A stretch of 32,000 nucleotides of DNA from Candidatus Electronema aureum (GTDB lineage Bacteria; Desulfobacterota; Desulfobulbia; Desulfobulbales; Desulfobulbaceae), in the NCBI GenBank assembly GCA_004284765.1, contig NQJD01000011.1:28455-60454 (forward strand). The letters are read 5' to 3'. The translations under genes and the position numbers were made by a program. Each line of letters starts with the position of its first letter. Within the stretch, counting starts at the first letter, position 1. Shown in pieces: positions 1-32,000 of this stretch. A model generated the notes under the pieces. That model was not told where the DNA came from. It made no database searches and saw only the letters and a list, made by a program, of their open reading frames with translations.

Positions 1-1
1 G

Positions 2-376
2 TCGCCCCTCATTCAGCAACTTGGTGAAAGGGTATTAGTCCTTTATCACGGCGAGACACAAACGATAGGGCATCAACTTGCATCGTTTGAAATCAACATG
101 GATCATGCGGACGCAGATGCTACGATCAATCATTTGTGCATAGTCATTGAGACACTTCCAGAGCGCGAACGGGCAATCTGGAATAACTGCTCCACACGGC
201 TCTTTGATATCGGCTATGCCTGTACAAGCGGAACCGAATCTGTTCGTTCTTACTCCGAACTTTGTGCTGCAACAGTCAGTCGAGTAGCAGCACTTGGTGC
301 AAGCATTGCAATCACGATGTATCCAGATTATGAGCAAGCACATCAGGTAGGAACACCTGATGCTGCAATAAAATAA
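2..376 (+). CDS. Hypothetical protein, 5' end off-window (possibly DUF4279-like)
   Basis: The frame of track ORF 98..376 stays open back to base 2, so the gene probably starts upstream of the window. The C-terminal pattern (LFDIGY...LGASIAITMY) loosely resembles DUF4279 from memory. It ends 12 nt before murA. Confidence 0.4.
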   Translation, partial: SPLIQQLGERVLVLYHGETQTIGHQLASFEINMDHADADATINHLCIVIETLPERERAIWNNCSTRLFDIGYACTSGTESVRSYSELCAATVSRVAALGASIAITMYPDYEQAHQVGTPDAAIK

Positions 377-388
377 CTCAACGAAAGA

Positions 389-1660
389 ATGGACATACTA
401 CGAATCAATGGAGGTCGCCCTTTGCAGGGCAAGGTCGCGGTTAGTGGTGCAAAGAACGCCGCTCTCCCCCTGCTGGCAGCTACCCTGTTAGCACCCGGTA
501 CCTACACCCTACACAATGTGCCGGACTTGCGGGACACCCGTACCATGCTCAAGCTCCTCCAAATACTCGGCGCAAGCTGGGAGCGAGACGGTAGCACGGT
601 ACAGGTGAACTCGGTCAATCTCACTGGTGCTGAAGCCCCTTACGAGCTGGTTAAGACTATGCGGGCCTCGGTGCTGGTGCTGGGTCCCTTGTTAGGACGA
701 GTCGGCTATGCTCGCGTGTCGCTCCCCGGTGGTTGCGCTATCGGGGCGCGGCCTATCGATTACCATCTGAACGGGTTCCAACAGTTAGGAGTGGTTTCTT
801 CGCTGGAAGGAGGCTATGTAGAGGCCCGCGTACAGGGGGAACTGACTGGCGGTAAGGTCTGGTTTGATATTCCTTCGGTAACAGCCACCGAGAATCTCCT
901 CATGGCAGCAGTGAAAGCCAAGGGCGAGACAATCATTCAGAATGCGGCCAAAGAGCCAGAGGTGGGCAATCTGATTGACATGCTCACCGCAATGGGTGCA
1001 GAGATTAAAGGAAAGGGGACGGATTTCCTCACCGTGACCGGAGTGAAGGAACTACATCCTGCGACAATCAGCATCATCCCAGATCGGATTGAGGCAGGAA
1101 CGTACCTGATTGCCGCAGGCGCAGCCGGTGGCAGCTTAGAGGTGACAGACTGCGACCCCTCCCATCTCACCGCCTTGATTGAGAAACTACGGGCAGCTGG
1201 AATGCAAATCGAGGTCTATGCGGACCGCTGCATTGCCTCTCGTTCCGTGGATGGTACTCCCCTGCGAGCTGTCGATATCACAACTATGCCTTATCCGGGC
1301 TTTCCCACTGACTTGCAAGCCCAGTTCATGGCTCTGATGCTTTGTTGCAATGGGGTGTCAATCATCCACGAGACGATCTTTGAAAACCGTTTCATGCACG
1401 TAGCCGAGCTACGGCGGTTGGGGGCGGAGATCGTCATTGACGGCGGTAGCGCGGTGGTTACTGGCATTCCCCGCGAACGCTTGATCGGTGCGCCGGTGAT
1501 GGCTACTGATTTGCGGGCCTCAGCTTCTTTAGTCGTCGCTGGTCTGGCTGCTTCAGGCACCACAGAGATTTCCCGTATCTATCATTTAGAACGGGGCTAC
1601 GAGAAGATGGCAGAGAAGCTGCGCCAGACAGGGGCAGCGGTGGAGCAAGTGGCGGACTAA
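389..1660 (+). CDS. murA: UDP-N-acetylglucosamine 1-carboxyvinyltransferase
   Basis: 423 aa. The N-terminus [34 protein letters not shown] and full-length EPSP-synthase/MurA-type architecture are typical of MurA, as is the length. Confidence 0.96.
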
Positions 1661-3390
1661 TACTCGTCCGGCAGCGCGGGCAAAGGCAGACAGACTTCCA
1701 GCACGCAGCCTTGGCCGCCTGCTGGCTCTTGCAGCTTCACATTGCCGCTGTGTTGTTCGGCGATTTGTTTGACAATAGAGAGACCTAGGCCAGCGCAATT
1801 GGCCTTGGTTGAGAAGAAGGGGGTAAATATCACCTCGTGGATATTTTCGGCAATGCCAGGGCCTTGGTCAATCACCGCGATGCTGATCGCGTTCCGCCCG
1901 CCTTCTTGGTTTTCCCGCGCCCTGATCAACACCGGCCACGTGCTGGTCTGAACAGCGGCAGCACAGCTATTCTCCAGCAGATGCGTCAGTAGGATTTGCA
2001 CAAGCTGACGGTCTGCCCAGCAGTCGAGATGGTCGGGGATATCTAACTCCATCGCAGCGGCCAGCGGGCAAGATTCACGACCTTTAACTTGGCGAATAGT
2101 CTCCTCGGTTAGCCGCCGCAGGTCGAACCACTCTGGGGTAAGGGCAGAGGGCCGGGCAAACTGGAGGAAGTCGGTGATCGTCTTCTCCATCCGGGCTGAT
2201 TCTCTGAGGATGATCTCAGTCAGATGGCGGTTAGCCCGGCTGAGGGGATCAGGGCTGCTGTCCGCCGCATGGACATTCTTCAGGAGCTGGGCCGAGCCGG
2301 AGATGGCAGCGATTGGGTTGCGGAAGTCATGAGCAATGGCGGCACTTAGTTCGCCAATGGCCGCCATCTTCTCTGCCGCTCGCACTTGCCGCTCCATCTG
2401 CTCCAGCAGGCTAACATCCTGGACCGTGATCACCTTGCACTGCGTCTCACCCGGCTCATCCAAGGTTGGGTCAGGCGGCAGGTTGAGGTGAGCAAAGGTA
2501 TGCCGAATCCGCAATATGCTTCCATCTTTGCGCTGAAGATCAGCCACCTGTCTGCTCTGGTCGGTCTCAGTCAGCATGGCGGCTGGCAAAATGGAGGTGA
2601 AGGCCAGACCAACAAGATCAGCGGCAGCAAAGCCGGTGATCCGAGCAAAAGCTGGGTTGCAGGAGGTAATCCGGTTGCGCCCGTCAACCGTGACTATGCC
2701 GGTGCCGATGTCGTCAAAGACCTGCTTGTAGAGCTGGTTCAGGCGGTCAAACTGAACAAAGGTACGGGACAAGGCTTCCTCGGTGTTGCGGAGTCGCCCG
2801 GCAAGCAGATTACTGAGAAGGCCGATGGTGAAAAAGGTAATCCCATAGACCGAATACACGTTGGTTAAGCTGAGGTAATCGGTCGGAGGTACATATCTGG
2901 TCTGAGCATAGAATTGCGGAATGTAGCCCAGATATTCACAGGCAAGGATGGCTCCGTAGAGAATAGAAGACGCTGCCGCCGCGATTAGGCCACCAGTACG
3001 GCTCAGGCTCAGGCCGCCTGCAATCACCGGAAAGATGAACACCGGGGTAAAGATCGACTGGCTGCATCCAGTGCCGCCCACCAGCAGAGCAGCAAAGATC
3101 GCATCCGAGAGTAGCTGAATCAGTCCGAAACGAGTGAGGTGCCTAATCTTATTCTGAAGCAGCCCTGCCGAGCCAATAGAGTAAATGAAGACTACGGACA
3201 GGAACGCCATAGTCACCGCTGGTGGGGGCAGGATGATGTCACGGCCCTTGGTTTGCAGGACAACAGTGACCGCGATCAGCAGCGTAAAGAGCATCACCCG
3301 GATCATCAGCAGCCAGAGGATATGCAGGCGGAGCTGCTCGCCCGTGTTCCGCCTCGGAGTCAGCTCCTTGATGAATCTGCTTCTATCCAT
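1657..3390 (-). CDS. Sensor histidine kinase: multi-TM N-terminus, PAS, HisKA, HATPase
   Basis: 577 aa. It has about six hydrophobic N-terminal segments and a PAS-like region ([23 protein letters not shown]). H-box is AHDFRNP, N-box LLENS, G-boxes DQGPGI and GLGLSIV. Its start overlaps the stop of the upstream regulator by 1 nt. Confidence 0.9.
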
Positions 3391-4769
3391 TATTCCATTC
3401 CGTATTTTTTGGCCTTGTAGCGGAGCGAGCGGAAGCTGACCTTGAGCAGCTCGGCAGCCCGCATCTTAGAGCCTTCTGCTGCCTCAATCGCATGGAGAAT
3501 CATCTTCCGTTCCATTCTCGCCACGCTCTCTTCTAAGCCCCGGTCGAACAGCTCATCCTCGTCCCAAGCACCCACGAACAGCGGCTCCTTGACCGGCGGC
3601 GGGGCAGCGTTCTTCTCTTCCTTGCGGGAGGAAAGAATGAGACTTTCCGGCAGGATGATGTTAGACGACTCCAGAGCCACGCCTCGCTCAATGATGTTCT
3701 CCAACTCCCGTACATTACCAGGGAAGTTGTAGTTCATCAAGACTTCCATACCATAGGAGGAGAGAGCCTGCGCCTCCCGTCCCATCAGCTTGGCATATTT
3801 CTTGAGGAAATGCTCAACCAGCAGAGGCACGTCCCCCTTGCGCTCACGCAGTGGCGGCAGACGCACTGGCACCACGGCGAGGCGGTAGAAGAGATCTTCT
3901 CGGAACCGCTTCTCCATTACCTCTTCCTCCAGGTTGCGGTTGGTGGCAGCAACGATGCGGACATCCACCTGCTTCGTCTTGGCTGAACCAACCGGCATGA
4001 TCTGTCGCTCCTGAAGCACTCGCAGCAGCTTGGTCTGGATAGGTAGGGTGAGTTCGCCGATCTCGTCGAGAAAGACAGTGCCGGTGTGCGCTTGCTCAAA
4101 GAGGCCAACTTTATCAGCTATTGCGCCGGTAAAGGAGCCTTTGGCATGGCCGAACAGCTCGCTCTCTAGCAGGCTCTCTGGGATGGCACTACAGTTGATG
4201 GCGACAAAGGGATTGCTGGCGACCTTGGACAGATCGTGTATGGCCTTGGCGACCAGCTCCTTGCCGGTGCCTGACTCGCCAGTGATCAGGACACTGGCTG
4301 GAGTGGGCGCAACCCGCCGGAGCAGGTCGAATATCTTCAGCATCTCTGGGCTAGAGCCGATGATACCTGGTAGTCCGCCCGCCGGATGCTCCATGGCTGC
4401 ATCGGTCTTGCGCTTGGCTAAGGCAGCCCTGACCACCTTGCGCAGCTCATCAACATTGAACGGCTTGGCAAGATAGTCAAAGGCCCCGTTCTTCATGGCC
4501 TGTACAGCATCATCCGGCGAGGCAAAGGCCGTGACAATGATCACTGGCAGCTCAGGCTGGCGGCTCTTGAGTTCAGCCAGCAGCTCTAGGCCGCTCATGC
4601 CCGGCATCCGCACATCGGTGATAACTGCGTCGAATTCCTTCTGCTCGACAGCAGCTAAGGCAGCCTCAGCAGTGGGTGCGGCAGTGACGGCGTAGCCTTC
4701 CCGATAGAAGAGAATGCTGAGAAAGTCTCGCATACTCTGTTCGTCATCGACAATAAGAAGGTGTGGCAT
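3390..4769 (-). CDS. Sigma-54-dependent (NtrC-family) response regulator
   Basis: Receiver domain (MPHLLIVDDE...ITDVRMPGMSG), AAA+ Walker A GESGTGKE, sigma-54 contact motif GSFTGA, and a C-terminal Fis-type HTH. I chose the ATG at 4769-4767 (MPHLLIVDD) over the track start at 4919, whose 50 extra residues look non-coding. Confidence 0.92.
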   Translation of the reverse strand: MPHLLIVDDEQSMRDFLSILFYREGYAVTAAPTAEAALAAVEQKEFDAVITDVRMPGMSGLELLAELKSRQPELPVIIVTAFASPDDAVQAMKNGAFDYLAKPFNVDELRKVVRAALAKRKTDAAMEHPAGGLPGIIGSSPEMLKIFDLLRRVAPTPASVLITGESGTGKELVAKAIHDLSKVASNPFVAINCSAIPESLLESELFGHAKGSFTGAIADKVGLFEQAHTGTVFLDEIGELTLPIQTKLLRVLQERQIMPVGSAKTKQVDVRIVAATNRNLEEEVMEKRFREDLFYRLAVVPVRLPPLRERKGDVPLLVEHFLKKYAKLMGREAQALSSYGMEVLMNYNFPGNVRELENIIERGVALESSNIILPESLILSSRKEEKNAAPPPVKEPLFVGAWDEDELFDRGLEESVARMERKMILHAIEAAEGSKMRAAELLKVSFRSLRYKAKKYGME

Positions 4770-4931
4770 GGTCACGCAGGAAGACGATGATACTATTTTA
4801 ACCTGAAGCTGTCTCAACACAGTGTAGCAATGAACTGACAGAGAAGTCAATGTCTGCCTTTGGGCTGGAGGTTTGACAGCCTTGCCTGAACCGGGTATGC
4901 TGTGGCAGCTAACCATCAAGGAGAATCAGCT

Positions 4932-5699
4932 ATGAACGATCAGGACTCATTACACCAGCAACCGCTGACCGAGCATCTTGCCGAGCTACGCTCCTGCCTG
5001 ATTATTTCGTTGATCGCCGCTGCCATCGGGTTTACCCTCGCGTATTCGTTCATTCAGCCGGTGGCGGACTGGTTCTTCGCCCCGCTGGTGCAGGTCATGC
5101 CGGCGCAGAAGAGCCTGATCTTCATCTCCTACCAAGAGGGCTTCTTCTTCTATCTCAAGCTGGCCTTGGTGGCAGGCGTGCTTATAGCCAGCCCGGTGAT
5201 CTTCTATCAGTTCTGGCGTTTTGTCGCTCCTGGGCTGTATCAGCACGAGAAGCAGGCTCTGCTGCCCTTCACGGTGGTGTCATCCTTCTGCTTCCTTGGT
5301 GGCGCAGCCTTCGGTTATTTAGTCATCTTCCCGCCGACCTTCCGTTTTCTCCTCGGCTATTCCAGCAGTTTTTTGGAGCCGATGCCTGCGGTGAGCGAGT
5401 ATTTCTCTTTGGCCCTGTTCCTGCTCATTGCCTTTGGCATGATCTTCGAGCTGCCGGTCTTCATGGTCTTTCTCGCCAAGCTGGGCAAGGTGGACGCGCC
5501 CTTTCTGGTGAAGAACCGCAAATACGCCGTGCTGATCGCCTTCATTGTCGCGGCAGTTGTCACGCCAACCCCTGATCCGGTCAATCAGTTTCTCATGGCC
5601 GGGCCGTTAGTCGTGCTGTATGAGATCAGCATCATCGCCGTGCGTTTCTTTGTCAAGAAGCCGCTGGCGGTGATAGAAGATGCTGGCAATGTGCGATAA
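4932..5699 (+). CDS. tatC: Twin-arginine translocase subunit TatC
   Basis: Polytopic membrane protein beginning ...LTEHLAELRSCLI, with TatC-like spacing of about six TM segments. AAGGAGA lies 8 nt upstream of the ATG at 4932, so I prefer that start over the track start at 4902. Confidence 0.9.
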   Translation: MNDQDSLHQQPLTEHLAELRSCLIISLIAAAIGFTLAYSFIQPVADWFFAPLVQVMPAQKSLIFISYQEGFFFYLKLALVAGVLIASPVIFYQFWRFVAPGLYQHEKQALLPFTVVSSFCFLGGAAFGYLVIFPPTFRFLLGYSSSFLEPMPAVSEYFSLALFLLIAFGMIFELPVFMVFLAKLGKVDAPFLVKNRKYAVLIAFIVAAVVTPTPDPVNQFLMAGPLVVLYEISIIAVRFFVKKPLAVIEDAGNVR

Positions 5700-6069
5700 A
5701 AACGTTTCACCGGTCAATTGGTATGTCGGCTCGTATTTGCTCCGTTGTGTCGAGGTGGAGCAAGAAAGCAAGTTTGACCAAGAGCAGCAGTTTCTTGCAT
5801 GGGAAAACACAGTGCTTGTCAAAGCGGACAGCATAGAGAAAGCCTATGACAAGATAGAACAGATTGCGCAGTCCTCGACAGAGCCATATCAGGCCGGAGA
5901 GACAGCAGTGCTGGTTCAGTGGCTTTATGAAGGAATCACCGAGCTGCTGCCTGTTTACGAGAACATTGAAGATGGTTGTGAGATCATGTGGCGGGAAAGG
6001 CGGCCTGTGAAACTGAAGAATCTTAGGAAACTAGTCCGAAGCAAAGATTATTTTAAGCATGACAGATAA
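5680..6069 (+). CDS. Small hypothetical protein, DUF4288-like
   Basis: 129 aa. The pattern NWY...(FLAWENTVLVKADSIEKAYDKIEQIA)...YEGITEL...IEDGCEI matches my recollection of the DUF4288 consensus. It overlaps the tatC 3' end by 20 nt; an alternative ATG is at 5689. Confidence 0.55.
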   Translation: MLAMCDKNVSPVNWYVGSYLLRCVEVEQESKFDQEQQFLAWENTVLVKADSIEKAYDKIEQIAQSSTEPYQAGETAVLVQWLYEGITELLPVYENIEDGCEIMWRERRPVKLKNLRKLVRSKDYFKHDR

Positions 6070-6093
6070 ACTTCACAAACGAAAGGAGGAACC

Positions 6094-7374
6094 ATGTCCT
6101 ATATTGCCGACTTTGAGAAAGCCTTAGAAGTAGGCCGGCCGCCTAACATCAAAGCGTTGTTTCCAAACTCCCGCGCCTTGATTGTCAGCGGCAAGGTGAT
6201 CGACCGGGCCATGCTGCGCAAGGGCAAGGCTATGACTATGGCTGCCAATGGCCGCAGCAACCTGGTGATCCGGGGTGCGCTGCTGGCTGCCCAGCGCGCT
6301 CAGGCCGCCTTGATCATCGAGATTGCCCGCTCCGAAGGTGGTGCTTCATTCTACTGTGCCACCAACTACTGGAACATGGCCCGGCAGGTGGACGCGCTCT
6401 GCAACGAGCTGGCGATCACCGTGCCTGTGGCGATTCACGCTGACCACTACGGCATCAAATCCGCAGCCGACCTGCCCTTTGCCCGCACCGAGATTCCAAG
6501 CATGTTTGACGCGGGCATCACCTCGATTGCCATTGATGCCTCGCACATGCAGGACGACGACAATCTCTTGGCCAGTCTCGCCCTGAGCAGCGTTATCCCG
6601 GCATGGGCGGGCTATGAGACTGAGGTGGGCGAGATCAAAGGCACGGCTGGCCTGTCGTCCGCACCAGAGGCACTCTTTTTGGTGCAAGGCTTGAACGCGC
6701 ATGACATCTTCCCGGACTGGATAGCACTCAACAACGGCACCACCCACGGTCTTGAGGCTTCCGACGCAGGCATTCAGGTTGGATTGACGGCAGATATTCA
6801 CTCGGCCTTAGCCAAATACGGGGTATCTGGGGCGCAGCACGGCACCTCCGGCAACAGCTCCGAGCGACTGCGCGAGATTGCCTCGCAGACCCGCACCACC
6901 AAGGCCAATGTCGCCACCGCGCTCCAGATGATCTCCTGGGGCGTGGAAGTGAACGACTACGGCAATGCCATCCTTGATGCGAACGGTGAATTCATCAAGG
7001 TGGCAGGGCAGGGCGTGACAGAGGAGCTGTGGGCGCAGATGAAGGCCTATGCCAAGGACAAAGGCTGGTCGAAAGGCAATTACAAGAGCCTCAACGCGCC
7101 CTTTGAGAACCGGATCATGGGCCAGCCGCGAGAGATTCGCGAGCGCATGGCCCGCCGGGTCAGCGATTTCGTCTTCACCATGCTGACCGAGGTCTTCAAC
7201 GCCCAAGGCACAGCCCGCCACGCCGTGGATGCCATTCTGGAGGCAGGCTCCTACGACCTCGGCCCCAAGGTTGGCCGCATCGAATCGCCGGACGAGTGGA
7301 CGGAAGAGAAAATCCGCGCCCGCGCCGCTACCCTCTGCACGGACAAAGGGCCGGAGGGGGACTTCTCGGACTGA
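6094..7374 (+). CDS. fba: Class II ketose/fructose-1,6-bisphosphate aldolase (long form)
   Basis: 426 aa with class II aldolase metal and active-site motifs IHADH, IAIDASH, GTTHG and GAQHGTSG. A strong RBS (GAAAGGAGGA) precedes the ATG. Confidence 0.85.
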   Translation: MSYIADFEKALEVGRPPNIKALFPNSRALIVSGKVIDRAMLRKGKAMTMAANGRSNLVIRGALLAAQRAQAALIIEIARSEGGASFYCATNYWNMARQVDALCNELAITVPVAIHADHYGIKSAADLPFARTEIPSMFDAGITSIAIDASHMQDDDNLLASLALSSVIPAWAGYETEVGEIKGTAGLSSAPEALFLVQGLNAHDIFPDWIALNNGTTHGLEASDAGIQVGLTADIHSALAKYGVSGAQHGTSGNSSERLREIASQTRTTKANVATALQMISWGVEVNDYGNAILDANGEFIKVAGQGVTEELWAQMKAYAKDKGWSKGNYKSLNAPFENRIMGQPREIRERMARRVSDFVFTMLTEVFNAQGTARHAVDAILEAGSYDLGPKVGRIESPDEWTEEKIRARAATLCTDKGPEGDFSD

Positions 7375-7381
7375 TACGCAT

Positions 7382-7412
7382 ACCACCCGGCGTTTCAAAA
7401 CGCCGGGGTGGT
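7382..7412 (+). terminator. GC-rich hairpin downstream of the aldolase gene
   Basis: ACCACCCGGCG-tttcaaaa-CGCCGGGGTGGT, an 11-bp stem with one bulged G, starts 8 nt after the stop. There is no clear U-tract, so an intrinsic terminator call is tentative. Confidence 0.45.
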
Positions 7413-7666
7413 GTGGCCACGACCGGTGCACCGCCCCACGCCCGCCCAGTGATGAATCACCGGGCTACATTGATGCTGTCCCTGTCGGGACGCTGTGATA
7501 TTAGCCCAGCGTTTCAAGAGCAACCTTGGTCACTCTTCGGGTGACAGCGTAGTATCTCTCACCGAGACGCTATGCCGTTACTTGCAGTGACGCTATGCTG
7601 TCACTTTGAACAACACACTAGCGAGCGGATCATCGTCTCTACCCTTTTTTTCAATAAGGAACCATC

Positions 7667-8674
7667 ATGCAAAAGATACTCGTCACCGGCGCAGCCGGAT
7701 TCATTGGCCACAATCTGTCCAAACGTCTGCTTGCGGCGGGCCGCACTGTGATTGGCTTGGACAACCTCAACGACTACTACGATCCCAACCTAAAGAAGGC
7801 CAGGCTAGCCGAGCTGCTGGCCTTCCCCAGCTTCCGTCACGCTGATTTCGACATGGCTGACCGTGGCCTGATGGAGCAGCTCTTCCGCAAAGAGCAGTTT
7901 GACGCAGTGGTCAACTTGGCCGCGCAAGCTGGTGTGCGCTACTCGCTGACTAATCCCTATTCTTACGTTGACACCAACATCGTTGGCTTTATTAATGTGC
8001 TGGAAGGCTGCCGTCACAACAAGGTCAAGCACCTGCTCTACGCCTCGTCCAGCTCGGTTTATGGAGCCAATACCTCCATGCCCTTCTCGGTGCATGACAA
8101 CGTTGATCACCCGGTTTCCCTGTACGCGGCCTCGAAAAGAGCCAACGAGCTGATGGCGCACACCTATAGTCACCTCTATGGCTTGCACTGCACGGGCTTA
8201 CGCTTCTTCACCGTGTATGGGCCGTGGGGCAGACCGGACATGGCTCTCTTCCTCTTCACCAAGGCGATACTAGAGGACAAGCCCATTCAGATATTCAACA
8301 ACGGCGATATGGAGCGGGACTTTACCTACATCGATGACATAGTTGAGGGAGTCTTCCGGCTGATTGACCATATCCCGCAGGCCAACCCGGACTGGAGCGG
8401 CGATACACCAGATGCCTCTAACAGCTACTGCCCGTGGCGATTGTACAATATCGGCAACAACGACAAGCAGCCGCTGCTGCGCTACATCGAGGTGCTGGAA
8501 GACTGTCTCGGCAAGAAGGCGATCAGAAACTACCTACCCATGCAAGCAGGTGATGTGCGGGCCACCTACGCCAATGTGGACGGCTTGGTACGAGAGATTG
8601 GCTTCAAGCCGCAGACTACAATTGAGGAGGGCATCAGCAAGTTTGTGCAGTGGTACCGGGGCTATTACGGATAA
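7667..8674 (+). CDS. NAD-dependent nucleotide-sugar epimerase (UDP-glucuronate 4-epimerase-like SDR)
   Basis: 335 aa. It has the Rossmann motif VTGAAGFIG, the pattern LDNLNDYYDPNLKKARL typical of Cap1J/UDP-GlcA 4-epimerase relatives, and the catalytic YAASK. Confidence 0.85.
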   Translation: MQKILVTGAAGFIGHNLSKRLLAAGRTVIGLDNLNDYYDPNLKKARLAELLAFPSFRHADFDMADRGLMEQLFRKEQFDAVVNLAAQAGVRYSLTNPYSYVDTNIVGFINVLEGCRHNKVKHLLYASSSSVYGANTSMPFSVHDNVDHPVSLYAASKRANELMAHTYSHLYGLHCTGLRFFTVYGPWGRPDMALFLFTKAILEDKPIQIFNNGDMERDFTYIDDIVEGVFRLIDHIPQANPDWSGDTPDASNSYCPWRLYNIGNNDKQPLLRYIEVLEDCLGKKAIRNYLPMQAGDVRATYANVDGLVREIGFKPQTTIEEGISKFVQWYRGYYG

Positions 8675-8744
8675 GTCATAAGCAACAAGAGTCGGTCGTC
8701 TTATGACAGGCTCTTCTCTCCTTCAGCATACGTTTGCATACATC

Positions 8745-9683
8745 ATGAGCAGCAGTCCCTTGATCTCAGTCATTATCCCTGCCTATAACCATGAACGGTT
8801 CATCGGCCCGGCCATAGAATCTGTCCTTCAGCAGACGTGGAAGCATCTTGAGCTGATCGTGATTGATGACGGCTCCAAGGACAGCACCGGCAAAGTAGCC
8901 CAGAGCTACACCGATCCTCGGCTCTCGTATTATCATCAGGAGAATCAGGATGCCTACAACACCATCAACCGGGGCTTGAGTTTAGCAAAGGGAGAGTACA
9001 TTGCCATTCTTAATTCAGATGACATCTACACCACTGATCGCTTGGAAAAGCTCTTAGCCATCCAGCAGGAAAGCGGTGCTGCCTGCGTGTTCAGTGATGT
9101 AGTGCCGATCTCTGATGAGGGTGATGAGTTCACTGATCCGAATTTCGGTTGGAACCTGTGGCACAAGAAGAACCGAGCTTGGTATTTTGAATGCAAGGAC
9201 TTGCTTACTGCCTTTCTCAAGGGCAACTTCATGGTCACGACCTCAAACCTCTTTATGACCGCTGAGGCTGTGCGGACTGTAGGCACGTTCTGTTCCTTGC
9301 GCTATCTCCATGATTACGATTATATCTTCCGCATGATGCTGGCTTTTCCCGGTCGAGTACACTATGTCGATGACCAGAAGCTGCTCTCGTACCGTATCCA
9401 CAGCGGCAATACCTTGAGCGAGGCTGCTATCACCGGTCGCCTGCAAGACGTGGATGTGATCAGGAAATACATGCTGGCTGCGCTACCGGAGCACTGCCGA
9501 GGCATCGCTGCTGCTGGAACCGAGCGCTTACTTGCGCTGCGCGATGAGTTGGAGCAAGTGCGAGCAGAATTAGCTGGGCGGACGGAACCCAGTGTCCGCG
9601 AGCGGCTGAAGCTGCTGGTCGCCGCAGTGCGCTTTAAGCTGCGGAAGAAGATAGCCGGGAAAGGGAGGTATGCAAAAAATTAA
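8745..9683 (+). CDS. Family 2 glycosyltransferase
   Basis: GT2 signature ISVIIPAYNHERFI...VIDDGSKD...NSDD. The start at 8745 (MSSSPLISVIIP) is preferred; the in-frame track start at 8703 is possible. Confidence 0.85.
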   Translation: MSSSPLISVIIPAYNHERFIGPAIESVLQQTWKHLELIVIDDGSKDSTGKVAQSYTDPRLSYYHQENQDAYNTINRGLSLAKGEYIAILNSDDIYTTDRLEKLLAIQQESGAACVFSDVVPISDEGDEFTDPNFGWNLWHKKNRAWYFECKDLLTAFLKGNFMVTTSNLFMTAEAVRTVGTFCSLRYLHDYDYIFRMMLAFPGRVHYVDDQKLLSYRIHSGNTLSEAAITGRLQDVDVIRKYMLAALPEHCRGIAAAGTERLLALRDELEQVRAELAGRTEPSVRERLKLLVAAVRFKLRKKIAGKGRYAKN

Positions 9684-9696
9684 AGGAAGGGGTTAT

Positions 9697-11064
9697 TCAG
9701 ATTTTCTCAATCTCATATGGAAGTTGCTGCTGCACCTTGCGCAGCAAATCAACAAACGCCTCAGAATATTTATGAACAGCACTTTTTTCTGAGGCACCTG
9801 ATTTTACTTTTATGTGGTATTTATTATCACTTTCATTGATATCAATTCCTTTTTCTTTTTTAATTTGACGAACTAGTTCTTTAGCATGATGCCAAATTTC
9901 ATATCCAAGCTTCTTCGCAACAACAGTAAGTGTATACGGATAAGTGGCATTGAACATATCTGGATTATTCAATCCAGTGATTCCAAGCAATTTCGGAAGA
10001 ATGCTATCACTTGCAACGACCTGTTCAAGTGTTGCAAAGTCAACCTGTATTTCCATTTTCGGAATATCATGCCGAACTAATTCGTAGGTACGAGCCATTA
10101 GTGCTCGTAGAGTTTTAGGATTAACATTATCTAAACTTGAATTAGCCTCGAATGCCTTATATACCCACAAAAAATCTTTTGCGTACAATGCATTAACGCG
10201 CATAGAACTACCGTTACCAAGATTTAGAAGCAAATCATCAGAAGGTTTTGAGGAATGAGATAGTTTGTCATCGTATATTAAATAAAAAATATTTGATACA
10301 AGACTTCCTGGGCAGGCTAATATTTCATCAATGTCCTTCAATATGGCTAAAACGTTTGGGTCTTGTGCGCCGTATCCAATAATCAGGACTGGATGTTCTA
10401 AAAAATAAGTCAGCAATTTTGCGGAAAGATACTTCTTCTTGTTCGTCCAATTTTCGTAATCACTTTTCGTCAGCACAATTTCTTTATAGTCACTCACGCA
10501 CCCATGTATTTTAAAAATTTCTCCGACTGATATCCCCGGAGCGCGAATTATCTTCTGACCGACAATTCTTGTATATTTAGGATAAATTGTTTCGCAAAGC
10601 GTATCGTAATTTGTAGTAATAATTGAATGCGGATGAATCCGTTGAAGTTGCTCAATTTCTTTCTTTAGTTCTTGCTTAGTGATTGCAGAAAGATCAGGTG
10701 GTGTAATGTCACCTATATACTTTGCAGTAAAAAATTTAATAAATTCATCTGGATGAACACTTGGGGAGAAAAGGGCTGAATCGAAGTGTTCTTTTCCCTC
10801 GCTCCATGCCCATGCGTGAAAATCTGAAACTAATTGTTCTCCAACATCCAAAAGATTTGAATGCTTTTGATAAAGAAAAGCAATACTATCTTTAATTCTT
10901 GGGTTAAACTTTACAATTGCTTCGAGTAACTCAATCCATGAAGGCCCATTAATATATCGTCTTGAGAGTCCTGCTCCAGCAAAAATAATTGGCTGACATC
11001 CAAGTTCAGCCAAACAATTCGTAATTGCCTCGGTACGCTGTTTTATGTAATCTGAATATGGCAT
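9697..11064 (-). CDS. SIR2-like (SIR2_2 / defence-associated sirtuin type) protein with an unassigned C-terminal domain
   Basis: 455 aa. Motifs are IIFAGAGLSR (Rossmann), ITTNYD (catalytic Asn/Asp), KIHGC about 37 aa later (catalytic His) and LIIGYGAQDPN. These appear in the same order as in ThsA/DSR-type SIR2 domains. The gene is visibly much more AT-rich than its flanks. Confidence 0.8.
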   Translation of the reverse strand: MPYSDYIKQRTEAITNCLAELGCQPIIFAGAGLSRRYINGPSWIELLEAIVKFNPRIKDSIAFLYQKHSNLLDVGEQLVSDFHAWAWSEGKEHFDSALFSPSVHPDEFIKFFTAKYIGDITPPDLSAITKQELKKEIEQLQRIHPHSIITTNYDTLCETIYPKYTRIVGQKIIRAPGISVGEIFKIHGCVSDYKEIVLTKSDYENWTNKKKYLSAKLLTYFLEHPVLIIGYGAQDPNVLAILKDIDEILACPGSLVSNIFYLIYDDKLSHSSKPSDDLLLNLGNGSSMRVNALYAKDFLWVYKAFEANSSLDNVNPKTLRALMARTYELVRHDIPKMEIQVDFATLEQVVASDSILPKLLGITGLNNPDMFNATYPYTLTVVAKKLGYEIWHHAKELVRQIKKEKGIDINESDNKYHIKVKSGASEKSAVHKYSEAFVDLLRKVQQQLPYEIEKI

Positions 11065-11122
11065 TTTTTTTGAAGGGTAGAATAAGACCGTTAACCGCTG
11101 CTCAACAATTTATCGTAAATCT

Positions 11123-11138
11123 TCTGGCTATAGCCAGA
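11123..11138. promoter_or_regulatory. Perfect 16-bp palindrome upstream of the SIR2-like gene
   Basis: TCTGGCTATAGCCAGA is its own reverse complement and lies about 60-75 nt upstream of the SIR2-like start codon. An operator role is only inferred. Confidence 0.3.
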
Positions 11139-11163
11139 GCAACATAATTTGAACCGTCGTATC

Positions 11164-11236
11164 TGTCATTTCGAGCGGAGCGAGAAATCTCACGCCAAGG
11201 ACGAAGAGGAGATTCCTCGCTCCGCTCGGAATGACA
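11164..11236. repeat. Long imperfect inverted repeat (REP/MITE-like hairpin)
   Basis: Arms are TGTCATTTCGAGCGGAGCGAGAAATCTC (11164-11191) and GAGATTCCTCGCTCCGCTCGGAATGACA (11209-11236). They give 28 bp of pairing with 2 positions that would be G-U pairs in RNA, and a 17-nt loop. Confidence 0.65.
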
Positions 11237-11374
11237 TTCAAGTTCACTTTATACTGCTTCAGCTATATCAACAGGCGAACTGCATCTTTTTCAGGGTACT
11301 GCATAGGTAAAATATGTCAATAGGGAAATAATTTTATGGATAATTTCATACGGATGATATCTGTACCAAAGAAC

Positions 11375-11418
11375 AAAAGCCGCTGAACTGTCAACACGAG
11401 CAGTTCAGCGGCTTTTTT
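11375..11418. terminator. Bidirectional rho-independent terminator-like hairpin
   Basis: AAAAGCCGCTGAACTG-tcaacacgag-CAGTTCAGCGGCTTTTTT has a 16-bp perfect stem with A-run and T-run flanks. It sits 23 nt downstream of the psrC-like stop on the minus strand. Confidence 0.75.
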
Positions 11419-11440
11419 GCAGCCTTTAATGCGGGAAGTT

Positions 11441-12412
11441 TTACATATACCCGCCGTAGCCGGAGAGCTGGCCCGCATAGACTATCGCGAAGCGGATCAC
11501 CGCACCGCCGATCAGCACCAGCACTGCGCTCGCGTTCATCAGGAGCAGACCAGAGGTGGTCAGCTCTTCGGTGTGCTCGCCTGTGACTTCAAGGAACTTC
11601 AGCACAATCGCCAAGGGTAAGCATACGCCCAGCGCGACGATACTGAGGAAATACGGGAAGAACTCATGCGACCCGCTGAAGAAGGGCATGATCGCCTGTC
11701 GGTGAGCAGCATCGCCGGTGTAATGCCCGTAAAAGAACAGCAGCAGCACGACTACCTCAGTGATGATCAGCCAAATATCGACCTTGGTGAAGAACAGCTT
11801 GACCTCTTTGCTTTGCGCGACAATGATCATCACGGCTGCGCCCGCACTCATACCGCTGGTCAAGAACAGTACCGGCAGAATAGCCGAGTTCCACAGAGGC
11901 CGTGCCACAAGGGTACTGAGCAGAACACCCGTATAGATCGCTAATATAATGCCTGCGATCACATTTGCTTTGGCCAAGGGCAGCAGATAGGGCTGCAAGG
12001 TATCTGCCGCGTTCCTAATCGCTGGAGTCGTGATCTTCCCCTTTACGTCTTTGGGCAACGAGGCCAGCGCGTACAGTATCATCAGCGGATAGATGATCAA
12101 GACGATCCACGCACCCCAGCTCATGGGCGAGACCGGCTTAAAGGTCAGGTAGAACCAGAAGGCGTTGAGCTTCCGCTCCAGATCGAGATTGAGGAAGAAC
12201 AGGCCGATGGTCAGCAAGATTGGAGCCAAGACCGGAATCTGCCACGAACAGGTGCTCTCTGGCGTTCTGTTAGGACGGAGGTAATTGATCGCGCTCATGG
12301 TCATGAGGCCACCGGATAATCCGCCGAGAAAAAGATAAATAGCCACCCGCCAGTCCCAGACGTGCATCGCTGGGTAGGTGATGGCGTTCGTGCCGACAAT
12401 GTTCAATTCCAT
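11441..12412 (-). CDS. NrfD/PsrC-type integral membrane quinol-interacting subunit
   Basis: 323 aa, about 8 hydrophobic helices, the last gene of a three-gene molybdopterin oxidoreductase operon. Size and position match PsrC/PhsC/NrfD. Confidence 0.85.
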   Translation of the reverse strand: MELNIVGTNAITYPAMHVWDWRVAIYLFLGGLSGGLMTMSAINYLRPNRTPESTCSWQIPVLAPILLTIGLFFLNLDLERKLNAFWFYLTFKPVSPMSWGAWIVLIIYPLMILYALASLPKDVKGKITTPAIRNAADTLQPYLLPLAKANVIAGIILAIYTGVLLSTLVARPLWNSAILPVLFLTSGMSAGAAVMIIVAQSKEVKLFFTKVDIWLIITEVVVLLLFFYGHYTGDAAHRQAIMPFFSGSHEFFPYFLSIVALGVCLPLAIVLKFLEVTGEHTEELTTSGLLLMNASAVLVLIGGAVIRFAIVYAGQLSGYGGYM

Positions 12413-12424
12413 AGTGCGTCCTCC

Positions 12425-12982
12425 TCAGCTCTTCCGAGGAAACTGGTTGATGTAATAGACATTCGGCTTGGTGCCGACTTCGGGCTTGAGTGTCCGCCAG
12501 CTCGTTTCGCGCAAAATCTGGCTGACCTCGCTGTTCGGATCGTCGAGATCACCGAACATTCTTGATCTACCGATGCAGGTGGCGACACAGGCAGGTTCTT
12601 TACCTTCTTTGAGTCGGTGTTGGCAGAAAGAGCATTTATCGGCATAACCATGCTCCTCGTTGATGTAGCGAACATCATAAGGGCAGGCGGTGATACAGGC
12701 TTTGCAGCCTACGCATTTGCGGCGATTGATCTGAACGGTTCCGTCTGCTTGCTTGTGTGAAGCTCCGGTGGGGCAGATGTTGACGCAAGGCGGGTTGTCG
12801 CAATGATTACACAGTTCGGAACGCATCTCGCTCCGCAGCCGAGGAAACTCGCCCCGCACCATCTCCACCACGCGGGTGCGGTAGTGTTCTGCCGGAACAT
12901 CGTTCTCACGTTTACAGGCGACTACGCAGGCCATACAGGCAACGCAGCGTGACTGGTCAATGACCATGACATATCTGGGCAT
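12425..12982 (-). CDS. 4Fe-4S ferredoxin-type electron-transfer subunit (PsrB/PhsB/DmsB-like)
   Basis: 185 aa with four Cys clusters: CVACMACVVAC, CNHCDNPPCVNICP, CVGCKACITACP and CSFC...CVATC. Confidence 0.9.
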   Translation of the reverse strand: MPRYVMVIDQSRCVACMACVVACKRENDVPAEHYRTRVVEMVRGEFPRLRSEMRSELCNHCDNPPCVNICPTGASHKQADGTVQINRRKCVGCKACITACPYDVRYINEEHGYADKCSFCQHRLKEGKEPACVATCIGRSRMFGDLDDPNSEVSQILRETSWRTLKPEVGTKPNVYYINQFPRKS

Positions 12983-12984
12983 TC

Positions 12985-15195
12985 TCAGGCCTCCTTGATG
13001 ATCTTGACAAAGTTGACTCGCATCCCGGTTCCTCCGGTGATTGGGTCCACCTTATATCTGGTTATGAGCTGCTGATCGTCAGCACCGCTTTTATGTGCGC
13101 GGCTCAAGCGAGGCGCATTATGACCGAAGCCATGCACCATATACACACAGTCGCGACGGATACGCTCAGTCACTTTCACTTGAATAGGATCGCTAACGAC
13201 CTTGTCCTGATTCTCTAAGCGCACGTACTGCCGGTCTTTCACGCCGAGTGATTCAGCCTCTTTTTTGTTCAACCAGACCTGATTTTCCTTATGCAGCTCC
13301 CAGAGCCATTGATCGTTGATCGTTCGGCTAAAGGTATGCACCGGGCTGCGGCCATAGAGGAGACGGTACATCCCCTTTTCTGGCTCATCAGTTGGCTCGT
13401 ATTTGGGGACTGGATCAAAGTTGTGCTCCTCAAGTTTCTGGCTGAACAGCTCAATCTTCTCTGAATCGGTTTTGAACTCTGGCTGATTGTCAGCAGTGAT
13501 GTAGGGGAAAGCACTGTCAGGAAGACTGACATAGCCGGTATCAGCCAGCTTGTCGTAGTCAATACCCCACGCTGTGGCCTGACGGCGCATCCGCGCCTCC
13601 CAGCTGTCCTTAACCGCAAAATCAGCCAAACCCATCTTTTTACACAGCTCGCTGGCAATCCACCACGCGGGCTTGGTATCGTACATTGGCTCTACCGCAG
13701 GCTGTCGAAGACCCACGCCTGCTTCACGAACTTCTACCTTGAACAAACCATCATGTCGTTCTAAATAAGTACATTCCGGCAAGATGACATCAGCCATCAT
13801 CGCTGTCTCTGAAGGCAGAATGTCAACCGCGATCATCAGATCAAGATTGGCAATGGCCTTGAGTGTCTGCCTCTGGTCAGGCAGAGCCTTCATCGCATCG
13901 GTGCCGCAGATGAACCACGCTTTGATCGGATAAGGCTGACCAGTAATGGTTGTATCCCGCACCACTTGGGTTAAGCCTTCGCCACCGGCAAAGGGGTAAT
14001 CGCCCTTGATCACCGGGTCCTTAGCAGGATCGGAATATTTGGGATAGCCGTCGTTAAAGCTGGCGAACTTTCCTTTCGCAGGCAGCCACATACCGCCGGG
14101 ACGGCCCCACGTACCAAGAATGGCGTTAAGAATAGCTGTTGCCCGTGAACGCTGGGCATCATTGCCGTACCAAGCCACATGACGACCGGGATGAATCACC
14201 ACGTTGGGTGCGTAACGACCCAAATCCCGCGCTGCCGCAACAATGTCGGCTTCTGGCAGATCAGTCTCTTTGGCGCACCATTCTGGAGTGTACTGCTGAA
14301 CCGATTCTTTCAGCTGCTCAAAGCCAACAGTGTATTGTTCGACGTATGCTTTGTCGTACAGCTCTTCGCTGATGATAATGTTCATCCACGTCAGCAGTAG
14401 GGCGGTGTCGGTACCGGGCTTGATTGGTAGCCAGAGCGAGGCTTTTGAGGCAGCGGTGGAATAGCGAGGATCAACGCAGATGATCTTGGCTCCGTGTCCC
14501 ACGGCCTCAGCAAATTCTTGGGTCTGCGAGTTGTGCATGTTCTCGCCCAAGTGGGTGCCGAGTAGGACAATAACCTTGCTGTTCTTCAGATCAACCCGCT
14601 CGCAGCTGGAACCGGGCTTGTGGCCAAAGGTCAGCTCCCAAGCGGCATCACGGATGCCCTTGCACTGGGCAAAGGAAGAAAAGGCAATGTTGCCGCTGCC
14701 CAATGCCTTGAGCAGGTTGGTGAAATAGTCGCCCGGCGAGCCGTGTGACAGCATCGCAATCGACTCTGGGCCGTATTTTTCAATCACCGCCTTGAGCTTA
14801 TCTGCGGTGTAATTAAAGGCTTCTTCCCAGCTGACTTCCTTGTATTGGCCGTCGCCGCGCTCGCCCGTGCGAATCATCGGTCGTTTGAGGCGGTTTTCAT
14901 CGTAGAGCTGACCAATACCAGCCTGACCACGGGCGCAGAGTTTGCCCATACTCTGCGGGTGGAGCGGATTACCTTCCAGCTTCACCACCACATCTTCGCC
15001 TTGCTTGTTTTTCTCCACCTTGGCGATTGCGCCGCATTTCCAGAAGCACATCTCGCAGCTGGTCGGCACGTACCGGACATTGCCGCCTTCCGCTTCAGCT
15101 CTGGCGCGAGCCGAGAGAAACGGCGTGTCGGCAATCAGCGTGCCTCCAGCGGACATGGCGGCGTATTTGAGAAAATTTCTCCTCGAAAAAGCCAT
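12985..15195 (-). CDS. Molybdopterin oxidoreductase catalytic subunit with Tat signal (polysulfide/thiosulfate/tetrathionate reductase-like)
   Basis: 736 aa. It has a twin-arginine leader (MAFSRRNFLKYAAMSAGG...ARA) and an N-terminal FeS motif CEMCFWKCG. Length and operon order A-B-C match the Psr/Phs family. Substrate cannot be read from the sequence. Confidence 0.88.
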   Translation of the reverse strand: MAFSRRNFLKYAAMSAGGTLIADTPFLSARARAEAEGGNVRYVPTSCEMCFWKCGAIAKVEKNKQGEDVVVKLEGNPLHPQSMGKLCARGQAGIGQLYDENRLKRPMIRTGERGDGQYKEVSWEEAFNYTADKLKAVIEKYGPESIAMLSHGSPGDYFTNLLKALGSGNIAFSSFAQCKGIRDAAWELTFGHKPGSSCERVDLKNSKVIVLLGTHLGENMHNSQTQEFAEAVGHGAKIICVDPRYSTAASKASLWLPIKPGTDTALLLTWMNIIISEELYDKAYVEQYTVGFEQLKESVQQYTPEWCAKETDLPEADIVAAARDLGRYAPNVVIHPGRHVAWYGNDAQRSRATAILNAILGTWGRPGGMWLPAKGKFASFNDGYPKYSDPAKDPVIKGDYPFAGGEGLTQVVRDTTITGQPYPIKAWFICGTDAMKALPDQRQTLKAIANLDLMIAVDILPSETAMMADVILPECTYLERHDGLFKVEVREAGVGLRQPAVEPMYDTKPAWWIASELCKKMGLADFAVKDSWEARMRRQATAWGIDYDKLADTGYVSLPDSAFPYITADNQPEFKTDSEKIELFSQKLEEHNFDPVPKYEPTDEPEKGMYRLLYGRSPVHTFSRTINDQWLWELHKENQVWLNKKEAESLGVKDRQYVRLENQDKVVSDPIQVKVTERIRRDCVYMVHGFGHNAPRLSRAHKSGADDQQLITRYKVDPITGGTGMRVNFVKIIKEA

Positions 15196-15406
15196 GATAC
15201 TCTCCTTACTTGAAAAAGGTTCCAGAACCGGCCAACTGCGCCGGTCAAAAGCACTATTCGGGAATCGTTCAGATATGATGCAGGTTGGACAATGCTTCTA
15301 CACCAAATTGTGGCACCTGTCAACCAGCACAATCACGTGTTTACCTGAACATATTGTTTTCGTTTCGCTTTTATTTTTTCTGCCACAGCGTGCCAGAGAT
15401 GCCGCT

Positions 15407-16684
15407 CTAAAAAAAGCAGAGCAGCACGCGATAAAGATGCCAGCAGTCTATGCAGGCGGCGGTTTCGCGGATCGAGTGCATGGCCAAAGACGGAATGCCA
15501 ATATCAACAGTGTCAATACCGATTCCGGCAGCGGTTAGCGGGCCGATAGTGGAGCCGCAAGCTAAGTCGCTGCGAGAAACAAAGTCCTGCACCGGCACCT
15601 CAGCTTGAGCGCAAAGTTGCCGAAAGCGGGCGGCAGAGGCGGCATTGGTCGCATACCGCTGATTGGCGTTGAATTTCAGCACTGGCCCCTTGCCTAAGTG
15701 CGGCAGATGCTGTGGATCATGCTTGGCCGCGTAATTAGGGTGAACAGCATGGGCGTTGTCTGCGGAAATAAAGAAAGAACTGCGCAGGGCGGTCTGGCGG
15801 TTTTCTGTATCCGGCAGCAGCCGTTCTAAGATGTCCCGCAGAAACGGCCCTTGCGCTCCAACAGCGGACGTGCTGCCCACTTCTTCATGATCATTAAGAA
15901 TAATGAGGCAATTTTCGTCGGTATCCGCCGTTAATAAGGCTTGGACAGCGGCGAAGCAGGAAACCAAATTGTCTAACCGCGCACTGACGATGAATTCTTT
16001 GGATAGACCGGTTAGCGATGGTGGCATGGCATCGTAGAAAAATAGCTCGTGGTCAATGAACCCAGCAGGTTGGGCTTCTGGCTGCTGATGACGCAGCTGC
16101 TCGCGCAGTATTTGCTGAAAATCATTAGACCCATTTTCAATCAGACCGATCAGCGGCACCATATCGGTTTGATTGTTGATTTCTTGCTGCTTGTTGGCCT
16201 CTCGATGGAGATGGATGGCCAAGCTGGGAATAATGCCCACAGGTCGCTGGAAATCCAGCAGGGTAGAGCAAAGCCTACCGTCCGCTTCCTGCCAAGCAAT
16301 CCGCCCAGCTAAGGATAGCTCGCGATCAAACCAAGGCCGGAGCAACGCGCCGCCGTAAATCTCTACCCCCAGCTGGAGGCAGTTCTGCTCCTTGCGCAGC
16401 GGGTTTGGTTTAACTTTGAGCACTGGGCTGTCCGTATGTGCGCCGATCATTTTGAAGCCGCTGCTTGGCTGCCCGCTGTGCCAAGTAAAACCAAGCAGAC
16501 TGGAGTCATTGCGGAGAACAAAATATTTTCCCACAGGTAAGCGATTCCAACTTTCCTGCTCATCAAGCTGGACAAAACCCTTGTCTCGCAGCAACGCGGC
16601 AGCAGTGCTGGCGGCATGAAAAGCGGTGGGCGACGAACGGAGGAAGTCGAGGAGCAGGGTAGTGTAATCGTTCTGCGACAGCAT
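15407..16684 (-). CDS. apeB: M18 family aminopeptidase (aspartyl aminopeptidase-like)
   Basis: 425 aa. Motifs FLRSSPTAFHA, IGAHTDSP, NDHEEVGS and SLAMHS are characteristic of M18 aminopeptidase 2. Confidence 0.88.
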   Translation of the reverse strand: MLSQNDYTTLLLDFLRSSPTAFHAASTAAALLRDKGFVQLDEQESWNRLPVGKYFVLRNDSSLLGFTWHSGQPSSGFKMIGAHTDSPVLKVKPNPLRKEQNCLQLGVEIYGGALLRPWFDRELSLAGRIAWQEADGRLCSTLLDFQRPVGIIPSLAIHLHREANKQQEINNQTDMVPLIGLIENGSNDFQQILREQLRHQQPEAQPAGFIDHELFFYDAMPPSLTGLSKEFIVSARLDNLVSCFAAVQALLTADTDENCLIILNDHEEVGSTSAVGAQGPFLRDILERLLPDTENRQTALRSSFFISADNAHAVHPNYAAKHDPQHLPHLGKGPVLKFNANQRYATNAASAARFRQLCAQAEVPVQDFVSRSDLACGSTIGPLTAAGIGIDTVDIGIPSLAMHSIRETAACIDCWHLYRVLLCFF

Positions 16685-16802
16685 GTTGGTTTCCGGGGGA
16701 GAAGATTTTAAGCCTAAGTTTGATGCAGGACTTTAGCATAAAGGCGCGGCTCAGGGCAAGGGGACAGTACTTCATCGCCAAATTGAGCAAAAATAAGCGA
16801 AC

Positions 16803-17498
16803 CTATTCACACCACATCATCAGCTCGCTTAAAGCGGTGGAGGCCGTCAGATACGGCTCTTTGTGGAGTAAGGCACGGTGCTGCGTCTCCTCCAACAGCT
16901 TGCGCAATGACCAAGTTTCAGGGTTCTCTTCCGGCGCAGGAGCGAGATCAGCAACATGGCCCCAAATATGCTGAAGCGCATTTTTCACCCCACCAGCAGA
17001 AGGCGGCACTCGCAGTAACTCAGTCAGTTGCTGGGCTATTCGGACGAAATCTGCCCTGCCCCCAGCAATCGCCCGGCCTATATCTTTGTAGAGCTGCACA
17101 TCACGGGCCAGCACCGAGTACTTGTGCTGACTCCAAAGCTGTTGGGCATTTCGCGGCAGAGGTATTCGCCCAGATTCGCGTTCGGCATATTTGACTTTGA
17201 GCAGTACGAACTGTTGCTCAGGCTGATCTATATAAACTGTTGGCCAAATCGTTCCGCTGCCGAGTTGAATCAGCACCGGCGACTGCTCTCTGTAGCCCCG
17301 CAGAGCCATTTCGCAGGCTAACTGTCGGTGCCGTTGCGCCAGAGCTTGGTCGCAACCAACCCAACGGAGGGTTTCTGGGTGGCGTGAATAGCCTTTTTTG
17401 CCATTGACAAGAATCGAAGCAATTCCGTGCAGCTCACGATGTTCACCCAGCAGGCTCTGTCGGTTGAGATAGCCTGGACTGATGTCCCAGATTCGCAT
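16803..17498 (-). CDS. Pyrimidine-dimer DNA glycosylase (T4 DenV/Pyr_excise-like) with a DUF1722-like C-terminal half
   Basis: The N-terminus MRIWDISPGYLNRQSLLGEHRELHGI...GYSRHPETLRW matches the Pyr_excise family pattern. The C-terminal NALQHIWGH region resembles YbgA/DUF1722. The ATG at 17498 is preferred over the track start at 17534. Confidence 0.62.
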   Translation of the reverse strand: MRIWDISPGYLNRQSLLGEHRELHGIASILVNGKKGYSRHPETLRWVGCDQALAQRHRQLACEMALRGYREQSPVLIQLGSGTIWPTVYIDQPEQQFVLLKVKYAERESGRIPLPRNAQQLWSQHKYSVLARDVQLYKDIGRAIAGGRADFVRIAQQLTELLRVPPSAGGVKNALQHIWGHVADLAPAPEENPETWSLRKLLEETQHRALLHKEPYLTASTALSELMMWCE

Positions 17499-17551
17499 AA
17501 TGTCAGTAAACTTCGTAACTCCTAAAAAAAGCACTATCCGTATTTTTCATC

Positions 17552-17580
17552 TTGACCCCACTGTCGCAGCGTTTTATATT
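17552..17580 (+). promoter_or_regulatory. Sigma-70-like promoter candidate for the comEA-like gene
   Basis: TTGACC (17552-17557), a 17-nt spacer, then TATATT (17575-17580), about 68 nt upstream of the ATG at 17648. Confidence 0.45.
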
Positions 17581-17647
17581 TTCCTTCCTTGTTAAGGATG
17601 CAGTTAAATTATTTTCAAACTGAAAACAATGAGGAATAATCACTATC

Positions 17648-18043
17648 ATGAAAAAAATATGTTTTGCAGTTCTCTTTGTTCTTTTTATGACGGTAACCGC
17701 TTATGCGGAAATCAATATTAACACTGCTTCTAAAGATGAACTGAACTCATTAGCCGGGATCGGGCCGATGAAAGCTGAAGCCATCGTGAAACATCGTCAA
17801 GAAAAAGGCCCGTTCAAAAGTATTGACGAGCTGAAGAACGTTTATGGTATTGGAGATAAACTTTTTGATCGAATCAAAAGTGACGTTACAGTCGGTAGTT
17901 TGGACGCAGTGGCAGAGGTAAAATCAACCGCTGAAGCTAATGCTACGACAGCGCAGGCTGAAGTGAAGGCACAGGAAAAAGCCGCACAAGCACCAGCTAC
18001 TGATAAGAAGGCAGAAAATTTACCTGTACAGCAGAAACAGTAA
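17648..18043 (+). CDS. comEA: ComEA-like secreted helix-hairpin-helix DNA-binding protein
   Basis: 131 aa. It has a signal peptide (MKKICFAVLFVLFMTVTAYA), NINTASKDEL, and two HhH motifs (LAGIGPMKAEAIV, VYGIGDKLFDRI). The C-terminal tail is low-complexity and Ala/Lys/Gln-rich. Confidence 0.85.
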   Translation: MKKICFAVLFVLFMTVTAYAEININTASKDELNSLAGIGPMKAEAIVKHRQEKGPFKSIDELKNVYGIGDKLFDRIKSDVTVGSLDAVAEVKSTAEANATTAQAEVKAQEKAAQAPATDKKAENLPVQQKQ

Positions 18044-18053
18044 ATTGCAAAGT

Positions 18054-18080
18054 AAGGGCAGAATTCACCTGCCCTTGCTT
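18054..18080 (+). terminator. Hairpin downstream of the comEA-like gene
   Basis: AAGGGCAG-aattcac-CTGCCCTT followed by GCTT. It is an 8-bp stem with a weak U-tract. Confidence 0.45.
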
Positions 18081-18149
18081 GAATATCATTCCGTACATAG
18101 CTCCTCTCTAAGCTAAGATCGGCAGTTCCTGCTGACCGACCATCTTTGT

Positions 18150-19232
18150 TTAAATCCACTTTTTTCTTTTGAAATAAACAAATAGGCCAAGGCTAATAGC
18201 CAGCATGAGAGACCAGATCATGCAATAGCCATAATGCCATTTCAACTCTGGCATATATTCAAAGTTCATCCCATACACGCCAACAATAAAAGTCAAGGGA
18301 ATGAAAATTGTAGATATAATGGTGAGCATTTTCATGATTTCATTCATGCGATTACTGATACTGGACAGATAGGTATCGTGCATTCCGCCAAGAATATCTC
18401 TACATGTTTCTGCCATATCAATAATTTGGATCGTATGGTCGTATAGATCACGCCAGAAAACTTTTGTTTCTGCCTGAAGCAGAATTGAATCACTTTTTGC
18501 AATGATGCCGACCTCTTCGCGAAATGGCCATATAGCTTTACGAAGATGCAAAATATCTCGTTTAAGTTGATGAATTTCTCTTATGTCTTCTGGTCTTGGT
18601 TCAGCAAGTATCTGTTCGTCGATATCTTCAATGCGATCACCAATACGTTCAACGGTCAAAAAATAATGATCAACCACAGCATCCATGAGAGAATAGGCGA
18701 GGTAGTCGGCTTTCAGTAGGCGAATGCGGCTTGTGGCGGCCCGAATGTGATTCCGAACGGTATCAAAAAGATCACCTTCATCCTCGATGAAGGAAATGAC
18801 ATAATTTTTTCCAAGAATCATACTAACATGTTCAATGACAAGATTGTTAGCTCCATCATAGGACATCATTTTGAGAACGATAAACAGATAATGTGAAAAT
18901 TCTTCAACTTTTGGCCTCTGCGTGGTGTTGACAATATCTTCCAGTGTCATCGGATGAAGATCAAAACATTTTCCCAACAATTCAATCTGATTAATATCAT
19001 GAATGCCGTTGACATTCATCCACGTTATTCCAGGTACTTTGGAAAAAACAAGACATTGATCCACCGTAATATCACGTAATTCATTCAGCTCAGTTTCACT
19101 ATAATGGATGATATCAATACTGGCCTTATCTTGTTTTTTTTCCCCGATAAAAAGCATTGTCCCCGGTGCCATGCCGGTTTTAATGCCGGCCCCGATAGGC
19201 TTTCTTTTCTTTTTCTTTATAGATCGTGACAT
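18150..19232 (-). CDS. corA: CorA-family magnesium/cobalt transporter
   Basis: 360 aa with the YGMNF (GMN) signature before the last of two C-terminal TM helices. The cytoplasmic N-terminal domain is of typical length. Confidence 0.93.
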   Translation of the reverse strand: MSRSIKKKKRKPIGAGIKTGMAPGTMLFIGEKKQDKASIDIIHYSETELNELRDITVDQCLVFSKVPGITWMNVNGIHDINQIELLGKCFDLHPMTLEDIVNTTQRPKVEEFSHYLFIVLKMMSYDGANNLVIEHVSMILGKNYVISFIEDEGDLFDTVRNHIRAATSRIRLLKADYLAYSLMDAVVDHYFLTVERIGDRIEDIDEQILAEPRPEDIREIHQLKRDILHLRKAIWPFREEVGIIAKSDSILLQAETKVFWRDLYDHTIQIIDMAETCRDILGGMHDTYLSSISNRMNEIMKMLTIISTIFIPLTFIVGVYGMNFEYMPELKWHYGYCMIWSLMLAISLGLFVYFKRKKWI

Positions 19233-19298
19233 TGCAAGGCCTCGTTGTTTGATTCATCCTTGCCTGCATGTTAAAACACGGTCAGGATAATCAGATTG

Positions 19299-21074
19299 TT
19301 ATTTCTCGTTAAAGCCCCAGTACGGATAATCGAGCTGATATGAGGCAACTAAGCCCGGACTGTGTTCGCGGCTGGCCACTAACCAAAGATCGTTACACCG
19401 CAGCTCGGCAGGTTCTCGGTTAAACGGGTCCCACTGCGGCAGCAGCACCATTGCATTGTCGGCAGAGTATTCGATATCACCGGAACCCTTGAAGGCACCA
19501 AGCTGCGGCTGTTGATCGTATTGGCCATCCTCGCGGCGAGTTAGCTCTGAAATCACCAAAAAAGAGGCATTGAACAAATCACGGAGTGACTCTAACTGTC
19601 GCAGCCAAGCATCAATGCCAGTACGCCGTTCAGCAAAATCTTTAAATGGCAGTTTATGTAAGCTGTCAATTACCACCATGATGCAGTCGGCGTTGGTCTG
19701 ATGACGGAGAAAATCGATGTGGCTGCGCATGAGTTCTGGACTTAATTTGCGGTCTGTGACCACCCAGAACCAAGGCAGAAGTCGCTGAAGTTCTACCTTA
19801 CCCGCCTGTAACCTCGCACGTTCCTCTTCGTTCAGTTCGCCAATTTTGATTTGCTCGACAGACAGCCTGCTCAGACGACAGAGAATGCGTTGATAAATCT
19901 TCTGTCTGCCGTTCTCAAAATCATAATAAATCACTGGAATTTTGCGCCGGGCCATCTCGCTGGCAATCTGGATGAAAAAGCAAGACTTACCCGCCTTAGG
20001 CAAGCCACCCATGATGTTGATTCCGTGCATTCCTCCCAATGCCGTATCTAATTTGGCAAAACCGGAGCGCATGGCCGCATGGCTTTCGCCGCTTTCTAAC
20101 TTGAGCTGCTCCTCAAATTGGAGAAATTCCCGTTCTGGCGAGCTGAAGGGCGAAAAGGACTTTGCTTCACGGATCAAGCGAAAGACCGCCTTCTGGAAAT
20201 CGTTGCCCAGCTCGGCGGCCATTTTAGTCAGGCAATACTGCTTAGGCGCGGAATCCGGCCAGCGAATCATTCTGACTTTGAAGCCTAATCGTCCGGCAAA
20301 ATCCCGCGCTGCGGTTTCTGATTCTGGGTTCTTGCTGACACAAACGAAGAGCGTTTTAATCCAAGCCAACCGCTCTGATTCCAGATTGACGAAATCCGCT
20401 GCTGATACCAAAGCGATACTGGGTAGGCCGAGCTGTTTCAAGGTGAGTAGGTTGTCCTCACCCTCAACGACGATCAAACTGCCATTTTCGCAGCGCATGA
20501 TCTCTTGGAGATTGAAAATACGAAAGCTGGGCGCGGAGAATTCCTCGTTACCGTGCCAAAATGTATCATCAGGCTGATAAGGATGGACACAGTGGGCGGC
20601 GTAGCAGTTACCGTCTTCTTGGAAATAGGGATAGACCAAGTAGCGGCCATTGAAGCCAATTCGCATTTCTTCCAGCACCGCCTTGGAAATACCCATTGCG
20701 GCAAAGCGAATGATTAAATCAGCGGTCAGCTTGTCGTGAAAACTGATAATTTCATTGTTGATGTTTTTAGTTGGATAATTGATCTTGGCGATGGCGTAGT
20801 CGCGATCTGGGTCGAAACCGGGCGCGAGACTCAGGCTGAGGCGAGACTGTCGAGCGAAATGGAGAGGAAAGCCGCCGGGTGTGCAGCGGTGCAAACACCG
20901 GTAATAGCCATAAAAATGACTTTCTGGGTTGGCGAATACCACCAGCAGCCGTTTCACGCCGCCCTTGCCTTGCTCGTGGCAGAAAGGACATTCCGCTATC
21001 AGGAAGCTATTTTTTAGCACTGCGCCGGGCAGATGCATGCTGTAGAAGGCAAGAATGGGATCAATGCGGCTCAT
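19299..21074 (-). CDS. Zinc-finger / Toprim-like / DnaB-C (SF4) helicase fusion, T7 gp4-like primase-helicase architecture
   Basis: 591 aa. The N-terminal Cys/His cluster is CPFCHEQG...YYRCLHRC. A central VVEGEDN resembles the Toprim glutamate motif, but I see no clear DxD. The C-terminal RecA-like core has Walker A GGLPKAGKS, Walker B VVIDSLHKL and FKGSGDIEYSADNAMVL, which parallels gp4 LRGSGALRQLSD. Confidence 0.72.
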   Translation of the reverse strand: MSRIDPILAFYSMHLPGAVLKNSFLIAECPFCHEQGKGGVKRLLVVFANPESHFYGYYRCLHRCTPGGFPLHFARQSRLSLSLAPGFDPDRDYAIAKINYPTKNINNEIISFHDKLTADLIIRFAAMGISKAVLEEMRIGFNGRYLVYPYFQEDGNCYAAHCVHPYQPDDTFWHGNEEFSAPSFRIFNLQEIMRCENGSLIVVEGEDNLLTLKQLGLPSIALVSAADFVNLESERLAWIKTLFVCVSKNPESETAARDFAGRLGFKVRMIRWPDSAPKQYCLTKMAAELGNDFQKAVFRLIREAKSFSPFSSPEREFLQFEEQLKLESGESHAAMRSGFAKLDTALGGMHGINIMGGLPKAGKSCFFIQIASEMARRKIPVIYYDFENGRQKIYQRILCRLSRLSVEQIKIGELNEEERARLQAGKVELQRLLPWFWVVTDRKLSPELMRSHIDFLRHQTNADCIMVVIDSLHKLPFKDFAERRTGIDAWLRQLESLRDLFNASFLVISELTRREDGQYDQQPQLGAFKGSGDIEYSADNAMVLLPQWDPFNREPAELRCNDLWLVASREHSPGLVASYQLDYPYWGFNEK

Positions 21075-21092
21075 ACAGCTCCTCAGCGACAG

Positions 21093-21986
21093 TCAGGCTT
21101 TTCGGAGAAGGTGATCCAAGGCAGTCGCTAAATCTGGCTCGCGGAAGACATAGCCTGATGCAAGTAGCCTGCTTGGTGTTACCTTTGTGCTCGCGAACAG
21201 CAACTCGCGGCCCATCTCGCCCAAAAGCAGTTCAAGTAGGAAGCGGGGCGCGGGTAAAAGAGCCGGGCGACAAAGTACCTTGCTCAAGGCTTTGGTGAAT
21301 TCTTGATTCGTAGCTGGGCAAGGAAAAACCGCGTTGACCGGGCCGTGTAGTTCCTCATGCTGGAGGATATGTGTGATGATATGCGGGATTTCATCACGAC
21401 TAATCCAGCTCATCCACTGTTTGCCGCTGCCCATTACTCCGCCTAAACCCAGCTTGAAAGGTGGCAACATTTTTGCCAAGGCTCCGCCTTCTGTGCTGAG
21501 AACAATGCCAAAGCGGAGGCTAACTACTCGAATGCCCGCAGCTCTCGCAGGCTGCGCCGCTGCTTCCCACTCCTGAGCCACTTGGGCGAGAAAGCCTGTG
21601 CCGATACTGCTGGCTTCGGTCAGTTCTTCGTCGCCACGGTCGCCGTAGATGCCCACTGCCGAGGCCGAGATGATCACGTTAGGCTTATAATCAGTCTGGG
21701 CAAAAAACTGAGCGAGCAGACGGGTGCCGTCAACGCGGCTTTGCCGGATGCGCTCCTTGCGGGCCACAGTCCAGCGGTTATCCGCGATGTTTTCTCCAGC
21801 CAGATTAATGACTGCGTCAACCTGCTTGCTTGGCCCCAGCTCAATGATTTGCCGGTCTATATCCCAGAACGGCGCGGTGTGCGTAGTGTCACGGCGCAGG
21901 GCAAGCACCTGATGGCCTTGGCTGGATAGTGACTGCATCAACGCCCGGCCTACTAAGCCAGATGCGCCGGAGATGAGGATGTTCAT
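21093..21986 (-). CDS. yfcH: TIGR01777/YfcH-family SDR epimerase-like protein (with DUF1731-type C-terminus)
   Basis: 297 aa. It starts MNILISGASGLVGRAL and has GSGKQWMSWISRDE and a C-terminal ...LLASGYVFREPDL typical of YfcH. The GGAGA RBS sits in the 12-nt gap after the upstream gene's stop. Confidence 0.88.
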   Translation of the reverse strand: MNILISGASGLVGRALMQSLSSQGHQVLALRRDTTHTAPFWDIDRQIIELGPSKQVDAVINLAGENIADNRWTVARKERIRQSRVDGTRLLAQFFAQTDYKPNVIISASAVGIYGDRGDEELTEASSIGTGFLAQVAQEWEAAAQPARAAGIRVVSLRFGIVLSTEGGALAKMLPPFKLGLGGVMGSGKQWMSWISRDEIPHIITHILQHEELHGPVNAVFPCPATNQEFTKALSKVLCRPALLPAPRFLLELLLGEMGRELLFASTKVTPSRLLASGYVFREPDLATALDHLLRKA

Positions 21987-21998
21987 GTTGTCTCCAAT

Positions 21999-23144
21999 TC
22001 AGCAGCACTCGTCATCTTCTTTTATTTTTACATCGCTAACAGCTTCTAATGACCACGTACTACCTTTTCGTTCTAGTAAACCTATCGCTTCAATATTTTT
22101 TCCATATTTGTGTGCTTCAATTGCGAGAAGATATTGATTTACACCAAGTTCAATCTTTACATTAATATTTCCATATTCACCATGCTTATATCTTATAGTG
22201 ATTACCCTTTTCCCGTCATCTCTTGTCGGATTGTCGCTATGCAAATTTACAACAATTCCACAAATTATCGCTTGCTCAGGTGAAATTTCTTTTAATTTTT
22301 CAGCGGCATACTTCAGATATGAAATTTCATTCTCTCCAACGGATACAGAACTGAAATTCTGTATATCTTGACTTGGCATTAAACTGGTAGCCCATTGAAC
22401 AGATAATTTGAATGGAGATTCCAACCTTTCTCCCATTTCAACTATAGCTTCACACATCCTAGAATTAAAACCAGTCCTGTAGTTTTTAATAATAATATCA
22501 TGATTTTTATTTAATATAGCGTCACTCATGAAACAAACTCCTCTAATTATTCTTTCTATAACTCTTCTCTCGATAGGAGCTTGAAACATATCTTTTTGCT
22601 CAAATTCTAAATTACCATAAACAGGTGATTCGATAGAAAAACCAAAACTTCCACGAAACGTGTGGCCAAATCTAATCTTTTCGACAATATTGTCTCCGAC
22701 AGGTAACGCTCTTGCATAGTGAGGTAAGTTACTTTTTTCTGAGCAAGCACTGTATATAAAAAGATTGCTAATTCCGAAAATTTCTTTTCCCGCGATCTTT
22801 AGTGGGATGCTGGCTGGAAAATTATCTTTCTGGTTGATTGCAATCAAAAGTTTATCCCTATTTAATCCATTTATAGCCCTGAAAAGTTCATCTGGTTCTA
22901 TACTGTAGAAACTTGACAAAAATAAAAAGACATCGTAGATTCTTTTGAGAGAATCATCGAAATCGAGAGAAACAGGAAGAAATATTTTTAGAGGAACCCC
23001 AGAGTCATTTTCTGGCCCTTTAAGCAAAATTAGTTTGTTATTAGGTAGTGATGATTCTTTCCATCCCTTCAGTTTCATATATGACCTTATATCATATAAG
23101 GATATTTCTCGCGCAATATCTTGCTGGAAATTTTTATATGTCAT
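21999..23144 (-). CDS. Hypothetical 381 aa protein with no recognisable domain, in the AT-rich cassette
   Basis: A long uninterrupted ORF in very AT-rich DNA, where random ORFs of this length are unlikely. AGGAGA lies 7 nt upstream of the ATG. The start overlaps the stop of the upstream DUF4365-like ORF (ATGA). I see no catalytic or nucleotide-binding motif. Confidence 0.75.
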   Translation of the reverse strand: MTYKNFQQDIAREISLYDIRSYMKLKGWKESSLPNNKLILLKGPENDSGVPLKIFLPVSLDFDDSLKRIYDVFLFLSSFYSIEPDELFRAINGLNRDKLLIAINQKDNFPASIPLKIAGKEIFGISNLFIYSACSEKSNLPHYARALPVGDNIVEKIRFGHTFRGSFGFSIESPVYGNLEFEQKDMFQAPIERRVIERIIRGVCFMSDAILNKNHDIIIKNYRTGFNSRMCEAIVEMGERLESPFKLSVQWATSLMPSQDIQNFSSVSVGENEISYLKYAAEKLKEISPEQAIICGIVVNLHSDNPTRDDGKRVITIRYKHGEYGNINVKIELGVNQYLLAIEAHKYGKNIEAIGLLERKGSTWSLEAVSDVKIKEDDECC

Positions 23145-23655
23145 GATATTTCTCCTGAACTTATTCTTTCCATCAACGACTGAACTGCACTCGGAGTAAG
23201 AAGCTGACTTTTAGGAATGCGCACTCTTTTTGTAGAACTGTTCTCTGTTGGCTCTCCATTTACTGAATAATAGTAGCAGCACTTCTTGATAATCAATTGT
23301 TGTTCAGATACTTGTATCCATTCATTTTTATCTCTAGGGAGGCACATGACAACCAAGAGGCAAGGTATTGATGACTTTTCCTTGCGATATAGCAGTTTAT
23401 TGTAATACTCTGCATCTAAATCATAAGAAATAAAATTATTATCTTCAGTCCAGTTTATTGTTGCCTTGAGCTGACAATCAAAACTTGGCCCCATATCCAT
23501 CCGTTGTTTTTTAAAAATATCTACTCGACGAATAGAATAGTAACATCAACCCCGTAATCATGCTTTATGATATCATATGTTGCGCCAGCGCAAGATACTA
23601 CGGCAGTGACATAAGAAACACTCAGATTCTCTTCAATCGCTTGAGATGGAATCAT
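23141..23655 (-). pseudogene. DUF4365-type (PD-(D/E)xK restriction-endonuclease-like) gene, frame-disrupted
   Basis: Track ORF 23141..23500 encodes ...FDCQLKAT...IPCLLVVMCLPRDKNEWIQVSEQQLIIKKCCYY, the DUF4365 core and C-terminal pattern. I translated a 44-codon ORF by hand (23655..23521, different frame): MIPSQAIEENLSVSYVTAVVSCAGATYDIIKHDYGVDVTILFVE*. That matches the DUF4365 N-terminus. The frames join if one copy of the tandem AATAG/AATAG at 23531-23540 is removed. Confidence 0.7.
23531..23540. repeat. 5-bp tandem duplication (AATAG x2; CTATT x2 on the coding strand) at the frameshift point
   Basis: Read directly from the sequence. Deleting one unit gives the continuous reading ...HDYGVDVTIRRVDIFKKQRMDMGPSFDCQLKAT... 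Confidence 0.8.
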
Positions 23656-23734
23656 TATTAGCGCAATAGCTATCAGGAAATTTAAACTGTTGTTTTAGAT
23701 GCAGATGTAGCATCGTTAGTATAGAAAAATAACG

Positions 23735-23787
23735 GCTTTTACTTCCAGAAAATTATCACTTATAACAAATTTACTGGAAGTAAAAGC
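23735..23787 (-). terminator. Hairpin terminator candidate after the sugar dehydrogenase gene
   Basis: A perfect 14-bp stem, GCTTTTACTTCCAG (23735-23748) with CTGGAAGTAAAAGC (23774-23787), encloses a 25-nt loop. On the minus strand it is followed by CGTTATTTTTC. It begins 5 nt after the stop at 23792. Confidence 0.55.
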
Positions 23788-23791
23788 ACCC

Positions 23792-25069
23792 TCACAAACT
23801 TCCATCTGCCAAGCCCTTTGCCAGCAGATGCTTAACGTCATAGATCACTGCTTGGGGGCGGCATATTCGCGCCAGCTCTGCCCGGCCCAGATTGGTAAAC
23901 TCCCGGTGCGCCACTGCCAGCACTACCGCATCATACCGCTGCTCAGGAAGCTCGTTGATCATGGTTACGCCGTACAGCCGTTCTGCCTCGCCTGGCGCGG
24001 CCCACGGGTCATGAACCTCAATGGTTGCACCGTACGTAATCAGCTCGTCAATAATGTCTGTCACCCGCGTGTTACGCAAGTCTGGGCAGTTCTCCTTAAA
24101 GGTCAAACCAAGAATGAGAATCTTAGCATCTGCTACCTGGATACGCTTCCTCAGCATCAGCTTTACCACTTCTGAGGCAATATAGCGGCCCATGTTATCG
24201 TTCAGCCGCCGCCCAGCCAAGATTACCTCAGGATGGTAGCCAACCTGCTGCGCTTTATGGGTCAAATAGTAGGGGTCAACGCCAATGCAGTGGCCGCCAA
24301 CTAAGCCGGGCCGAAAGGGCAGAAAATTCCACTTGGTACCTGCGGCCTTGAGGACTTCCAACGTGTCGATGCCGAGGCGGTTGAAGATCAGAGCCAGCTC
24401 GTTGATCAAGGCGATGTTGACATCGCGCTGGGTGTTCTCGATCACCTTGGCCGCCTCAGCTACCTTGATACTGCTGGCCTTAAAGGTGCCTGCGGTAATG
24501 ATCAGGCCGTAGAGCTGATCGACAAATTCGGCAATCTCCGGCGTGGAGCCTGAAGTTACCTTGATAATGGTCGGCAGGCGGTGTTCATGGTCGCCTGGAT
24601 TAATGCGCTCCGGGCTGTAACCAGCAAAGAAGTCTTGGTTGAAGGTCAGGCCGGAAACCTGCTCTAAGATTGGGATGCAGATTTCCTCGGTCGCACCAGG
24701 ATAAACGGTGGATTCATAAATAACCACATCGCCCGGTTTCAACACCTGCCCGACTGTGCGTGAAGCACCTTCTAATGGGCTGAAATCAGGCCGTTTGCTG
24801 TTGTCAACCGGCGTGGGTACAGCGACGATGAAGACATTGCAGGAGCGCAGCTCATCGATGCTGCTGGTGAACTGAAGCTGCCGGGCTGCGGTGAGTTCTT
24901 CTGTGCTGACCTCAAGGGTTGTGTCGATGCCCTGGCCTAGCTCGGCGATGCGCTGGGCCTTGAGATCAAAGCCAGTACAAGGCAGTTTCTTGCTGAATTC
25001 TACCGCCAGTGGCAGGCCGACATAGCCGAGGCCGATGACAGCTAATCGCGTTGATGACAGATCGGGCAT
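23792..25069 (-). CDS. Nucleotide-sugar dehydrogenase, TviB/WbpO-like (UDP-GlcNAc/GalNAc 6-dehydrogenase family)
   Basis: [21 protein letters not shown]...GFD is close to the TviB/WbpO N-terminus, and the catalytic [11 protein letters not shown] is present. The start at 25069 (MPDLSS) with a GGAGAA RBS is preferred over the track start at 25117. Confidence 0.88.
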
Positions 25070-25212
25070 GGTGCTTCTCCGTTTGTGAACTGGTAGTGGC
25101 GAGAGGAAACGCAACAATACAACCTCGGATAAATCATGACACGTTCAGGAAAGAGATGGTGTAGCATGATCGCTGAAATCATGCCTGCATGATTCTTCCT
25201 GACAAGCAGCGC

Positions 25213-25881
25213 TCACACGCCCCGATTCAGGCGAGGCCAAATCTGAGTATGGAGCTGCAATTGCAGGCGCACTGGTAGCTGTTCCGGCAAGATCATTGCT
25301 GCTAGCCGCGCCGGAGATAACTTGTTCATCACCGGCGAGAACAGCACAGGCGCAAGCTGCGTTAAGCACTGCTCGCGGACAATCTGCACTGCCCAAGTCA
25401 CATCCTTTTCAGAGCTAAGAACAAACTTGATCTCATCGGTACTGCCAACGGCCTTGCGGTGCTGGAGGAGCGCGAGATTCCCCCAATCGTTCTTCTCTAT
25501 CATACCAGAATCCGGGCATTTGATGTCTAAGATCACCCCGACCGCTGCTGGCACCCGCGCAATACTAAGGCTGCCGCTGGTTTCCAGCAACACGGCGCGG
25601 CCCTGCGCCAGTAGCTCCTGCATGAGCGGATAGACCGCCTCGTGCAGCAGCGGCTCACCGCCCGTGATTTCCACCAACACGCCAGGATATTGCGCCAGCC
25701 AAGCGCAGACTTCAGCCACGCTCATCCGCCTGCCTTCTTCATCCCAAGTATAGCTGGAATCGCAGTAGGTGCAGCGCAAATTGCAGCCGCAAAGCCGGAC
25801 AAAAGCACAGGGCAGGCCAGTGCGGGTGGATTCACCTTGAATCGAGTAAAACAGCTCGGAAATGTGCAGCGTGTCGGTCAT
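25213..25881 (-). CDS. queE: 7-carboxy-7-deazaguanine synthase (radical SAM)
   Basis: 222 aa with ELFYSIQGES and the radical-SAM cluster CGCNLRCTYCDS. It overlaps the queD stop by 4 nt (ATGA). Confidence 0.92.
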   Translation of the reverse strand: MTDTLHISELFYSIQGESTRTGLPCAFVRLCGCNLRCTYCDSSYTWDEEGRRMSVAEVCAWLAQYPGVLVEITGGEPLLHEAVYPLMQELLAQGRAVLLETSGSLSIARVPAAVGVILDIKCPDSGMIEKNDWGNLALLQHRKAVGSTDEIKFVLSSEKDVTWAVQIVREQCLTQLAPVLFSPVMNKLSPARLAAMILPEQLPVRLQLQLHTQIWPRLNRGV

Positions 25882-26249
25882 TGGCCGTAGTAAATCACGC
25901 CGCTGGAGTCGGTCTCGCGCACTTCTATCGAATAAAGCTGATACCGCGCTGTGGTCAGCGTCTCGTGTAGCTGCTGAAAGAGAAACTGGGCAATATGCTC
26001 GGACGAGGGATTGCGGTCTTGAAAGGCAGGATGCTCGTTCAGGTCGTGGTGATCGAGCGCATCTACCACTGCATTGACCTGCTGCTTCAGCACCTTGAAA
26101 TCAACGCCCATGCCAAGCTGGTCGAGCTGCTGAGTACGGACAGTGACTTTGACCTTCCAGTTATGGCCGTGCGGCCTTTCGCAGTTACCGGGGTACTCGC
26201 GCAGATGATGGCCACCGGAGAAGTGGGTCTTGATGAAGATATCAAACAT
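25878..26249 (-). CDS. queD: 6-carboxy-5,6,7,8-tetrahydropterin synthase
   Basis: 123 aa. FSGGHHLREYPGNCERPHGHNW is the typical PTPS/QueD zinc and active-site pattern. Confidence 0.92.
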   Translation of the reverse strand: MFDIFIKTHFSGGHHLREYPGNCERPHGHNWKVKVTVRTQQLDQLGMGVDFKVLKQQVNAVVDALDHHDLNEHPAFQDRNPSSEHIAQFLFQQLHETLTTARYQLYSIEVRETDSSGVIYYGQ

Positions 26250-26292
26250 GCTTTATCCTTTTTGCAGAGGTTATTTTTTGCAGTTGCCTGAG

Positions 26293-28413
26293 CTACTGCC
26301 TAAAATCGAACTTGTATTCCAAGAAAGCGCGGTCAAGGTGGCGGATAATTTTTTTCAGACCGAGCAGGTTTGCCACGCTGAACTGCACTTCCCAGGAGCA
26401 AACAGCAGTACCCGGATTACCGCTGCGGCGAGATACCTGCGCTACCTGCGCTACCTGTAGCTCCTCCGGCCCTTCAGCCAAGCGGCTGAACAGGTACTGA
26501 GCCGTGACATTCGCTACCACAAATTTTTGCGGCTTCGGCACTGCCGTGGCACTCAGCCGCCAGCGCACCTCCACCGCATCTTCACGCTGGAATTTGAGCT
26601 TTTTGAGCTGAAAGCAGTCTTTGCAGTGGAGAGAAATCCCCCGTGTGCTCAACAGGCCGACTAAGCCTTTGTCTAAAGGGGTGGGACGGCAACAGGCTGA
26701 TGACTTTACAACTACCGGATCAAGGGTGGTTAGCTCAATCCGGTTGAGAATGCCAGTGGGCTGATGAAGAAGCTGATCTTTGCTCTGAAGCAGACCGCTG
26801 CGAATTTCATAGATCAACTCGCGCATCTGAATCCGCCCTTGCCCAACTCGCTGAAGAAGTTCCTCCCGCGAGCTGATGCCAAAGTAAAACAAAATGTTCT
26901 CCATCGCTGGATGCTCGGTCAGATCAAAGGGCAGGCCGTAACGGCGCATTTCTTGTTCCAAGACCGAGCGACCGGTGCTGATGGCCACATGCTTGATCCG
27001 CTCACGAAATGCTCTTGCTAAGGCACTACGTGCCTGCGGAGTCTGGCAGCGACTCTGGAGGTCCAGATCAAAATCAACCGGATCGTCTTGGCGAAGAATT
27101 TTCACTACGCTACCGTCTTGGAGCATATCGCCTGGCTCGGCCCGCTGGTTGCCGATCATCGCGCCGACACAACTATGGCCGATGTCAGTGTGGATGCGAA
27201 AGGCAAAATCAAGCACCGAGGAATGCACTGGCAGGCAGAGCAGGTCGCCGTCTGGGGTGTAGGTGTAGATTTCCTTGCGGCCGCTGGCAGCGATCATGTC
27301 CCGATAGGAAACCGCATCGTCGCTGCCAAGGATGTCAAACATCTCTTGCAGCTCGGTGAGGAAGCGATCCATCTTCCGGTTGGCCGGATTCCAATCTTTG
27401 ACTAAGCCGCACTGGGCACTGTGGGCCATCTCCTCGGTGCGGATTTTAAACAGATACTTGCTGCCGTCAATAATCGCCTTGGCGTGTAGGCCCTGATAGC
27501 CGGTGGGTTTAGGATTGGCGATGAAGTCGCGGATGGTGCGCGGTACTGGCGGGTAAATTTCGTTGAGGATGCCGAGTATCTGATAGCAGTTCATCCGGCT
27601 GGCTGTGGTGATCAGGATTTCTTGGGGTATCTCAATTTCCGTCCGCAGCAGCCGGTTCTTTATATCGTAGTAGCCCCACAGCCCCTTCGTGCGCACCACT
27701 ACTTCTGCCGCGACCTCGACTGCTTGCAGCGAAGTTTCAATTTTACCTGTCAGGTTGGACAGGGCCGGATTGCCTTTCAGCCGATTAATCTGCTGCTGGA
27801 GTTTATTGCCCTGCTTGGGAAATTTATTCGCCAAGGCACGATTGTACAGCTCCCGCTTGACTGCGAAGAGACCGAGGAGGGTAGCTAAGGGGGCGTAGAA
27901 ATCCAGCGTCTCGTCCGCAATGCGCTGCCGCTTGTGACGGGGCATGGAATCGAGGGTGCGCAGATTGTGCAACCGGTCAGCAATCTTGACGATCATCACC
28001 TCTGGCCGGGCCGCTGCACCGGTGAAGAGCTGGCGGTGAACCAGCTTCTTGAGGGCCTGCTTGTCGCCACTGTGATGCTTGACCTTAGTGCAACCGACGA
28101 CAATAGCCTCCACCGTAGTGCCAAATTTCTCCCGGATTACCGCTGGGACGATTTCCTCCACATCCTCGATGGTGTCATGCAGCAGCCCGGCAGCCAATAT
28201 TTCGGCATTATGGATTTCCAGCTCCTCAGCGAGAATGCGGGCGGTTGCGCAAGGGTGCATGATATACGGGTCGCCAGAGCGACGTAGCTGGCCCTCATGG
28301 GCGGCGACGGCGAAATCCAAGGCTTCGTAAAACAGGCGAACTGACGGGCTGGCACCGATGAGTGCCTCCATGTCGCAGCGGTACTGCTCAAGATCAAATT
28401 TTTTTGCTTCCAT
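26293..28413 (-). CDS. Bifunctional (p)ppGpp synthetase/hydrolase, RelA/SpoT homologue
   Basis: It has an HD hydrolase domain (HPCATA...LLHDTIED), a synthetase domain (GYQGLHAK) and TGS- and ACT-like C-terminal regions. The track start at 28434 is a TTG, so the ATG at 28413 (MEAKKFDLEQY) is preferred. Confidence 0.92.
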   Translation of the reverse strand: MEAKKFDLEQYRCDMEALIGASPSVRLFYEALDFAVAAHEGQLRRSGDPYIMHPCATARILAEELEIHNAEILAAGLLHDTIEDVEEIVPAVIREKFGTTVEAIVVGCTKVKHHSGDKQALKKLVHRQLFTGAAARPEVMIVKIADRLHNLRTLDSMPRHKRQRIADETLDFYAPLATLLGLFAVKRELYNRALANKFPKQGNKLQQQINRLKGNPALSNLTGKIETSLQAVEVAAEVVVRTKGLWGYYDIKNRLLRTEIEIPQEILITTASRMNCYQILGILNEIYPPVPRTIRDFIANPKPTGYQGLHAKAIIDGSKYLFKIRTEEMAHSAQCGLVKDWNPANRKMDRFLTELQEMFDILGSDDAVSYRDMIAASGRKEIYTYTPDGDLLCLPVHSSVLDFAFRIHTDIGHSCVGAMIGNQRAEPGDMLQDGSVVKILRQDDPVDFDLDLQSRCQTPQARSALARAFRERIKHVAISTGRSVLEQEMRRYGLPFDLTEHPAMENILFYFGISSREELLQRVGQGRIQMRELIYEIRSGLLQSKDQLLHQPTGILNRIELTTLDPVVVKSSACCRPTPLDKGLVGLLSTRGISLHCKDCFQLKKLKFQREDAVEVRWRLSATAVPKPQKFVVANVTAQYLFSRLAEGPEELQVAQVAQVSRRSGNPGTAVCSWEVQFSVANLLGLKKIIRHLDRAFLEYKFDFRQ
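26435..26457. repeat. In-frame 9-bp tandem repeat inside the RelA/SpoT gene
   Basis: ACCTGCGCT ACCTGCGCT ACCTG encodes QVAQVAQV in the C-terminal regulatory region. Confidence 0.8.
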
Positions 28414-28552
28414 GTTCCCTGTCCTTTGGCGCAAGCCTGGGCTTCCTCTTTAGAGTTTTGTAGTGTACACTGCAACCGCTGAGAAGCAAACAGGGAATAG
28501 GAAAAATTTGTTCAACAGCCGGGCCTTCCGGTGCGCAACTAATAGGAAAAGA

Positions 28553-30757
28553 ATGTCACGAAAGAGATACCCGGAAAAAAGGGGCAAAGAACGCCCTGCT
28601 GATCAACAACGGCGGCAGGATGGAGAAAATCCCCTCTTCGGTCGGCTCCTGGCCTTTCTGCGCAAGCAGCAAGAGCCAAGTTCCTTGAAAACCATCCTCA
28701 AGGGACTAGCGGTTGCCGAGCATGAGCAGCAATCGGTCAAGGAGGCCTTGGCCTCGTTGGAGCAAGCAGGCCGACTACGCCGCAACCGGCAGTGCTGGCA
28801 GGCAGCAGGCGGCGAAAGCACCGTTCGGGCACGCCTCTCGCTGACTGCCAAGGGCTTTGGCTTTGCGGTGCTGGAAGGCAATGTTGCCCGGCAGCAGAAA
28901 GATATCTTCATCGCTGCCTCTGCCTTGAACGGCGCAGGCCACGGCGACACGGTGCAGGTGCAGCTCATCAGTCGCTCTTCGGAGCGACCTGAAGGCGAGG
29001 TGGTGGAGATTGAAAAACGGGCCTTCACCCACATCTGCGGCATCTACATGGGCGACCGCAATCTCGGCACTGTGACCCCGGACAGCGACAAATTGCCTTT
29101 CACTGTGCGGGTGAAGCGCAACGATTCGCTGGATGCCGAAGATGGCCAAGCAGTGCTGGTCGAGATCATCGACTACGGCACTCCGCAGCGGCAGCCGCTC
29201 GGTCGGGTGGTGGAAATCCTGGGCCAGCCGGACACGCCACAAGTGCAGATCAGAATGGCGATTCAGCAGTTTACTCTGCCCCGTTCTTTCCCAGCGGAAG
29301 TGCAGGCTGCGGCTGAGACTCTGGAGCCGCTGACTGAGGCTGTCGGCAGCCGAAAAGACCTGCGCTATCTCCGTCACGTCACCATTGACGGCGCAACTGC
29401 CAAAGACTTCGATGATGCGGTCTGTGTGCAAAAAACGCAGCAAGGCTACCGGCTTTTTGTCTCCATCGCTGATGTCAGCCACTATGTGCAACCCGGTTCG
29501 GCGATTGATGTCGAAGCTTTTCAGCGCGGCACCAGCGTTTATCTGCCGAACATGGTGCTGCCGATGCTGCCGGAGCGGTTATCGAATGACCTCTGCTCAT
29601 TAGTGCCTGACCAAGACCGGCCCGCCTTCACCGCTATTATTGATTTTGATCAGCAAGGCAAACGCATTGGGGCGAAATTCACGAAAAGCCTGATCCGCAG
29701 CCATTGCCGTTTCACGTATGATACGGTCAATGAACTTATCTATCTGCGGGAACTAAAGGCGCGGACTGCGCACAAGGCCCATCTGCCGATGCTGGAAAAA
29801 GCCAAAGAGTTAGCCTCGTTGCTCGCGGAGCAACGGACGCAGCGCGGCTCACTCGGCTTCAATATTCCAGAGGCGGACATCTGCCTTGTCGATGGTAAAA
29901 TCGCCTCAGTCAGCAGGCTTAAGCGCAATCAGGCCCATCTCTTGGTTGAGGAATTCATGCTGGCAGCCAACGAGGCGGTGGCAGAACATCTCGACCAAGC
30001 TCAGATGCCAGTGCTATTCCGGGTACATGAAAATCCTTCCCCTGAGAAGGTGAAGGATTTCGTCGAAACCGCTGCCTCAATGGGCTTGGAGCTGCCGAGA
30101 AGCTCGATCAGTCCGGCTTGGTTTGCTGCTGTCTTAGCCAAAACCAAGAACACCCCGGCAGAATACGTGGTCAACAATTTGCTCCTCCGCACCATGCAGC
30201 GAGCCAGATACACGCCAGAGAATCTCGGCCATTTCGGTTTGGCTGCCGAGTATTATCTCCATTTCACCTCGCCCATTCGCCGCTATCCTGACTTAGTTGC
30301 CCACCGGGTTTTGCAAAACCTGCTCGCCAAGCAGAAGGCACCTGCCAAAGTCCTGCCTGACGGCGAAGAGTTAGAAGCAGCCGGAGCCTTTCTTTCTGGG
30401 CGGGAGCGCGTGGCTGTGGAGACAGAGCGGGACGTGCAGGCTCGGTTGGCCGCGCTCTTCCTCCGCGACCGGGTGACAGAGCAGTTTGACGCAGTGATCT
30501 CTGGCGTGACGGCCTTTGGTATGTTTGTCGAGCTGGTGGAATGCCTGATCAGTGGCGCAGTACCGGTCAAGGATATGGTGGATGACTGGTATCGCCACGA
30601 CAGCACCGGGCATTGCTTGGTAGGTGAGCGTACAGGCCGCATCTATCGGCTCGGTGATTTGATCAAAGTGCAGCTGGTGCAAGTAGATATGTTGAGCCGC
30701 AAGCTGACCTTTGCCGTGGCCCAGTCGCCGCCGCCCACCCGCGCCCGCAAAAAATGA
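28553..30757 (+). CDS. rnr: Ribonuclease R (3'-5' exoribonuclease, RNB family)
   Basis: RNB motif IDGATAKDFDDAV, a C-terminal S1 domain (FDAVISGVTAFGMFVEL) and a basic tail. The ATG at 28553, preceded by AGGAAAAG, is preferred over the track start at 28463. Confidence 0.92.
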   Translation: MSRKRYPEKRGKERPADQQRRQDGENPLFGRLLAFLRKQQEPSSLKTILKGLAVAEHEQQSVKEALASLEQAGRLRRNRQCWQAAGGESTVRARLSLTAKGFGFAVLEGNVARQQKDIFIAASALNGAGHGDTVQVQLISRSSERPEGEVVEIEKRAFTHICGIYMGDRNLGTVTPDSDKLPFTVRVKRNDSLDAEDGQAVLVEIIDYGTPQRQPLGRVVEILGQPDTPQVQIRMAIQQFTLPRSFPAEVQAAAETLEPLTEAVGSRKDLRYLRHVTIDGATAKDFDDAVCVQKTQQGYRLFVSIADVSHYVQPGSAIDVEAFQRGTSVYLPNMVLPMLPERLSNDLCSLVPDQDRPAFTAIIDFDQQGKRIGAKFTKSLIRSHCRFTYDTVNELIYLRELKARTAHKAHLPMLEKAKELASLLAEQRTQRGSLGFNIPEADICLVDGKIASVSRLKRNQAHLLVEEFMLAANEAVAEHLDQAQMPVLFRVHENPSPEKVKDFVETAASMGLELPRSSISPAWFAAVLAKTKNTPAEYVVNNLLLRTMQRARYTPENLGHFGLAAEYYLHFTSPIRRYPDLVAHRVLQNLLAKQKAPAKVLPDGEELEAAGAFLSGRERVAVETERDVQARLAALFLRDRVTEQFDAVISGVTAFGMFVELVECLISGAVPVKDMVDDWYRHDSTGHCLVGERTGRIYRLGDLIKVQLVQVDMLSRKLTFAVAQSPPPTRARKK

Positions 30758-31239
30758 CCGAGCAGCAGAAGACCAACGGTGCTCTTGTGCCGTTAGCAGG
30801 GAATCTGAAAAACCTGCTGGAGCAGCCACAGTGGGGCAACCAGCGGCATCTGCTGTCATTGACCCGTCATTGGCCGAAATTGGTGGGCGATGTATTTGCC
30901 CACCAGAGTCTACCCGCCTATTTTCGCCGCGATGAGCTGTGGATTTATGTCCGCCATTCTCTCTGGATGCAGCAGATGCAATTGGCTAAAATGGAGATCA
31001 TGGCTAAGATCAAAACCTTCCTGCACCAGCAACAGCGGGTGAGTGATCTCCGCTGGACGCTCCAGCCCGTTGATCTTGCTGCTCCGCCCGCCGAACCATA
31101 CGTACCGCCACCAACCCAAGTTGATCCCGCTGCCGAACGCGAATTTCGGGCAATGGCCGAAACGATTGCTGATGTAGAGGCAAGGCAAGCGCTACTCCGC
31201 TTTTGGCGACGGATGGAGACGTTGAAAAGAAAAATGTAG
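30754..31239 (+). CDS. DUF721 domain protein (DciA-like family)
   Basis: 161 aa. WPKLVGDVFAHQSLPAYFRRDELWIYVRHSLWMQQMQLAKMEIMAKI fits the DUF721 consensus (W..ivG...a.h..P......L.v.v.s..w..el). The start overlaps the rnr stop (ATGA). Confidence 0.68.
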   Translation: MTEQQKTNGALVPLAGNLKNLLEQPQWGNQRHLLSLTRHWPKLVGDVFAHQSLPAYFRRDELWIYVRHSLWMQQMQLAKMEIMAKIKTFLHQQQRVSDLRWTLQPVDLAAPPAEPYVPPPTQVDPAAEREFRAMAETIADVEARQALLRFWRRMETLKRKM

Positions 31240-31450
31240 TGCTTATAGCATGGAAGATTCGAGCATAGGGAAGTGGTACAGGGTATAATGCAGGATTGTT
31301 GCGGAAATGGAAGGTGTGTGTTTAGTTCTAAGCGAAATTGATCTATTTCATCAAAAAAAAGAAATTTACAAATGAAAGATTTATAGTTAATAGGAGTAAA
31401 TCATTCACTAGCTGTAATCATACTTTCTTTGCAAGGAAAAGGAGTAGAAA

Positions 31451-31861
31451 ATGATTGTAAGAAAATCGTTCTGTCTGTTGCTGCTTGCTGCAAGTTTTTC
31501 GCTGGTCGGCAGCGTGACGTTTGCTGCGCCCCCGGTTCCGCCTGCATTCAAGCAGAAGCTTGCTCTTAGCGAGAGCAAACTGAAAGCTATAGAGGCAAAA
31601 ACGGCGACTATACTCAGCCGGAGAACTCTCAGAGTGGCCGATGAAAACATCGGGAAGGAGCTGGATGCATACGCGGAGCAGATGCGAGCTGCCAGTGAAG
31701 AGGCGGAGAAGTCAGGCATCAGTTTTAAAACCACAGCGCAAGCTCATGCGGCCAGAATCGATAACCTGATGAAAAAATTTGAGGATATCGATAGCGAGGT
31801 GAAAACAGGGGATATCGCCTTGGACAAAGCTGTCCTGAAAAAGGGTAATGGTGAACCATGA
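31451..31861 (+). CDS. Secreted hypothetical protein (signal peptide plus predicted helical region)
   Basis: 136 aa with a signal peptide (MIVRKSFCLLLLAASFSLVGSVTFAAPP). AAGGAG lies 8 nt upstream. The remainder is charged and helix-prone with no motif I recognise. Confidence 0.55.
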   Translation: MIVRKSFCLLLLAASFSLVGSVTFAAPPVPPAFKQKLALSESKLKAIEAKTATILSRRTLRVADENIGKELDAYAEQMRAASEEAEKSGISFKTTAQAHAARIDNLMKKFEDIDSEVKTGDIALDKAVLKKGNGEP

Positions 31862-32000
31862 GTGGCAAAGCGGACGGCTCCCTAAAAAACACATTGAATT
31901 TACCATTAAAAACAATATAATATTGAAAAAGTTGACTTCCGACTTGGTCTCAGTTTTCAGAGGGCGAATGCCCGCCAGCCAAACGCCGTTCTTATGAAAG

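Follow-up and report, generated by a model that had tools for sequence, protein, structure and literature searches.

Two adjacent minus-strand genes make up the entire gene content of a short AT-rich islet within a 32,000-nucleotide stretch of Candidatus Electronema aureum DNA (hereafter the window, meaning the whole stretch that was analyzed). The locus raises the question of what these two genes encode, whether they belong to a phage defence system, and whether the copy carried by this organism could still work. Composition, synteny, profile searches, predicted structure and the genomic context of relatives were examined, and the coordinates of the features discussed are collected in Table 1.

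Table 1. Features of the low-GC islet, in positions of the window.
Feature	Position	Strand	Evidence
Low-GC islet (non-syntenic segment)	21988..23789	.	BLASTN vs Ca. E. nielsenii and GC
PDC-M02B gene, 381 aa, intact, putative sensor/regulator partner	21999..23144	-	PADLOC PDC-M02B
Predicted C-terminal OB-fold domain of PDC-M02B, approximately residues 289-381	22002..22280	-	AlphaFold2 and Foldseek
PDC-M02A gene, DUF4365/DREN-type PD-(D/E)xK nuclease, disrupted; 169 aa after removal of one CTATT	23141..23655	-	PF14280 and PADLOC
Nuclease C-terminal fragment, 119 aa ORF, with Q60 and K62 (QxK motif)	23141..23500	-	PF14280 and PADLOC
AGGAGA ribosome-binding site of the 381 aa gene, within the 3' end of the nuclease gene	23151..23156	-	Sequence
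Nuclease N-terminal fragment, 44 aa, with E9 and D37	23521..23655	-	ORF; TAG stop 23521-23523
Five-base tandem duplication CTATT|CTATT, frameshifting lesion	23531..23540	-	Sequence
AT-rich hairpin followed by a T-run, possible terminator	23735..23787	-	Inverted repeat I1

Composition and chromosomal setting of the islet

The GC content of the islet is 34.6%, compared with 52.8% for the remainder of the window (z = -3.7 against other 1.8-kb windows). In 300-nt windows GC falls from 0.53-0.59 to 0.33-0.37 across approximately 22000 to 23800, and the two cassette genes have GC3 values of 0.26-0.36, compared with 0.57-0.68 for the flanking genes. Furthermore, the sister species Ca. Electronema nielsenii lacks the islet at exactly the same slot and carries a 204 aa PD_DExK gene there instead. 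Together these results bear out the abrupt GC drop and foreign composition that an initial annotation, made from the letters alone, had judged by eye. The BLASTN alignment to the Ca. E. nielsenii locus reaches window position 23790 and picks up again at 21987, and the intervening segment extends from directly 3' of the UDP-sugar dehydrogenase stop codon to 1 nt short of the start codon of a yfcH-like gene, the ATG of which is preceded by a GGAGA readable in the sequence. The islet is best explained as a horizontally acquired copy of a two-gene module. Direct repeats, a tRNA, an integrase and Rfam elements were all looked for at its flanks and none was found, and a recognizable integration signature was rejected on these grounds.

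The hairpin noted in the initial annotation after the sugar dehydrogenase gene was confirmed as an inverted repeat with 20-nt arms (23735-23754 and 23768-23787) that are 95% complementary and separated by a 13-nt loop. It lies directly after the dehydrogenase gene, within the non-syntenic segment, and the AT-richness of the stem explains why the terminator scanner did not call it. Elsewhere in the window, at approximately 9.6-11.3 kb, lies another islet of comparable GC content.

Identification of the gene pair as PDC-M02

Both islet proteins match models in PADLOC-DB over their full length, namely PDC-M02A and PDC-M02B (hereafter A and B). The 381 aa protein matched PDC-M02B with an E-value of 1.8e-112 (residues 6-376, profile positions 5-378 of 379), and the repaired nuclease of 169/170 aa matched PDC-M02A with an E-value of 7.1e-62 (profile positions 1-165 of 170). 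Taken separately, the C-terminal nuclease fragment gave an E-value of 1.2e-44 and the N-terminal fragment 5.9e-11 (profile positions 1-43). For divergent B proteins, PDC-M02B was found throughout among the best 25 of the 35-39 matching PADLOC families per protein. Gene order, strand and tight coupling in the islet also agree with PDC-M02, in which A lies adjacent to and upstream of B, and the islet pair is almost certainly PDC-M02, represented here by an intact B gene and a split A gene.

PDC-M02 is cassette CAS_00021, with a count of 894 (Payne et al. 2024, bioRxiv 10.1101/2024.01.29.577857, Table S8), in a study whose candidates were drawn from genes embedded in RM, BREX or DISARM loci. PDCs are described as untested phage defence candidates (PADLOC-DB v2; Payne et al. 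2024), and other PDC candidates failed when tested (PMC12409345). No published experiment on PDC-M02 was found in the literature searched, where the name is absent from the main texts. The proposal in the initial annotation that the pair is a candidate conflict system agrees with its existing entry as a candidate phage defence module, and that same entry overturns the accompanying view that the pairing was undescribed and matched no named system. The term orphan, applied there to the 381 aa protein, does not hold either, as relatives in the B family number 5,769 among cluster representatives at 50% identity. With these relatives and the count of Payne et al., PDC-M02 ranks among the most abundant untested two-gene candidates.

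The nuclease gene and its lesion

Assignment of the upstream gene to DUF4365, proposed initially from sequence motifs, was supported by Pfam. PF14280 matched the C-terminal fragment over profile positions 47-138 with 58.9 bits (E 7.6e-16), which exceeds the gathering score of 24.3; the match of the N-terminal fragment, over profile positions 1-36, had 13.6 bits (E 0.07) and fell below gathering. A consists of the DUF4365 domain only (profile positions 1-138 within 169 aa). In the family alignment intact A orthologues are single ORFs of 169-173 aa in which E9, D37, Q60 and K62 are invariant, and the repaired Electronema sequence has all four of these residues.

The nuclease domain of SPARDA belongs to the same Pfam family and has a D...QxK pattern near the same positions, with active sites reported as Q62/K64 in TmuRE, a SPARDA DUF4365 protein (PMC10810196), and as D41/Q60/K62 in NbaSPARDA. 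Searches of PDB sequences with A, either as a single sequence or as an eight-sequence profile, reached no PDB sequence, SPARDA included; since the A profile reaches no SPARDA sequence, the correspondence of D37/Q60/K62 with the DREN residues is drawn from the common Pfam family and the location of the motif.

In the Electronema copy the gene is broken into two pieces (23655..23521 and 23500..23141) that occupy different frames, with D37 on one ORF and Q60 and K62 on the other. Removal of one CTATT copy of the tandem duplication restores the reading frame and reproduces the repaired 169 aa protein of the initial annotation. The weight given to this break in that annotation was too small. Because the lesion parts the catalytic D37 from Q60/K62, the Electronema copy is unlikely to work. 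Programmed frameshifting was considered and rejected, as a -1/+2 shift would be needed within approximately 8 codons that hold no slippery heptamer, and all relatives are encoded by a single ORF.

The duplication might instead be an assembly or consensus artefact, the Electronema copy being in reality intact and functional. Assembly of the genome from an enrichment culture or metagenome and the intact A gene in all relatives examined would be consistent with such an error, but a 5-bp tandem duplication is atypical of homopolymer-type sequencing errors, and an independent Logan assembly of another run (SRR14559659), which differs at 0 positions over 7,145 nt, contains the same lesion, and its gene calls are split in the same way. 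An artefact is therefore very unlikely, and, given the identical lesion in the second assembly, the copy is probably dead. The sequence is most likely that of a decaying, non-functional remnant in which B is still intact.

The partner protein and its predicted fold

The 381 aa gene begins within the stop codon of the nuclease gene (23141-23143) at an ATGA overlap spanning 23141-23144. This overlap and the AGGAGA site, both reported in the initial annotation, were read again in the sequence, and the arrangement indicates that the 381 aa gene is translationally coupled to the nuclease gene. Its product is 100% identical to CDV28_11150 of Ca. Electronema aureum. The protein matched no Pfam or NCBIfam model. 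Pfam searches with 40 members of the B family (E up to 10) returned scattered chance matches only, with DUF6575 absent; B contains neither an HTH nor an RHH nor any further domain known to Pfam, and a search of PDB sequences with the B profile gave no match.

The AlphaFold2 model of B (pLDDT 89, pTM 0.77) contains strands at residues 292-303, 313-321, 325-332, 350-360 and 363-375 and a helix at 335-346, i.e. a predicted five-stranded barrel with the helix between strands 3 and 4, as in an OB fold. In Foldseek searches with the full model nearly all matches were SSB/RPA OB folds, dozens of them with a probability of approximately 1.0, although individually these matches were weak (E 3e-3 to 5e-2, TM on target approximately 0.5). 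A BFVD search with the model likewise returned matches to SSB, LEF-3 and DnaE_OBF. When only residues 1-288 were used, the SSB/RPA matches were gone, and against the PDB (released up to April 2026) this region had no solved match, the best hit having an E-value of 0.075 and a TM-score of at most 0.2. The structural comparison proposed in the initial annotation thus returned an OB fold for the C-terminal part of the protein and no solved relative for residues 1-288. As modelled, B is a C-terminal OB fold joined to approximately 290 N-terminal residues with an unrecognized fold.

The C-terminal 90 or so residues of B accordingly resemble SSB/RPA proteins in predicted topology and fold matches. 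B differs from them in having no sequence similarity and in appending the domain to a 290-residue region, and its nucleic-acid binding is putative. A second structural resemblance involves DUF6575, a domain that Vassallo et al. 2022 (PMC9519451) mention for their validated PD systems. In BFVD, Foldseek aligned the entire B model to a DUF6575 protein from a phage (380 columns, E 1.3e-6), but with a TM-score of only 0.29 and an identity of 10%, and 0 of the 40 B-family members match Pfam DUF6575. The model-based resemblance is a lead, not a relationship.

Conservation and genomic context of the pair

In all 75 metagenome loci that could be assessed, the gene immediately upstream of B is a DUF4365 gene with the same orientation. 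The same arrangement was found in all 11 other loci examined, among them Electrothrix, Agrobacterium, two further metagenome contigs, two loci found with tblastn (L010 and L011), Leptospira phage LE1, and plasmids of Entomospira, Pusillibacter and Pigmentibacter. The A-B pairing is strictly conserved across phyla, and DUF4365 is the constant neighbour of B homologues that the initial annotation had suggested looking for. No third gene is conserved among 99 loci, the largest cluster of neighbouring ORFs occurring in 5 of the 99, and a third component of the system was rejected on this basis. The polysaccharide-locus setting that the initial annotation had named as one that would refute its reading was not found: ugd, yfcH, wecB and MraY-like neighbours occur in 0 of 98 other loci, excepting the Pusillibacter plasmid that was the source of two queries, and a conserved association with genes for polysaccharides or sugar nucleotides was rejected.

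Some relatives adjoin RM, type IV restriction, Abi or toxin-antitoxin genes. Defence-type neighbours seen in some loci are an MmeI-family RM enzyme, an Abi protein together with HicA and three DUF262 proteins, and HipA-like, PIN and Phd genes; DUF262 is a domain of GmrSD-like defence proteins (Payne et al. 2024). The defence context expected from the initial annotation is seen in some relatives but not in the Electronema copy, which within the window stands alone among housekeeping genes, outside any defence island, a setting that speaks against the defence reading.

Three other roles for the pair were considered. One is a toxin-antitoxin or addiction module, with a toxic nuclease neutralized by the 381 aa protein, which would mainly stabilize mobile elements rather than sense phage. 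Location of the pair on plasmids, in an ICE-like region and in a plasmid-prophage would suit such a module, as would the classical toxin-antitoxin genes that often adjoin it, the tight coupling suggestive of a stoichiometric complex, and the course of decay in the Electronema copy, since a toxic nuclease would be expected to be lost before its partner. Type II antitoxins are small, DNA-binding and usually encoded upstream, whereas B is approximately 380 aa, lies downstream of the putative toxin, and has neither an HTH nor any known antitoxin domain. Furthermore, the DREN domain of SPARDA has no activity on its own and is not constitutively toxic, and the cassette was originally picked up by its embedding in RM, BREX and DISARM loci. 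An addiction role is considered unlikely.

Direct, restriction-like immunity is the second role, with B as a DNA-binding specificity subunit (recognizing modified or ssDNA, for example) and the host spared. The PD-(D/E)xK-type nuclease fold of A, the predicted OB-fold domain of B, and the DUF262 proteins and MmeI enzyme among the neighbours are compatible with it. Such a system would be expected to be accompanied by self-protection, and no methyltransferase is present in the islet, nor is one or any other self-protection gene conserved beside the pair in the 99 loci; the only characterized DUF4365 nucleases are, moreover, non-specific once activated. This role is likewise improbable.

The third role would not involve immunity, the nuclease and a single-strand-binding-like partner serving the recombination, replication or integration of mobile elements. 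An OB-fold protein beside a nuclease does resemble recombination modules, the pair occurs in phage LE1 and on plasmids, and PHROG families exist for both proteins. Viral relatives are nonetheless rare, as 2.9 million viral contigs contained 4 of them and 50,697 phage records a single phage with one. Most copies stand by themselves in chromosomes, accompanied by no integrase or replication genes, and a defence role accounts better for the varying slots and for the embedding in RM/BREX loci. A function in mobile-element metabolism thus appears very improbable.

Proposed mode of action and relation to SPARDA

The best overall explanation, in which the identity of the pair, a defence role and a mechanism are combined, is a defence module built around a controlled nuclease, and it is assigned a probability of roughly 60%. 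Of its parts, a defence role for PDC-M02 is slightly favoured, and the specific mechanism, based on analogy, is held with low confidence. In an intact system, A would be a free-standing nuclease of approximately 170 aa of the DUF4365/DREN type, with a PD-(D/E)xK fold and D...QxK catalytic residues. B would hold the otherwise inactive A and act as the sensor, its OB domain and a conserved basic helix binding a nucleic acid or a cue from the phage. On infection B would gather A subunits into an active nuclease, for which the Argonaute filaments of SPARDA provide the analogue, and non-specific DNA degradation would kill the infected cell or render it dormant. That B is a sensor and that A is activated by oligomerization are what we infer from this analogy; oligomerization-dependent nuclease activity is known only for NbaSPARDA, in which Argonaute filaments tetramerize the DREN domain.

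In SPARDA the effector needs an activating partner, and the same is proposed here for PDC-M02. The two systems differ in that SPARDA comprises a short Argonaute (MID-PIWI) and a nuclease-fused APAZ, whereas PDC-M02 has neither Argonaute nor APAZ, A is a bare nuclease domain, and B has no Pfam match and no PDB match for residues 1-288. Guide-RNA sensing is for these reasons not expected in PDC-M02. Divona offers a second comparison, an experimentally supported anti-phage gene with an N-terminal DUF4365 as presumed effector (bioRxiv 10.1101/2024.07.02.601686); it is a single integron-cassette fusion protein (DUF4365/Mrr-like plus crr6), while PDC-M02 is formed by two genes and has a predicted OB-fold partner.

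To what is catalogued for PDC-M02 the present analysis adds a nuclease with a putative SPARDA-like catalytic pattern, a partner with a predicted OB fold and a large region lacking a solved relative, and a strictly two-gene composition. If validated, the system would reveal a way of controlling DREN nucleases independently of Argonaute. A more far-reaching and speculative version would make PDC-M02 a widespread abortive-infection system in which a B protein of new fold detects phage ssDNA or replication intermediates through its OB domain and assembles DREN nucleases without guide or Argonaute, the Electronema slot being a nuclease-swapping hotspot; if true, this would constitute an Argonaute-independent, guide-free route to the effector used by SPARDA. 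At the level of the window the result is modest, namely a cable bacterium that carries a probably inactivated copy of a defence candidate already catalogued. Together with the E. nielsenii slot, the broken copy would illustrate how quickly nuclease cargo is exchanged at a very small putative hotspot in the chromosome.

Identity of the two-gene cassette

The two minus-strand genes that fill the low-GC islet of Candidatus Electronema aureum were compared with protein family and defense system databases. The C-terminal fragment of the first gene (gene A) matched the Pfam DUF4365 profile at 58.9 bits against a cut-off of 24.3, bearing out the family proposed in the initial annotation, and the N-terminal fragment gave a weak match to profile positions 1-36. 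The protein encoded by the second gene (gene B), 100% identical to CDV28_11150 of Candidatus Electronema aureum, matched no Pfam or NCBIfam family, and Pfam was also blank for 39 of its relatives. Against PADLOC-DB v2, gene B matched PDC-M02B (E 1.8e-112) and the repaired gene A sequence matched PDC-M02A (E 7e-62), both over their full length. The PDCs are 145 'phage defence candidates', gene cassettes embedded in BREX, DISARM, and RM loci, which were curated and then added to PADLOC, with testing limited to a separate HEC set (Payne et al. 2024, bioRxiv 10.1101/2024.01.29.577857). Table S8 of that study lists cassette CAS_00021 (FAM_01850>>FAM_00842), with a count of 894, as 'Assign as candidate PDC-M02'. 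In the literature searched, the name 'PDC-M02' was absent from main texts and was not among the PDC candidates tested by other groups; the pairing is therefore catalogued yet uncharacterized.

A profile of 40 gene B homologues, searched against representatives of 50%-identity clusters, retrieved 5,769 relatives with a threshold of E <= 1e-3, of which 1,995 passed E <= 1e-30, the best 150 listed all being approximately 260-415 aa. The pair had initially been proposed as an undescribed conflict system containing an orphan protein. It stands as a conflict-system candidate, while 'undescribed' is contradicted by the PDC-M02 entry and 'orphan' by the number of relatives.

Features of the islet and of other regions of the window
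Feature	Position	Strand	Description
SIR2_2-domain protein ORF	9697..11064	minus	455 aa, second islet
DnaB_C/AAA_25 protein	19299-21074	minus	591 aa; DnaB_C/AAA_25 C-terminal half, cysteine-rich N-terminus
Epimerase/DUF1731 (yfcH-like) gene	21093..21986	minus	islet flank
Gene B ORF	21999..23144	minus	381 aa
ATGA overlap	23141-23144	minus	gene A stop codon shares bases with gene B ATG
AGGAGA site	23151-23156	minus	upstream of gene B
Gene A, C-terminal piece	23500..23141	minus	119 aa, other frame than N-terminal piece
Gene A, N-terminal piece	23655..23521	minus	44 aa, TAG stop
Tandem duplication CTATT/CTATT	23531-23540		separates gene A fragments
Hairpin	23735-23787		arms 20 nt, 95% complementary
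UDP-glucose/GDP-mannose dehydrogenase family gene	23792..25117	minus	islet flank

Composition and insertion site of the islet

The abrupt drop in base composition noted initially proved sharp: GC fell from 0.53-0.59 to 0.33-0.37 across approximately 22000-23800 in 300-nt windows, and third-codon-position GC was lower in the cassette genes (0.26-0.36) than in the flanking genes (0.57-0.68). With limits set by synteny, the islet (21988-23789; 1,802 nt) has a GC content of 34.6% compared to 52.8% for the remainder of the window. The overlap of the two genes and the ribosome-binding-type site of the second were located as first described, as was the hairpin, which was rejected by a terminator scan. 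Outer neighbors include QueD-like (PTPS), radical-SAM, RelA/SpoT, RNB-family ribonuclease, CorA, DnaB_C-like, and further housekeeping genes.

The closest genome available, Ca. Electronema nielsenii F5 (yfcH-like protein 95% identical), is collinear with the window on either side, with 96% DNA identity at positions up to 21987 and 83-88% at positions of 23790 and above. At one end the break point falls on a core-gene stop codon and at the other on the start codon of the adjoining core gene; searches of the islet ends for repeats, tRNA, integrase, and Rfam elements were negative. The E. nielsenii slot (L013:3862-4531) spans 670 bp and contains one 204 aa ORF, which had no Pfam match and matched the PADLOC CRISPR-associated PD_DExK model at E 8.7e-49. 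Both Electronema species thus carry an accessory gene of nuclease type as cargo. The slot looks like a small variable site with cargo exchanged via recombination in the flanking genes, and the differing cargo suggests a tiny hotspot swapping nuclease-type genes.

Disruption of gene A

Removal of one CTATT copy restored a continuous gene A ORF and recovered the repaired protein of 169 aa claimed in the initial annotation, whose alignment with intact orthologues (169-173 aa) covers the full length. An independent assembly (run SRR14559659) matched the window without a difference across 7,145 nt, and it too has the duplication and the split gene calls. A programmed frameshift was also considered and is unlikely, because the frames overlap by approximately 8 codons without a slippery site and gene A is a single ORF in every relative examined.

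E9, D37, Q60, and K62 were invariant in an alignment of eight diverse gene A family members. The lesion leaves E9 and D37 on the 44 aa peptide, whereas Q60/K62 fall in the other ORF; the nuclease cannot be made as a single chain from the frameshifted copy. Gene B is intact. Most simply read, a possibly costly effector was recently inactivated. A toxin-antitoxin-like relationship between A and B would likewise have the nuclease lost first and B kept. The PDC-M02 copy in E. aureum is probably defunct.

Distribution and neighborhood of the pair

In the loci inspected, a DUF4365 gene lay directly 5' of B on the same strand, commonly with a 4-nt overlap. The pair was found in Electrothrix sp. YB6, E. 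gigas, Agrobacterium, and two metagenome contigs, on plasmids of Entomospira and Pusillibacter, and in Leptospira phage LE1 (gp38 and gp37). At two loci (L010 and L011) the DUF4365 gene was uncalled and was recovered by tblastn, and a Pigmentibacter plasmid has at the equivalent position an unnamed ORF of 110 aa, a candidate counterpart that likewise overlaps B by 4 nt. Of 80 metagenome loci, 75 had a PDC-M02A-type match ending 3-60 nt ahead of B, which bears out DUF4365 as a conserved neighbor; each of the remaining five had < 140 nt of upstream sequence. PDC-M02 was scarce in viral collections, turning up in a single phage among 50,697 records and in 4 viral contigs out of 2.9 million.

At one locus (L148:476-610), just the last ~45 DUF4365 residues were detectable 5' of B despite 475 nt upstream, and this may be another degraded nuclease gene. 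The L176 contig, with a B-family profile match at ~158 in addition to the one reported at 3131-4030, may hold two module copies. Frameshifts in L010 (ENA contig_7389) appear to split B and other genes, e.g. topoisomerase IV/gyrase A, which looks like a noisy long-read assembly, not biology.

Clustering of 626 neighboring ORFs from 99 loci yielded no third conserved gene beside the pair, the biggest cluster spanning 5 loci. Many copies are solitary. Neighbors in individual loci included an MmeI-family RM enzyme; three DUF262 proteins, an Abi protein, and HicA; HipA-like, PIN, and Phd genes; and YaaC, resolvase, and T4SS genes. Regarding a non-defense context such as polysaccharide loci, no dehydrogenase, yfcH, wecB, or MraY-like homologues occurred near the pair in other loci; therefore, the sugar-gene setting in E. 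aureum is incidental. At 5 of the 99 loci (L115:2550-5426 and four other metagenome loci) the pair is followed immediately by an ORF of ~959 aa, which may belong to a larger RM- or BREX-like locus enclosing the pair.

Predicted structure of B and proposed mechanism

The AlphaFold2 model of B (40-sequence alignment) was confident (pLDDT 89, pTM 0.77). Its last ~90 residues follow the strand-strand-strand-helix-strand-strand order of an OB fold. Foldseek matches of the full model in PDB were weak (E 3e-3 to 5e-2), and the well-supported ones (probability ~1.0) were nearly all SSB/RPA-type OB folds, in agreement with BFVD (SSB, LEF-3, DnaE_OBF). Modeled separately, residues 1-288 (pLDDT 87, pTM 0.82) had no meaningful Foldseek match in PDB (best E 0.075, TM <= 0.2), which localizes the OB similarity to 289-381; no solved relative of the N-terminal ~290 residues was detectable by Foldseek. 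The most conserved features lie in this N-terminal region (RFGHTFRGSFGF at 158-169 and PxERRVxERIxRG at 190-202), and a third motif, YLxAIEAHK (338-346), falls within the OB-fold helix. The full model also matched a phage 'DUF6575 domain-containing protein' (BFVD A0A8S5QA00, Siphoviridae sp. ctoic9) over 380 columns (E 1.3e-6, TM 0.29). DUF6575 is named among the domains of experimentally validated PD systems (Vassallo et al. 2022, PMC9519451). No sequence-level link between B and DUF6575 was found.

Residues reported for the SPARDA DUF4365 ('DREN') domain are Q62/K64 in TmuRE (PMC10810196) and D41/Q60/K62 in NbaSPARDA. The isolated domain is an inactive monomer and becomes a non-specific DNase/RNase only once Argonaute filaments force tetramers. 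By analogy with SPARDA, B is proposed to act in PDC-M02 as a sensor scaffold holding A. Starting from the observed family assignments, conserved residues, A-B coupling, and predicted folds, we infer by this analogy that B may bind A, recognize an infection cue, most simply nucleic acid through its OB domain, and draw A subunits together into oligomers; indiscriminate nucleic-acid degradation and then abortive infection would result. The family, an abundant defense candidate, now carries specific testable predictions.

Other regions of the window

A lower-GC stretch at 17500-19200 (~0.39) contains a helix-hairpin-helix (ComEA-like) gene and CorA. The aligned part from 18005 upwards (CorA) is 96% identical in E. 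nielsenii and hence no recent insertion, a conclusion confined to CorA, as the helix-hairpin-helix gene (17648-18043) lies mostly beyond the aligned range. The 591 aa DnaB_C/AAA_25 protein gave a weak PADLOC 'RTasDnaG-like' match (E 8e-4); with 96% DNA identity in E. nielsenii, it is therefore a core gene outside the islet. A second low-GC islet (9600-11300, GC 0.37-0.40) encodes the SIR2_2 protein, flanked by GT2 glycosyltransferase and NrfD/Fe-S/molybdopterin oxidoreductase genes. This protein matched PADLOC PDC-S25 (E 3.5e-72), with weaker ThsA, LmuA, and Dsr1 SIR2 matches, and its gene is a second solitary defense candidate within 32 kb.
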